A stretch of 58,553 nucleotides of DNA, the filler included, from Porpidia crustulata (Eukaryota): the NCBI GenBank assembly GCA_964255105.1. It is 9 parts of 9 records of this genome, joined end to end, with 100 filler letters (N's around TTAATTAATTAA, not from the genome) between each part and the next. Parts side by side here need not be neighbours in the genome. Positions count along the whole stretch, not along the records: positions 32,615 to 39,028 come from CAXUWE010001550.1; 8 more parts are not named here. One strand, given 5' to 3'. The notes under the pieces were generated by a model, which worked only from the letters and a program-made list of their open reading frames with translations, ran no database searches and was not told where the DNA came from. Both the position numbers and the translations under genes were made by a program. This document shows, one piece after another, positions 1-58,553 of the stretch; the first letter of the stretch is position 1; every line of letters begins with the position of its first letter.

Positions 1-498
1 GGAGATGGGAAGGGACTTGCTTGTATATCAATTGGAAAGAAGGCGCAGGTTTCAATTGGGAGTTGCGGAGGGCGGGGTTTCCTGTAATGATTATAAAGCG
101 GGACGAGTGAGGTCTTTGTCATATGTGCCATCTATTCGTTACAGCGATGGAACTCGTTTGTGGGATAAGATCCTTGTATTGACTCATGGGCACGGAGTAC
201 TAGTATTGGGGTGATGTCAATGTCATATCTTCCATTGAATGTTGAAACTGCAGGATTGTTACTACTCCGATATCAGCACTACATCACCTCCATGTGCTCC
301 TTTCGGGTACGTCTCCAAGAGCTCCTAAGGCAAAGTCCCTACCAGCGAGAAGTTGGAATATTACGGATCTATGGCACGCGAATAATCAGAGCTTCCAAAT
401 CGAAAGGGGATATCTAACGCAGACGATTCCTTCAACTAGCTCGTATGACTTATGAGGCTAGCATTAAGCACGCTGATAGCTCGAGGTCCTCCGACTTC

Positions 499-1120
499 TC
501 ATGGATTCTCCTCACGGGCCTGGACGAACGCCAGGTAAGCATCGGAAAGCTCTCTGTTTCCCTGAAGGGGTTGTTGACCCCAAAATGTCTTGAGCGAAAT
601 CATGAAACGCTGGAACGCGTCCTCGAGTGCTAGCGATATTGGACCACGAGTCATATCCGCAAGCCGAGTCGCTCTTTCATCGATGGCGGATATCGACAAG
701 TAGTCGCCTCTCTCGCCTATGTTTGATGGTTTAACAATGGGGAATGAGCAGTATAGAGAGGGACTCACGTAGGCTGTCTATATCATCTGGGTCGAGTACA
801 TACAGCTCTTTGTACACCTCTATCTCCATCGTCAAACCTTGAGAGAACAACAGAGAATCTGCCATCGCGTCCCCAGCTTCCGCTGGATTAACATTAGTGG
901 GCATAGTACCCACGATAGGGCGCTGCTCTCTGGCATGCCGTTTGTACGTCATCAGGAATTGTAACCGAATATCCAGGAATCCAGGACATGTTGCTGAAAG
1001 TGTGTGGCTGAGGCGTTTAAAATCCTCAATCTTAATTTTCTGTTCTGCTAATTCACATAGGATCAACTCGGCGGATCTTCGAGCCTGTGCAATCTCGTCA
1101 CGAAGCTTGAGTCTCGCCAT
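499..1120 (-). CDS. Hypothetical fungal protein, 2 exons (1120-769, 716-499)
   Basis: A GTGAGT donor at 768 and a TAG acceptor at 717 (52-nt intron) join two ORF-track ORFs in frame (..DDIDSL/RERGDYLSIS..). The N-terminus is coiled-coil-like, followed by GDAMADSLLF..ELY. The true start is uncertain. Confidence 0.5.
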
Positions 1121-1944
1121 GATCTCATCGCGTGGCCAATCCTTGACTCAATTTCTCGCACGATCCGGCAAGTTTGTGGTCTTTGTGCAAAGTCAGAGAG
1201 AAGAATACCCCTTTTGGATGTCTTCGTCTTCGACGATTGCATTCAAGGTTCTCAGCAAGCGTAGAAGGGAAGAACTTGTTCGTTAGCAGTTCAACATGAA
1301 TATTTAGTAAAGAAAAGATTAGTTGTTCAGGAAGCATCTGCGCGAGGTCTCTCCATTCTGAGAGACAGGAATCAGAGGCCTCTAGGTAGTGGCTCATCTT
1401 TTTTCAGAGAGCGAACAATGAGTCAAATCATCACCATGCAATGAAACATTCATGACTTGTTTGGAATCATGGTGCAATGCTTGCAAACTATCCCAAATCT
1501 GAGACATGTGATGCAGTTTGATAAAGATAAGGTATCTTCGTGAGATACTGCTGCATACAATACCCGATAGTCCAAATGGTACATGCGAACATAAGTGATA
1601 CAAGTCTATGTCTTACCAGGTTGTCCAGATTTTGTTGATGTGGTGAGATGCAACGGATGTTATATGAAAGGGATGGAGTCTCGTGGACGAGGGACTAGTT
1701 ACCTTAGCGTCATGCATGGATGCTGTCAGCCTTGCGATCTGTCGGGAATGCCTTACCGACACCGGGAAAAGCTGCCCTATGTAGCCCACCACTCTTCTTA
1801 CAGTCTACAAAGAATTCTACGATCATTCAGTGCGCATCGCTATACCTACGAGCGCATCCGTTGAGTGTGTTGCACATCATAATCATTACTAAACGACTTC
1901 CTTTCCGTGCCGCTGAAGGGCAGAGAACAGACCACACAAGCAAG

Positions 1945-3084
1945 ATGTCGTTGACGAACTGCCGCTTCTATGAGGAGAAGTACCCGGAGATAGACAGCTT
2001 CGTGATGGTCAACGTATGTGCATTCTATTTCTGAGGCGGTCAAAATAGAGCTGATGGTTGCCAGGTAAAACAAGTATGCACAACCCCCCAAATGCCCTCT
2101 CCAACATCCTTCTAAGTGGAATAGATCGCAGAGATGGGCGCATATGTTAAGCTGTTAGAGTATGACAACATTGATGGCATGATTTTGCTTTCCGAACTCT
2201 CTCGGCGCCGAATACGAAGTATACAAAAACTTATCCGCGTGGGAAGAAACGAGGTTGTGGTAGTGCTGAGGGTAGACAAGGAAAAAGGTACGGAAGGGCC
2301 AGTCAGACCGTGCGAATATATAGTTGATGTCGGATAGGTTACATTGATCTGTCGAAACGAAGAGTGTCACCTGAGGATATCGTCAAATGTGAGGAGCGAT
2401 TCAACAAAGGCAAGATGGTCGCTTCCATAATGCGACATGTGGCCGAAAAGACAAAAACGCCAATGGAGACCCTATATTCAGATATTGGCTGGCCCCTCAA
2501 TAAGAAATATGGACATGCTGTGGATGCGTTCAAGCTTTCAATCACGTGGGTAGCTAGTATATTCTATTCATATATTTACATACTGACGATTATCTAGAAA
2601 CCCAGATGTATGGAATGAAGTCACCTTTCCTAGCGAACTAGTCAAAAACGAGCTCCAATCTTACATTTCACGCCGTCTCACACCTCAACCAACAAAAGTC
2701 CGCGCCGACGTAGAAGTAACATGCTTCGGATACGAAGGGATCGATGCAGTCAAAAACGCCCTTCGCGCCGCCGAAGCCCACAATACACCTGAAACACAGG
2801 TCAAAGTGAAGCTCGTCTCCCCTCCTCTGTATGTCTTGACGTCGCAATGTTTGGAGAAGAGTACAGGTATCACAACACTAGAACATGCAATCAAAGAAAT
2901 CGAAGGAAATATTCGCGCCAACGGTGGGGGATGTGTGACCAAAATGGCGCCTAAGGCGGTGACGGAGAATGATGACGCGGAGTTGCAGGCCTTGATGGAG
3001 AAGAGGGAGAGAGAGAACCAGGAGGTCAGCGGAGACGAGAGTATCAGCGAGAGCGATGAGGGCGTGGTTCCCGAGACAATGTAA
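1945..3084 (+). CDS. SUI2: Translation initiation factor eIF2 alpha subunit (multi-exon, includes 9-nt microexon 2065-2073)
   Basis: [15 protein letters not shown].., [29 protein letters not shown] (the Ser51 phosphosite region), [11 protein letters not shown], acidic C-terminus; canonical introns. Confidence 0.97.
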
Positions 3085-3823
3085 GGCGATATAAGACTAT
3101 GATTGATGCTTCAACGCTAGGAACCTGTCCGTCTCTGAGATGAGCAAAAGTATGTGACAATATTATTCAAGCAATTCCGCCTCATTGCTATGGAGCCACC
3201 GAATAGGAGAAGCCATCAGAGGAGATCATCGTCCCCGAACATGCAGATACGCAATATGCAATAACATATGATGTAGGAGTTCAGAATCCAGCAGCCTATT
3301 GAGGGTTGGCCCCTTTAATAATTTCCAGGTCGGCTCTTAAGGCTATCCATACTGCAATCCGCAACACAAAAGCTGAGGTGAAACAAAAATTCAAATTCAT
3401 ATTTTCAATTCTGGACTTTTGATATCGCGCGGTATGCAGTGAATTACAAGATGATGTAACTGTTAGTTATCATACCACAATCTTGGATTCGTGGAATTTC
3501 CACTCTTGCTCCAAGTCTAGTTGCACAACATAAACCATAATGGACCTTTTAAATGATCTAGGGTTAGGGTTGAATGCGAAGCATGTGATGTTAACGGCCG
3601 TTGCTTGGCTTGCAAGGACCCTGAATGCAGCGACTGCAATCAACTAAATATCTAGTGTAACAACCCTGCGGTACGAACGTCCCACTCACCATTGAGGGGC
3701 AACTAGGAAACATGAAGTCTCGCAAAATGTTCGATTGGTAACTTGAATATTCCAATTCATTGCCAAAGCCTTTCTATCCCGACAATTCGCTCTATTCACC
3801 AGCATCTAAACCCAATCGCGGCG

Positions 3824-5887
3824 ATGGTCCAATGGAACAAGCTCTTCAACTTCAACGACGAGGACCGTAGATTCCGAGATGAGGCTCGTCACCGTATGCC
3901 CTCAATTCCCTCTCTCGCCCAATTGTCCCCTCAGCTAACGCTACAGTCGCACAGTCCTTCCCAGCACCCGCTCCGATCTCCCTCCCTCCTCCCTTCCCCC
4001 TGTCGACGTGACAAAAGTCGCCCTCCGCCTCAAGTACCAAATCGAACAAGTCATCCCTTGTGAGCTTGAAGAATGGAAAATCACCAAAGCCAATTCCCCC
4101 GTTATAACGCATAAAGTTATCCGCACCGCCAAGGAATCCGCCTCCTCGGATCAGCAAGCCTGTATTGTCTACTGCCTACTTGTCTGCTATCGGTGGTTCA
4201 AGCGCCAGGCAATGCTCGAGTTGTGGGACGCCGACTTGCACAATGTGCGCGCGACGGCGTGCGAGGTGCTGGCGAAACAGATTATTGAGAATGAGAAGGA
4301 TCAGACGTATTTGCTGCAGTCCTTGTTACTAAAGCGGTATTCCATACTGATCAACGGCGAGCCCACCCTGCCGGCCAATGCCATCGAGCGCGCCGTCGAT
4401 CTACATGCCTTGCGTGTAATAGGATCCTCGGGATACCAGAAATGCATCACCTACCTTTGGCGCGGCTGGCTAGTCCAATCTGCCGAGGACCCATCTTCTT
4501 TCGTTCCCTGGGCTGAAAAGGCAAATACGGTATACTGGGCACATCTCGACCCCGACCGCATGCGCGCTCCAGAGTACCAGAATGCCGTACAAATATTCTT
4601 CAGCATCCTGTACCTGGCCCTCTATACCGCCGCCATCAACACCATCAACAGCACGGGGGACCTGGATGTTGTAGAGGGGATCCTGTACGTAATGAGCGCA
4701 GGCTTCGTCTTTGACGAAATTTCCAAGTTCTGGAAAGTTGGCCGTTTCTACATTGGCTTCTGGAATGTATTTAATAGCACCCTATACGCCCTTTTGACGG
4801 TTTCTTTCGTCACGCGGTTGGTTGCCCTTAGCCACCCGACCGGGAGCGACGACGATGGCCAACGGAGAAAATTCAACGAGTTGAGCTACAACTTCCTCGC
4901 ATTTAGTGCTCCGATGTTCTGGATGCGCTTGCTGCTGTACCTGGACACGTTCCGTTTCTTCGGTGCAATGCTCGTGGTGCTCAAGGTCATGATGAAGGAA
5001 TCGCTCATCTTCTTTGCGCTACTGGTGATTGTGATGGTGGGCTTCTTGCAGGCGTTCATTGGAATGGACCAAGTCGATGATGATGCGGCGAAAGCGACTA
5101 CGTTCATCCTGCAGGCAATGGCGAACAGTGTGATGCAGAGTCCGGACTTTTCGGGGTTTGAGAAGTTTGCGCCGCCGTTTGGGATTATTTTGTATTATAT
5201 CTTTACGTTCGTGGTTATGGTTGGTATGTTTTTCATGTCTAACGAACGGATGGAATCTATGGTGAAATGAGAGAAGCTGACTGAATGAAATAGTACTACT
5301 GAATATCCTCATCGCCTTGTACAATAGCGCCTATTCGGATATTACCGACAATGCCATTGATGAGTACATGGCTCTCTTCTCCCAAAAGACGATGCAGTTC
5401 GTTCGAGCCCCCGATGAGAATGTCTTTATCGCCCGTAAGCATCAATATCTCTCTAAATCAGAACCCCCCTCCTTCCCTAAAATATATACGAACACTAATA
5501 CCCTCCCTAGCCTTCAACCTCATCGAAATCTTCTGCCTCATCCTCCCCTTCGAATGGTGGCTGCCCACCGCCCGCTACGAGCGCCTCAACAACGCCGTCA
5601 TGGCCCTCGTCTACTCCCCGCTCCTGCTTGTGACCGCCTACATCGAAACCAAGCAAGCCCACCGCGTCAAGCACAACCGGCGCCACGGCGAGCAGGACGA
5701 GGACACCGTGGAGGAGTGGGAACAGATGCTCGGCGCCATGGACATGGAGGCCGACGGGTGGGCGAAGAAGGTGGAGCTGACGCGGCCGAACGTCGAGACG
5801 GACGCGGCGGTGTTGGAGATTAGGGAGTTGAAGGGGCAGGTGAAGGAGCTGAGAGGGCTGGTGGAGGGGATCCGGGGGAGTGGATGA
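3824..5887 (+). CDS. YVC1: Vacuolar TRP-like cation/calcium channel (Yvc1/TRPY1 family), multi-exon
   Basis: KVALRLKYQIEQVIP, RMRAPEYQN, multiple TM helices, FFGAMLVVLKVMMKES, LLNILIALYNSAY, FVRAPDENVF. Confidence 0.93.
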
Positions 5888-6429
5888 TATTGGTATTGGT
5901 AGGTTGTATATATTTTCGGGTTTTTTGTCCTAATGATACGATTTATCTTCAACAAGTTGCCATGAACGTCCTTTTACCCCAAACGCTCCTTCTACTCCCT
6001 CATCTCCATTCTCAGCACCAGCCGCCTATTTCGATTCGGAAGAAAGCGCATCCGACGCTTAAATAACATCAAACCCCTACTCCTCAATTCTACGCTTTCA
6101 TCTCCCTCGCGTCACAATAAATAATCATTTGAAATCTCCAACGCCCTTTGTAACCCCCCCAAGTCGATCCAAGATAAATTGACGGAAAATTCCTAGACGG
6201 CGAGACGGAAGGCGTTTGAGCGGTTTTTTGGTCGTCGAGGTGTAGAGGCATAGGTGTGCTTTTTTTTGTGGGGGGAAGGGGGGGAAAGAGGGGAAAAGTT
6301 ATAATACCAGGGACTGGGAAGAGCAGCGAATTTGGACGCGTGAGGTTGTAAAGCGCGTGTTATTGCTATATCTTGTGATTTCAGGGATTGAAGGAAGCTG
6401 GTAACATATATATATGTATTATATACACC

Positions 6430-6529
6430 NNNNNNNNNNNNNNNNNNNNNNNNNNNNNNNNNNNNNNNNNNNNTTAATTAATTAANNNNNNNNNNNNNNN
6501 NNNNNNNNNNNNNNNNNNNNNNNNNNNNN
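6430..6529. other. Artificial contig linker (N44-TTAATTAATTAA-N44)
   Basis: Six-frame stop spacer flanked by Ns. Confidence 0.99.
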
Positions 6530-7439
6530 AATGTAAACACAACCGCTCACAACATATCAAAAATAAAAAACCATCATTCCTTTTCCAAATCCTTACATCT
6601 CAGATTCCCTTTTGAAAATCTAATCAAACACTCTGACCGTGCATCTATCCACCCATTCCCATTCCCATTCACTCACGCAGCCAGAGAAAACTTGTCAACG
6701 ACACCGAGCAACGGGCTGGCTGGCTGACAATTCTATTATCACCTTTCTGAACATTGCTGCAGGTTCTTTTGACAGCGATTTCCTCGTCATTTCGGGTGCA
6801 AACCTGATAGCTCACGGTGGCATAGCTGGATGGAAGCACCATCGCTACGCTTGAAGATCAAACAAGTCATCATCAAATGTTCATCATTGATTCCGTACTG
6901 TCTGGGGAGATTGACTGGCCAATCACGCATAGAGAAATAGAGTACGAGGCCAGCCGCAAAGCATACACTCCGTAATCTTCGAGGCAATCACCACGTACTC
7001 ACTCCGTAAAACACGACTCTTCAACCGGGGCAAAATTGGGGGTTCAACAGCTACTAGATTGGCTATCTAACCACCTTCACCTACCACCACCACCATCATC
7101 CTCCTCCCTTCAGCCCCACGAAAAAAAACATTCTTACACTCTTTTTCGCCAATTGCCAATCTAATCGAGTAAAATGAAAAAGAGAAGCCCGCACAGCATT
7201 GCCTGACCGCTTACTAGCATCCGCCGACAAATTTCAAAAGGAAAATTATCGCCATCATTCCCAGGGCGACATCGTATCCACATTGCAAACTCGTTGGTAA
7301 CATGAGCCCTTTTGCACTTGCTCGTAGGATGGTCGGAAGCGCTTTCGGCAGGCGCATTGCGATCTTGATGATATGCTATGTTTTGTTAGCCTTGGTTTCG
7401 CTCTGGCGCAGTGCACTTTGCTCATCTCGCCTACACACC

Positions 7440-8991
<1,552 letters not shown>

Positions 8992-10002
8992 AGCGGTAGA
9001 TGAAAAGACGACTGCGAAGGAGTGAGGGGTGGTAAGAGAGCTTAGAGAGTCTGTAGTGTACAGTGACTACAACAAAGAGGTGGGAATGATCAAGTCAAAT
9101 ACTTTGGGTATTGTGTGTTGTCGACGGCGTGGCAGGAAAGGGAGGATAGGGTCGATGTTGGGGGGTGTGGGCTGGAAGCGGCAAGCGAGACTAGCAAAAT
9201 TTACTTGACGCCAAATTGTGGCAGCCGCATTCAACGCTGGGGGGATGGGAGAAGGCGCAGTTCAAATAGAAATACTTGATACCTGGCTGCCTGGCTGTTT
9301 CCAAACAAAGCATTCACTGGCAGCCTACGAAGTACCACTAATCGTTTCTGAGCTGACGCAATTCTCTACAACTCCATCAGGCAGCGACTTGGCACCCATT
9401 CAAGTAAGCAGCTTACGCGCGTCTATTGCCTCCTATGTCTTCCTTGGGAGACCTGTGAGGGATGGACCTATGTTGTTGTCTTGAATCCTACTCTCTTCTG
9501 ATACTCAAGTCCAATTCAAGGACGACGCCGTATTGGAATCCCATCCAACTGTCCGCTCTATCCTTTTGGTTGGCGGGGTGGAATGCCGCTAATCTTCAGC
9601 CTCAGTTGGAGGGGTGATTGTGAGCCAGATCAAGCAACATAATTCTACCGGAGTCGCACGGTCTGATGCACAGTCTCTTGCTAGAGACTAGTATTGTGTA
9701 AAACGAATGACGGTATATCCATCGAGGGACGCATTGTCAGATTCAACATTCTCCATGATAATGCGATGACAGTCAGAAGCTGAAAGAACCTTCGAGTTCT
9801 TTCGTGAATTCCATCAATTTCGAGTCATCGACTATTGTTAAACCTCGTTTTGCTTATCATTCGCAACGATTGCCTTCAGAAATCCTGGAACCAGATGTTC
9901 ATTTAGCTATTGATTAGGTCTTTGTAACGTTTCTAGCCCTTGGACGTCCACTGGCTTTCATTCCACATCTCATCCTTCACGAATCCATAAAACGATACAG
10001 CA

Positions 10003-10711
10003 ATGGATCCTGGAATGAACCAGCTCCTCAAATGGAGTATCGAAAACGCCGATGCTTCACGCAATGACCCGACCGCAAGCACAGACCCGAAAGCTGAGCG
10101 ACCGTCTGGCCGCCCCATCAACGCCGATGCGCTGAATGCTTTACTCGGAGGGCCGACCGATGCAGACATGATGAGAGAGTCCATGGCAGCTATACAGTCT
10201 CCCGACGTATCGCTTGAAAACAAACTCGTTGCGTTCGACAATTTCGAACAGCTCATTGAGAACTTGGATAACGCGAACAACATGGAGCCACTTGGGCTGT
10301 GGACGCCATTGGTGGGGTTATTGAATAACGAAGAGCCAGATGTGAGGAGGATGGCAGCCTGGTGTGTAGGTACGGCCGTGCAGAACAATGTCAGGGCTCA
10401 GGAGCGGGTATGTTACACCTCAGGCAGTACGATCTCTACCGTATGGGATACTTACATGGATTCAGTGCATGGTTGTTGGCGCCATACCTTCACTCGTCAG
10501 GCTTGCGGTCGGAGACACCAACGAGTCGGTACGAAGGAAAGCGATATACGCCCTTTCTAGCGAAATCCGGAACTTCCAACCTGGTCTCAATGAAGCTCTG
10601 AAGAACTTGCCCGACAGTGGCGGACCAAGTGAGAATATAGACGCTGGGGATATGGGATTGATTGATAATATGATGGAGGATTTGAGAGAAAAATCAAAGC
10701 AGAAAGCTTGA
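10003..10711 (+). CDS. FES1: Hsp70 nucleotide exchange factor Fes1 (armadillo repeats), 1 intron near 10409-10465
   Basis: [64 protein letters not shown]. Confidence 0.95.
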
Positions 10712-11103
10712 ATGGAATATGGTCACGAGGAGCATTCGTATCATTGATGGTACGGCGCTAATATGCTTCGAGATTATTTGAGGACGTTGATTTTGAAAAG
10801 GGAGAAACTACCATAGAACAAAGAGATGTGATATATGACACTAAGCAAATACTGCCGTCAAACACTCTGCGCTACTTCAAAATCATATGTGCAATTCATC
10901 TGTCACCATTGCCGACGCAATGACCATGGACGGTCTATACTGTCCGACCATAAATGTTTCGAGAGCATAGGTCTCGTGACTATTTGAGATTTTGCTATCG
11001 AATCGTGATGCCACAATAACAAAGTTTGTAGACTCCCGAACCCCCCCGCCGTGCTTCATAATCTCATGATCCAAGACTGCGCAATCGTTTCAGCAAACGC
11101 GTG

Positions 11104-11977
11104 CTATCGGACTTCTGGTGCAGCCGCAGCGGCGATTTCGTTGTGAATTGGCGTCGCCGCTGTATCCTGCGGTCTCCCTTCAAACAGCCTTCTCCACCAC
11201 ATGGGCGGGTCCAGTGGTCGTTGACCGTCGTGTAGCGATGGGTAGACGTCGCAGAAGAAGTACCACACTGCGAGTCTCTATTAGAATTACTGTGTCTCAG
11301 GTTCTTTGAAGCCGGGGAGCGTCTTACCATGTCCTACGATAACCCCACATATCTCGTCTTTGGGCACACTACCGTGTAACACCAAACTGAACGCCATTAA
11401 CACCCACGGCAGATACGGCGCCGTGAACACCAGCAGCCCCAGGAAACTTAATCTCGTTTCTGGGTTCCGCCGCGACCATATGTAAACTAGGCTGCTGCTC
11501 AGGGCGGAGCCAAGGAAAGGCATGGAGAGGAGGGGCGAGAGGCAGAGAAGGATAGAGGTGGCGTAGACGAGGAGCCAGGAGAAGTGGGCGGGGGAGCGGC
11601 CGGATGATTCTTCGAGGAGGCGGGAATAGCGCTGGAGGAAGAAGACGTGAAAGAGGAGGTCGAGGGAGAGAGGGCCGAAGTAGAGGAAGGTGGTCAGGAG
11701 GCGCCAATACTGTCCAGTTGTGTTAATACCAAAGGACAGTTACAGAGGCACATGTACAAGGATGGGGGGCATCTACCTGGTTCTTTACGAACACAGCTCG
11801 AAAGCTGTAGAATAGCTGAAATGGGGTGATGATGTGGCACTGGACCAGTAGGGAGGTCGCGACAGTAGCAGCGGTCCACCACCGGGTGCAAACGGGCATC
11901 TCGTAGAACCATTGCTCGAGGGGAAATTGGCCAATAGCTCCACCTTGGCCCCCGCCGAGCATGTTGTCCATGTCCAT
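11104..11977 (-). CDS. Derlin (Der1/Derlin-2 family ERAD membrane protein), 3 exons
   Basis: LEQWFYEMPVCTRWW, YWRLLTTFLYFGP, QRYSRLLEE, LVYIWSRRNP, APYLPWV, GH/VWYFFCDVYP; stop TAG at 11106-11104. Confidence 0.93.
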
Positions 11978-12407
11978 GGTGGTGTAGCCAATCACTCAGT
12001 ATCTATATGGCGTGCAGCAAACGAAAACGCTGTATCAATAAGATAATGTTTTATGTGGAAGCTTTAGAAGACGAAACGAGCGTCCGAAGAAGAGCTATCA
12101 TCGTATGTGTCTTTAAACACCTACCCATGATGATGCCAAGCCAGCCCTTTGATTCAAATCCACGCTAAACTGTTGTCGTCTAGGGCGCATAATGCGGCAT
12201 GTCAACACACGCTCGCCCGCCCAATTAAAGGAATTCGAGAGGCTGGGGAGCAGATGCGATCGTGCAGATTGAAGCCATACCACCTCCACAGCACGATACA
12301 GACTCCAGTGATGCTCCTTATACAAACCAATTCCCAAGAGTCTGCAGCAACACCGCTCTATCCACCAAACCACTCACATTGAAAAGGTCCCCACGGCAAA
12401 CACACCA

Positions 12408-12413
12408 ACGCGT
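12408..12413. promoter_or_regulatory. Possible MCB (MBF) cell-cycle box ACGCGT upstream of CENP-A
   Basis: Exact ACGCGT about 135 nt upstream of the CENP-A ATG, with further CGCG motifs nearby. A short motif that could occur by chance. Confidence 0.3.
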
Positions 12414-12545
12414 CGTCAAAGCGCATTCCGCAGGAATCTCTTGGCGCGACACTGCCATTATCCAGTAGGGGTTGTACGGCGCGCTGCGCATTGCGCAACC
12501 TGATACCTCTCTCATCTGGAGCTTCACACCTCCAATTAAACCGCC

Positions 12546-12957
12546 ATGATGGCCGGCCAAACACAAGCGCGACGAGGCCGCCCCTCCGTGGGTGTTCAAC
12601 CCCTCGGCGCGAAACGAGGTCGCCCCTCTCTAGGTGGGGAATCCACCGCCGGCAAATCGATATCGAAAGGGAAGCGGATAAGTAGTGGTGCTCAAGGTAA
12701 GAGACTGCGGTCTTCCGCCTTGGGTCCCTAACTTTCGGCCATCTTCGTACTGCTGCTAGAGTTTTGCTCCAGTGGGGTTATCAGAAGTTCGGCGCTGATG
12801 TTGTACACAACAGCCGACGAACCCGAACCCTCGACTCGCAAACCCCGCCGCTATAAACCCGGCACCCTCGCCCTGCGTGAAATCCGCCGCTACCAACGCT
12901 CCACCGACCTCCTCCTCCTCAAACTTCCGTTCTCCCGCCTTGTACGTCCCTTTCCCC
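12546..12957 (+). CDS. CSE4: Centromeric histone H3 variant CENP-A/CenH3, 3'-truncated by contig end
   Basis: Divergent basic N-tail without ARTKQ, an intron, then [32 protein letters not shown] followed by a GTACGT donor. Confidence 0.88.
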
Positions 12958-13057
12958 NNNNNNNNNNNNNNNNNNNNNNNNNNNNNNNNNNNNNNNNNNN
13001 NTTAATTAATTAANNNNNNNNNNNNNNNNNNNNNNNNNNNNNNNNNNNNNNNNNNNN
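12958..13057. other. Artificial contig linker
   Basis: N44-TTAATTAATTAA-N44. Confidence 0.99.
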
Positions 13058-13288
13058 ACTCGGAGCCATTGGATTCAAAAAAATCAAATTGGTATTCCTG
13101 ATACTGAGAGGAGAGAGACAGAAAGAGACGTCGTAAAGCGCCTTGCTGGGATACTGCTTGCTTCAAGGGGTATTTTTCCTTTCCGAACCGGGACATGTCG
13201 TGAGTAAAGCATAACTGGTTGCAAAATAACAGGACGGCAAACACTCTGGGAATCAGGTGGGGTATTTTCTCTTCATAACAGAGGACGA

Positions 13289-16200
13289 TCAACGAGGTGG
13301 TGGACCAATTGGCACCGGGTATCCATTGGTAGAATGAGAAGTGCTGGGGCGCCCGCTGTCAAATGAGGCCCGGGTATCATGCTTCGGAGTCGTGTCGCCA
13401 GGGGCTGCGGTAAAGGGGAATTTGTTTTCGAACCGGGTCGGCCAACCGTTATGAACTTCATCTTCGGGAAGGTTCACTCCACTGTCATTCCACGGGTTAC
13501 GATAGCCACTTTCGCGAGACTCCATAGAAACGAGTGAGGCTCGGGAGGCATTGGACGAGGCGTGTTTGAAGAAGGAACCGGGAGATCCGGACTGGTTCTT
13601 GCGACGGTCGAGGAAAGATGAAATGGAAGAGATGCTGCCGGGTTTGCGAAGCTTATCGAAGAGGGAGCCACGGTCGCTGGCATCATCGCCAAAAGTAGAT
13701 CTTGTGGGCGAATCTGTCCCAAGTGGAGCAGGCGCATGTTGAAGAAGCTTTGAGTCGAAGAATGGCAGAGAATCCTCAAATGAGTCGGATTTAGGCCGGG
13801 GAATCGCACCCTTGACGGTGGAAGCCTCCAAGCCATGAGGGATTAGGCGAGAAACCAAAAAGTCAATAGCATCCTTTAGACCACCGGCATTATTGCGAGT
13901 GTAGGCAAGTAAAAGGCGTTCTTCACCATTTGCAGATTCATCACGGTCTTCGTGCGCAATGGAGTCGTCCTGTACAAGCATATCGACTTCATACTGGTTC
14001 TTGAGCTTCTGGCGGACATCGGTTTCGAATTGACTCGACTTGAAGAATTCCCTCAATTGGGGACGTGCTGGCAGGACGAGCTCATGACTCTCTGGGACCA
14101 TACCCTGTAAAGTCGTCAACACATGACCATAGTGTCACAAAGAAAGAACAAACCAGAAATTCATAGACGGCCTGAGGAACTTGATATTCAGGACCAGAGA
14201 TTGTGACTACGTCACTTGCCATTTCCGTACTTGGAAAATCGATCTTGCAATTCCATTTCTTCTCGAGTTCTTCAATCTCACTCATTCGAGCAATGAGTTC
14301 TCTATGGTACAAGCGATTTATGACGACCGTCTCCGAGACGAACTCTGCGTCCTTTACGACACAACGAACAAGTTAGATTGGGGTGGATGATTCGTGAAGC
14401 GTGCTGGGAGAATCCTCCTCCAATTCTTCAGGTTCACGTACCACTTTCTCGACCATGTCCATAATTTCTTGCTTCACCATGTCTAGGCTCTGAGCGTTTC
14501 GTGCAGGTGTTCGACAGATGACGTTGTCAACTTTGATATCATCATCTTCTTTGCCAATACCTCCACGATCCATGGCGTTGGAAAATTTGACAAAGACTGA
14601 ATATTTTTTCATGATTCGTTGAATGTGCTGCCCACCAATGCCGATAATACGCTTATGGTATTGGTCCGGGACATGGAAAGAAATCGAGGCAGGCATTTCT
14701 TGCTCCACAAGATCAAGGCCGTTTTTTGTAGCTTCGTATTGGGCACCACAGACGTCAATATAAAAGTTGTATTCGTTGAAGCCGTCGAATATTATTTGGA
14801 CATTACCTGGCAATCATTAGCTTTGTCTTTAGCCCGTGTCTTGTATACATACTCTGTCCCATAATTTTGTTAATCTTCCCATTCTTCTTTCCACTCACAA
14901 ACTCCTTGTGCTCGTTGGCAAGCTCGATTTTAACCCGTATTTGATACTGTGCACGCTTCACGAATGGTATTTGGTGTATCACCATCATAGCAGCTTTCAC
15001 AGAATCGTCGGACCCATTGATTGAGAATGTGAGTTTGTCGAAACCAACGTCGGCGCCGGAATTGGTACAAATATCTGAAAGCATGGTACGGATATCGGCG
15101 GGTGATGGAGCTCGTATGGCGGTGCCGTTCGAGTCTGGTAACAATAACCACCAAGATGCACCGTAGAATTGACCGGCCTATCAGAGATCAATACATGCTT
15201 TCTCCCATCCTCATCCAACAGAACCTACCAAGGCCATGATCTCCCGCACAGTCCGCTCCACGTGCAAAATTTCTGTACCTTGCACTCTGATCAAGCCACG
15301 CTGGCTGCCAAGTTGTGGAAACAAAACGTAGGATCCATTGGTCTCCATAACCTTGCGGACCTTATCGAGACGATCCAATAGTATGCTGTCAATCTTGTGC
15401 GCCGATACCATCACATCCTTGACATAGCATTTGGTGTTCAAGACTAGCTCATGCAACTTCTTCTTTGCCTGATTGATTGACTCTTGGTTATCTCCGGTAA
15501 TATAGATCTCGTCTTCACCTCTTCGATGTGCCCCAGGTGGAGTGTAGCCGTAGACTCGAGGAAACGGGGGTGGGAAGTATATTGCGGTATTTGTGGCAGA
15601 TTCAATCAACCGAATGTTCTTGCGCGTTCGGCCACAGATTATGGTGTGCAGAGAGAGCTCGAGTTTCATTACATCGACGGTGCGTTTGAGCTATATGGTT
15701 AATTAGTACATCGCCTTGCTACCAGCTTATTGACTAGAATCTCACCACTTGATCAATCATGATCAGGACTCTTGTCTTTGCATGTTCACAGCTCTCCGGA
15801 TCTCCGAATATTGCGATACGAAGTCGCTGGTCGAACCCTTGGTCGGTACCATTGCTATAACTCGAACTCGGACCCTCGGGATTCGAGGGTTTTGGATTCA
15901 ATAGGAAGATGTCTGTGCCAGTGAACTTGGCCAGAATGTCGATATGCTCGAGAACATTAGCTCGGACGCCCTTTTGATCTTGGTCGATAACAAGATTCGT
16001 ATCAATATCAACCATAGCACATCTCTGTGACTTATATTAGTGGCCACCTAAACCGGCAAGCTAATGGTGGATTACCAATGCAATCGGGGTATCATTCAGG
16101 ATCCGAGCTCTCATCTTATGCACAATATCCGCATCTCCAGAAACACAAACGTTGGTCACAAGACCTTTTAAAGGCCTTCGCTGTAATGCCGGTATCGGTT

Positions 16201-16609
16201 TTGGTTCAGATGAGGTCACTGTAGCTTCCACTCGACCTCCACTGCCCTCACCGAGGATCCTACATAGCCTCCTCAGCTGCTCAACATTATTGGCGTGTAC
16301 GGGAAGCTTGTGGGTCGGTGCATCTTCTTCGATTCCTTCCGGAAATGTCCATCTTCGCGCAGCTTCCGGACTGGCGTGCAGGATTTCCTCCACATCCGGC
16401 CCGTTGAGATTAGAAGCGAACGGTACATTAAAGGACAGATTGACCATGGTATCGGCCGGGGTGAGTGGCGACATGGGAGATGAAGCTGTAGGGCGTTTGA
16501 TGGCTTGTGGCATGGAGAGGTCCATATTCGGCCTCGACATTAGGCCAGCAGGCGTAATCTTCTCGAAGCCATGTCGAGCCTGTCCCGCAAAGTTACCGAA
16601 CCTCTGCAT
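13289..16609 (-). CDS. Multi-KH-domain RNA-binding protein (Mug60/YLL032C-like), multi-exon
   Basis: KH loops HTIICGRTRKNI, HKEFVSGKKNGKI, HKRIIGIGGQHI; consecutive ORFs linked by canonical introns. Confidence 0.85.
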
Positions 16610-17627
16610 ACTGACCCACTATCAAGCTGCCTCCGCAATGCCGACAAAAAAGGAAGGGGAATGGGGAAGAAGCATTCGTTGCGGCTGTGCTCGATGAAGG
16701 CGAATCGAGCTCGGGTGGAATGATTTGGCCGAGTTGGCGGACGAGAGAGAGGTAAGGTAGGTAGAGGGTGTGTGTATGTAAGATAGCCTAGCGCGGAGAC
16801 GAGTGAGTGTCCGATACCTACGCCGTACGGAACACGGATACAGGATACATATTGATTACGCAATTATGTTCCGACCAATTCACATACACACAATATATTC
16901 TGCTTGAATGAAATGGACAGTCTGAATATCTGAACCATCCGCGAGTCAACGAGGGGTCTGTATCGACTCCGCACAATAGATAGTGAGAACGTGGTAGTAT
17001 TGGTCTGTCTGTAACGATGATTGGGTGCGGTAATCTAGGCTACCTATGACGGACTATTGCTCGCGATCAAGCAGGTTTGTGGCCTAAATTTGGATTATTA
17101 TTATGATTTATTGTGATTACTAGATATTTCCGTGGATTTGTGCAAGCTGCTCACGTGACACATGTGCTATTCACATCGTATAAGTTATAAATTGTGAATA
17201 CCTCTCGGCTAGAGCTTCCATATCTCTATTGCTGCTCGCTTCTCTCCCTCCAGACCGATATGAAGTGATTGAGTTGGTCAGATAAATAATAGTAGTACAA
17301 GCAAATACATTAGAATTATGGAATGGAAAGCATTTCCGAGATACGCAGACTATGAGGCGTCTGCCCTATCAATAAGTAGTCCAAGTCTTGTCTGTGAACA
17401 TTGTGGTGCCAAAGAGACACGACAAACAGGAGGCAGCGGCCGTCAAAACCATCACTGCACCTCCACGAGAATCAGCTCTGTTCTGATGATCCTCGAGCTG
17501 AGATAGACTTCTCCGAGGTCCAACCGTTTCCAAGCACAGACACTCAGCCAGTGCGTCACAACCGTTGCAACGGCCTCACGTCTGTACTTCCTAGTGCCTT
17601 GTAAAGGTCAATGTCGTTTGCTACCCT

Positions 17628-19479
17628 TTACTCCACAAAGCGTGTCCCCCTCAACCCGTCCGCGTAGTGATATTGCGGCCGCTCCGCTACCGCATAATCT
17701 ATTGGCCGAGCGTAGTCATCTTCCGCTCGTACACTCATCTGTCGACTGGCTTGCGGAATCGGCTCTCGCCTGCCTCCGAGACTGACGATCCGGTTTTGTT
17801 CAGGTTGCACACTTTGTATTCTTGCAATCTCCTCGCGAGGAATCTCATATCGGCTGCTCACTGGCCGTACGCTCGGTAGTCTCGTCCCAGCGTCCCTCGG
17901 CACGATGGCCTCTTCGTATCGATTGGCCATACGGGGATCAATGTACTCCACTACTCGGACGCCATCATGAAGGGCAGGGGGAGGATATTCGCCATAAACC
18001 ATGCCAGTCTCTCTATCAATTACAGGTCTACCTCTCGAAGGTGGAGCGTACTCAATATAACGTGGCGAGGTCGGCGAGGGTATCCTAGGTAGATATTGCC
18101 TGTTGTCATAAGCCTCCACCAAGCGAGGATCCCGATCACTTGCATTGTGTGGAGATATTTCTTCGTATCGAGGGGCAAACTCGTTTGGACGACGCATAGG
18201 CACAACAGAGCCGTGCCGAGAAGGATACGCTTCGGCTTCAATGTATCTCGATCCACGTTCGTCTTGTATGGGGCGTCTTGCTGGTGGCGCCATTGGCACA
18301 GCCTCGCGTATCGACGGGGTTGCGCGCGTTGTGCGTGGTATTGGAGAATTAGACCGATCCCGACCAAGGTACATGGCTGATGGTGACTGAGCAGATGCTC
18401 TGTAATCTCTTGCCTGGCCTGATGGTGGAAAGTATTGTGGGACTGGAACGTACAACTGAGGAGCAGCTCGAGTCGTTGCTGGTTGTGGGACGTACACTTG
18501 AGAAGCAGCTCGGGCCGAAGCTGGTTGTGGAACAGCATACTGCACATCAGGGGATAATGGAACCCTTACTTGTCTGGCACTCACAACGCGACGAAGATCC
18601 GGTTCGTCATACGTATCTAAATGATGCCCAGCTCTAGAAACCAAACGTCGCACGGCGGGAGTGTTTGGCCTCCGTTCCTCAGGTAAGTAGTTTTCCGCAC
18701 GACGATCGAAAGGTATGGCGTTATGAATCACACGCTCTTGGCCCCTGATTTGAGGCGAGTCGTTACCTATGTATATTGGTGGTGGATTCTCTCGCCTACG
18801 TGGGGGCTGCCACACCCCCGAAGGCCCTGACAATGGGGGAGGCGACATTGGTTCATCCTTGATACGAATCATAGGAGAATCTACATCTCGTCTTGGGACA
18901 ACGTTGCGAGCCGATCGACCAGCGCCCACCTCCCTTCTCCGCTTCCTTGAGCTCAAAGGTTGGAGAGACACATTCTGGCTCGACTTTGGGCTGAGTATCT
19001 CCACGCGGGCTCCTTGGAAAGTGTCTTCGTTCTCCACAACATTGTTACCTCTCTGTGCAAGGGGTGGGACTTTGGCGACAGCGAGCGGTGAAACACGTGC
19101 AGGCTGAGGCGCAACTGGGGACGTTATGTGGTTTCTAATCACCCGCATATCATTTTGCATGACGGAAGGAGCGATATTATGATGCCGATCATACTCACGT
19201 GCTGGAATTCGGTGATTGAGCGGAGGTAGCCGTGTAGGCTCTCGTCGTTGGTCTTCCTCAAGCTCGACGACCCTTCGTCCCTGTGTGTACTGCTCGTGGA
19301 AGCTTGGCATTCGAGCGTCAGGTGGTGAGTACATCGGCTCGTCATCAGAGGGGTCTTTTGCAAGGTTGATTGTTGTCGGCTCATTACTAGCACTCTGCTG
19401 CGATTTAAGCAGGCGGAGCTGCTCTTCGAGCTCGGCAATGCGGCTCGAATTCGATGCTGGGGCGGGGGCGGTGGGGGTG
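17628..19479 (-). CDS. Pro/Arg-rich, probably disordered hypothetical protein; 5' part lost at contig end
   Basis: Open frame of more than 600 codons running from the gap to a stop at 17628; coiled-coil RIAELEEQLR near the break. Confidence 0.8.
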
Positions 19480-19579
19480 NNNNNNNNNNNNNNNNNNNNN
19501 NNNNNNNNNNNNNNNNNNNNNNNTTAATTAATTAANNNNNNNNNNNNNNNNNNNNNNNNNNNNNNNNNNNNNNNNNNNN
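19480..19579. other. Artificial contig linker
   Basis: N44-TTAATTAATTAA-N44. Confidence 0.99.
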
Positions 19580-19588
19580 GGTGGGCGC

Positions 19589-19621
19589 TGTCTCGTTTGA
19601 GGGTGTGTCTCGTTTGAGGGT
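19589..19621. repeat. Direct repeat TGTCTCGTTTGAGGGT x2 (17-nt period)
   Basis: Two exact 16-nt copies separated by 1 nt. Confidence 0.8.
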
Positions 19622-20393
19622 AGACTACGTTAGTAGTCATCCTTATGTCATCCGCGTGATGTCAACCAATGATATCAAGGCCGGAGCAACGTCCGACCGC
19701 CGTCTGTACCATCTGTGCCTCAACCGATGACTAACGTAACAAGCTGCACAGCTGCACCACTATTAATATTGATTCATGAAGTCAGGAAGTGATATCGTGC
19801 CTCGTCTCATAGCTACAGAATCGACGAGCACAGGAAGATGCAAAAGTATGATAACATTCAGGTCCTCCATCTGTACTATCTATACGATTGCCTATGGATA
19901 AACCATTTATCTTGACAAATTTGGCGCTCTCAGAAATTTCGTTATGCAGTTTTGGGCAGAGTAATTTCAAGGGTTCAAAACCTTAATTCGGTCGGACATC
20001 GGAGGAAGTCCCGGCTTCTCAAAACACCTACATTTGCCACCTGATACGTTCAACCTGACTTTGCTTCGGTCCAGATATATATCTTACTCCTACCAAATTG
20101 GGACACCACTGCACAAGTCAATTCTCAGTGCTCAGGATCGTCTTACCTTAGCCCGCAAACATTTTTTCGATGGAAGTATCGTAGGTACTACCCACTAGCA
20201 AGTCGTACTACTCCTCCTTACTTACTTATTGCCATGCAAGATTCCACAATCCATGTCCTTCCCCTCCCTGCCTTGGTCGCCTTTACCTTGGCTTCACTTA
20301 AAAGGCCCGGCGTTGGGCAGTCGATGATTTCGTCAACTTCGACGGGGCCCTCTTTGACGCAGGCACACGAACGAGACTGCATTGTCCTCAATC

Positions 20394-23300
20394 ATGAACG
20401 ACGATTCTCCAACATCAAGAGACCATGACCACGCAGGTCGTAGCCAGAAAACGCAGTCTTCACAGCAAAACGAGGTACCGCATTCAGGAGGCATGAAGGT
20501 AAATACAAGCGCTGAAGGACACACCATTCAACATAAGTGCGGTCCCAATTCCCCAGGCTCTTCGTCTGTGAGCTTTCCTTTTGGGCAGTTAAGTCCTACT
20601 ACTACAGATCGTGTGTTTCCAATCAGATCGTTCGTCTCTGTTGATTCTACACCTACGCCTGCCCCAGGAAGTCGCGTCGAACTACCTAGTGACAATGGGT
20701 TTCGTGCGACGATGTCAAGTGGTAGTGATAGCACCAGTGCTTCAAATGGTGGGTTACGATCTGGTCCGCATTCAGATTCGCCCAGCACCACCTATGCTAC
20801 AGAACATGAGTCGGATTTTGTAAATCATGGCACTCCGTCTAAGCTTCGTCGTGATACAGGGACTCCGCGATATAGAAGTGCCGGGCAGCGGCCATCTGGA
20901 AATGAACACCAAACAAAATCAATGTCAAATGAAGAAAGAGTTGGCGAAGGGAGCTCGACAAAAGGTGTGGCTCGGAGTAACTCATTGTTGTCTGGAAGTA
21001 CGCCTAACGTGGCCGGATCATTGGGTGGAGCTGCCGCCATAGATCACAGTGGAGAAATACCCAAATCTACGGGGGAGCTCCTCACCACCCGATTCAAGCA
21101 TGTTATGGCTAAAGATGGTCACGCGGTCGTTGATGGTCGAGACGGAGACGTTTTGCAGCGTTGTGAAGATGAACCAATACACATCCCAGGGGCTGTCCAA
21201 GGATTTGGGCTTCTGATTGCCCTTCAGGAAGATGATGAGGGCATGTTCAAAGTTAGAGTAGTTAGCGAGAATTCTAACCGGATTATTGGCTACACTCCTA
21301 AACAGCTTTTTGACCTTGATAGCTTCTGTGATATCCTTTCAGAAGAGCAAACGGATAACCTGATTGATCATATTGATTTCATCAGGGAAGATGACGCAGA
21401 CCCTGCGACCAACGGGCCTGAAGTCTTTACTCTTGCTATACGACCACCATCGAAAAGATCACAAAGAAATCTGTGGTGTGCTATGCACGCAAACATAAAC
21501 AACCAGGACCTAATCATCTGTGAATTTGAGCTCGAGGATGATACCCTATATCCGTTGGTACCTCCTGATGAAACGACCCCCGAGCCGCCTGAAGATACTT
21601 TACGCATCAATCCCACGGCAGAAGAGTTTGCCGAAAGTACTGTTAACCCAAGCAAACCTCTGCGTGTCCTTCGGGGTGCCAGGAAACGAAAAGGTGAAGC
21701 TGCAGCAATGGAAGTCTTTAACATTATGTCGCAAGTACAAGAACAGCTGGCGAACGCCCCAAATCTTGAGATGTTCCTTAAGGTCCTTGTTGGCGTTGTG
21801 AAAGAGCTGACAGGGTTTCATCGTGTGATGGTTTACCAATTTGATCATGCATGGAATGGAAGGGTAGTCACAGAGCTAGTAGATCCGAGAGCAACTAAGG
21901 ATCTGTACAAGGGACTAAAATTCCCGGCCTCAGACATACCTAAGCAAGCAAGAGATTTGTACATGATCAACAAAGTCCGGCTACTTTATGATCGAGATCA
22001 AGAGACTGCTCGTTTGGTATGTCGGACGTTGGAGGATCTCGAAAGACCGCTTGATCTGACATATGCGTATCTCCGTGCAATGTCCCCGATCCATATCAAA
22101 TACCTTGCGAATATGGCTGTCCGTGCTTCAATGTCCATATCAATCAACGCCTTTGATGAACTCTGGGGCCTTATAGCATGTCATTCTTACGGTTCGAAAG
22201 GCATGCGAGTCTCCTTTCCAATTCGCAAGATGTGTAGGTTGGTGGGTGATTCCGCCTCACGAAACATAGAAAGGCTATCGTATGCCTCCCGATTGCAAGC
22301 ACGGAAACTCATCAACACTATGCCCACCGAGAATAATCCATCAGGCTACATTATTGCCTCGTCAGATGATTTGCTCAAACTATTCGACGCCGACTGTGGT
22401 CTTCTTTCAATTAGAGGAGAAACAAAAATCTTGGGGAAACCCGAGCAAACCCAGGAGGCTCTGGCAATGCTAGAATATCTGCGCCTTCGAAAGATCAGTT
22501 CTGTTACTACATCATCCAACATCGGAGCTGATTTCCCCGATCTACGATATCAACCTGGTTTCACTGTCATCGCCGGCTTGTTACTCGTTCCTTTGTCTGT
22601 GGTTGGTACCGATTTTATTGTGTTCTTTCGGAAGGGTCAAACTCGGGAAGTCCGATGGGCCGGCAATCCTTATGAGAAGTTTATTAAACAGGGAACAGAT
22701 GGCTTTCTTGAACCGCGAAAGAGCTTCAAAACATGGAGTGAGACTGTGGTAGGCAGTTGTAGAGAATGGACCGAAGAGCAGGTCGAGACCGCGGCTGTCT
22801 TATGTCTGGTGTATGGAAAATTCATTGACGTGTGGAGGCAGAAAGAAGCTGCATTGCAGAAGAGTCAATTCACTCGACTGTTGTTGGCGAACTCGGCACA
22901 TGAAGTCAGAACGCCGCTGAATGCTATTATCAATTATCTTGAGATAGCTTTAGAAGGCTCTCTCGACCCGGAAACGAGGGAGAACCTATCCAAGTCACAT
23001 TCGGCTTCCAAGTCACTTATATACGTCATCAACGATCTACTCGACCTCACTAAAATCGAAGAAGGCCACGATCTTATCAAGGACGAAGTGTTTGATTTGC
23101 CAGCAACAGTGAGAGAAGCAAGTGAATATTTCGTGGGGGATGCAAAACGAAAAAAGATATCGTATGAGGTTATTGAGAATCCGGGTATACCTCAATTTGT
23201 TGTCGGAGACCAGAGACGCGTGCGACAAGCAATATCAAACGTCACTGCTAATGCCATACAACATACAAACAATGGTGCGGTAAAGATAGAACTCTGGCTA

Positions 23301-24974
23301 GTCAATCGCGGTGAAGATTCTGTCAATATAGACATTGTTGTACAAGACACAGGAGAAGGAATGCTACCTCAGAAACTCAATCAGCTATTCAATGAACTTG
23401 AGGAGATTCAATCTGAGAATGATGAGGGGCTCCAGGAAAAACTTGCCTCCGGAGATCATACGATCATAGGCAAAGAGAGCGGTAAGAAAACCCTCGGACT
23501 CGGCCTTGCGTTTGTAGCTCGAGTAGTTCATAACATGAATGGTCAGCTCAGACTCAAATCGGAGGAAGGTAAGGGATCGAGATTTGTCATACAGCTTGCC
23601 TTTAGCTTGCCAGAAGGTATTGAAGGTAGAGATGTGAAACGAAGCGCAGTCAATGCTGGTGTTGGGCCTCCTGAGAACCAGCCAACAACACCTCCAATCG
23701 AGGTTGGAGAGGTCATGCTAGTGAACAGAAGTGCGCAGAGGTCGTCGCATGAGGTTTCTGGCAAATCGTCGCGCCGCAAAAGTAACGAGAGTATGGATAG
23801 CACAAAGATCGCGAATAGTCTCAAAAGCTTCAAGAGTGGGTCGAGTGCGAGAAGCGATGTAGATCGACTGATCGATGCAGTCCAAGAACCACCTATGGGA
23901 ACTAAAAAACACTCTACAGGTCTAGATGTCTACTCTCCGCCCAATAGCAATCGACGTCAACGAAGGGTGTCATCCCGACGACCTAGTACCCTGTCCCGTT
24001 CTCAGTCGTTGTCGGACCGAATTCCACAATCGAAAACCCCGGGCCAAATGGCTATCAATGGTTCTAAAACTCCCATAAGACCTGTACGAATCCAAGGAGT
24101 GGACAGTCAAGGATCACCTGTGTCAGAAATCGCTCCAAGAACTCCAGCACGCATGTTATTTGATGTTCAGGATAATGCCAAGGAGTGTACTACCCGTTTG
24201 ACAGCGGATAAGCTGAACGTGCTAGTGGCAGAAGACGACCCCATCAATAGCAAAATCGTAAAAAAGCGATTAGAGAAGATAGGACATGTAGTTCATTTGA
24301 CGGTCAATGGCGAGGAATGCGCTGCGGCGTACGGAGAGAGTCCTACTACATATGACGTCGTCTTGATGGATATACAGGTGAGCACTTGGAGAGCGTCTGA
24401 AACACTTCTATAAGTATGTACCTGATTGTTTGATTAGATGCCGATTGTCGATGGCCTTGCGTCGACTAGGCTGGTCCGATCATACGAGAAGACGCACCCT
24501 GCAAATCATCTATCGGACCGTGCAACATTGAACGGCCGAATCCCAGTCTTTGCTGTCTCGGCTTCCTTGGTAGAGAAAGAGCGCCAGGTGTATATCGATG
24601 GCGGCTTTGACGGCTGGATCCTCAAGCCTATCGACTTCCGGCGGCTCAATATTCTGCTATCTGGTATCGTGGAAATGAACATCCGAGTAGATTGTTTGTA
24701 CAAGCCTGGCAATTGGGAGAAAGGCGGATGGTTTTCACAGGAACAGCCGAACGTCTTCACTGCGGCGCCAATGCCATCGATCAAAGCGCCGGTCCTTAGC
24801 ACGGGACCAGCCTCGGGTCCCGTAGAGCCACTTGGGGATCGGACAGATACGGAGCGAGATCGTCTCAACACACTTGAGACTGACGCTGTGCATTCGAGCT
24901 CCGAGCCGCAAGAGCTCGACCAATCTGGCAAGCTCAGTCAGTGTGTCGTGGAAGACTACACGCACCTACCCTAA
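20394..24974 (+). CDS. fphA: Fungal phytochrome (red-light sensing hybrid histidine kinase: N-terminal extension-PAS-GAF-PHY-HK-REC), 1 intron 24378-24437
   Basis: Chromophore Cys in QRCEDEPIHIPGAVQ, GAF motif FPASDIP, PHY motif PRKSF, H-box NSAHEVRTPLNAI, G-boxes DTGEG/GLGL, receiver VVLMDIQMP. Confidence 0.96.
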
Positions 24975-25999
24975 CATGGCTTCAAATCTCGCCTTGTTCA
25001 ACCTGGGTGTTACAGGTACCGCTTTAACGTAAGAGGCATACCACCTTGTGTGCGCCAGCTGCCGTCCAGAGTTCAGCTCCGTGTCGCGGGTAGAGGATGA
25101 TTCTTACTTTCCCCCAGTATCGGGTGTGGGACCCCGTTTGACATTTTCCCGAGTGATGATGTTAGCGATGACGTTCGACGGTGTACGCCGTGGAGCCGTA
25201 GGATAAGCATATACCTGGGCGTTTTTTATTTGCTTTCAACGCCCTCGTGGCTCATGGTCATGATCCAGCCATGATCGTTGTCAATACACATATTTCCATT
25301 CAAGCCGAGCGCACAAAGATAGCAGTGCTCACATGAAATAATTATTGTCAGGCTCCGCCGTGGATGCACAGGTGTCCGGGATGACATTTTGATATGCCCA
25401 TCAACGGCGTTTATTGACCTGTCTAACGGGCCGATGTTTCCAACTTTTAGCCGGGACGAGTGAGGCCTCCCATTGGCAGTGTGGAAGCGAAAGGAACGAT
25501 TGGGGGGCGGGTCCGCACGTGGAAACCATGTGCTAGACACGTTCTAGAAGTGTATTATAGTCCATCATCATTACGCCGAGTCAGCCACGAATACGAAGGA
25601 GTGTTGACACCATCATAGTTTTATGACCAAGGGACTGATCGATCAGATCAGATTGGTGCATGACTGCATATGATAAGCGGCGAGGTGGGTGTCTGTAGCA
25701 GTGTAGGCATATCATTGCACCGAGTGTGGTGCGCCATCGGTTGAATGAGTGAAGAGAGAACAGTGAAGAGTGAAGCTGAAACAAACGCCACAGATCTAGA
25801 ATGCAAAACGATAGTAGAACACAACATGCAGAGAGAGATACCTAGGGAGGAGCGGTGGATCAGACGTCTAAGCGATGGACCAATCACAAGACTTCAGCCC
25901 CCAGCTTGTATTGCCGACGACTTCACAGTAAAGGCCTGAGGGCAGTTTGGAGGACGGCCCCGGTTCCGCTCTGTCTCCGCCTCCGCCACCCTCTTTACC

Positions 26000-26099
26000 N
26001 NNNNNNNNNNNNNNNNNNNNNNNNNNNNNNNNNNNNNNNNNNNTTAATTAATTAANNNNNNNNNNNNNNNNNNNNNNNNNNNNNNNNNNNNNNNNNNNN
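26000..26099. other. Artificial contig linker
   Basis: N44-TTAATTAATTAA-N44. Confidence 0.99.
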
Positions 26100-26181
26100 C
26101 TCCGCCAGTAAGTATCACCAACCGCCCCTTTCCACAAGACGAGCCACCAGGTCCCGCTGACCCCCCCTTCCACTTCACCCA

Positions 26182-29100
26182 TCAGGCCACGCCGCTAGCT
26201 AGACCCCTCCTCACCAACTCTCCCCACGCTCCCTCCATGCACCCTTTAACTTCCCGGTAACTAACCACCAGGACTGTCATCTCGTCCCTCGTCATCAGCG
26301 TGATCCTCTCCTCGCTTCCAACGTCCAACTTGTTCAAACAAGACGTTATGTGCCCCAGATCCATCACTGGATTCCCATGCGCATCAACTTGGTGGAACAC
26401 GAAATCGCGGAAAAGGCCGAGATAAAAGCGGGTGCCTTGCTCGGACCAGCGCGAGTCTTGCTCGTATTCGGGACGATTGTTAATGATATTTATCTTGATA
26501 AGTAGCCGCACAAGACGAGAATTCTCGAGTTCGCGGGCGAGGTCGGTATTGAGTTCGTCAGCAAGATGGAGTGAGGCGTCGAAAACTTCCATGGCGGCCG
26601 CGGTGATGGTAGTGAGATAAGTGTCGATACCGTCGCTGCGTTCGGGATGGACATGGCCAAGGAGCCACGATACCGATTCTAGAAGCTGCGGGCTATATGA
26701 CTTGGAGAGTTGCTCGAGCTGCTGTTTTGTTTTGTCAGGGGTATTGGCTGGGCTGTTCGTCCCGAGCATCAAAATCAGCTGCCCGAACTGGTAAAGGTCT
26801 AGGCGTTGTAGATCCGCTATTGAGGCTGGTGTGTCATATTGTATGACGTCCATGATCGCGCAAGCACTGAGGCGAATTCGATTTTCGCTAGTCATAATCA
26901 CTTTGCTTGGATCGATGACTCGAGCAGCAAAGCCTTTAGAGTGTATTGCATTTAACGCATTTGCTATTTGCACAATGTAGCCCCACAAATCGGGTTCAGG
27001 CACAAGTACGTTTGCGTTTTTATGCGAAAATCGAGACGTTGGCGTCATATGTTTCTGAGCTAGTGTCTCTGAACGTGGATGGTAGTCGGTCACAAAGATC
27101 AAGGAACTGTCGCCAAAGCCTGGGTTGGTGAATGATAGGAACACATTTACCACATTCCCGCTCCTGATACGTTTCCAATTAGACTGAACAGATGTGATAG
27201 CGGCCTCAGCTTCCTTATTGCTAGTCAAACGATAGTCTACAGATGTTAGAGCTAAGTAAGTAGAGACACGATAGGGGTACGTGGTTGCAATTTACCTTGA
27301 ATCCGTCTTAAACAGTATATTCTACCGTCCTTGCTACTGGTTGCTTTATACAGCCAAGTCTTATAGCCGAAGAGAGCATTGTCTTTATTGTTGGGGTTAT
27401 CTGTCAACGGGACTAGAGTGTGATAAGGCCCGATTGAAAGTGGTAGTGTGGAGTCTAGATATGATTTAGTATTTGTTTACTAGAAGTAGTTGCACTACTT
27501 TGAAGGGTATATATACATACTTTGCATAGTCATCAAAGCCGCTTCTGATCGCTGCTGAAGGCTCTGACGTAGATCCTCGGGGATGAAATAGTCCTTTGCG
27601 GTCCGCTGATTAGGCTGGAGCTCTCGGTGAGGTCCGAGTGCAGCATAGAGGTGGTATTGGACCTAGAATTAATTAGTAGTGAAAGAGTTGTAATAGGTAG
27701 ATGACCAAGGACCTGATGCTGGGTATAGTTGCCGGAGCCTTGATAGTACGTAGGTCCAGCAAGACTGCTTGTATCCTGTGCATAAGGATTGACTTGTGGT
27801 TGAGGTGTAGTGTGGGCGGGAGTTGCCGAAGTTGAAGCGTAGGGTTCGAAATAGTTCGCTTGTGGAATAGCGTCGGTATTCTCGACCTGAAAGGACTCCT
27901 GAGCTTTATGAAACGGCTGATTACTTGAAGAGGAATGAGATGGGAAAAAGGGACCAAGAGAATGATTACTATTGTGAAATGGCATGCTTGGTGAAGAGCC
28001 TGGGGCATTGACATCAAAGGGATAGGCCTGATGATAGACTTGTGGGTGGTCTCGTGTAACGGTAGTATGAGCATGCTCCTGTGATAGTCCTGGAGTAAAG
28101 GCTTCTGACTCGGCTGCAAGCCTATTGACGAAGGCTATATTTCTGCAAGGAATATGATTGTCGCTGAAGTGTGTAGATCCTGAATTCCAAGCTCCAGGGT
28201 GTAGACTCGGCTCCGAGCTCAGTGCACTCATGGTACGGGCCCTTTCAGTCCTCACACATGGGTAGGCTTCTGTACGTTTCTTGCCATAACACTTCCGCCT
28301 AGAGCTAGTAGTATCATCTTGTGCAGACTTCAGTGGTGATCCGCGGGATCTTGGATCATCCAACATAGACTTTCGACCGTTATTTCTTGGCGATGAAAAC
28401 CAATTGCCAGATACCTGGTCTTTTGGACGAGCTCCTTCAACCGACAGTGATTGGCGTCCGTTGGGCTCAGAGAAGGAGTTGATACGTCGCGCGAGATCAT
28501 CGCGGACTCCAAAATTTTCATATGACCAATCAATCTGACACGAGGAAGATATTGGTTGCAGAATTTGAGCGGCTCTTACAGGCGTACAGGGACCTGTTAA
28601 GAGATTTGGACCTGAGGAGGGTAGTCCAAGACTACTTGGGGTAAAAATCCCGGCATGTGGATTGGGACCCTTGCGAGGTGTGTTCATCGTGATGGTTTTG
28701 CAGGGCTTTGGAGGCCTTTGGTACCAGTATAGAGATCCGAGAATGTCTTAGCACTCTACGAGGTTCGGAAGTCCCGAGCTATGGCATCAAAGTATGGTTG
28801 AACAAGTAGAAGAATGATCCAGTATTGATTTCGAGGCAGCAAAATGGTCTTCGTCATACGAATTTGGGAAGACAGCGGTGTACTTCGAAAGTGAGAGCGG
28901 ATGAATACAAGCGAGAAAGTTAAACTCACAGCAGGTATAGTACTATAGGACTGGGGTAAATATTCTTGCGCACCAGGCGCTAACCAGTCAGGGGCGTTCG
29001 GATTGTACTGTTTCGCTGAACCGGACAGGGAAGGAGCGGCAGCCGCTAACTTCACGTCAGTGCCTGGATAATCACAGAAGTGGCAGGAACCAGTGACCTG

Positions 29101-29646
29101 AGGCGAGACCTTTGGGCTTGAACGGCGCAGCGCTGGCCGCTTTCGGAGAAAGACCTTTGCTCTTGGTGGGCACATTGGGGGAGTTCACTGCAAGCGCGGC
29201 TGGGGTGAAACTTGGGGAATCAACATTCAGCCGTTTTTTCATACTAATAGTCTTGATAAGCTCAGTGAATTGGTTGTCTATGAGGAAAGACCACGTCTTC
29301 GCACCTGTCTGCTTGGTTTTGAGGGGCACTCGGTTTTATCGGATCATGATTGAAAGCACACCCTTTCTCGATTGGATCAGCCATCCGCGGGCCAGGAAAT
29401 GAGAGTCTTTCTACCTTTATCCTCATATCGGCAGTGACCATATATCGTGACATTTCGGCAGAGCGTATCTTTGGCGCTTTCTACTCCCCAGGTCATGGAT
29501 TAGCAAGGCTGTCCGAGGCTACTTGACGGCAAGAATCTTTAGGCAAACAATTTAGCCATAAGAAGCTCCATACCACGCCCCTTGGGTCTAGGAGACGGCA
29601 CTGTACGCCGCGTCTCCTCTGCATGACCCTGGTTCAGAGCCGCCAT
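26182..29646 (-). CDS. PAN3: PAN2-PAN3 deadenylase subunit Pan3 (CCCH zinc finger, PAM2-like motifs, pseudokinase, C-terminal knob); about 9 exons with an ~1 kb intron 28929-27887
   Basis: [87 protein letters not shown]. Confidence 0.95.
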
Positions 29647-30178
29647 CCTCGAATGCACCCTCTAGCCTGCTGGCATTCTGACTAAGAAATTATAGGACGT
29701 TGAGAAGAGCTAGAAGACACTTTCGACGTGGCATTAAGTGTTCAGCTATATGGTCACCTCGTCTCCCCCATTCACCTGAACTCAGGTAGCTCAGGATGTT
29801 TCGTTTGTAACTTGCGCCCTCTTTATCCAATATTACCAAGGCAGCGCAATCCAGATAGTCACCAAACCACCTAGACTTCAATCTTTCCAATAGTCCAAGA
29901 GGAGAATAAAATATAGAAAAGAGCCTGAGGCACGACTCAAAAAAGACAGACGGATAGACTCAAGAATGAAACTATTGCTGACAACACTAAATGGCCCACA
30001 AAGTACAACGGAGGCTGAGTGAGATGCTCAAAGAGCGGGTAAGGCGCAAAGCGCAAGGCTGACGCCATAAGGGTCCGTCTCGCCAGGAGTTGCCCTTCCG
30101 TTGAAAGCTAAGAAGCCGGATAGATAAATTATTCATCATCTCATCTGCAGTCCCATTACACTCGGTGTCTTTTCTGTC

Positions 30179-31765
30179 ATGGCGAGTCTTGATATTGATC
30201 CAAGTCTGTTAAACGAAAGCCAGCAACTAGCACTAGGAACCTACACAGCTGTTACAAATCAAGAACCTTCCGAGGCTATTCCATTACTGGAGAGATCGCA
30301 GTGGAATGTCCAGGTATGGGTCACGGCTTGGAAATCGTAAAAAGGAAGCTGATGAAATGCATAGATCGCTATTGCGAAATTCTTTGATGGTGAAGCTCCA
30401 GACCCAGTCGAAGAAGCACGAGCATCCCTAGAATCCTCAACTCCTTTACAGCCAGCCCGCCGCGAAACTCTGCTCAATAACTTGTCCTCGTCCTCCAGAT
30501 CTGTCAATCCTGTTCGTGGAGAGCCTGCTCCGCGAATAGTACCTCAACGAGAAAGTCAAACTACCTACCGGACTCCATTTATACTCTCTCTCATATTCGC
30601 TCCATTTAATGTATTAACGCGGATCCTATCAGGCTCCTTGAGTTTATTTGGATACCTTTTTCCTTTTCTTCCACGGCTGCTGTCCAGGCTCTCAAACAGC
30701 AGTACTCCTACAAGATCGAGACAGAATACCACGGGCCGGAAACCTTTGAATCCAAGAGATACAGCAGCTAGATTCGCTCGTGAATTCGAGGAAGAATACG
30801 GCAGTCACTCTTTGCATTTCTTCGAGCACGGCTATGCCCAAGCTTTTGATGAAGCAAATAAGGAGCTGAAATTTTTGGTGGTTGTGCTCATCTCACCGGA
30901 GCACGACGATACATCTACTTTTATTCGAGAAACTCTCCTCTCACAAGAAGTCGCAGACTACATCAACGACCCGCAAAACAACATTATATTATGGGCCGGT
31001 AACGTCCAGGACTCGGAAGCGTACCAGGTTTCCAGCGCCCTGAATTGCAGCAAATTTCCCTTTACCGCCTTGATCGCTCACACCCCTCAAGACTCATCGA
31101 CCTCGATGTCAACAATAGCTCGCATCTCTGGTCTTCTCCCACCCTCAGCTTTTGTCCCCAGGCTACGAACCGCGATAACACAGCACTCGGCCGCCTTGGA
31201 CCGTGTGCGAGCAACGAGGAATGAACAACAAGCCGCCCGAAATATTCGCGAGGAGCAGAATAGTGCCTATGAGCGGTCGTTAGCGCAAGACCGCGAGCGC
31301 GCGCAACGACGTCGGGAAGCTGATGCTGAGAAGACACGGTTGGAAGCAGAGGAGAAGGCGAGATTGGGGGCAGACGAGAAGAAACGGCGAGACCTCGAAC
31401 AATGGAGATCATGGCGAGCCCAAACGATAGCGCCAGAACCAGGCCCCAAGGCGGATTCCAAAGCCATTGCGCGCATCAGCATCCGCATGACGTCCGGCGA
31501 GCGCATTCTGCGTAAATTTACAGCTACTGCTCACATAGAAGAGCTATACGCCTTCGTCGAGTGCCACGATGTCCTCGAAACCCCTGGCTCAGAGCTCTTG
31601 AAAGCGGAAAAGCCAGAAGGATACGAACACGAGTACAAATTCCGCCTCGTGTCTCCCATGCCGCGTGTCGTTTACGACCTCGATTTCAGCGATCCGATTA
31701 GCAGCCGGATAGGACGCAGTGGCAATCTCATCGTCGAGCCGATTGCAGATGATGACGAGGTATGA
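30179..31765 (+). CDS. UBX domain protein (UBA-like/UAS/coiled-coil/UBX; Ubx2/FAF2-like Cdc48 adaptor), intron 30314-30364
   Basis: AIPLLERSQWNVQ/IAIAKFFDGE, membrane hairpin, UAS region (WAGNVQDSEAYQV), REEQNSAYERSLAQDRER, UBX region RISIRMTSGERILRKF...SPMPR. Confidence 0.92.
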
Positions 31766-32446
31766 AGTTAGGCCTCGATAGCGGAATGCAAAGTCTGTGT
31801 TGGACGATCGATGAGGGAAGCGATGTGTGGGAATCTGAAGTGCGATTTAGCGATACGCAGGCATAAGGCGTTGGATTTGTGGGGTTTGAGAGGCGTATCT
31901 GAAGATAGATATAGTAGGGATGAGAGATAGATTGTATATTTTGCAGATATGCTTTTTACTGTATGTAAAAGGTTGCGCTATCGCATCGTGGGTTCACCGG
32001 ATGGGGATGGGAAGAAATGGAGGTGGGGTGGAGAGGAGATGGGAGGTGGGTAGATGGGTAGATGAGTAGATGGGATGCTTGGGCTTTTCGAGGGCTGAGA
32101 AGACTACTATACTTCGTTGCGAAGATCCCGAGCTCTCTCCCTAACAAGAACAGAACTACCACCAATTTTGTTTGTTTATAAAACCCCCCTTTGCCTTCCC
32201 TCCCAGACAGCCTACGAAAACTTACAAAATCCTTATGAAATAACCAAACCTACAAAATCCACCAAACTACGAGACCTACGAAACCACCCAAACCACCCAA
32301 ACCAAATCTTTCCAAGCCCCGCTACTGTATAATTCCACCATCATTCGATAATTTTAAAAATAATCGAATGTGGCATGAATTATTTGAATATTATGACGAA
32401 TGTGTGTGTTAAAGTGAATATGCGAAAATAATTATTTAAGTATAGA

Positions 32447-32514
32447 TATGAAGATAATGAAGAAGATGGAGATGAAGATGAAGATAAAGATGAAGATAAA
32501 GATGAAGATGGAGA
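32447..32514 (+). repeat. Degenerate (GATGAA/GATAAA/GATGGA)n hexamer microsatellite at contig end
   Basis: gatgaagatgaagataaagatgaagataaagatgaagatgga. Confidence 0.85.
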
Positions 32515-32614
32515 NNNNNNNNNNNNNNNNNNNNNNNNNNNNNNNNNNNNNNNNNNNNTTAATTAATTAANNNNNNNNNNNNNNNNNNNNNNNNNNNNNN
32601 NNNNNNNNNNNNNN
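32515..32614. other. Artificial contig linker
   Basis: N44-TTAATTAATTAA-N44. Confidence 0.99.
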
Positions 32615-33137
32615 GGGCAAATGATGTGTATAGCTTTAAACTACTTTTTTGGGCATGCTATAACTAATCAAACAAGTAGATTTTAGCTACAGTATCAAAA
32701 CCAGTGTTTTTAACTTCCCCACCATTTTTTCTTTCTTTTGATTTTCATTTTTGTGCACACGGCGATATCTAACTCAATTACGGTAAGATCGTGACAGCCA
32801 CAGCGCCTGGGCGAAGCCTCCAACGAGCGAGGGGTAAATACTGCGCGCCTTTCCCATTCTCGGTGTCTGGTCTATCATGTGCATCTTTGAGCGATATTCA
32901 ATTCCCCACATATTTTGGTTCAACCATAAAGTCTGAGACTCTTTGCGAAGATATCTATGGCACCAGCGCTGAGCCTTGAGCACAACGGAGGCAATGGGTT
33001 CAAATTTCAAATGGGAGAGTGGGAGGGAAAGCCGAATTACATGCTCCACACAAAATCCGCTTTGAAATAGTATGCCCTGCATTGTTTTTCCTATTTTGCA
33101 TCATATCAAATTGTTTATATTTCAGAGTAGCTTCAAC

Positions 33138-34005
33138 ATGCCGCCTGAATTCGTGGCGATTTACAACACCGATGCAGTCCAAGTGGAGACTGTCCGACAT
33201 TTCGCGCTTGGCCCGGAAGGAAAGTGGTACTTTGAGCATGTGGATCGCGGCAAATTGATCTGTAGTACGTCAAAAATTAAACAATTCAAGGCCCTCGGGA
33301 TCTTTGGCCTGGCGTTCTAATCCGCTTTCCCAGACCATTCATCCAATTATCTCGACGGGGTTGACATTGATTGGAAAAACGGGCCCATTCACCATATCGA
33401 GTTTGGTGCAGGTAAGACGGTATGGGGCATGCAGAAGAAGCAGACGACCAGCCTCAAGACGATCATGTTCTCCGCCCACCTACCGGCCGACTTCCAGGAG
33501 ATGCTGCAGATTCGACTCCGCGAGGGGGTTATCCGAGACTACAACACCGATATTCGCTATGCGGCATTCGGCCACAATGGCCAGTGGGTGTTTGGCACGC
33601 TTCGTCGACTGGACTGGAGTGGAAATTTAGATCCCAATATTCTCGAGCGCGTGAGTGCTCGCGACAAGCCGTTCGGGATACAAGTAAGTCCCGTTGGTAG
33701 ACTTTTCAGCGCCAAGATCGAATTCTGGATGCTGAAATGGTTCGCAATCGTGACAGAATGTGGAGCTCTCCCCGATCGATGCGGCTGACTGTTTCATTGA
33801 ATATACCGATCGTTCAACGTGCTTCATACCCGCAGGCGTTTGGGCCCTCGATCCGTTGGTGACTGCGGAAAATGCCCTCACGGAGAACCACAGAAAGCGC
33901 CCCGGTCGAGTGACTCGCAATTACGAAGAAGATGCTAAGACTGCGGCAAAGGGTCTGAAGGTAGTCCGTAAAATGATAGGCTTGGGTGGGCTGTTCGGTT
34001 CTTGA
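33138..34005 (+). CDS. Uncharacterised protein, 3 exons (33138-33264, 33334-33683, 33757-34005), with repeated (L/F)G-x-x-G-x-W beta motifs
   Basis: GTACGT..CTAAT..CAG and GTAAGT..CAG introns join three ORFs in phase; motifs FALGPEGKWYF, IEFGAGKTVW, AAFGHNGQWVF. Confidence 0.7.
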
Positions 34006-35289
34006 ACAAACATCCTGTCAGTCTTTATTGATATTTGTCTTTGTCTCCATGTTCATCCCACCACTTCCTATGTCAAGTTGTCAATGCAACTAAGGAAGAG
34101 GCCGGAGAGATCGCGGAAGGCCAAAGTATGCTCCTACAGCATCATACCGTAATTTCCAGTCAGCAAGTCAATTGAGAGCTGAGAGTACTTAGCATGTGAA
34201 TATAATTATAGCTGTGAAGTGGAGATTTCCTACGTTTGGTATTCACCAATTGTGGTGAGCTAGTATTTTCGAGTATTCAAGAAGTGCGGGTCATAGTTTT
34301 CCCAAGTTCAATTCCAGAGGTATTGAGAATATAGAATCATGTGGCTTTAAATTACTCTCCATGCTTGGGGCCTGGCCGAAAGCTGACTGACAGCACCGAA
34401 TCATGGAGACGGATTTCAGACGCTGTGATGATGCAAGATACCCTGACGCAAATCCTGAAGCCCGCTTGCCAGAGCATACGCCTTAGCGAGACAAAGCTTG
34501 ACGTATCATCCATGTTGGATCTACAACGAACTGGCGATCTTGATGAATCTATCATCTTTCCTTCTCTGCATGCCTGACCAGCGCCTACCCCCGCCTGATC
34601 AGTTCAGCCAGGGAATATACTTTGCGACTCTTCATTGACTAGTTCCCTTCTGCTTATTACGCACTGGAACCCGAGTTCGTTCTGGCGCACCCAGATCTTG
34701 ACACTCAAAATATATCGGTTTCTCCGGAAAGCGGACCGTGGGGAATTATCGATTGGGATGGGGTAGGAACGGTACCACACTGTGTTGGAAACGAACAATA
34801 CCCCAGCTGGTTGACGCGCGATTGGGACCTAGCCAAATACGATTGTGGTGATGGAAGAGCCGGAGCTGATGCTGGATGCCTTAGAAACTCACCGGAAGGA
34901 CTTGTTCGCTGTTGAGCTATGTACCTGTAATTGAAGGAGCGTTGCCTAACCAGGGAGGATAGGAGCAAGAGCCATCCGAAGACTCCTCTCGGCGCTACCA
35001 TTGCAAACGTGAGAAGCAACTTTGAGATCTCCCATTGAGGATTTCGTGAACAGCAACCCTCTCGGAGAAAGTGTCAATACATTTGGCAATTCGGCATGCC
35101 AAAAAAACGTCTCGAACGCCAGGCGTGATACAATTTTCCAGCTGTTTGACCTCCCAACCGGTAATCAGGCCTTCCTTGACATATCTTATTCACGGCTTCT
35201 TATTGTGGTCTGGTCGATAGAAATGATGGGTTGTCACATGTGCTGTGCGTGCCAGAGACACCCAGAAAAGTTAATTGAGTGGTATACCG

Positions 35290-35682
35290 TCACACCGAAT
35301 GTCTTCCCCAAGGAATTTTATCGATCAAACCGCGGTGTAGATATGTTTCCTCCAAATCACTGCCATTGTGTTAGAAATTGTCTCGAACGCAATTAGAGAA
35401 CTGGAGGGCCAACAATGAAGCTTCTTTCCGCACCACTTTATAGAAATACAAGGAGGTGTTCTTAGGGTCAGGCTGCGAGCTATGATAATTGCAGTCTACC
35501 AGCACATGGCATCTAGCATTAGACGTTAATATTTCTCCTTGAGCATGTACAAAGTCCTGTTTGAAGTCGAAAACACGGCCGAGCAATTTGGTGCATGCTG
35601 CAGCGGCAACGAGAATGTCTTTTTCAGCAGGAGGTCCTGGGACCTGATCTGTACGAAATTTGATGAATATTCGGAGGGACAT
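35290..35682 (-). CDS. Small hypothetical protein (about 110 aa), probably 2 exons
   Basis: ORF MSLRIFIKFRT...LYFYKVVRKEAS; a putative GTTGGC..CTAAC..CAG intron gives the C-terminus DLEETYLHRGLIDKIPWGRHSV. Confidence 0.45.
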
Positions 35683-36543
35683 AGATGATTTTTTTCCTAT
35701 CTAGTTTGAGGGTGATGCCAGAACGTTACTAATTGAGCGACACATGAATGAATCTTTTCTATCTATCTCCGTAGAACGAGATAAAAATCATTTCCGGCCC
35801 GACCTATCCGCGTTAGGGTACCCTCGAACGGTTCCCGCACACCCTCCCGCCTCCTTCGCCTCGCCCGAGGGTCGGTAAAAGAAGTCGTGGGACACCAAAA
35901 CAAGCGATCCTAATTAATCTCCTACTAATTACATAGCAATGCACGGAGAAATCAATTAAATGTTTATTATTATTTTTTCTTGAATTGAATAGAATACTCA
36001 TTTAACATCACATTTGATTTCTGAATTCATAAATTGTTTTTAAATCATTTATCAAGTAGTTAATAAATTTTAAAGCTGAGAAATCGACTTTCTTCATCTG
36101 TGTGTGAGGGGTCGTAGTGAACTATATCAATTGACTAGACTAAGCCTATAATACAAGGAGAATAACTTAAGGAGGGAAAGGAATTTCTGTCGCGAAAACC
36201 TCCCTTTGGGATCAGCTTCTGAGCGGAAGGAATTCCGTATCGAGAATGCAGGTACGTAGTACCTAATCCAATTAATGGGTCTAACCCATCACACTGTGCA
36301 ATGTGTACAGGACTAAATTTATTATTCTGAAGATGCAGAAGATCTGTAATTCTTTAGATCAGATGTATGAGAACGTTTTATGACAGTAGAGTTAATGTTC
36401 CTCCTTGAATTGCTATAATAAGTAGAGATTTCATGGGAGTCGCTTGTCTTGGTGTCCCAAGACTCTTTTTACCGACCCTCAGCCTCAGTTATATCGATCA
36501 TATTCGAACAACCTATACATGTTGTTAGAAGCTGCATCGACGT

Positions 36544-36744
36544 CTAACACAGAATCCGATCTGACCCTAAGATGATGAAGAAAGATGTCGGATAGTTGCA
36601 TTCAGAACAATTACCATTTGCTGCGCCAACGTAAGGCGTCCTGATCCCAGTACATCCTGTTCCGTCGATCGCGCCTCTGCAACGAACGATCTCGCCGGTC
36701 GCTCTATGTCCACAGTCATCATCACATTGGCGATGATCACACAT
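36544..36744 (-). CDS. Small cysteine-rich protein (MC..CGH..C..C..CxxC-YPT), possibly degenerate
   Basis: 66-aa ORF with MCD..DCGH..RC..GC..CSECNYPT, a spacing resembling small non-secreted fungal Cys/Zn-binding proteins. Confidence 0.5.
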   Translation of the reverse strand: MCDHRQCDDDCGHRATGEIVRCRGAIDGTGCTGIRTPYVGAANGNCSECNYPTSFFIILGSDRILC

Positions 36745-37592
36745 TATGCACAGTGTCGCGCTGCTACGTCAGTGAAGGTATACTGATAGAGATATAGAGT
36801 AACGAAGTAGGGCAGAGCTGGAGGCCTTTTGTTCTTCACGGAGAGCGTAGTTTGTAGAGGATGAATTCCAAAGCAGCCGAGCGAACGGAGAGTCTATAAA
36901 ACCAGGAGTGACTCAGAAGCGAGGCGCTGCTTCTCCGAAATTCTGCATAATACCTTGTGTCTTTGAATCAATCAAGGCTTTTTTCACTACAAGACGCTGT
37001 GCCTCGTAAGAGCGGCAGGGGAAGTGATGTGACAAGAGCGAGCCAGCACAGAATCATTATCAGGTCTCCCGTAATGGGGCCCAAAATGCAGCTCGTCGTT
37101 TTGTCTGTACTCTACCTTTTATCATTCAGTAAATCCCAAAGCCCATCTTGTTCACGGGACAGTTAGGTTTAGGGAAATGGAAGGCGCGCCCAGCACTAAG
37201 GCCGCCCGTCTCCGCCTCCTTCAGCTTCTCTTTTCCCTCCTCAGCCATCCTCTCCTTCTAAGGATACGCATCTGAGAAAATGTGCTTGAAGGAGTAGAAG
37301 TTGGTTGAGTCCGAACAGCTTGTAAGCATCGACGACAGAATGTAGAGGAGAATAAACGCGACGCATTAGAAATCGATGTAGACAAATGGGCGTCGAGGAG
37401 GCTGTCTCAAGGGCGTGGTCCATATGGGTGTAATTTGAAACATGAGGCCCCTGTCGCATCACTCAAGCTGAAGACTCGGAGCCTGAACAAGCTCCTGCGT
37501 CTCGTTAATCCTAAATTTTCAGCATTCATAAGATCTGGCTCTTCTGAAGATTGAAGTGTATGACGTATAATCTGCTTCCAACATAAAAATCA

Positions 37593-38093
37593 ATGAGACA
37601 AAAGAAGAAGCAAAACACTCAAAGAAGAAAGAGAAGAAAGAGCCTTTTTCATAAGATCTATCAGATAGAAAAGCTGTGCGATGTTGACGCAACGATTTTT
37701 GTGTATCAATCCGACGATGATCAGCATCATATCTATCGATTCATAGATCGACGCTCGTGATCGTCAATCTTAGACTGTATTATATATGAAACTTCTACTC
37801 ACGCTTCTACAGAGCGATGCTGATTCGATATATAACAATGTGCGAGATCCACGTCGCAACACATGCTGTCTCAGAATTTCGAATATTTAATCAAGTCAAC
37901 GAATGCAAGAATAGATCTAGAAGCAATCTGTGTCAGAAAGAGAAGAAAGATAATGAACGATGATCGAGAAAAGATGTCTTCAAAGAAAACTTTCATTTTC
38001 TCGGATCCTCCAATTTTCGATCTGGCATTCAGGTGTAAAGGGAAGATCAAACAAGAAGAGTCATGCAAAGGCGATATAGACTTAGTTGAATAA
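37593..38093 (+). pseudogene. Divergent SRF-type MADS-box transcription factor pseudogene
   Basis: Translation RRKRRKSLFHKIYQIEKLCDVDATIFVY..HHIYRFIDRRS*SS matches the recalled MADS pattern (RR.GLFKKA.EL..LCD.D...YRS...SWPP). TGA at 37758 replaces Trp. The donor and acceptor appear mutated (ATATAT, CAA). Exon 2 reads HMLSQNFE. Confidence 0.75.
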
Positions 38094-39028
38094 GGGCTCA
38101 GGTGTATTTAGAATGCTGATGGCAGATCGAGAATTCACGAGTATCATTTCTGGTGTCGGCTGGTATGTCTATTTCGTATCCGCCGCTGCCTGTTTGGAAC
38201 TTGGAAAACGGTCGTGCGTTCTCCAGAGCCGAAGCCAGATGGACGAAGCATAGAAATACATTCAATGGCACGAGAAAGCTATCTAACGGCGTCAGCAAAG
38301 GTGCTTGTGCCGCGAGATCAAATAACCCACGTCCAACTGAAATCCGGTTTACCGCAATGCCACTTTTCGGTCGTTGAGCATAGTAGGAAGCCATAGAGTC
38401 CACACGTTTCGAACATCAGAACAATCTCAACGATACCAGATCCTATCCAAATGAACAAAAATTGCCTCAAGCGCATACGACTCTTAGATGCTTAGACTTC
38501 CGGATTTTCTGCCTCCGCGACCCTTTGAGTGCCTTATATTTCTTTCGAGTTCGACCGTTTTCGGACTCGTTGAGAGGGGCACTTTATTCTATAACGGCTG
38601 ACGAAGCTGTCACGTCCGTTTTCTGGATCTCCTACAGATTCTTCTTGGACGCAACGTTATGATTGGAGGCCTTGAGCAGCCCTTCATGATGTCCTAACCT
38701 AGTAGAGATTATGCGGTACAACAAGTCAATCTAAGAGCCTTCTTGGTGATGTAGAAATTGAAGTGAAGGGAAGGTGTCACTGAAGGCAACGAGATTATTG
38801 AAAGGGGCTGAAATTAGTCTTCATGGCTCGAAGCAAGTCTCAACGAAGGCTGTGGAGCTTGAACGGGTCCCTTAAGCTGTGGCTCATCCTCGCCTCACCC
38901 TCGTCTCACCCGACGCTGGTGATATAGCGGCGATACTCACCCTCTAGAACGGGAGCAGCATTCGGTGAGGTAGTGATTCGCATTAAATCTTTCTCTGATG
39001 TTGAACTTTCGCGATTCTCGCTTAAACC

Positions 39029-39128
39029 NNNNNNNNNNNNNNNNNNNNNNNNNNNNNNNNNNNNNNNNNNNNTTAATTAATTAANNNNNNNNNNNNNNNN
39101 NNNNNNNNNNNNNNNNNNNNNNNNNNNN
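39029..39128. other. Artificial contig linker
   Basis: N44-TTAATTAATTAA-N44. Confidence 0.99.
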
Positions 39129-39552
39129 GGGTTAGAGTTGGATGAGAGAGAAAGGATCAGAGAAGGAAAAGATTCCCGCAAGGTTCAACGAGAAAGCGGA
39201 ACTCGTCTCGGTAAGATTGGGGCTTTGAAGGGCTGGCAGACAGGAAGGTGTGCATCGCGACGTGAAGAGTACAACATCGGAACGAAGGCTCAGATCTGGA
39301 CAGCATAAACAAATCGGCACAAACCAATGAGATCGCAAACCCGCTCTTTTTTTCCCTCCTTCCCCAGGACAAACGAGAGCTGAAACCCCCGAAAAACAAA
39401 AGCTCCAATGAAGAAAAGATGCAGCGAGAAACCGGCGGAAAGCCCATGCTGCCACCCCTGATAGGCCCGTTGTTTAGACGAGCTGAGCTGAATCGTGTCG
39501 GGCCTCCCGACCAATAGGAAATGAGAATTCGAGGAAGATAAATCAAACTTAC

Positions 39553-39657
39553 GTAGGTTGCTCGGAGCATCCATTTACAGGATGTGCAGAACTTGATTGT
39601 GATGCGAGGCAGCTGGACGGGGGTTGAGGCTTCGGCCGGTTGGGCCGAGGTGTCCAT
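39553..39657 (-). CDS. Exon 1 of Rdx-family (SelW/SelT/SelH-like, CxxC) protein; remainder beyond contig end
   Basis: LPRITIKFCTSCKWMLRATY followed by a GTAAGT donor at 39552. Confidence 0.85.
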
Positions 39658-40424
39658 GTTTTGGTGGGACGAACTCGTGTTGTTTTTGGGGAGGGTTTGG
39701 TCTGCCTTCGAGGAGGAGAGGCAGGTTGAAGGGGATCGATGCTGTAATTGGGTAACTTGGACGTGGGATTCGGGGGCATGAAAAATGTCACTGGCGCAGA
39801 TGGGTTGTTTTATGGTCTAACCCTATGGTTGCAATATCACTTCATACGCCAGGTCGATGTAGATCAAGGTACGGGTTTCGATGAATTCCACAACTGCCCC
39901 CAAAAAGGTATCTACAAGAAGAAACGACTCAAGTTTCGGTGGAAGGAAGAATAGGAGAAATGGTAGCCCCGGACAGGGTAGACCCAGTTGCTTTTGGGGG
40001 AGCGCGTTGGAATCCGACAGGCTATTAGGCGTTGCATTTTTTCTTTCTCCAACCAAGCAATGACGCAAGATTATGAACGTATAGACATCCTCCATCGACA
40101 CATTAAGGGAAAACTTGCTATTACACACATCGTTGGGTGGCGGGCTAAGAGGAAGGGAAGGCCATGGGCAGGCAAGATGGAGCCGCCATGTTGGCTGGTG
40201 GCTCGTCCACCTGAGTCCTTTCTTGAACAGATGAGACACAATCGATAATGACCTGCTCTTCCCCTAGCCCTCCTGTAGTTGCACGGATTGCCGGGAAGAT
40301 GGCCGTGGTTGGTGGAGGTAGAGGTAGATCGATGTCGGCGCGAGTGAGGGATTTGAGGTATCGGAGAAACAAGTTAAGCGATGCATGCAAAAGACCGTAG
40401 AACGCCTAGCTGACCGCATATGCT

Positions 40425-40867
40425 TTACATGACCGAACAGCAGCCTGCTGATTGTTGTGGTGCATACGGGTCTTCCTTTCGCTCAACCTGCAACGCGCAA
40501 AGTTAGCAAGCTGCATCCCTCGCTACACTCGACGCGGTATTGTGCGACAAAATCAAGGGAAATATCCAACGTACCGATCCCCACAAGGACGGCACCATGA
40601 AGTCTTTTGTATTTGTGCAGTATTGTATCAATCTGCGCCAAGTCGATTAGTATCAAAGTTGACATTATCCCGGAATTGGCGGTGTGCTTTGTCGCGGGGG
40701 ATGTCGACTTACGACATCGATGCTTCTGAGACCTTAATCCGCGGTCGCTCGAGGTCTTCCTTCAACCGTAAGTTGAGCTCGTTCAGCCGTCGGAGCTTGA
40801 GGTCGGCCATTGACTGCTTCTTGTTCTTGACATCGCCGCCGGCGCGGATCTCGTAGGCGGCCGGCAT
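40425..40867 (-). CDS. gpgA: Heterotrimeric G-protein gamma subunit, 3 exons (40867-40713, 40632-40575, 40487-40425); missed by the ORF track
   Basis: [91 protein letters not shown], ending in a CCAAX motif. Confidence 0.95.
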
Positions 40868-41475
40868 CTCTTCAGTCGCTTCTGTCTAGAAGCTGTCCCA
40901 ACTAGTCGCCCAGAAGACGTGGAGGAAGCAAGGTACTGGCGAATGTTGAGTAGGCAAGACAGGGGAGACGCAGGAAGCGGTCGCAAGGATGAGGAAGGCA
41001 GGCCTGTTTGCTCTCCTCTGGCCTCTTGTGCAAGGTCGATAGGCAAGGTGGTAAGGTACTCAATCGCTCGCACAACCCGGACTAACCCTATTCCTAGCGC
41101 CAACCACAAAATGCCGCTTTAATTAGAGTAGCAGTTGCTATGTCTGTCTCGCACCAAGAATAAGACGGGTTGCAGTCCGTGAGGAAAGGAAGATAGAGCA
41201 GTATGGTCTGTAATTCGCAAAGTGTTGTTGGATAGGCAGTGCTTAAATTATATCATCGCCTCCGTTGCACAGTGTTTGTTCGACCATCTTCTCTGATTGA
41301 AATTGCCGTGTTTAGGGCTGACTCGTTAGTGGCTTGAGGCCGCTTCACGCACAAATTACCCTCCACCTACCATCGAGCATTTTCAAACGTCAGCCATCGA
41401 TCCCGACACAACAATCACTGGCCCAACGCCTGCTGTACTTTCTTACCATCATCAACACAGAGGAGGTTGCCCAGC

Positions 41476-44400
41476 ATGCCTCCTCCGCCTCATACCAAGC
41501 CGGAAAATGTGCTCAAGGTAAATTTAGTTTCCCCTTCCGATCGCCTTAACCTCCCGGCTGGCAGGTAGCTGATATGTCTTGTAGCGGGCACAAGAGCTCA
41601 TCGCGGTCGAGCAGTCCTCTGCTGCTCTCACCATCCTCCACGAACATGTCACTTCCAAGAGGTCGCGGAATAGTCCTATCACTTCCCTCGAACCAGTCAT
41701 GATCCTTTTTGTCGAACTCTGTGTGGGTCTCAAGAAAGGAAAGCTTGCAAAAGATGGACTTTATCAGTATAAGAATACCGCGCAAAATACCAATGTTGGA
41801 ACAATTGAGGTAGGATAGTCTGCTTTCATACCCGACTACTTAGCTAATTGGCCTTCGTATTTCCAGCTGGTCCTCAAGAAATTCATTGAGCTTGCCGAGG
41901 CAAAGGTTACGGAAGCTCAAACAAAGGCGGATGAAGTCCAATCGACCCTTGAGCCCGCCGCCTCTGGTACTAATGTCGAAGATCTTGAGGCTATTGAGAC
42001 TCCTGAGTCGATTTTACTCTCCACCGTGTCTGGCGAACAGTCTCGCGATCGGACTGACAGAGCAATCGTCACACCATGGCTAAAGTTTCTATGGGAAACG
42101 TACCGTACTGTACTGGAGATACTCAAAAATAATGCCAGATTGGAGATCATGTACCAGCAAACCGCTCTTCAGGCCTTCAAATTCTGTCAGAACTACGCGC
42201 GGAAAACCGAGTTCCGAAGACTCTGCGAGCTTTTAAGAAACCATGTTCAGAATGCAGCCAAGTACCAGTCCCAGATGCATGCTATCAATTTGAGTGATCC
42301 AGATACGCTACAACGTCATCTTGACACTCGATTCCAGCAACTCAACGTGGCTGTTGAGCTTGAGCTATGGCAGGAAGCTTTCCGAAGTGTGGAGGATATC
42401 CACACGCTTCTCAGCTTGAGCAAGCGCCCTGCGAAGAATGTAATGATGGCCAATTACTACCACCACTTGACCAAGATATTTCTTGTCAGCGAGAATTATT
42501 TATTCCATGCAGCCGCTTGGAGTAGGTATTACAATCTCCTGAGACAATCTGCCAGTATCGTCGCTTCCGGTCAGAGCTTGAAGAAAGACAACCCTCCTGC
42601 CTCCGAGGCTGAACTGAGCAGAGCCGCCTCATTTGTGTTGCTTTCAGCTCTATCTATCCCAGTCATCAGCACATCTCGCTCCCGTGGGGCATTGATCGAC
42701 GTTGACGAGGTGCGTAAGAATAAGAACAATCGTCTCACTAATCTGCTCGGAATGTCCCAAGCTCCCACAAGAGCGGTTCTGTTCAAGGATGCAATGAGCA
42801 AGGGATTACTTAAACGCTGCAAGCCAGAGATCCGCGAGCTCTACCAAATCTTGGAGGTTGATTTCCACCCGTTATCAATCTGCAAAAAGATCTCACCCAT
42901 CTTGACCCAAATCGGCGCCGATACTGAAATGGAACAATATGTGCTGCCGCTACAACAAGTCATCTTGACCAGACTATTTCAGCAACTGTCCCAGGTCTAC
43001 GAATCAGTCGAGCTGAAGTTTGTCCAAGATCTGGCTCAATTCCCGGATCCATTTCAGGTAACTCCCAGTACCATCGAGAAGTTCATCATGAACGGTTGCA
43101 AGAAGGGGGATCTGGCAATCCGGGTTGACCATGCCACAGGTGTCATTACATTTGACACCGATGTTTTCTCTTCAGCAAAAGCCTTGCATCCTGGAGCTGG
43201 TACAGGATCTGCCGAGACTGAGGGAAGCTCGGTGCAGCGATTACAGCGTACCCCAGCAGAAATCGTGCGCTCCCAACTTACTCGACTTGCAAAGACACTT
43301 TTTGTTACATGCCAGTATGTGGATCCCAGCTTCAATGAGGCTCGACAGCACAACAAAGCAGCGGCTTTACTGAGAGCTGGGGAAGGTGCGGAGCAAGAGC
43401 ACCAGGAGACCTTAGCAAGACGCGCGATTATAGAGAAGAAGAAGGAGCTTGCCTCTGACGCCTTGCAAAAGAAGCAAAAGGAGGAGGAAACTCGGAAGCG
43501 TATTATAACTCAGCAGCGCCAGGAGGCGGAGAGCTTACGACTCGCCGAGGAGCACAAGGAGCGTGAGCGCAAACGCCTCAAGGATGAGCAAGATCGAATT
43601 CGTAGAGAGAACAATGAAAAAGAGCTAGCCGAACTTAAGCAGAAAGGTATAAATATTGGAGATGTTGATCTTGATGATCTCGATAGCAACCGGCTACGAC
43701 TACTCAGAATCTCGCAGCTTGAGAAAGAGAAGAACGACCTTTACAAGAACCTTAGGGTTACCGGAAAGCGGACAGATCATCTTGAACGTGCCTTTAGAAA
43801 AGAGGAGATTAAGCTTCTGCCTAAAGATTACGAGCAACAGCGGGAGAGAGATCTTACTGCATATGAAAAGTCGAAAGAGGAGACACTGAAGGAAGCAAAG
43901 CGCAAACACACGGATGATGTGGCTCTAAAGCATCGTCTTACTCGTTTGTTGCCCGCGTACGAGCAGTTTCGTAATGATCTTCAAGGACGGCGGCATGATG
44001 AATTTGAGAGACGGAGAAAGAACGCTGATAAGGAGTACCAGCAAGCCGTTGAGAAGCGAAAGCGGAGCGAACGGGAACGGAAGGCACGTGAGAAGCGTGA
44101 GCTCGAGGAGGCGGAGAGACGTCAAGTCGAAGAAGAGGAGAGAAGAGTTCAAGAAGAGGAACAGAAGGCAGCGGAGGAAGAAGAAAAGAAACGCGAGGCA
44201 GCTGAGAGGAAAGCGAAGAGAGACGCCGAGCGGAAGTATGTATCCTCCTTTCAAATCGAGCTGCAGTGTTGCTAATTCAATTGCAGACAACTTGACGAAC
44301 AAGCCGCAAAACAGCGGAAACGAGAAGAGGAGGTTGCCGCTAAGCTGGAGGCCAAAAAAGCTGGTGCTCGACTTCCTGAACGTGGACCTCCCATCCGTTC

Positions 44401-44911
44401 CGAACCAGTTCGCACCGAATCCTCCGAGCGACCCTCTGGCCCACCACGTCTTGCTCTTGCTGGCAGTAAGCCAACTTGGAGGGACCGACAGGCCCAGAAA
44501 GATGCTGAAGCTGCAGCCGGCGTTGCGCAACCAACAGCTCCACCTTCTGACAATGCCACTGCAGAAGCCCAATTGCCGAAGAAGACTGGCTACGTTCCAC
44601 CTGCAAGGCGTGGAGATGCTGTGCCTCGTGGTCGGACCGATGGCGATCCATCTTCGACACGTGATGAGAGTTCTGGTGGAGACGCACCAGCTAAATGGCG
44701 TTCTGGCACGAGCAACAGTGACTTGGGGCGTGATGGGTCGCCAGCTGAGAAACCAGCGTCTCGATTCGGGGACCTGCGCCGCAGACCCGATGCACCTGAC
44801 CGACCTGCGACGAATCAGAGAGATGAGTCGGTCCCAGCTAGAACGGACAGCCCTGCTGATGGTAAACCTGCTCCTGGGAAGTACGTTCCCGTGCACTTGA
44901 GGAACAAGTAG
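41476..44911 (+). CDS. TIF32: Translation initiation factor eIF3 subunit A, multi-exon
   Basis: [60 protein letters not shown] domain, coiled-coil, GKYVPVHLR. Confidence 0.97.
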
Positions 44912-45540
44912 GTATGATGTGCAGGTTTGAGTGGCTCGCGAAGTCATAGCTCGAGATGGGTGATTAGACTGGTAAATTGGAACGATTGCTCCCAGGTTTT
45001 ATTTTCAGATACTGTATTTTCTTCGACGGTACATGGGTTCAAGTCTCTTTCGTAGTGCTACAAACTTACACACACCGGGCTGTCTTCCGCAGGCTTTGGT
45101 TCGACGGCGGAGAGGAGGGATGGAACCGCGGGTGCGAATGTAAGTGCGGATCTAATTCGAAACAATTGTCATTTCTAGTCTTGGTTCTCGTGCGAGGTAC
45201 TGGGTGGTCATGTGTCAAAAGTTTCCTTGCCCTTCTACTTGTCATCATCCTAGGTATCTGGCTTGTAATGCATGCATGCAATCGTCACCACATTCACATC
45301 GCGAACGGTTGTGTCATCAATCCGGCCGGAGGATATATAAATGCAAACTTCTTACGGGTTCCCTACCCACAACATCCGTGGTATCATGCATCAGCCATAC
45401 TACAAACCCGGCAGCTTCGGGATCGCCAACGCCAGCCCAATACTCAAACTCATGCAAACGCCCACCCTGTGAATAATGCCGATGCGGGGACCACTTCTTA
45501 TCCGGCCCCAACCTCTACCCCTTTCATCTCCCCGCCACCT

Positions 45541-45640
45541 NNNNNNNNNNNNNNNNNNNNNNNNNNNNNNNNNNNNNNNNNNNNTTAATTAATTAANNNN
45601 NNNNNNNNNNNNNNNNNNNNNNNNNNNNNNNNNNNNNNNN
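45541..45640. other. Artificial contig linker
   Basis: N44-TTAATTAATTAA-N44. Confidence 0.99.
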
Positions 45641-46649
45641 CCTTTGGGCGGGTAGGCGAGGTAGGTGTCGAGGAAGGAGGTGTAGCCGCAGGAGTCGGCT
45701 TTGGCGTGGAGGGTGGACATGAAGGAAGCATTAAAGGAGAAGAGATTGGGGTTGGCGTCGACCATGGCCACGACGGGGACTGGGAAGGTGTTAATCTTTG
45801 GATCGCGTGGGTTTCGAGGAAATTTGGGAGGAGTGCTTACTTTCTTCTTGCACCATGTCGGTGCTGGTGCTAGGGTCGTACATCAGGATTGCTTCGACGT
45901 CATAGTATTTTGTGTTGTTGGTATTGAGCATGGCATCTGCGATGTAGGGGATATAGTATCCAGCGTAGCTCTCCCCCGTGATAAAGATTTTCTTATGATG
46001 CAAATCGAAGGTGTCTAAGAAATTCTTGAAGAAACCCAAAAATTGCGAGGCTACGTCTGTTTCGCTTGTCGCGGACGGAGTGCCCTGAGAAAATCCAGTA
46101 CCAACAGGCTGCTCGACCCAGACCATGTTGGTCAGGTTGACCCAAGTGTATGGGTTCTTGACAGGCTTGTACGTGCCATACTGCCACAGGAAAGGTCCAT
46201 TCTCCTGCAGCAGGCCCTCAAGAGAAGAGCATCCAGGTCCACCGTTGAGCCAAATGGTGATTTCGTCTTTGGCCAATGGGTTTTCCGACGGGAAATACCA
46301 GAAGTACAGTTCGCGAGTCTCATTTTTCTGCGACGAAATGGGTAATAGACCGGCATAGGACTCGCCGACGTCAAAAGACACATCGGGGATTTTGGTGCCA
46401 TCCACAGCGAATTCTAGAAAGTATTAAAAAGATAGTTCATTCACAGGCATAGGCGATAGTACTCTTGGTTTTGGTAGTCAGCTGTTTCGGCGCACGCTTC
46501 TCCAACATTTCAGTCACTGGGGCATTGGCCTCGGTTCTTGATAAAACCCTTGGTGCCCTGTTCGGCAAAGTCTTTCCAACATGCTGCGGACTTCTCGCTG
46601 CGACAAAACAAGTCGTCGTAAGCAGACTGAGAATAGTGAAAGCACGCAT
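45641..46649 (-). CDS. Secreted serine carboxypeptidase (peptidase S10, CpdS-like), 3'-truncated
   Basis: Signal peptide [10 protein letters not shown].., [22 protein letters not shown], catalytic GESYAG. Confidence 0.93.
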
Positions 46650-46663
46650 ATCGGTGACTGGGA

Positions 46664-46686
46664 AGAGAGAGAGAGAGAGAGAGAGA
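46664..46686. repeat. (GA)n microsatellite upstream of the carboxypeptidase ATG
   Basis: About 11 GA units. Confidence 0.9.
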
Positions 46687-47533
46687 TGAAGGAGAGAAAC
46701 AACACGAGCAGACGGGACAACATGACGGAGCCGGGGGAGCTTCCTTTAAGAAGTAGTGAAGATTAGCAACATTTTCTCAAGCTCCTGCATGCCGATCTAC
46801 GTGTTACGTAGTAGTAGAAGCCCGAGTACGCCTTCCATGTCTTTCCCAGGTACTAATTAGCCTCCCAGCCCTGCGATCAGAGGGTTATCTCCAGCCTCGA
46901 GTTGGGCTCTCCGCCGTCGACATGCCGAGGACCCTGCAAAGACGAAAGCCCCCCGAGCAGAAGCGTTCATTGCAGGAAACCATCGTTCGGGTTCGTAGTC
47001 TGATTCGTCATCCACCGCCCCATCTGCCCCGTCGAGGCTCTTATCATGCACTGTCCCCGCAAATGATTCCCTTGTTGATCGTGTCTGTCGGTGCGTGCTT
47101 GGCCATTTGAGGAAGCTGCTGTTGAGATAGACGAGGGGCCGGGGTCGCGGCCGGGACCTTTTAGGCGTATTTTTCGCTTGCCCCCAATCCTTAGTGCAGT
47201 GATCTTTCAATACAATTACATTACGAAAACGGATGACGGCTGTCTCGCCATCCCATCGGCTGATGGCAGGCAGGACCGTTGCTCGAAAGAATCATTACAT
47301 GAGGTGCATGGATATGTGAATTTGCAAACGAATCAGCATTACCACAATAAGGTGATGTCTTACGGCATGTCCGAGATAAACGTCCTGGGGAAACGTCACC
47401 GTAAAAGCCATAGCACCACTGCCACTACCATGATCATGCCGCAATGCAATTCGAATCAGTTTAGATACAAGTAAAAATCCTTCTTCGTGGTGATGCACCC
47501 AGTGCTATCACGGCAACGAGCACCCGCCGAGCC

Positions 47534-49425
47534 CTATTCCATGTACTTCTCCGCCAGTTTCAGCAACTCCGGATAGTTAGGGGTACCGTACCCAGTCACC
47601 GGATCCCATCCCTTTGTTGCGTTCCAGCTGGCGTAGGGCACAAACGGCGTGGGCAAGCCCGAGTAAATGTCTTTGCCCGTGCAACCTCGCGATCCACCGT
47701 CTACGATATCCGTCAGTCCTTTGTAGCCAACCGAGTAGATGAACGGGTTCAAGAATCCAAGCGGTGGCTTGTTCTTCGAGAGCCGGGCGCTATTGATGAG
47801 TGATATAATGCCGGCAACTGTAGGGGATGACGCGCTAGTGCCACCAACCCGAATCTCTTTCCCATGGTCCACAACTGTGAAGTTGTACGCTTGAGCAGCA
47901 ATATCGGGGAATCCACGACCGGCAGGATTGTACAGTCCCTGCCATCGGGTCCCAAGGATGCCAAGGTATGTGGTAACGGCGGCATCTTGGTATGCTGGGC
48001 GAGGGAATCGGTCGGAAAATCCTCCGGAAGAGAAGCCAATAGCCCTCTCCGGCGCAACGTGATAGGTCCCACCAACCGAGGTTACAAACGGGCAAGCAGC
48101 GGGGAAGATCGGGAGGAATCGAGTCGTGTTTTTCCCGTCATTCGTCTGGCAAGCACTGCCGACGCCAGTGTCGCCACTGGAGAAGAGCACTGAGACACCG
48201 CGAGCGCCAAGTTGAGCGAAGAGACTGCACGTCATGTTGGTATCTAGACATGAAAAGCATTAGAACTGATCGGTCAGGGTGAGCAAAGAGGCTTACATGG
48301 TTCGGGGACACTTTGTTCGTCTTCACCGTAGGATGTGGTAAGTGTCGTTGGAAGCATACCATCCGGTTGGGCAAGAATGTAGTGCAAAAAGTCCAAGTAT
48401 GGCTCGTTTTGGTTATTGGCTGGAGTCGGTTGATCGAGATCAGGTACGAGTTGCCCAAGCCCACCGGTACTATAATAGTAGCCAGGCGTCGGGTATGACA
48501 GAGGGTAGGCGTACTGTGCATCTAGATTTGCTTCGATATCGTCATCCACCGTGTCGTTCTGCGTCGACAGGCCACCATTAATCAACACGTAGGTGAAGTT
48601 CTCCGAAGCTGCGTACGGTGCGTATTTGGTGGTGAAGGTCTTGAAGTCATCGAATTTGGCATACTCCTTTAGGTATCCACAGATGCCGATTTTGCCGCCG
48701 TTGCGAGTACTTCCTCTAGCATTTCCAACATGGTAGAGGTCTCTGAGACATTGCGGGGTGATGGTGGTATTGCAAAAGGTCGTGTTGAGGGTACTACCTT
48801 TGTATTGCTCGACGGCGTTTCTCGCAGGACCGACGACAAAATGTTCGCTGATAGTGGAATGTTCGGGACGTATCTGTCCGAAGCGAGTAGTAGGCTGTAT
48901 CATTTGGATATATCGATGCAAATTTCGTGGCACCGAGTATTGCAGGGTTCGGATTCTCTTGATGTCCGCAATCGAATTTGAGTAATAATAGAATTTTGTG
49001 TCGAGGATTCGTTCAGCTTCAACTGTAGGAACGTAGAAATTGATCCAGTCTCCGTCATCTTGAATGTCTGCAGGCTTCACGCCTTCATCCAATAGCCAGC
49101 TGAGAATGGCTTGTGAAGCAGCGGGGCTTGGACGAAGCATGGCCTTTATCTCATCACGCTGCATGTGCTCGCCGTAATTGGGGTGGTCGGGTGTGCTGAT
49201 AGCAATTACATGCTGCTCAAACGCAAAAGCGTTTTCCTGCTTTACTGCAATGCGGAAACGTAGCCGTGATGACGCTGATACAGCACGTCCTTGACGCCAT
49301 CCTTGCGGGATATGGGGCAAGCTCTCAAGCACGGTGAGCTCAGAAGTTGAGGCTGGAGCTGCCTGGACACCAGCGATAGCTGCAATGGCTGCCAGCAGGT
49401 GAGGAAGATAAGAGAATGACAGCAT
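47534..49425 (-). CDS. Tripeptidyl-peptidase / sedolisin (peptidase S53), secreted; intron 48296-48244
   Basis: Signal peptide and prodomain ([18 protein letters not shown]), [26 protein letters not shown], Ca-binding site [11 protein letters not shown]. Confidence 0.95.
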
Positions 49426-50677
49426 AATTGCGATGAAGTGTACTAAGTGAGACGTTAGTAAAGTACTGATATGTTCATTGGAGTCGAGCACGGTGAATAC
49501 GTACTCAGACACTCTATTCAATGAATGTGATTCTTGAAGGAGGCGACGACTAAGGGGCAGGCCCATCTTTATGTTCCTGCAGCATTTTGCATGCCATGTC
49601 CCGGAGGTAAGGATTCCTCCCCATGACCAGCAGATACTATGGATGGTGAGATCATATCCCAATACGTCTTGCCCGTCTCGTCTTGCAGAGAGCGATCATT
49701 TGTTTGCTCAGGCTACCCGTTAGCAGCTTCCTATTGCATTTCCTAGTTGATTTTCCAGTCATATTGGGAGGTGTGCGTCGTGCTGGACGGGAAACTGGAA
49801 TCTTTCATAGTTGTTTGCTCTTGCAGATAGGAGTGTCGACTGTCCGTCGTCCAACTTCCTATTGCAGTAGATTAAGATGGCAGATTGCAGGATGGACCCC
49901 CAGAAGTACAGACTCGGCAGTCTTGGTGCTCCGGGCATGCTGGTAGGTCAATGATCATTTACCTCATACGCAATCTGGCCATCAAGTATTCGTAATTGAT
50001 CTGATCCTGGACAGCCTTCCATTCCTTTCCCTTGCATTGCACAAGCACGACAAGCTACTGCAATCCGATAAGCTTCACGATTTGGAACTAATGTATGATA
50101 TCTTACACTAGTGTATCAGGCGGTCTCGTTACAATACCAACGGTGCACAGCTAGGTACTCTTAATACGGTCCGATATGTCCGTTCTATGGGAATATCTCC
50201 AGTACGCTGCTTCTCAACTCCAAGACTGTTGTCAAGAACTTTATTGATACGACTTTCTCTGGTCAAGTAAGGCATCTATCCTGGCAACTTGAGCTTTGCT
50301 TTTCGGACGTATCAGCGGGTTGATCGGTGTCTTTTTACCATGTTAAATGGACTTGCATTCGAATAGGCTGGGGTGAGTCGGGTCATGGTGGATGATTATC
50401 CCCTAGACAGAGTTGGGTAAAACAAATTATGAAAGACTAGGTCTTATCGATGACTGTGGTGATTAATGTTGAGGATTTGGCCTGTCGCGTGTAGCTGCGC
50501 AGCCATTCGACCTGAGCATTACATCATTGCTAGTCCCTTCAGGACGTATGACATCGTTCGAGCAATGCAACAATCTTCAATTATCATCCTCCACTATACC
50601 ACTTCTGCTCAGTTTTTGTTGCTATTTCACAAGTACATATCCAATTCCCTTGTACACATCTGTTAGTCTTCACAACC

Positions 50678-51208
50678 ATGTCCGCAGAATACGAAGGCAA
50701 AGATCCCATGGCCCTCGCCCGACAAGCGGAGCGTGACCTCAACTCCCACGGAGCGAAGCAAGGCTACAACTCCAGCGATTCGAGTCCGTCCATCACTTTT
50801 CCCCCCTCACCAGATTACCCCAACTGATCCACTTCACAGCCAACGAGACCGGCGTCGACGAATCCGTAACCTCCAAATTCCCCGGCAGCGAAGTGAAAGT
50901 CGGCTCCGCCGCTTCAGGAGCCGGTGACAACCGCGAGATCCCCGTCGACGAAGGGGGCGATCTGATCTCGAAACCGGGGGAGAAGGGTGGGAGTGGATAG
51001 TAGTTTTCCCCTTATTGGTTTCAGGGCGGCGATGTCGCTCGAGATTCACGCAACGCTGATACTGGGATATGGTAGCCCAACTAAGGCGCGAGACTTTGAA
51101 GGGCCGGGTGGTCCCGAGACGAAGCAGCAGATGTATGAGGAGGCGAACCCGGGAAATGACGATGTGATGGGGAATGTGAGGCAAGGAGGGGAGACGAGGA
51201 GACCTTGA
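50678..51208 (+). CDS. Small hydrophilic Gly/acidic conserved fungal protein (hydrophilin-like), 3 exons
   Basis: MSAEYEGKDPMALARQAERDLNSHGAKQG..GVDESVTSKFPGSEVKVGSAASGAGDNREIP..PTKARDFEGPGGPE; introns 50784-50839 and probably 51000-51075. Confidence 0.8.
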
Positions 51209-52047
51209 GGAAGTTAGAGCGTTGGGGGTGTGAGGTGTGTCGTATGAGGACTGAAGGTGATGGAGAATAAGAGCTGCCGCTATGTCAGCATCAGACAGCT
51301 CTTCGCTCGAGCTATATTCTACAAGCTAAAGAACCTTAGCACATGGTCTTCTATTTCAATTCAAGGTCAAGCATGTAAACAACCCTTACTATTCTCAAAT
51401 TTCTAGAGTCCGACTTGAACTACCAATCGAAGCCTACCAATACCTAGTAATAACCAATTTGGGGGATAAATGACAACACGCGATGCAAGATTCGGACATA
51501 CACGCTCAACAATCAAGTCTCAAATACAGAACTCCATCAACCATCCAACCCAAGGATAACCTGAAGCTCACCAATTGATGTTGCAAAATTACATATGGTT
51601 GATGATACAAAGGGTATACCTTTCATTACCGTACAAGTTCTGCGATCCTAGTCACGTTTGGCGTTTTAATTTTTGCAGGAAAGGCGGAGAGCTGGGGTAT
51701 ATGTGGACTTGTTGAAGAGGAGGAGAAGAGCGCCTGCAGTTCGCATACCATATCTCCGCTGCAATCGTATCCGTCATGGGATTATATGGCGTAGATCCAT
51801 CAGCCAGCCAGCCGACCCTGAGTCCAAGAATCCTTTGTGAGATAGTTGAAACTCACAGAAAATCAATCAGAGCGCTTTTAACAAATTTTTTTAATTGTAT
51901 TAATATTACGATTATGATAAAACCGAAATCGCATACATTAGCGCATGAAAAGTCCAGAAATACTTAATCAAGCAAGCATCCTGTCCAGAAAAATTGGTAA
52001 GCAATATGTTTCATCCCCTCCCCCCCCCTTTTGCTGGTGGACCAACC

Positions 52048-52147
52048 NNNNNNNNNNNNNNNNNNNNNNNNNNNNNNNNNNNNNNNNNNNNTTAATTAAT
52101 TAANNNNNNNNNNNNNNNNNNNNNNNNNNNNNNNNNNNNNNNNNNNN
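52048..52147. other. Artificial contig linker
   Basis: N44-TTAATTAATTAA-N44. Confidence 0.99.
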
Positions 52148-53777
52148 GTAGTGTATCAGTGTGCTGGCGTTTAATTTTGTGAAGCCACGATTGTAATGGT
52201 AAAAGGCGGATTAGGTCTTGATAATTAGGCTTAAGCTTTGGAAGTGACTGTACTGGATTAGATGCCAGCACGCTGGTATGTTGTATAAGCCGGTGGTCAC
52301 GTTGCCCTCACAATTGTTAGCGTGGCTTTCTCGTCGGCGGTGCCGTAGATGTCTTGAGCTTGGAAATGGTCAAGTGTGTTCAAGATCTGGCTGGGAGTAG
52401 GATCGTTCTTAGCATCGGTGTGGTTGTGTCGTTTGGAGGGGTATAACGGCGGTGGGGATTTCGAGAGTTGAAGTATTGAAGGATTGGCGACATGAGCTGG
52501 CTGTTCGTTACTGGGGTTTTGAGGTGGATTGTTGGATGAGCCGGCGGTAGTTCCAGTGCAACAGGCTTCTTGATGTGGCGTCGCGCTCTAGAATCTTGAG
52601 TCTCGAGACTTTGAGATCGTTGTAGATTTCGAAAGCTGTGGAATGGGTTTGGGAGCGGTTTCCTGGCGATATTTCCTGCGACATGTACAGGCGGTGCCCA
52701 ATATCTCGGACGACATAGAATTGTCTGCAGAATTAGTATGGTAACCACCCGTTTTCTCTGCAGCGAGTGATGGAAGGAGACAATATCGAAGCCGCTGCAT
52801 TTGGCTTTCAGCGATGGAAGAAGTTGACACGGGTCAAACGTAGCATGGGCATTACATGAGACGAACCGAGTCAATAGTCGTCCTATACATCCTGAAATGA
52901 TAATGTAACGAATCCAGACGAGATCTATCATCATGTCATAGGATAGACCGTGAGAAAGAACGGTTTATTGTGGATGTTGCCCTCATTTTGGCAGGAACCT
53001 GCTTCAGCCCACTTGACTCGTCACACTCCACGATATGACGGGAATTCCTTTACTTCGACCAAGGAGACTGAATAAGAGAGTGACAGAGGAGATAGGAAAT
53101 TGACTGGATTTTCGTTATAGACTCACCCAGCCGGGACAGTATTGCTTCTTGCTCGACCCCGTGGATTAGGCTTCGACGCCGAGCCGGTGAGCGTCTTTAG
53201 CAAGGCCACGTCTGCAAAGTAGGCAGAAGTGAGACTTTGCAGATGACTGTCGTGTAGGACCCGGATGAGACACGACTGTGGATCAACAAGTCGGGAGCCG
53301 GTGAGTGTTCATAGGTGGTAGCTGAAGCTGCATGCAGTGAGGCAGGCGCAAGAAACCCACCGGGAGCATCTGTAATAATCTGGAATTATGCGCGAGCTGG
53401 GAACGCTTCCGTTGGGATTGAGCCGGTGAGATCGAAGCTACAATGAGAGAGGATGTAGTTTCAGCTGGCTCATGAAAGGCAAGTATCACCCTCGTAGCCT
53501 GGTGTTCATTTCAGCATTCATGATTGATTGAGTAGACTCGGACTGCCTTTCTGCAAGCTTCCTGCCGCTGCCAGATACTGCAGCCTCTCACCAGGCAGAT
53601 GTACCATCTTTCGGATTCTGACAAATCTTTCATCCGTTTCATAGTGTTCGCTGTCAAGCCAGCGTCTCGGGCGAGCTGCACCGTACCTCAATTGAAATTG
53701 GTCCCAGGTTGTTCGTGCCTAAAAGTTAGTCTATAGTTTCACGTATTATACTCCGTAATACTGCTTTGAGAGGCCGT

Positions 53778-53809
53778 GCTTAGTAAATGCCTCGCTTAGT
53801 AAATGCCTC
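53778..53809. repeat. Tandem 16-mer GCTTAGTAAATGCCTC x2, each copy containing TTAGTAA
   Basis: Exact duplication seen in sequence. Confidence 0.85.
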
Positions 53810-56502
53810 ACGGTATTATTGTAATTTTCGTGCAGGCTGTCATGCTGTGCCGTCCTCACCTGCACCTGTCAGCCCTCATTTCATCAGTACGGTAAGTAAT
53901 TTCACGTAATTTCACTTACGCGTGGGGTTATTGTCCACCATTCCTCAACTCGTCGACCGGACGGTAAATGTAATCAAGCCAGCCTTAAGTCATGATTGTC
54001 TTGTCCGGAGAGTTCCATCCGCAATGATCTCCAAATGCCCATCATCCACCGTTATCACCACAATAATTACTACCTACTTCACCATTGACATTGCCCGCCC
54101 AACGCTGCTATTCCTCAAGCCACGCCGGAAAGAGACATTTCTCACCACGGGATATTCTTTAGCCAATAGATGGGCTTGGGCTTTAGTCCGAACGGTTTGG
54201 AAAGTTGGGGGTGCAGAGGCGTGAAAGGCTACGTGAGGAGGTCTGAGCGTATTTTGGTCCTTGGCTTGCATTGCGTATTCTTTTCCCTATTTTCAGTGGC
54301 AACACGACACGACACACACATGGATACCTTCGACAAGACACCCTCGGAGGAGATGATCCGAGAATCTGCAGGAAACCGAACATCGTGCACAATGGTCGAT
54401 TGTTCACCACTATCACACATCCAATCTGCACACACAATGTTCTACAGACCCGTCAGCGCATCGCATAACGAGTAGTTGGTAACATAGTGCCCGATAACGT
54501 GGATGAGCAAGTCGCTGAGCGCCTTGTTCCGAGCTGTCACTCCCAATCAAGACGCGAGTTTCGCAGCAAGTCTGGTACCGAGTTACCTCATCTTTAGCGC
54601 CCGCCAATGTTCCGTCGCCGTAACTGCAGCTGGCTAGGAAGAGTGGGGTATCAAGCTTGTCTGGGATCTGGATTTCCAATAGTTCCTACCTACCTATCCA
54701 TGATGCATTTCTGAGCTTCCTAACAATCATGATGCACGCGGGCTAACAGCAAAGGCATCAGGCGTTGGAGCCGTCCCACATCGTGCACTGTGACTCTGGA
54801 CGTCCAGCCGCTTCGTGGGGTGAGGTAATACAGCATATGTTGTTCGTCTGGAGCAGCCAATAGGTGGATTCCGTACGAGCATACTTCCAGATTTTCTGAT
54901 GGTCAAGCCGCTTTTCCCAAGCTGTTGTTGCGTGGGAAGGCATTCCAGGTTTTGCGACTCTTGTCAACTAGTGAATGTGTCTACAGCTGCATACCTTACG
55001 ATAGTGAACTCTTGCCTGGCACCTGGATACGGCTAATTGCAGAGACTTTGGAGAGCATCTAGGACGTCCACACGAGCCCCAGAGGACATCAGCCCCTGGG
55101 ACCGGAATTTCCGCATAGCCTCCTGCAGCGAACAGTGCGAAATCCGGCTCAGCTCAAATTTGAGGCATTTACCAACCAACAGTCTGATTTTCGATACTTC
55201 GGGATAGGCTGCAGACTTGACACAAGGGTTCGCAGGGCAGGACTACGACACTACTTCATAGACTGCAGTATGGGAGGGCCAACAACGATGCTCGGTTATG
55301 CACCCCAAGCTTTGTAGGGGTCTTCCTCATAGTTGCAACTACTACTACTCTCCTCCAACAGGTCAAGTCAAGGCGATCTCCCGATCTGCTTCGTGGCGAA
55401 ATTTGCATTGTGGAGACTAGTCTAGAACAGAGCAGATCATCGCCAGCCACTGTTGATACTGCGGACTTTCCTTCTCACTTACATACTCTAGGCTTGTTGT
55501 TGTCGATGGGCTAGGCCGTGACAATTACCCAATCCTCCGCAGCGAATGCCGTCCTTTGTGATTATTACCATTCAACGACCTCGAGTACGAGCATCAGTTG
55601 GTGAATTACCAAGACTGAAAAGATTGAGACTGGGGAGATTAGCGGGTCGGCGGCAGCTGATGCTTAAAATTCCCCTGCGATTAGTCGTCCACGTACTTTG
55701 CTGGCATCTGACAACTCCACGAGTCTTGTGCAAGGTACGAACATACGAGTACGACCAATGCATTTCAATGGACTCGTGCCTCTTCTGCACTGTGATGACG
55801 CTGAGCATGAGATGAAACTACGCAACGGATATCACGGTCCACCAGAGCATACCCAGCATAGAATTGTGAATTTCTTGCGTAGTGAGTCCTTTACTCGTCC
55901 CTTGGATGACGATTATCGGTCCCACGTCGAACCTCACAGGCCACAGCGGTTGAGGCTAAGAGCCAATGTAATCTGTGGAGATTAATTAAGCCAATTACTG
56001 TGAAACGGACGTCTACTAAATTATTTAAACTGTCCAAGCAGGTGTTGGCTGCTGCTTTTCATCAGGCGCTGTTCGTCGATCACTATCGTTATTACGCTGA
56101 ATGCCGTCTATTCATGATGTTACCACTTGCTCGAGTTGTGTGACTAAAAATAACGAGCCCTATGAGCCGTAGAGGAGACAAGGCTACCAAGTGTGCTACC
56201 TGCCATTTCAGAAGTTGAGAGCCTGCCCTGCTGCAGACGAGGACAGACGTTGATTTGCACGCAACTCTCATCACGGCACATTTACTAGAAAAGAAACAAT
56301 GATATCTTGAGTTGCAATATCTATCGAGGTCCCTATTTTTTCTTTCTCCCGCTGGAGACGGAGAGACTTGCGACGATCCTCGTTTCCCCTCACCCCACGC
56401 TCCTTGTTCGGACAAGGGCGGCCAAAACGCACGCAAGAGGAAGACGCGAAAATCCCTGTATTCAAGTGCCGGGTGCTAACTGTAACGGATTCGTTGTGCA
56501 TT

Positions 56503-56518
56503 TTACTAATTTTACTAA
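56503..56518. promoter_or_regulatory. Tandem TTACTAA motifs (Yap1/AP-1-type response element consensus)
   Basis: TTACTAA at 56503 and 56512, about 740 nt upstream of the Ecl1-like ATG. Confidence 0.35.
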
Positions 56519-57257
56519 TTTTGCCAACTTTCCACTCTTTGCTAATCTTGCTGGCTTTTAGCCGTCGTGCTGAACCCCGTCCGAGCATCTACCTCTAGTC
56601 ACCTTGGCTGCCACTTGTCCCAGAACCGCTTGGCTCGTTAGATTGGAAATGGTGCGGCACACACTGACTGACCCTCCTCCCATCCCAATTCTGCCCTCAT
56701 GATCATTCGCTGGCGAATAGATCCTGCCCCCCCCTCGGCCTAGCAGAAGTTGCTTTAACTCAGTTGTGTCTGCATTCCAGGCCTGCACACTCTAGGATGG
56801 GCGTGTACTAGTGCACAGTGAGGAGTTCACTACTGGTGTACAGTATATGCAACATGATAACTATATACAGCTGGCCTGTCGTTTGCCTTTTCTTCCTCTT
56901 TGATGATTCGGTCTCTTGATGCCTTCAACAGCAACGAGAATCATGAAACAACAGCATTTTGCTTCGTACCTCAGCTTCAACCTCAACCATCTTTCAGATC
57001 GGTAACTTAAGCTTTCTTGTAATCTATTTGACTCATCTCAAGTCTAACATATCTGGGTACCTCACACCCCACCTTCCTTTCTGTGTACATCAATTCCAAC
57101 TTCCACCACTCCCTCCATTACTCTGAGCCTTTATCCTTTCCTCGTCGTCCTTGGCCGTCGTTATACATACAGCAACTATCCACCCACCTGTCCCAGTCTC
57201 GCTGTCGTCTACTGTCACTCCTTCGCCCGAACACAATCTCTTGGGCATACCACGACC

Positions 57258-57764
57258 ATGGACTCGAAGTGGTCTCCAGACTACTGCCTGGCCTGTGACC
57301 GACAAACAGCTGGTGGACTCTACTGCTCTCAAGCCTGCCGTCTCGCCGAGCTCGAGACTTCCCCGTGCGGGTCAGAACCCTCTTCACCCACGACGCCCAG
57401 CTTGGCCCCGTTCTGGGCATCTACAGAGCCACGTCGGGGGTCTGGCTTCTACCTCCAGCCAGCGTTCGACTTTGCTGCCTACAGACCATCGACCGTTTCG
57501 CCGGCGCAGGCAGCACTGCGGGGGAACTCCATGTCTCAGATGGCCCGCTTCACGAATTCCTTCCAAACCCTCACACCATCGGTGCCTCTCTCGCCTTCAA
57601 ATCGAGTCCTCACACCGTCTTCATCTCGGTCGTCTCTCAGTTCCATCTCGAGTAACTCTTCGGCAGGCGGCTATCTTTCCGCTCAGGCTCGTACCGAGCT
57701 TCAGAGTTATTCCAATTCCTTTGATGTCATCAGGAATTGGAAGAGACGAATGAACTCGACATGA
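57258..57764 (+). CDS. Ecl1/2/3-family zinc-binding protein (extender of chronological lifespan-like)
   Basis: WSPDYCLACDRQTAGGLYCSQACRLAE (CxxC..YCSxxC), Ser-rich LTPSSSRSSLSS, C-terminal ELQSYSNSFD. Confidence 0.85.
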   Translation: MDSKWSPDYCLACDRQTAGGLYCSQACRLAELETSPCGSEPSSPTTPSLAPFWASTEPRRGSGFYLQPAFDFAAYRPSTVSPAQAALRGNSMSQMARFTNSFQTLTPSVPLSPSNRVLTPSSSRSSLSSISSNSSAGGYLSAQARTELQSYSNSFDVIRNWKRRMNST

Positions 57765-58553
57765 CCTATCACTTCTTGTACTATTCTTTGGCAACGGGGG
57801 TTTCCAATACTCTTCGACAATCTTTCAGCAGGAACACCGGCGTTTTCATCATTCCCGGTCTCGCAATCCACCATTATACATTCGCCCACCACACTTCCAC
57901 TCCACCTATCATTTCGGACCACTTTCCATTTCTGTACAGTACCAAAAAAAGCATACGAGGGGATCTTTGATTGAACAGCTACGGTGTTCGGCACGCTACA
58001 GCAGGGCTGCTGGTCTTCCGGAGGGGTAGCATGGCCTATTTTCCACGGAGAAGGAGTCGGGGAGGGAAATATTGCAGCGTCAGCGTACTAGAACGAAGGG
58101 CATGAAGCAAAGGCGAGAAGGAGCAAAGCGAGCTTTACATCAGGCGTGGGGACTCATGGCAGGATAACTTGTTCCTCATCATTCGCTGGGCAAAGTTGGC
58201 TTTTTACTCAGAGGCAAGGCGATCATTCATCGTCTACATAGAGAATCACTCAAACCCATCAAAAACAAACTCGTACCGTGTTTCCTGAATCCCATCTGAC
58301 GGCCCTTGACAAACCCCAATCCAAATCCAACCGCTCCCCGGCCGTCCGCCAGACCCGAACTCAATCGTAACCAGATTTCCACAACAGCCAGAACCCTTTC
58401 AGATCCCGCTATAAACACCCCTACTACCACTACTACTCCCATCCCTCGTCCAAAATAAACCCTTGCCCACATCTAAGAAAAAAAAAGGCCTCAACGCATA
58501 CAATAATAATTCTACGCCGAGGCCCTCTCATCAACGATCATCCCCGACTCGAC

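Follow-up and report, generated by a model that had tools for sequence, protein, structure and literature searches.

In the PAN3 gene of Porpidia crustulata, intron 5 measures 1043 nt, and its final 801 nt are, on the evidence of sequence comparison, very probably protein coding, continuous with exon 6, and translated. The reading that we tentatively favor is that PAN3 would yield two proteins, the canonical 662-aa Pan3 and a 776-aa form that would lack the zinc finger and start at the methionine at position 28687. The gene lies in the window, which is the whole stretch of 58,553 nucleotides of P. crustulata DNA (filler included) that was analyzed, and its features are collected in Table 1.

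Table 1. Features of PAN3 and its intron 5; positions count along the window
Feature	Position	Strand	Remark
PAN3 gene	26182..29646	-	Canonical coding sequence of 9 exons, giving 662 aa
PAN3 exons 1-5	29646-29574, 29480-29415, 29362-29305, 29243-29098, 29045-28930	-	
PAN3 exons 6-9	27886-27713, 27662-27521, 27454-27296, 27236-26182	-	
Exon 5	28930..29045	-	Phase 0 end, ...QSYSTIPA
Intron 5 donor GTGAGT	28924..28929	-	GTAAGT at the equivalent place in L001-L007
Canonical intron 5	27887..28929	-	GTGAGT (28929) to TTTCAG/GTC (27887); 1043 nt, not divisible by 3
5' part of intron 5	28688..28929	-	Noncoding signature; candidate site of an internal promoter or leader
Island ATGCCATAGCTCGG	28774..28787	-	Reads as a two-codon uORF, ATG-CCN-TAG
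AAG, candidate alternative 3' splice site	28706..28708	-	Would give an intron of 28929-28706, 224 nt
Conserved ATG	28685..28687	-	Likely start of the alternative N terminus
Alternative coding region	27887..28687	-	267 codons sharing the exon 6 frame; predicted to be disordered, short conserved motifs present
GPNPHAGIFTP	28637..28669	-	Conserved PAM2-like motif; residues 7-17 of the alternative N terminus
DDPRSRGSPL	28331..28360	-	Most conserved block of the insert; candidate phospho-site motif
LAAESEAFTP	28091..28120	-	Window only
FPSHSSSSNQPFHKAQESFQ block	27887..27946	-	Overlaps branch-point-like AGTAATCAG (27925-27917) and acceptor TTTCAG (27892-27887)
Exon 6 (VENTD...YTQHQ)	27713..27886	-	Common to both readings

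The gene model and the open frame inside intron 5

An earlier note on this DNA had described intron 5 as far longer than the other introns of PAN3, and this was borne out, in that the other seven measure between 50 and 93 nt (93, 52, 61, 52, 50, 66, and 59 nt). The pairing that it proposed, of the GTGAGT donor with TTTCAG/GTC, also held: when the intervening sequence is skipped, the resulting 662-aa protein is colinear with eight Pan3 orthologues (48 to 58% identity), and the joint between exons 5 and 6 is ungapped. This joint, STIPA/VEN, parallels NLSI/VES of P0022, an ORF of a related lichen-type fungus that is probably a cDNA because it is uninterrupted over 651 aa on a 2.7-kb Logan contig. 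The last-exon ORF is 55 to 60% identical to named Pan3 proteins and matches the Pfam family Pan3_PK (PF18101; E value, 1.7e-55; 187 bits). Exons 2 and 3 encode the CCCH zinc finger DTLCRNVTIYGHCRYEDKGCAFNHD; P0075 has exactly this string, and P0045 has it with a single change, of D to E. Residues 23 to 50 of P0045, the counterpart of DTLCRNVTIYGHCRYEDKGCAFNHD, match zf-CCCH_PAN3 (PF25586; E value, 1.2e-17), which identifies the finger of the window indirectly, through P0045. In run X1, the whole stretch is found in one near-identical contig with all introns present and no joints, most likely of DNA source.

The earlier note had also reported an ATG at 28687 followed by 267 stop-free codons that run in the same frame into exon 6, and on the minus strand this is exact. 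Counted back from the acceptor, the frame stays open for 287 codons, as far as a TAA at 28750-28748, and from stop to stop it comprises 404 codons. A frame of this length is more than chance: when the intron was shuffled 20,000 times, the longest open run ending at the acceptor was 189 codons, so that 200 was never reached, and the analytic probability of 287 open codons is ∼2e-6. The codon usage score of the insert is low (+0.077, compared to 0.15 to 0.28 in training ORFs), and no Pfam family matched within it. An AlphaFold2 model of the insert, built from a four-row alignment, had a mean pLDDT of 39.5 and no secondary structure; the region is predicted to be disordered. A search of the ESM Atlas with the insert gave no usable match, and none of 1998 candidates of 605 to 2000 aa was a longer protein holding the insert at E values up to 0.01, which is weak evidence.

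Two other accounts of the insert were rejected, the first of them for the clade of the window. Plain retention of the intron, as in an exitron, would add 1043 nt (remainder 2 on division by 3; 1090 nt in L001), and reading exon 5 through leads into a frame other than that of the insert; plain retention cannot yield a fused protein because this read-through hits a stop at ∼28755. The proposal that the insert is a decayed duplicate of exons 1 to 5 was unsupported, the best BLASTP E value being 0.13 and hhalign (Prob, 0.7%; E value, 0.083) pairing just AGxFTP with AAPFKPK.

Conservation of the insert and its motifs

The earlier note had named ORF conservation and dN/dS among relatives as a check, and both turned out in favor of the frame. 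A search of 1.84 billion representatives returned 12 matches, 3 of which span the whole ORF with 42 to 54% identity and the same Met start, and a search of 5.8 billion proteins returned 11 relatives with 37 to 54% identity; seven metagenome loci (L001-L007) have the same layout. None of the 11 database relatives or 7 metagenome loci has lost the open frame despite 46 to 63% amino acid divergence, in databases that contain open frames only, so that lineages with a broken frame would escape notice. The dN/dS of the insert against L001 is ∼0.29 (0.285), whereas exon 6 and the last exon have values of 0.11 and 0.10, respectively.

In an alignment made from DNA only, identity between the insert and L001 is 0.59, 0.66, and 0.485 at codon positions 1, 2, and 3, respectively; of its seven gaps, five preserve the frame by length, being divisible by 3, and the other two, of 2 nt each, would cancel. 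Over the 242 nt located 5' of the ATG, identity is flat (0.49, 0.54, and 0.49), and only one of the five gaps (1, 2, 2, 3, and 17 nt) is a multiple of 3. As judged from this comparison, the coding signature, that is, greatest divergence at position 3 and gaps mostly in multiples of 3, begins at the ATG. In the conserved blocks of the insert, positions 1 and 2 are 0.75 to 0.9 identical and position 3 is about 0.4 identical. Conservation in these blocks thus has the pattern of a protein rather than of a nucleotide sequence. Among L001-L007 there are no indels in 831 nt of insert and one 1-nt indel polymorphism in the 259 nt upstream, located 83 nt before their ATG. The SNP columns of the insert are nonsynonymous in 19 cases and synonymous in 11, and SNP density in the insert, at 36/kb, is close to the 42/kb of the noncoding part. 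Within one species group, selection on the insert is weak.

The same pattern extends to the 3' end of the intron. The FPSHSSSSNQPFHKAQESFQ block is ∼0.9 identical to L001 at positions 1 and 2 and ∼0.4 identical at position 3, and its conservation is thus at the protein level. The L001 counterpart carries AGTAACCAA and TTTCAG, and this TTTCAG is the only in-frame AG close to the joint that the window and L001 have in common. It could be kept merely as Phe-Gln codons, and its use as the canonical acceptor is therefore putative. Within the 5' part of the intron, L001, L002, and L005 carry ATGCCCTAGCTCAG where ATGCCATAGCTCGG stands in the window, in surroundings that are ∼50% identical, a comparison of two species only. 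No promoter element was identified in intron 5.

PAM2 motifs follow the consensus L-N-x-x-A-x-x-F-x-P and bind the MLLE domain. Two PAM2-like strings had been singled out in the insert by the earlier note, and both are present, but only PNPHAGIFTP, which directly follows the Met, is conserved; LAAESEAFTP occurs in none of the 12 other rows of the 13-row alignment (the window and 12 others) and is specific to the window. Twelve rows extend over the site, and all but one of them (11) show the pattern P-N-P-x-A-G-x-F-x-P. In GPNPHAGIFTP, the N, A, F, and P of the consensus are correctly spaced and Pro replaces Leu in all rows; the N-x2-[S/A]-x2-F-T-P spacing is shared with LNVDSPSFTP in exon 4 of the same gene. 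The Pfam family PAM2 (PF07145) did not match P0136 or P0137 at E values up to 10, the positive control, an exon-4 ORF that contains the canonical motif of Pan3, was likewise missed, and P0010 scored 11.8 bits, under the cutoff of 20. By resemblance only, GPNPHAGIFTP is a putative contact for Pab1. In DDPRSRGSPL, residues D111, S114, G116, S117, P118, and L119 are invariant and the other positions are nearly so.

PAN3 models from Teloschistales lichens (755 to 947 aa; NCBI MAG annotations) have an insert at the same place in 17 of 20 cases, with L-x-A-x-A-x-x-F-x-P, which is a near copy of ANAAPFKPK in their exon 4. As in the window, the insert is long, in frame before exon 6, and disordered in character, with a Met near its start and a PAM2-like motif. 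Unlike the window, some models read exon 5 into the insert, and a search with an HMM of the insert from the window's clade detected no homology in the Teloschistales inserts (best E value, 0.25, on unrelated Pan3 rows). Twelve of the 20 models begin at a Met within the insert and are zinc-finger-less, and 6 of the 20, all MAG annotation models, join the PAM2 exons (exon 4/5 residues) to it. PAN3 models from lichen genome bins are at present of three incompatible kinds, which start in the insert, are joined to it, or skip it. Dual-use introns of the kind proposed for PAN3 intron 5 are easily miscalled in annotation. Long Pleosporales Pan3 models (816 to 869 aa) and the Logan ORF P0092 were rejected as equivalents in a comparison based on P0090, P0092, and P0097; their extra residues precede the zinc finger and are not in the linker.

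Possible products of the gene

In the two-protein reading that we favor, splicing from 28929 to 27887 would give the canonical Pan3, with its CCCH zinc finger, PAM2 region, and pseudokinase/C-terminal knob. The mRNA for the 776-aa form would start within intron 5 from a putative internal promoter and would be translated from the ATG at 28687. This protein would have neither the zinc finger nor the exons of the canonical PAM2 region but instead a 267-aa disordered N terminus, with the conserved PAM2-like motif at residues 7 to 17 plus other short conserved motifs. It would retain all that is needed for dimerization and Pan2 binding. The mixing of forms could matter because Pan3 is a dimer, and it is possible that mixed or homotypic dimers alter delivery of the deadenylase to poly(A)/Pab1. 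The alternative N terminus may bind Pab1, and deadenylation could be affected.

A somewhat less probable possibility is that the AAG at 28706 serves as the acceptor for exon 5, giving a Pan3 of ∼935 aa in which the zinc finger is kept and the insert lies between PAM2 and the pseudokinase. We consider it unlikely that this is the constitutive product, without a second isoform, and more doubtful again that this acceptor alternates with the distal one at 27887. The AAG is the sole in-frame AG located 5' of the ATG within the open frame, at codon -7 in both the window and L001, and the residue at this codon is K, K, Q, and K in L001, P0137, P0139, and P0142, respectively. Its use would explain the conserved donor, the noncoding 5' part, and the open frame with no new promoter. 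The six joined Teloschistales models are in keeping with it, and it is compatible with the colinearity of the canonical protein, since removing any intron-adjacent insertion also leaves a colinear protein. However, an out-of-frame AG lies 10 to 11 nt upstream of the AAG in the window and L001 alike, no aligned branch-point motif was found before it in the comparison of the two, and the resulting intron would still be two to four times the length of the other PAN3 introns. Conservation jumps at the Met, from 2 identical residues among the 6 that precede it to 12 among the 16 that follow. Of the 13 rows, 12 have this Met, which borders the motif; such constancy would be unexpected of an internal residue in a disordered region. 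Position -3 relative to the ATG is A in the window and L001.

The conserved Met start and motif, and the 12 zinc-finger-less Teloschistales models, would also fit a split gene in which the splice from 28929 to 27887 is unused, exons 1 to 5 encode a small protein that has the zinc finger and PAM2 and terminates at ∼28755, and a separate transcript started in the intron provides the only pseudokinase-bearing Pan3. Such a fission appears improbable: the donor is retained as GT[GA]AGT although the residues that follow diverge with frame-breaking gaps, the in-frame acceptor is shared and the branch-like motif retained, and the protein predicted with the intron skipped has its full length and aligns colinearly with the probable cDNA ORF described above. 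The least probable explanation is that the frame is not translated, having arisen by chance, being a former exon in decay, or owing its conservation to splicing or RNA signals. Codon usage that is weakly gene-like, a density of polymorphism similar to that of the intron, the lack of a known domain, and the poor fold prediction are what such a frame might present, but the shuffling result, the frame kept open in every database relative and metagenome locus at such amino acid divergence, and the contrast between positions 1 and 2 and position 3 in the conserved blocks all argue against it.

A broader form of the two-protein reading, which we regard as unlikely, is that PAN3 is a two-promoter gene across lichen-type ascomycetes and that its disordered head re-invents a Pab1-binding PAM2 motif in each lineage. 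The intronic promoter would give rise to a zinc-finger-less Pan3 with a fast-evolving head that carries GPNPxAGxFxP in the clade of the window and, in Teloschistales, a motif almost copied from exon 4. Further regulatory motifs may be present in the head, among them the phospho-site block DDPRSRGSPL and a stretch, L-x-R-[RH], reminiscent of the LARR ligands that the pseudokinase domain of PAN3 has. By pairing with canonical Pan3, this form would tune how poly(A) is recognized and how fast it is removed, much like human Pan3L/Pan3S. If the insert is constitutive, the finding shrinks to a disordered linker that has expanded in one lineage.

Comparison with known systems

Exitrons are coding introns inside exons, the retention of which lengthens the protein. 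PAN3 intron 5 is like them in that a sequence removable as an intron can be read as protein, with disorder and short motifs, and unlike them in that its length is not divisible by 3 and the read-through of exon 5 stops. A literature search combining Pan3, alternative promoter, and zinc finger found no report, and the matches listed for Pan3 in lichens included nothing on the gene.

According to the available part of one report, Pan3 brings the Pan2 nuclease to poly(A) via three weak contacts, which are the zinc finger, the PAM2 contact with the poly(A)-binding protein, and a pseudokinase surface, and PAM2 motifs, that of Pan3 included, bind the MLLE domain of the poly(A)-binding protein (Wolf et al., EMBO J 2014, PMC4158885). 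Compared with PAM2 motifs, GPNPHAGIFTP is alike in its shortness, its disordered setting, and the spacing of Asn, Ala, Phe, and Pro, and it resembles the exon-4 motifs of the same gene; it differs in having Pro at the Leu position. If the favored reading is correct, a natural isoform in which another disordered head takes the place of the zinc finger and canonical PAM2 would amount to an evolutionary experiment on which contacts are needed.

Second isoforms of Pan3 are already known. In Chaetomium thermophilum, two Pan3 isoforms were cloned from cDNA, one of them "without N-terminal zinc finger" (PMC4158885). The likeness lies in C. thermophilum being a filamentous ascomycete with a zinc-finger-less Pan3 isoform; in the available part of that report, compared by its mention of accession codes, there is no sign of a long intronic ORF or of a new motif-bearing N terminus. 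In humans, Pan3L and Pan3S are made from one gene, differ in their affinities for the poly(A)-binding protein, and have opposite effects on Pan2 activity, and the optional segment, a cassette exon of 55 aa, precedes PAM2 within one N-terminal domain, as given in the available part of the report (Chen et al., RNA 2017, PMC5558910). As far as that account extends, the two genes would be alike in having an optional coding segment in a disordered N-terminal region beside PAM2. The segment in the window is unrelated in sequence and 267 aa long; it belongs to a long intron that follows the PAM2 exons, runs directly into the exon behind it, and may stand in for all of the zinc-finger/PAM2 part. If the two-protein reading is correct, the concept of antagonistic Pan3 isoforms would be extended from warm-blooded vertebrates to fungi.

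The PAN3 gene model and its long intron

In the canonical model of PAN3, exon 5 is spliced to TTTCAG/GTC at 27887, which yields a 662-aa protein. Exons 2-3 encode the CCCH finger, whose string in the database protein P0045 (one D-to-E change relative to the window) matches PF25586, and the last exon matches Pfam Pan3_PK (E 1.7e-55). This model, from which intron 5 is removed, aligned with eight orthologues (48-58% identity) and was gapless at the exon 5/exon 6 joint. One of the orthologues, P0022, is a 651-aa unbroken ORF on a 2.7-kb Logan contig and is taken to be cDNA-derived; its joint, NLSI/VES, is equivalent to STIPA/VEN in the window. The colinearity and the matching P0022 joint thus make the 1043-nt intron from GTGAGT to TTTCAG, as proposed in the earlier note, a sound canonical model. 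Near the joint, the window and L001, a metagenome locus from a relative, have no in-frame AG in common other than TTTCAG, and a branch-like TAA[T/C] motif lies 33-36 nt 5' of it; together with the matching orthologue joint, these features point to use of the distal acceptor.

The receiver-domain match of the neighboring phytochrome-type histidine kinase was weak and below the cut-off. Paired 44-base N runs occur every ~6.5 kb between 6430 and 52147 (16 runs, 704 N), with one pair (26000-26099) just 3' of the PAN3 stop, and look more like masking than assembly gaps.

Features of the PAN3 region in the window
Feature	Position	Strand	Description
Phytochrome-type histidine kinase	20358-24410	+	PAS_2, GAF, PHY, HisKA, HATPase_c
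PAN3 gene	29646 (ATG) to 26182 (stop)	minus	9 exons, rebuilt from sequence
PAN3 introns, in order		minus	93, 52, 61, 52, 1043, 50, 66, 59 nt
PAN3 exon 5	29045-28930	minus	phase 0 end, then GTGAGT
PAN3 intron 5	28929-27887	minus	
Conserved island in intron 5	28787-28774	minus	
Intronic open frame (insert)	28687-27887	minus	continuous with exon 6
LARR in insert	28495-28484		insert residues 65-68
UBX-domain protein	30365-31762	+	ORF start ~720 bp from PAN3 ATG, opposite strand

Coding signature of the intronic frame

The frame of exon 6 lacks stops for 287 codons upstream of the acceptor, back to TAA at 28750-28748, and 267 codons remain open from ATG 28687 (here termed the insert), just as the earlier note had read them. 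Open stretches of 200 codons or more arose in 0 of 20,000 shuffled introns (longest, 189), and the analytic chance of the open frame was ~2e-6.

In pairwise comparison with L001, identity of the insert at codon positions 1, 2, and 3 was 0.59, 0.66, and 0.485 in a DNA-only alignment, with gaps of 2, 2, 3, 3, 3, 9, and 18 nt, and that of exon 6 was 0.76, 0.86, and 0.52. Identity was flat (0.49, 0.54, and 0.49) over the 242 nt from the donor to the ATG, where gaps were 1, 2, 2, 3, and 17 nt. Conserved insert blocks had identities of 0.75-0.9 at positions 1 and 2 and near 0.4 at position 3, a pattern that marks constraint at the protein rather than the nucleotide level. Nei-Gojobori dN/dS on a protein-guided alignment, with dS near saturation, was higher in the insert (0.285) than in exon 6 (0.11) or the last exon (0.10). 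Among the seven near-identical loci L001-L007, the insert had 30 SNP columns and zero indels, the 259 nt 5' of it had 11 SNPs and one 1-nt indel, and exon 6 had neither. Because 19 of the insert SNPs were non-synonymous and 11 synonymous, recent constraint is weak (pN/pS roughly 0.5, alone not significant). Sequence comparison gives good support for the intronic frame being coding.

The codon-usage score of the insert was weak, no Pfam family matched it, and its predicted model was without structure (mean pLDDT, 39.5; shallow alignment). Taken as a whole, these features are those of a fast-evolving region, predicted to be disordered, that is kept together by short linear motifs.

Conservation of the frame in relatives

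When the insert plus exon 6 served as the query against 1.84 billion representative proteins, 12 matches were obtained, 3 of which spanned the whole query (42-54% identity), each with its start residue aligned with the window Met. All three come from ENA/Logan contigs (7-38 kb) as unnamed ORF calls and, since they extend into the next intron, are genomic ORFs rather than gene models. A search of 5.8 billion proteins recovered 11 relatives (37-54% identity) besides the window's own ORF. Seven metagenome contigs, L001-L007 (98-99% identical to each other and 45% to the window), share the window's layout, with a GTAAGT donor, a non-coding stretch, ATG, an 831-nt open frame, TTTCAG, and exon 6. 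The frame is thus open in relatives, both in the 11 database ORFs and at the seven loci.

The Met was kept in 12 of 13 alignment rows, the exception (P0141) beginning farther downstream, and was followed by P-N-P-x-A-G-x-F-x-P in 11 of the 12 covering rows. Of the two PAM2-like motifs claimed earlier, PNPHAGIFTP is therefore conserved, but LAAESEAFTP was absent from every other row of the alignment and belongs to the window alone. Further conserved islands amid divergent insert sequence were SEP(N), SSPR, DDPRSRGSPL, and FPSHSxSSNQPFHKAQxxFQ. Weaker fungal-contig matches (P0005, P0007, P0009, P0010, and P0011) also had long open frames entering exon-6-like sequence. P0010, an ENA contig ORF of 496 aa, has an open frame of ~320 aa and then exon-6- and exon-7-like sequence across an intronless junction; repeats of the SFSxxAEPFIPS type occur four or five times in it (Pfam PAM2, 11.8 bits, below the cut-off).

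The best matches of the Pan3 C-terminal ORF came from lichen-forming Teloschistales (49-60% identity; taxonomy checked), whose annotated PAN3 proteins are 651-947 aa. The window's organism itself was placed as an ascomycete, nearest to Lecanoromycetes, though only narrowly so. An insert was found at the equivalent place in 17 of 20 aligned models, with the motifs L[E/D]DPF, FGxAP, LPSxP, A[YHF]SDEP, and L-x-A-x-A-x-x-F-x-P; in several rows its LSANAAPFRPK is nearly the exon-4 FANAAPFKPK of the same gene. Twelve models begin inside the insert, without the finger, at a Met a few residues ahead of the conserved L[E/D]DPF, six join exon-4/5 residues to the insert, and two skip it. As metagenome-bin annotations, these models show ORF conservation, not transcript structure. 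Homology of the window-clade insert was not detectable to the Teloschistales insert or to PAN3's own N-terminus. Public lichen-bin PAN3 annotations (P0016-P0072) are of three incompatible kinds, and the Villophora model (P0021) has a CCCH-like C-x8-C-x5-C-x3-H string inside the insert that other rows lack.

Routes to protein and known Pan3 forms

Exon 5 reads through in a different frame and meets a stop near 28755, and the intron length of 1043 nt is not divisible by 3; simply retaining the intron is thus ruled out as a way of fusing exon 5 to the insert. We tentatively lean toward two isoforms, one translated from the insert Met, because the Met is conserved, identity to L001 jumps there (2/6 residues before, 12/16 after), position -3 is A in both the window and L001, and a PAM2-like motif sits directly at the would-be new N-terminus, its N-x2-[S/A]-x2-F-T-P spacing being that of exon-4 LNVDSPSFTP. 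The 12 Teloschistales models starting at an insert Met, and the zinc-finger-less Pan3 cDNA recorded from Chaetomium thermophilum (PMC4158885), argue for the same start. It is possible, with lower probability, that an upstream acceptor, in whatever variant, joins exon 5 to the insert. AAG at codon -7 is the only in-frame AG 5' of the ATG and occurs at the identical codon in L001 (residue K, K, Q, and K in the four rows showing it); however, an out-of-frame AG lies 10-11 nt 5' of it in both the window and L001, and no aligned branch motif precedes it. Such splicing would leave a 224-nt intron and give a zinc-finger-containing Pan3 with a linker longer by roughly 273 aa. If constitutive, which is compatible with the colinear skipped model, it would mean no second isoform at all. 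Gene fission is very unlikely, and an intronic frame without translation is the least probable reading.

Both the isoform mechanism and any PABP binding are inferred. Near its 5' end, where the intron is otherwise poorly conserved, a conserved island, ATGCCATAGCTCGG in the window and ATGCCCTAGCTCAG in L001, L002, and L005, reads as a putative two-codon uORF (ATG-CCN-TAG) ~100 nt 5' of the conserved ATG; a promoter element, or a YAG acceptor that would soon run into a stop, is just as plausible.

A literature search on an intronic PAN3 arrangement found nothing relevant. According to a 2025 preprint, the human PAN3 pseudokinase region is bound by LARR-like motifs from disordered regions of RNA-binding proteins (bioRxiv 10.1101/2025.09.27.678968). 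The insert contains LARR, where relatives have L-x-R-H; L-x-R-[RH] was found in 10 of 13 rows, and the link is a weak lead because exact LARR was found in 1 of 13. Pan3 functions as a dimer, and its finger, PAM2, and pseudokinase region each contact poly(A) mRNPs weakly (PMC4158885). Human PAN3 gives rise to Pan3L and Pan3S, which differ by a 55-aa exon beside PAM2, differ in how strongly they bind PABP, and act on Pan2 in opposite ways (PMC5558910).

Follow-up and report, generated by a model that had tools for sequence, protein, structure and literature searches.

A short segment of the Porpidia crustulata genome, at most 464 bp long, has undergone near-saturating CpC-to-TpC hypermutation of both strands that destroyed a copy of a MADS-box gene, a conclusion that is well supported at this one locus. 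The segment lies in a stretch of 58,553 nt, filler included (assembly GCA_964255105.1), which we analysed at its full length and refer to as the window. For this tract we document the base composition, the sharp borders, the direction of the changes, and which C of each CpC pair was mutated. Since we found no partner repeat, we do not file the tract as RIP and describe it instead as RIP-like with a new target rule.

A bounded tract has lost all GG and most CC dinucleotides

The tract and its left flank are as follows:

37539..38002, strand not assigned: hypermutated tract with 0 GG and 4 CC; GC 36.4% versus 46–49% in the flanks
37439..37538, strand not assigned: left flank, upstream of the ATG; GG/CC normal, with 3 GG and 6 CC per 100 nt

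Given its own base composition, the 464-nt tract would be expected to hold 15.9 GG and 14.8 CC, but it contains none of the former and four of the latter (Poisson P ~2e-9 for the GG+CC deficit). The four surviving CC start at 37578, 37643, 37711 and 37849, and three of them read TCC, as expected if CCC was mutated once. Among 20,000 mononucleotide shuffles of the tract none had four or fewer GG+CC (minimum 15, mean 30.4). The longest GG-free run of the window spans 466 nt, from 37538 to 38003. Sliding 400-nt windows hold 45.7 GG+CC on average (s.d. 10.5) and fall to 3 in the tract, the next lowest non-overlapping value being 25; among 115 N-free, non-overlapping 464-nt windows, the count is 10 GG+CC in the one that overlaps the tract and at least 34 in all others. 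Flanks of the same 464-nt length carry 27 GG and 29 CC on the left and 23 GG and 21 CC on the right, and the fall in GC from ~0.48 to 0.364 is confined to 37539–38002. Other long GG- or CC-free runs in the window overlap N blocks spaced about 6.5 kb apart and are therefore masking artefacts. A 163-nt run free of GG and CC at 35946–36108 was rejected as plain AT-rich spacer of ~25% GC.

None of the dinucleotides CA (31, observed/expected 1.01), TG (28, 1.23) and CG (21, 1.37) is depleted in the tract, and TC (41, 1.86) and GA (53, 1.66) stand well above their window-wide ratios of 1.16 and 1.17. These counts agree with the first-pass annotation of this DNA, which had reported no GG, four CC, common CA/TG and CG, and normal flanks. 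The available text on RIPCAL lists CpC>TpC (GpG>GpA) as one of four formal mutation classes and defines the ratio (CpC+GpG)/(TpC+GpA) (PMC2621366); this ratio is 0.043 in the tract versus 0.82 in the rest of the window. By the RIPCAL default criteria, TpA/ApT of at least 0.89 and (CpA+TpG)/(ApC+GpT) of at most 1.03 (PMC2621366), the tract fails both standard indices, with values of 0.50 (0.71 in the rest of the window) and 1.55 (1.22 in the rest). Because CpA, CpG and TpA are unaffected, the classical indices return "no RIP", just as had been anticipated from the sequence.

Elsewhere in the window, G preceded by G and C followed by C make up ~24% of all G and C. Restoring ~24% of the G and C of the tract would bring its GC to ~47%, the local norm, an arithmetic estimate that implies ~50 changes, or ~11% of the tract. 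Of the ~50 CpC/GpG sites expected, ~93% have been lost.

The tract lies across a MADS-box pseudogene

The following features of the gene copy are referred to below:

37593..38093, + strand: MADS-box (SRF-TF) gene copy, now a pseudogene (Pfam SRF-TF, tblastn and alignments)
37758..37760, + strand: premature TGA at a position that is Trp in 91% of 121 sequences, read as TGG>TGA (GpG>GpA)
37761..37766, + strand: Ser-Ser (TCG TCA) in place of the family's Pro-Pro (92% and 95%), read as CCN>TCN with the 3' C kept
38001..38003, + strand: TCG (Ser), the last codon inferred to be mutated; Pro in 82% of 22 relatives
38004..38093, + strand: unmutated 3' end of the gene, GG/CC density normal

The residues encoded by 37587–37757 match the Pfam SRF-TF domain, the MADS box (E 9.3e-08, 31.8 bits against a cut-off of 26). 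Word-index protein searches with a 57-aa fragment gave no match, and the family was recovered by an exhaustive HMMER search, which found 21 relatives at E ≤1e-3, and by a profile search, which found 136 family matches at E ≤1e-5. That the mutated gene belongs to this 136-match family is a further resemblance to RIP. Named relatives come from Geoglossum (metagenome-assembled), Tricladium, Xylogone, Cadophora, Scytalidium, Sclerotinia, Lachnellula, Hyaloscypha and Rutstroemia, and the relatives share 27–52% protein identity with the window copy. The gene is colinear with these Leotiomycetes- and Geoglossum-like ascomycete relatives, the full-length ones (130–216 aa) running along the window from 37590 to ~38090 in a single frame.

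The copy also contains the region of the family's short intron after the I-V-S motif. In the DNA of the relatives this intron has a donor of ATT followed by GTGAGT or GTAAGT, a CTAAC branch site and a CAG acceptor; in the window the donor is unrecognisable (ATT followed by ATATAT), and those G>A changes lie outside a GpG context. The window copy has three in-frame stops, of which two fall in the intron region; the TGA at 37758–37760 is the only clear premature stop within coding sequence. Its exon 1 is devoid of Gly, Pro and Trp codons, where the family mean for the three together is 6.1 and the minimum 2 (n = 122). We regard the copy as a pseudogene because of the TGA at the conserved Trp and because none of seven conserved Gly/Pro/Trp columns is retained.

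An ORF scan of the window placed the gene in the company of eIF3a, a UBX protein, Pan3, a phytochrome histidine kinase, actin and a YVC1-type channel. These surroundings are single-copy housekeeping DNA of an ordinary kind and not a repeat-rich compartment. The relatives of the MADS-box gene make an ascomycete close to the Leotiomycetes or Geoglossomycetes the most likely source of the DNA, and the UBX protein likewise indicates Ascomycota. No DNA methyltransferase is encoded among the 18 long ORFs that were scanned, and an Rfam search of 36000–39000 gave no match.

CpC became TpC on both strands

We aligned the copy with 122 family proteins, after excluding six long or weak HMMER hits, and counted a column as conserved where the majority residue reached at least 60%. 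Inside the tract all seven conserved Gly/Pro/Trp columns are lost: five by Pro>Ser (codons TCG, TCA, TCC, TCT and TCG), one by Gly>Asp (GGT>GAT) and one by Trp>TGA. The other conserved columns in the tract are retained in 12 of 36 cases, and just past its end both conserved Pro and both other conserved columns are intact. All seven losses are transitions, at the 5' base of CpC or, in mirror image, at the 3' base of GpG. The conserved Pro codons went from CCN to TCN in five of five columns and to CTN in none, so the target C is set by its 3' neighbour. There is no Pro>Leu and no TAG, and the target is therefore the 5' C of CpC, under a rule of "C then C" and not of "C preceded by C".

The lesion on which the first-pass annotation had built its case, an SWPP motif turned into TCG TGA TCG TCA, is present at 37755–37766, and the family supports each of its positions (S 85%, W 91%, P 92%, P 95%). 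Its wider claim, that C was changed to T in a CpC/GpG context and not in the classical CpA context of RIP, stands as well, as all seven conserved Gly/Pro/Trp residues were lost in this way and homologues keep their GG and CC.

A hand tally of the alignment gave 12 CpC-type transitions in 11 columns, which also include an Ala>Ile (GCC>ATC after AAG), a Thr>Ile, a Ser>Phe and an Asp>Asn. C:G>T:A changes in other contexts numbered four (R>Q by CGA>CAA, V>I, R>K and L>F), and the remainder comprised one ambiguous case, three reverse transitions and 12 columns that need transversions or several steps. Transitions outside CpC are thus about as frequent as reverse ones and represent background divergence, and the 12 transversion or multistep columns show that the copy did not arise by recent duplication of any sampled relative. 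G>A and C>T changes lie directly next to each other at 37656/37657 (AAG ATC from AAG GCC) and at 37760/37761 (TGA TCG from TGG CCG). With the two kinds of change interleaved, and twice side by side, both strands must have been mutated.

Homologous DNA retains GG and CC

We compared the tract with nine full-length relatives whose DNA comes from metagenomes, using counts per 463 dinucleotide steps of the homologous region. The relatives have 21–34 GG (27.9 ± 4.7) and 19–28 CC (22.1 ± 2.4) at a GC content of 0.47–0.49, against 0, 4 and 0.364 in the tract, and the CA, TG and CG counts of the tract lie within or near their range. GA is also common in the relatives, at 49.6 per 463 steps. Because the relatives retain GG and CC, the coding needs of the family do not account for the depletion. 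The 16 better metagenome loci showed no comparable depletion; the very low GG+CC counts of some windows in metagenome loci L020–L025 and L030 reflect AT-rich DNA of 18–30% GC.

A nucleotide tally against the consensus of 11 metagenomic relatives, which are distant and offer few sites, found changes at 4/6 CpC, 4/7 CpA, 3/5 CpT and 1/6 CpG; leave-one-out controls for the same few-site tally gave 7% for CpC, 26% for CpA, 13% for CpT and 4% for CpG. On inspection of these few sites, two of the "CpT" cases proved to be GpG in the window's own context, and both "kept" CpC cases had the adjacent G changed instead.

The borders match neither the gene nor a transcript

On the left, the last surviving GG is at 37537–37538, and the first mutation events cannot be placed since they would lie in untranslated leader. 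On the right, the first surviving GG (38003–38004) starts at the last base of the mutated codon 38001–38003, which places this border within ~2 nt. Immediately beyond it a P-P-x-F-D motif is intact (CCT CCA ATT TTC GAT, 38007–38021), with surviving CC at 38007 and 38010. The mutated segment is therefore no longer than 464 bp, with ~400 nt between the first and last inferred events. The tract starts 54 nt 5' of the ATG and ends 91 nt short of the stop, limits that coincide with neither the gene nor a plausible transcript. We saw no leakage of mutation past either border, as judged by the GG at 37537 and 38003 and the CC at 38007 and 38010. Heavy RIP in Neurospora, by comparison, leaks past its borders.

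Search for a partner copy

Within the 58.5-kb window, blastn and tblastn found no second copy of the segment, the only match being the segment itself, and tblastn of 128 family proteins against the window matched only the bin at 37500. One public run holds the locus (X1, depth 9.69). Among its contigs no other lies on the tract at ≥80% likeness, and two further contigs at that likeness touch just 38918–38972. The X1 contig that spans 36500–39000 shows no differences from the window (2501/2501 bases) and its depth is even across the borders, so the sequence is no quirk of one assembly program. As X1 may be the window's own source, we take this agreement to indicate uniqueness and not independent confirmation.

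Repeats and hairpins around the tract amounted to short chance matches only. An 8-nt direct repeat, GATCTGGC, brackets the tract at 37532 and 38019 and could mark a tandem duplication; a repeat that long occurs in 4.5% of control window pairs. The proposal in the first-pass annotation that the mutation was repeat-targeted did not find its paralogue, either in the window or, at ≥80% likeness, among the X1 contigs; the lack of a paralogue was one of the outcomes that the annotation had itself named as refuting its claim. With no partner copy in either set, a link to repeats is plausible but unproven.

Comparison with known mutation systems

The tract is like RIP, the RID/DIM-2-dependent process of Neurospora crassa and other Pezizomycotina, in its C:G>T:A transitions, its 3'-neighbour context, its involvement of both strands, and its dense mutation within a segment of a few hundred base pairs that creates stop codons and inactivates a gene. 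According to the portions of the literature available to us, RIP makes C:G>T:A changes only and needs a repeat above a size threshold, for which RIPCAL takes a default of 300 bp after the experimental value (PMC2621366); the length of the tract (~400–464 nt) is near this threshold. In Neurospora the choice falls to the 3' neighbour, with little influence from bases farther off, and the responsible enzymes are regarded as methyltransferase-like and active on duplex DNA (bioRxiv 10.1101/344036, available part). The tract is unlike RIP in that it prefers CpC and spares CpA, in that its TpA/ApT is low and not high, and in that we found neither a partner repeat nor leakage past its borders.

The contexts reported for RIP, in the text available for these sources, are CpA in Neurospora, Podospora and Stagonospora, CpA and CpT in Sclerotinia and Magnaporthe, and CpG and CpA in Aspergillus (PMC2621366, PMC5381539, PMC8959702, PMC4352252). 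The species analysed with RIPCAL had dominant CpA, CpG and CpT contexts only in the accessible sections (PMC2621366), and those of a ten-genome survey describe CpA, CpT and CpG signatures (PMC4352252). In the corresponding parts of other studies, Sclerotinia shows CpA plus CpT (PMC5381539), Monilinia has the classical CpA signature and CpC>TpT solely in the form of double mutations (PMC8959702), and in some Dothideomycetes CpC falls alongside a dominant CpA signal (PMC5737583). Our full-text literature search, whose scope left out many subscription papers, returned no report of a CpC-dominant RIP-like process; two apparent mentions of "CPC" were a strain number (PMC5602860) and a remark on genome-wide composition (10.1101/2025.05.29.656941).

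Two other fungal systems bear partial likeness. Hypermutation of transposons at CpG or TpCpG in Microbotryum and in Aspergillus nidulans MATE is a precedent for dinucleotide preferences that differ between lineages (PMC2621366 and PMC4352252, available text), but it strikes CpG in transposons, whereas our tract spares CpG (observed/expected 1.37) and lies in a cellular gene in a gene-rich region. MIP of Ascobolus, with its Masc1/RID-type, Dnmt1-related methyltransferases, is similar in that a methyltransferase-like enzyme marks a duplicated segment with sharp bounds in a homology-dependent manner (PMC4352252, available part); MIP methylates without mutating, whereas in the tract the bases themselves are altered.

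Outside the fungi, the action of APOBEC3G on retroviral cDNA is alike in its clustered G>A and C>T changes at CC/GG and in producing TGA or TAG at Trp codons. APOBEC3G works on one strand only and deaminates the 3' C of CC, which yields GG>AG, Trp>TAG and Pro>Leu. In contrast, both strands of the tract were changed, and at the 5' C, with GG>GA, Trp>TGA and Pro>Ser as the outcome.

Candidate explanations for the tract

Our preferred reading is of RIP type, in which a CpC-preferring, RID/DIM-2-like agent acted on a segment then present in duplicate; we hold it to be about as likely as not. Under this reading, an enzyme would have converted essentially every C that stood before C to T on both strands (CpC>TpC, seen on the + strand also as GpG>GpA), would have spared C before A, G or T, and would have changed nothing outside the segment. 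The agent would be DNA-methyltransferase-like, of the RID/DIM-2 kind, reading the 3' neighbour in duplex DNA on both strands and preferring CpC to CpA. The segment would have been duplicated when it was mutated and its partner lost later, either because an unlinked duplicate segregated away in a cross or because a tandem duplication collapsed. Loss of a partner by segregation or by tandem collapse is familiar from Neurospora genetics. Counting against the RIP-type reading are the want of a second copy in the window and among the X1 contigs, the sparing of CpA as the usual target, the lack of leakage, the reconstruction of the ancestral sequence from relatives of only 27–52% protein identity, and a few non-CpC changes at conserved sites, such as R>Q (CGA>CAA) and the lost G of the intron donor.

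The same CpC hypermutation may have arisen without a repeat trigger, through a DNA deaminase or a heterochromatin-directed methyltransferase that acted once in a silenced patch, or through a patch, introduced by homologous recombination from a fragment already mutated elsewhere. The want of a partner copy in the window and the X1 contigs and of leakage past either border speaks for such an origin, and a recombination patch in particular would give razor-sharp ends and fits limits that match neither gene nor transcript. We nevertheless consider it rather unlikely. AID/APOBEC deaminases choose their C by the 5' neighbour, work on single strands and leave strand-coordinated runs, so that Pro>Leu, Trp>TAG and clusters on one strand would be expected of them. 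None of these was observed: in the tract the 3' neighbour decides (Pro>Ser in 5/5, never Leu; TGA and not TAG), and G>A adjoins C>T. As for a patch, a donor identical to the tract would be expected to appear among the X1 contigs or to break the spanning contig. UV damage was rejected on its known specificity, since it falls mainly on the 3' C of TC or CC and yields CC>TT, and TC accumulates in the tract. Slow decay, by long-standing CpC methylation and spontaneous deamination of 5-methylcytosine, would explain why the excess is limited to transitions in one context and why the copy is otherwise old and diverged, with its 12 conserved columns that need transversions or several changes. This we judge improbable: the near-complete loss of CpC/GpG sites goes with other C:G>T:A changes (4) that are hardly more frequent than reverse transitions (3), CpG is not depleted and TpA not raised, and a border sharp to ~2 nt would be hard to maintain over long times. 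We also know of no CpC-specific maintenance methylation in fungi.

A sequencing or assembly artefact is more improbable still. The modest depth of the sole public run with the locus, and the chance that this run is the window's source, leave some room for one. Against it stand the separately built X1 contig, identical over 2501 of 2501 bases and evenly covered across the borders, and the frame, which remains colinear with the gene family; to our knowledge no error mode converts CpC alone, on both strands, within 464 nt. Chance, or an ordinary Lys/Glu/Arg-rich coding composition with few GG and CC, could draw on the A-rich + strand and on the abundance of GA in the relatives, but its probability is close to nil, given that 0 of 20,000 shuffles reach the value of the tract, that relatives with the same domain have 21–34 GG and 19–28 CC, and that every family member (n = 122) has at least two Gly/Pro/Trp in exon 1 where this copy has none and has a stop at the conserved Trp.

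Implications

We tentatively propose, leaning somewhat to doubt, that this genome has a defence or mutator enzyme which acts on duplex DNA and turns C into T at the 5' C of CpC and nowhere else, saturating its target within limits sharp to the base pair. The enzyme would be either of RID/DIM-2 type with a new rule or an undescribed deaminase; its activity would be invisible to RIP indices and may be widespread. CpC hypermutation would surprise specialists if it were general, and the present case is a single locus. If the signature recurs in other repeats of the genome, CpC would become a fourth RIP-like dinucleotide class after CpA, CpT and CpG. The two indices used in most surveys would then score such DNA as unaffected, and lineages recorded as having "no RIP" would merit a second look. 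For annotation, a single event of this kind can erase all Gly, Pro and Trp codons and so hide a gene from similarity searches. As the context of RIP is thought to reflect a methyltransferase-like enzyme, a relative specific for CpC would serve as a natural experiment in how RID/DIM-2 enzymes choose their cytosine; it would also be a candidate for an activity that turns C into T in duplex DNA under a defined rule of two bases.

Runs lacking GG or CC outside the hypermutated tract

Runs without GG or CC also occur outside the tract (37539-38002; 464 nt, read as CpC>TpC hypermutated on both strands). The AT-rich spacer at 35940-36110 (~25% GC) contains 163 nt without GG or CC, a run that is accounted for by composition alone. 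Elsewhere, naive scans return spurious long GG-free or CC-free runs, for example at 6401-6713 and 32339-32701, because of blocks of N, 44 nt long and arranged in pairs, that recur every ~6.5 kb along the window:

N blocks in the window
6430-6529, 12958-13057, 19480-19579 and 26000-26099: first four
32515-32614, 39029-39128, 45541-45640 and 52048-52147: last four

Among the related loci, the weak MADS matches L020, L022-L025 (first 300 nt) and L030 lie on very AT-rich metagenome contigs. GC content is 0.30-0.31 overall and 0.18 at the starts of L020 and L022-L025, and 0.43 overall and 0.30 at the start of L030. These six loci are probably from other eukaryotes, and their low GG and CC content is compositional.

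Genomic surroundings of the MADS-box pseudogene

Across 32700-39100, the ~6 kb around the pseudogene (37593-38093, + strand, a MADS-box gene copy that contains most of the tract), we found no ORF longer than 155 aa and no Pfam match; housekeeping genes lie on either side of this gene-poor interval. A CT-rich box dense in CC, lying ~330 nt 5' of the ATG at 37200-37260, has been spared by mutation and resembles, we assume, the CT box of fungal promoters. Elsewhere in the window, the domain set of one long ORF identifies it as a fungal phytochrome-type histidine kinase:

20358-24413, + strand: fungal phytochrome-type histidine kinase, a long ORF with PAS_2, GAF, PHY, HisKA and HATPase_c domains and a weak receiver domain

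Intron position and borders of the tract

At 37779-37840, the position of the short intron found in the pseudogene's MADS-box relatives, the donor reads ATATAT as against GTGAGT or GTAAGT, and neither a branch site nor an acceptor is recognisable within these coordinates. The changes to donor, branch site and acceptor here fall outside CpC context.

The 8-mer GATCTGGC occurs as a direct repeat at 37532-37539 and 38019-38026, with one copy just beyond either end of the tract, and could be microhomology left by an earlier tandem duplication; an equally long repeat is present in 4.5% of control window pairs. Immediately 3' of the tract, 38011-38180 comprises 170 nt without CC, in which GG is normal. 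Since about eight other CC-free runs in the window are as long, this one may be due to chance; it could also mark an extension, on one strand, of the proposed C-to-T conversion at the 5' C of CpC.
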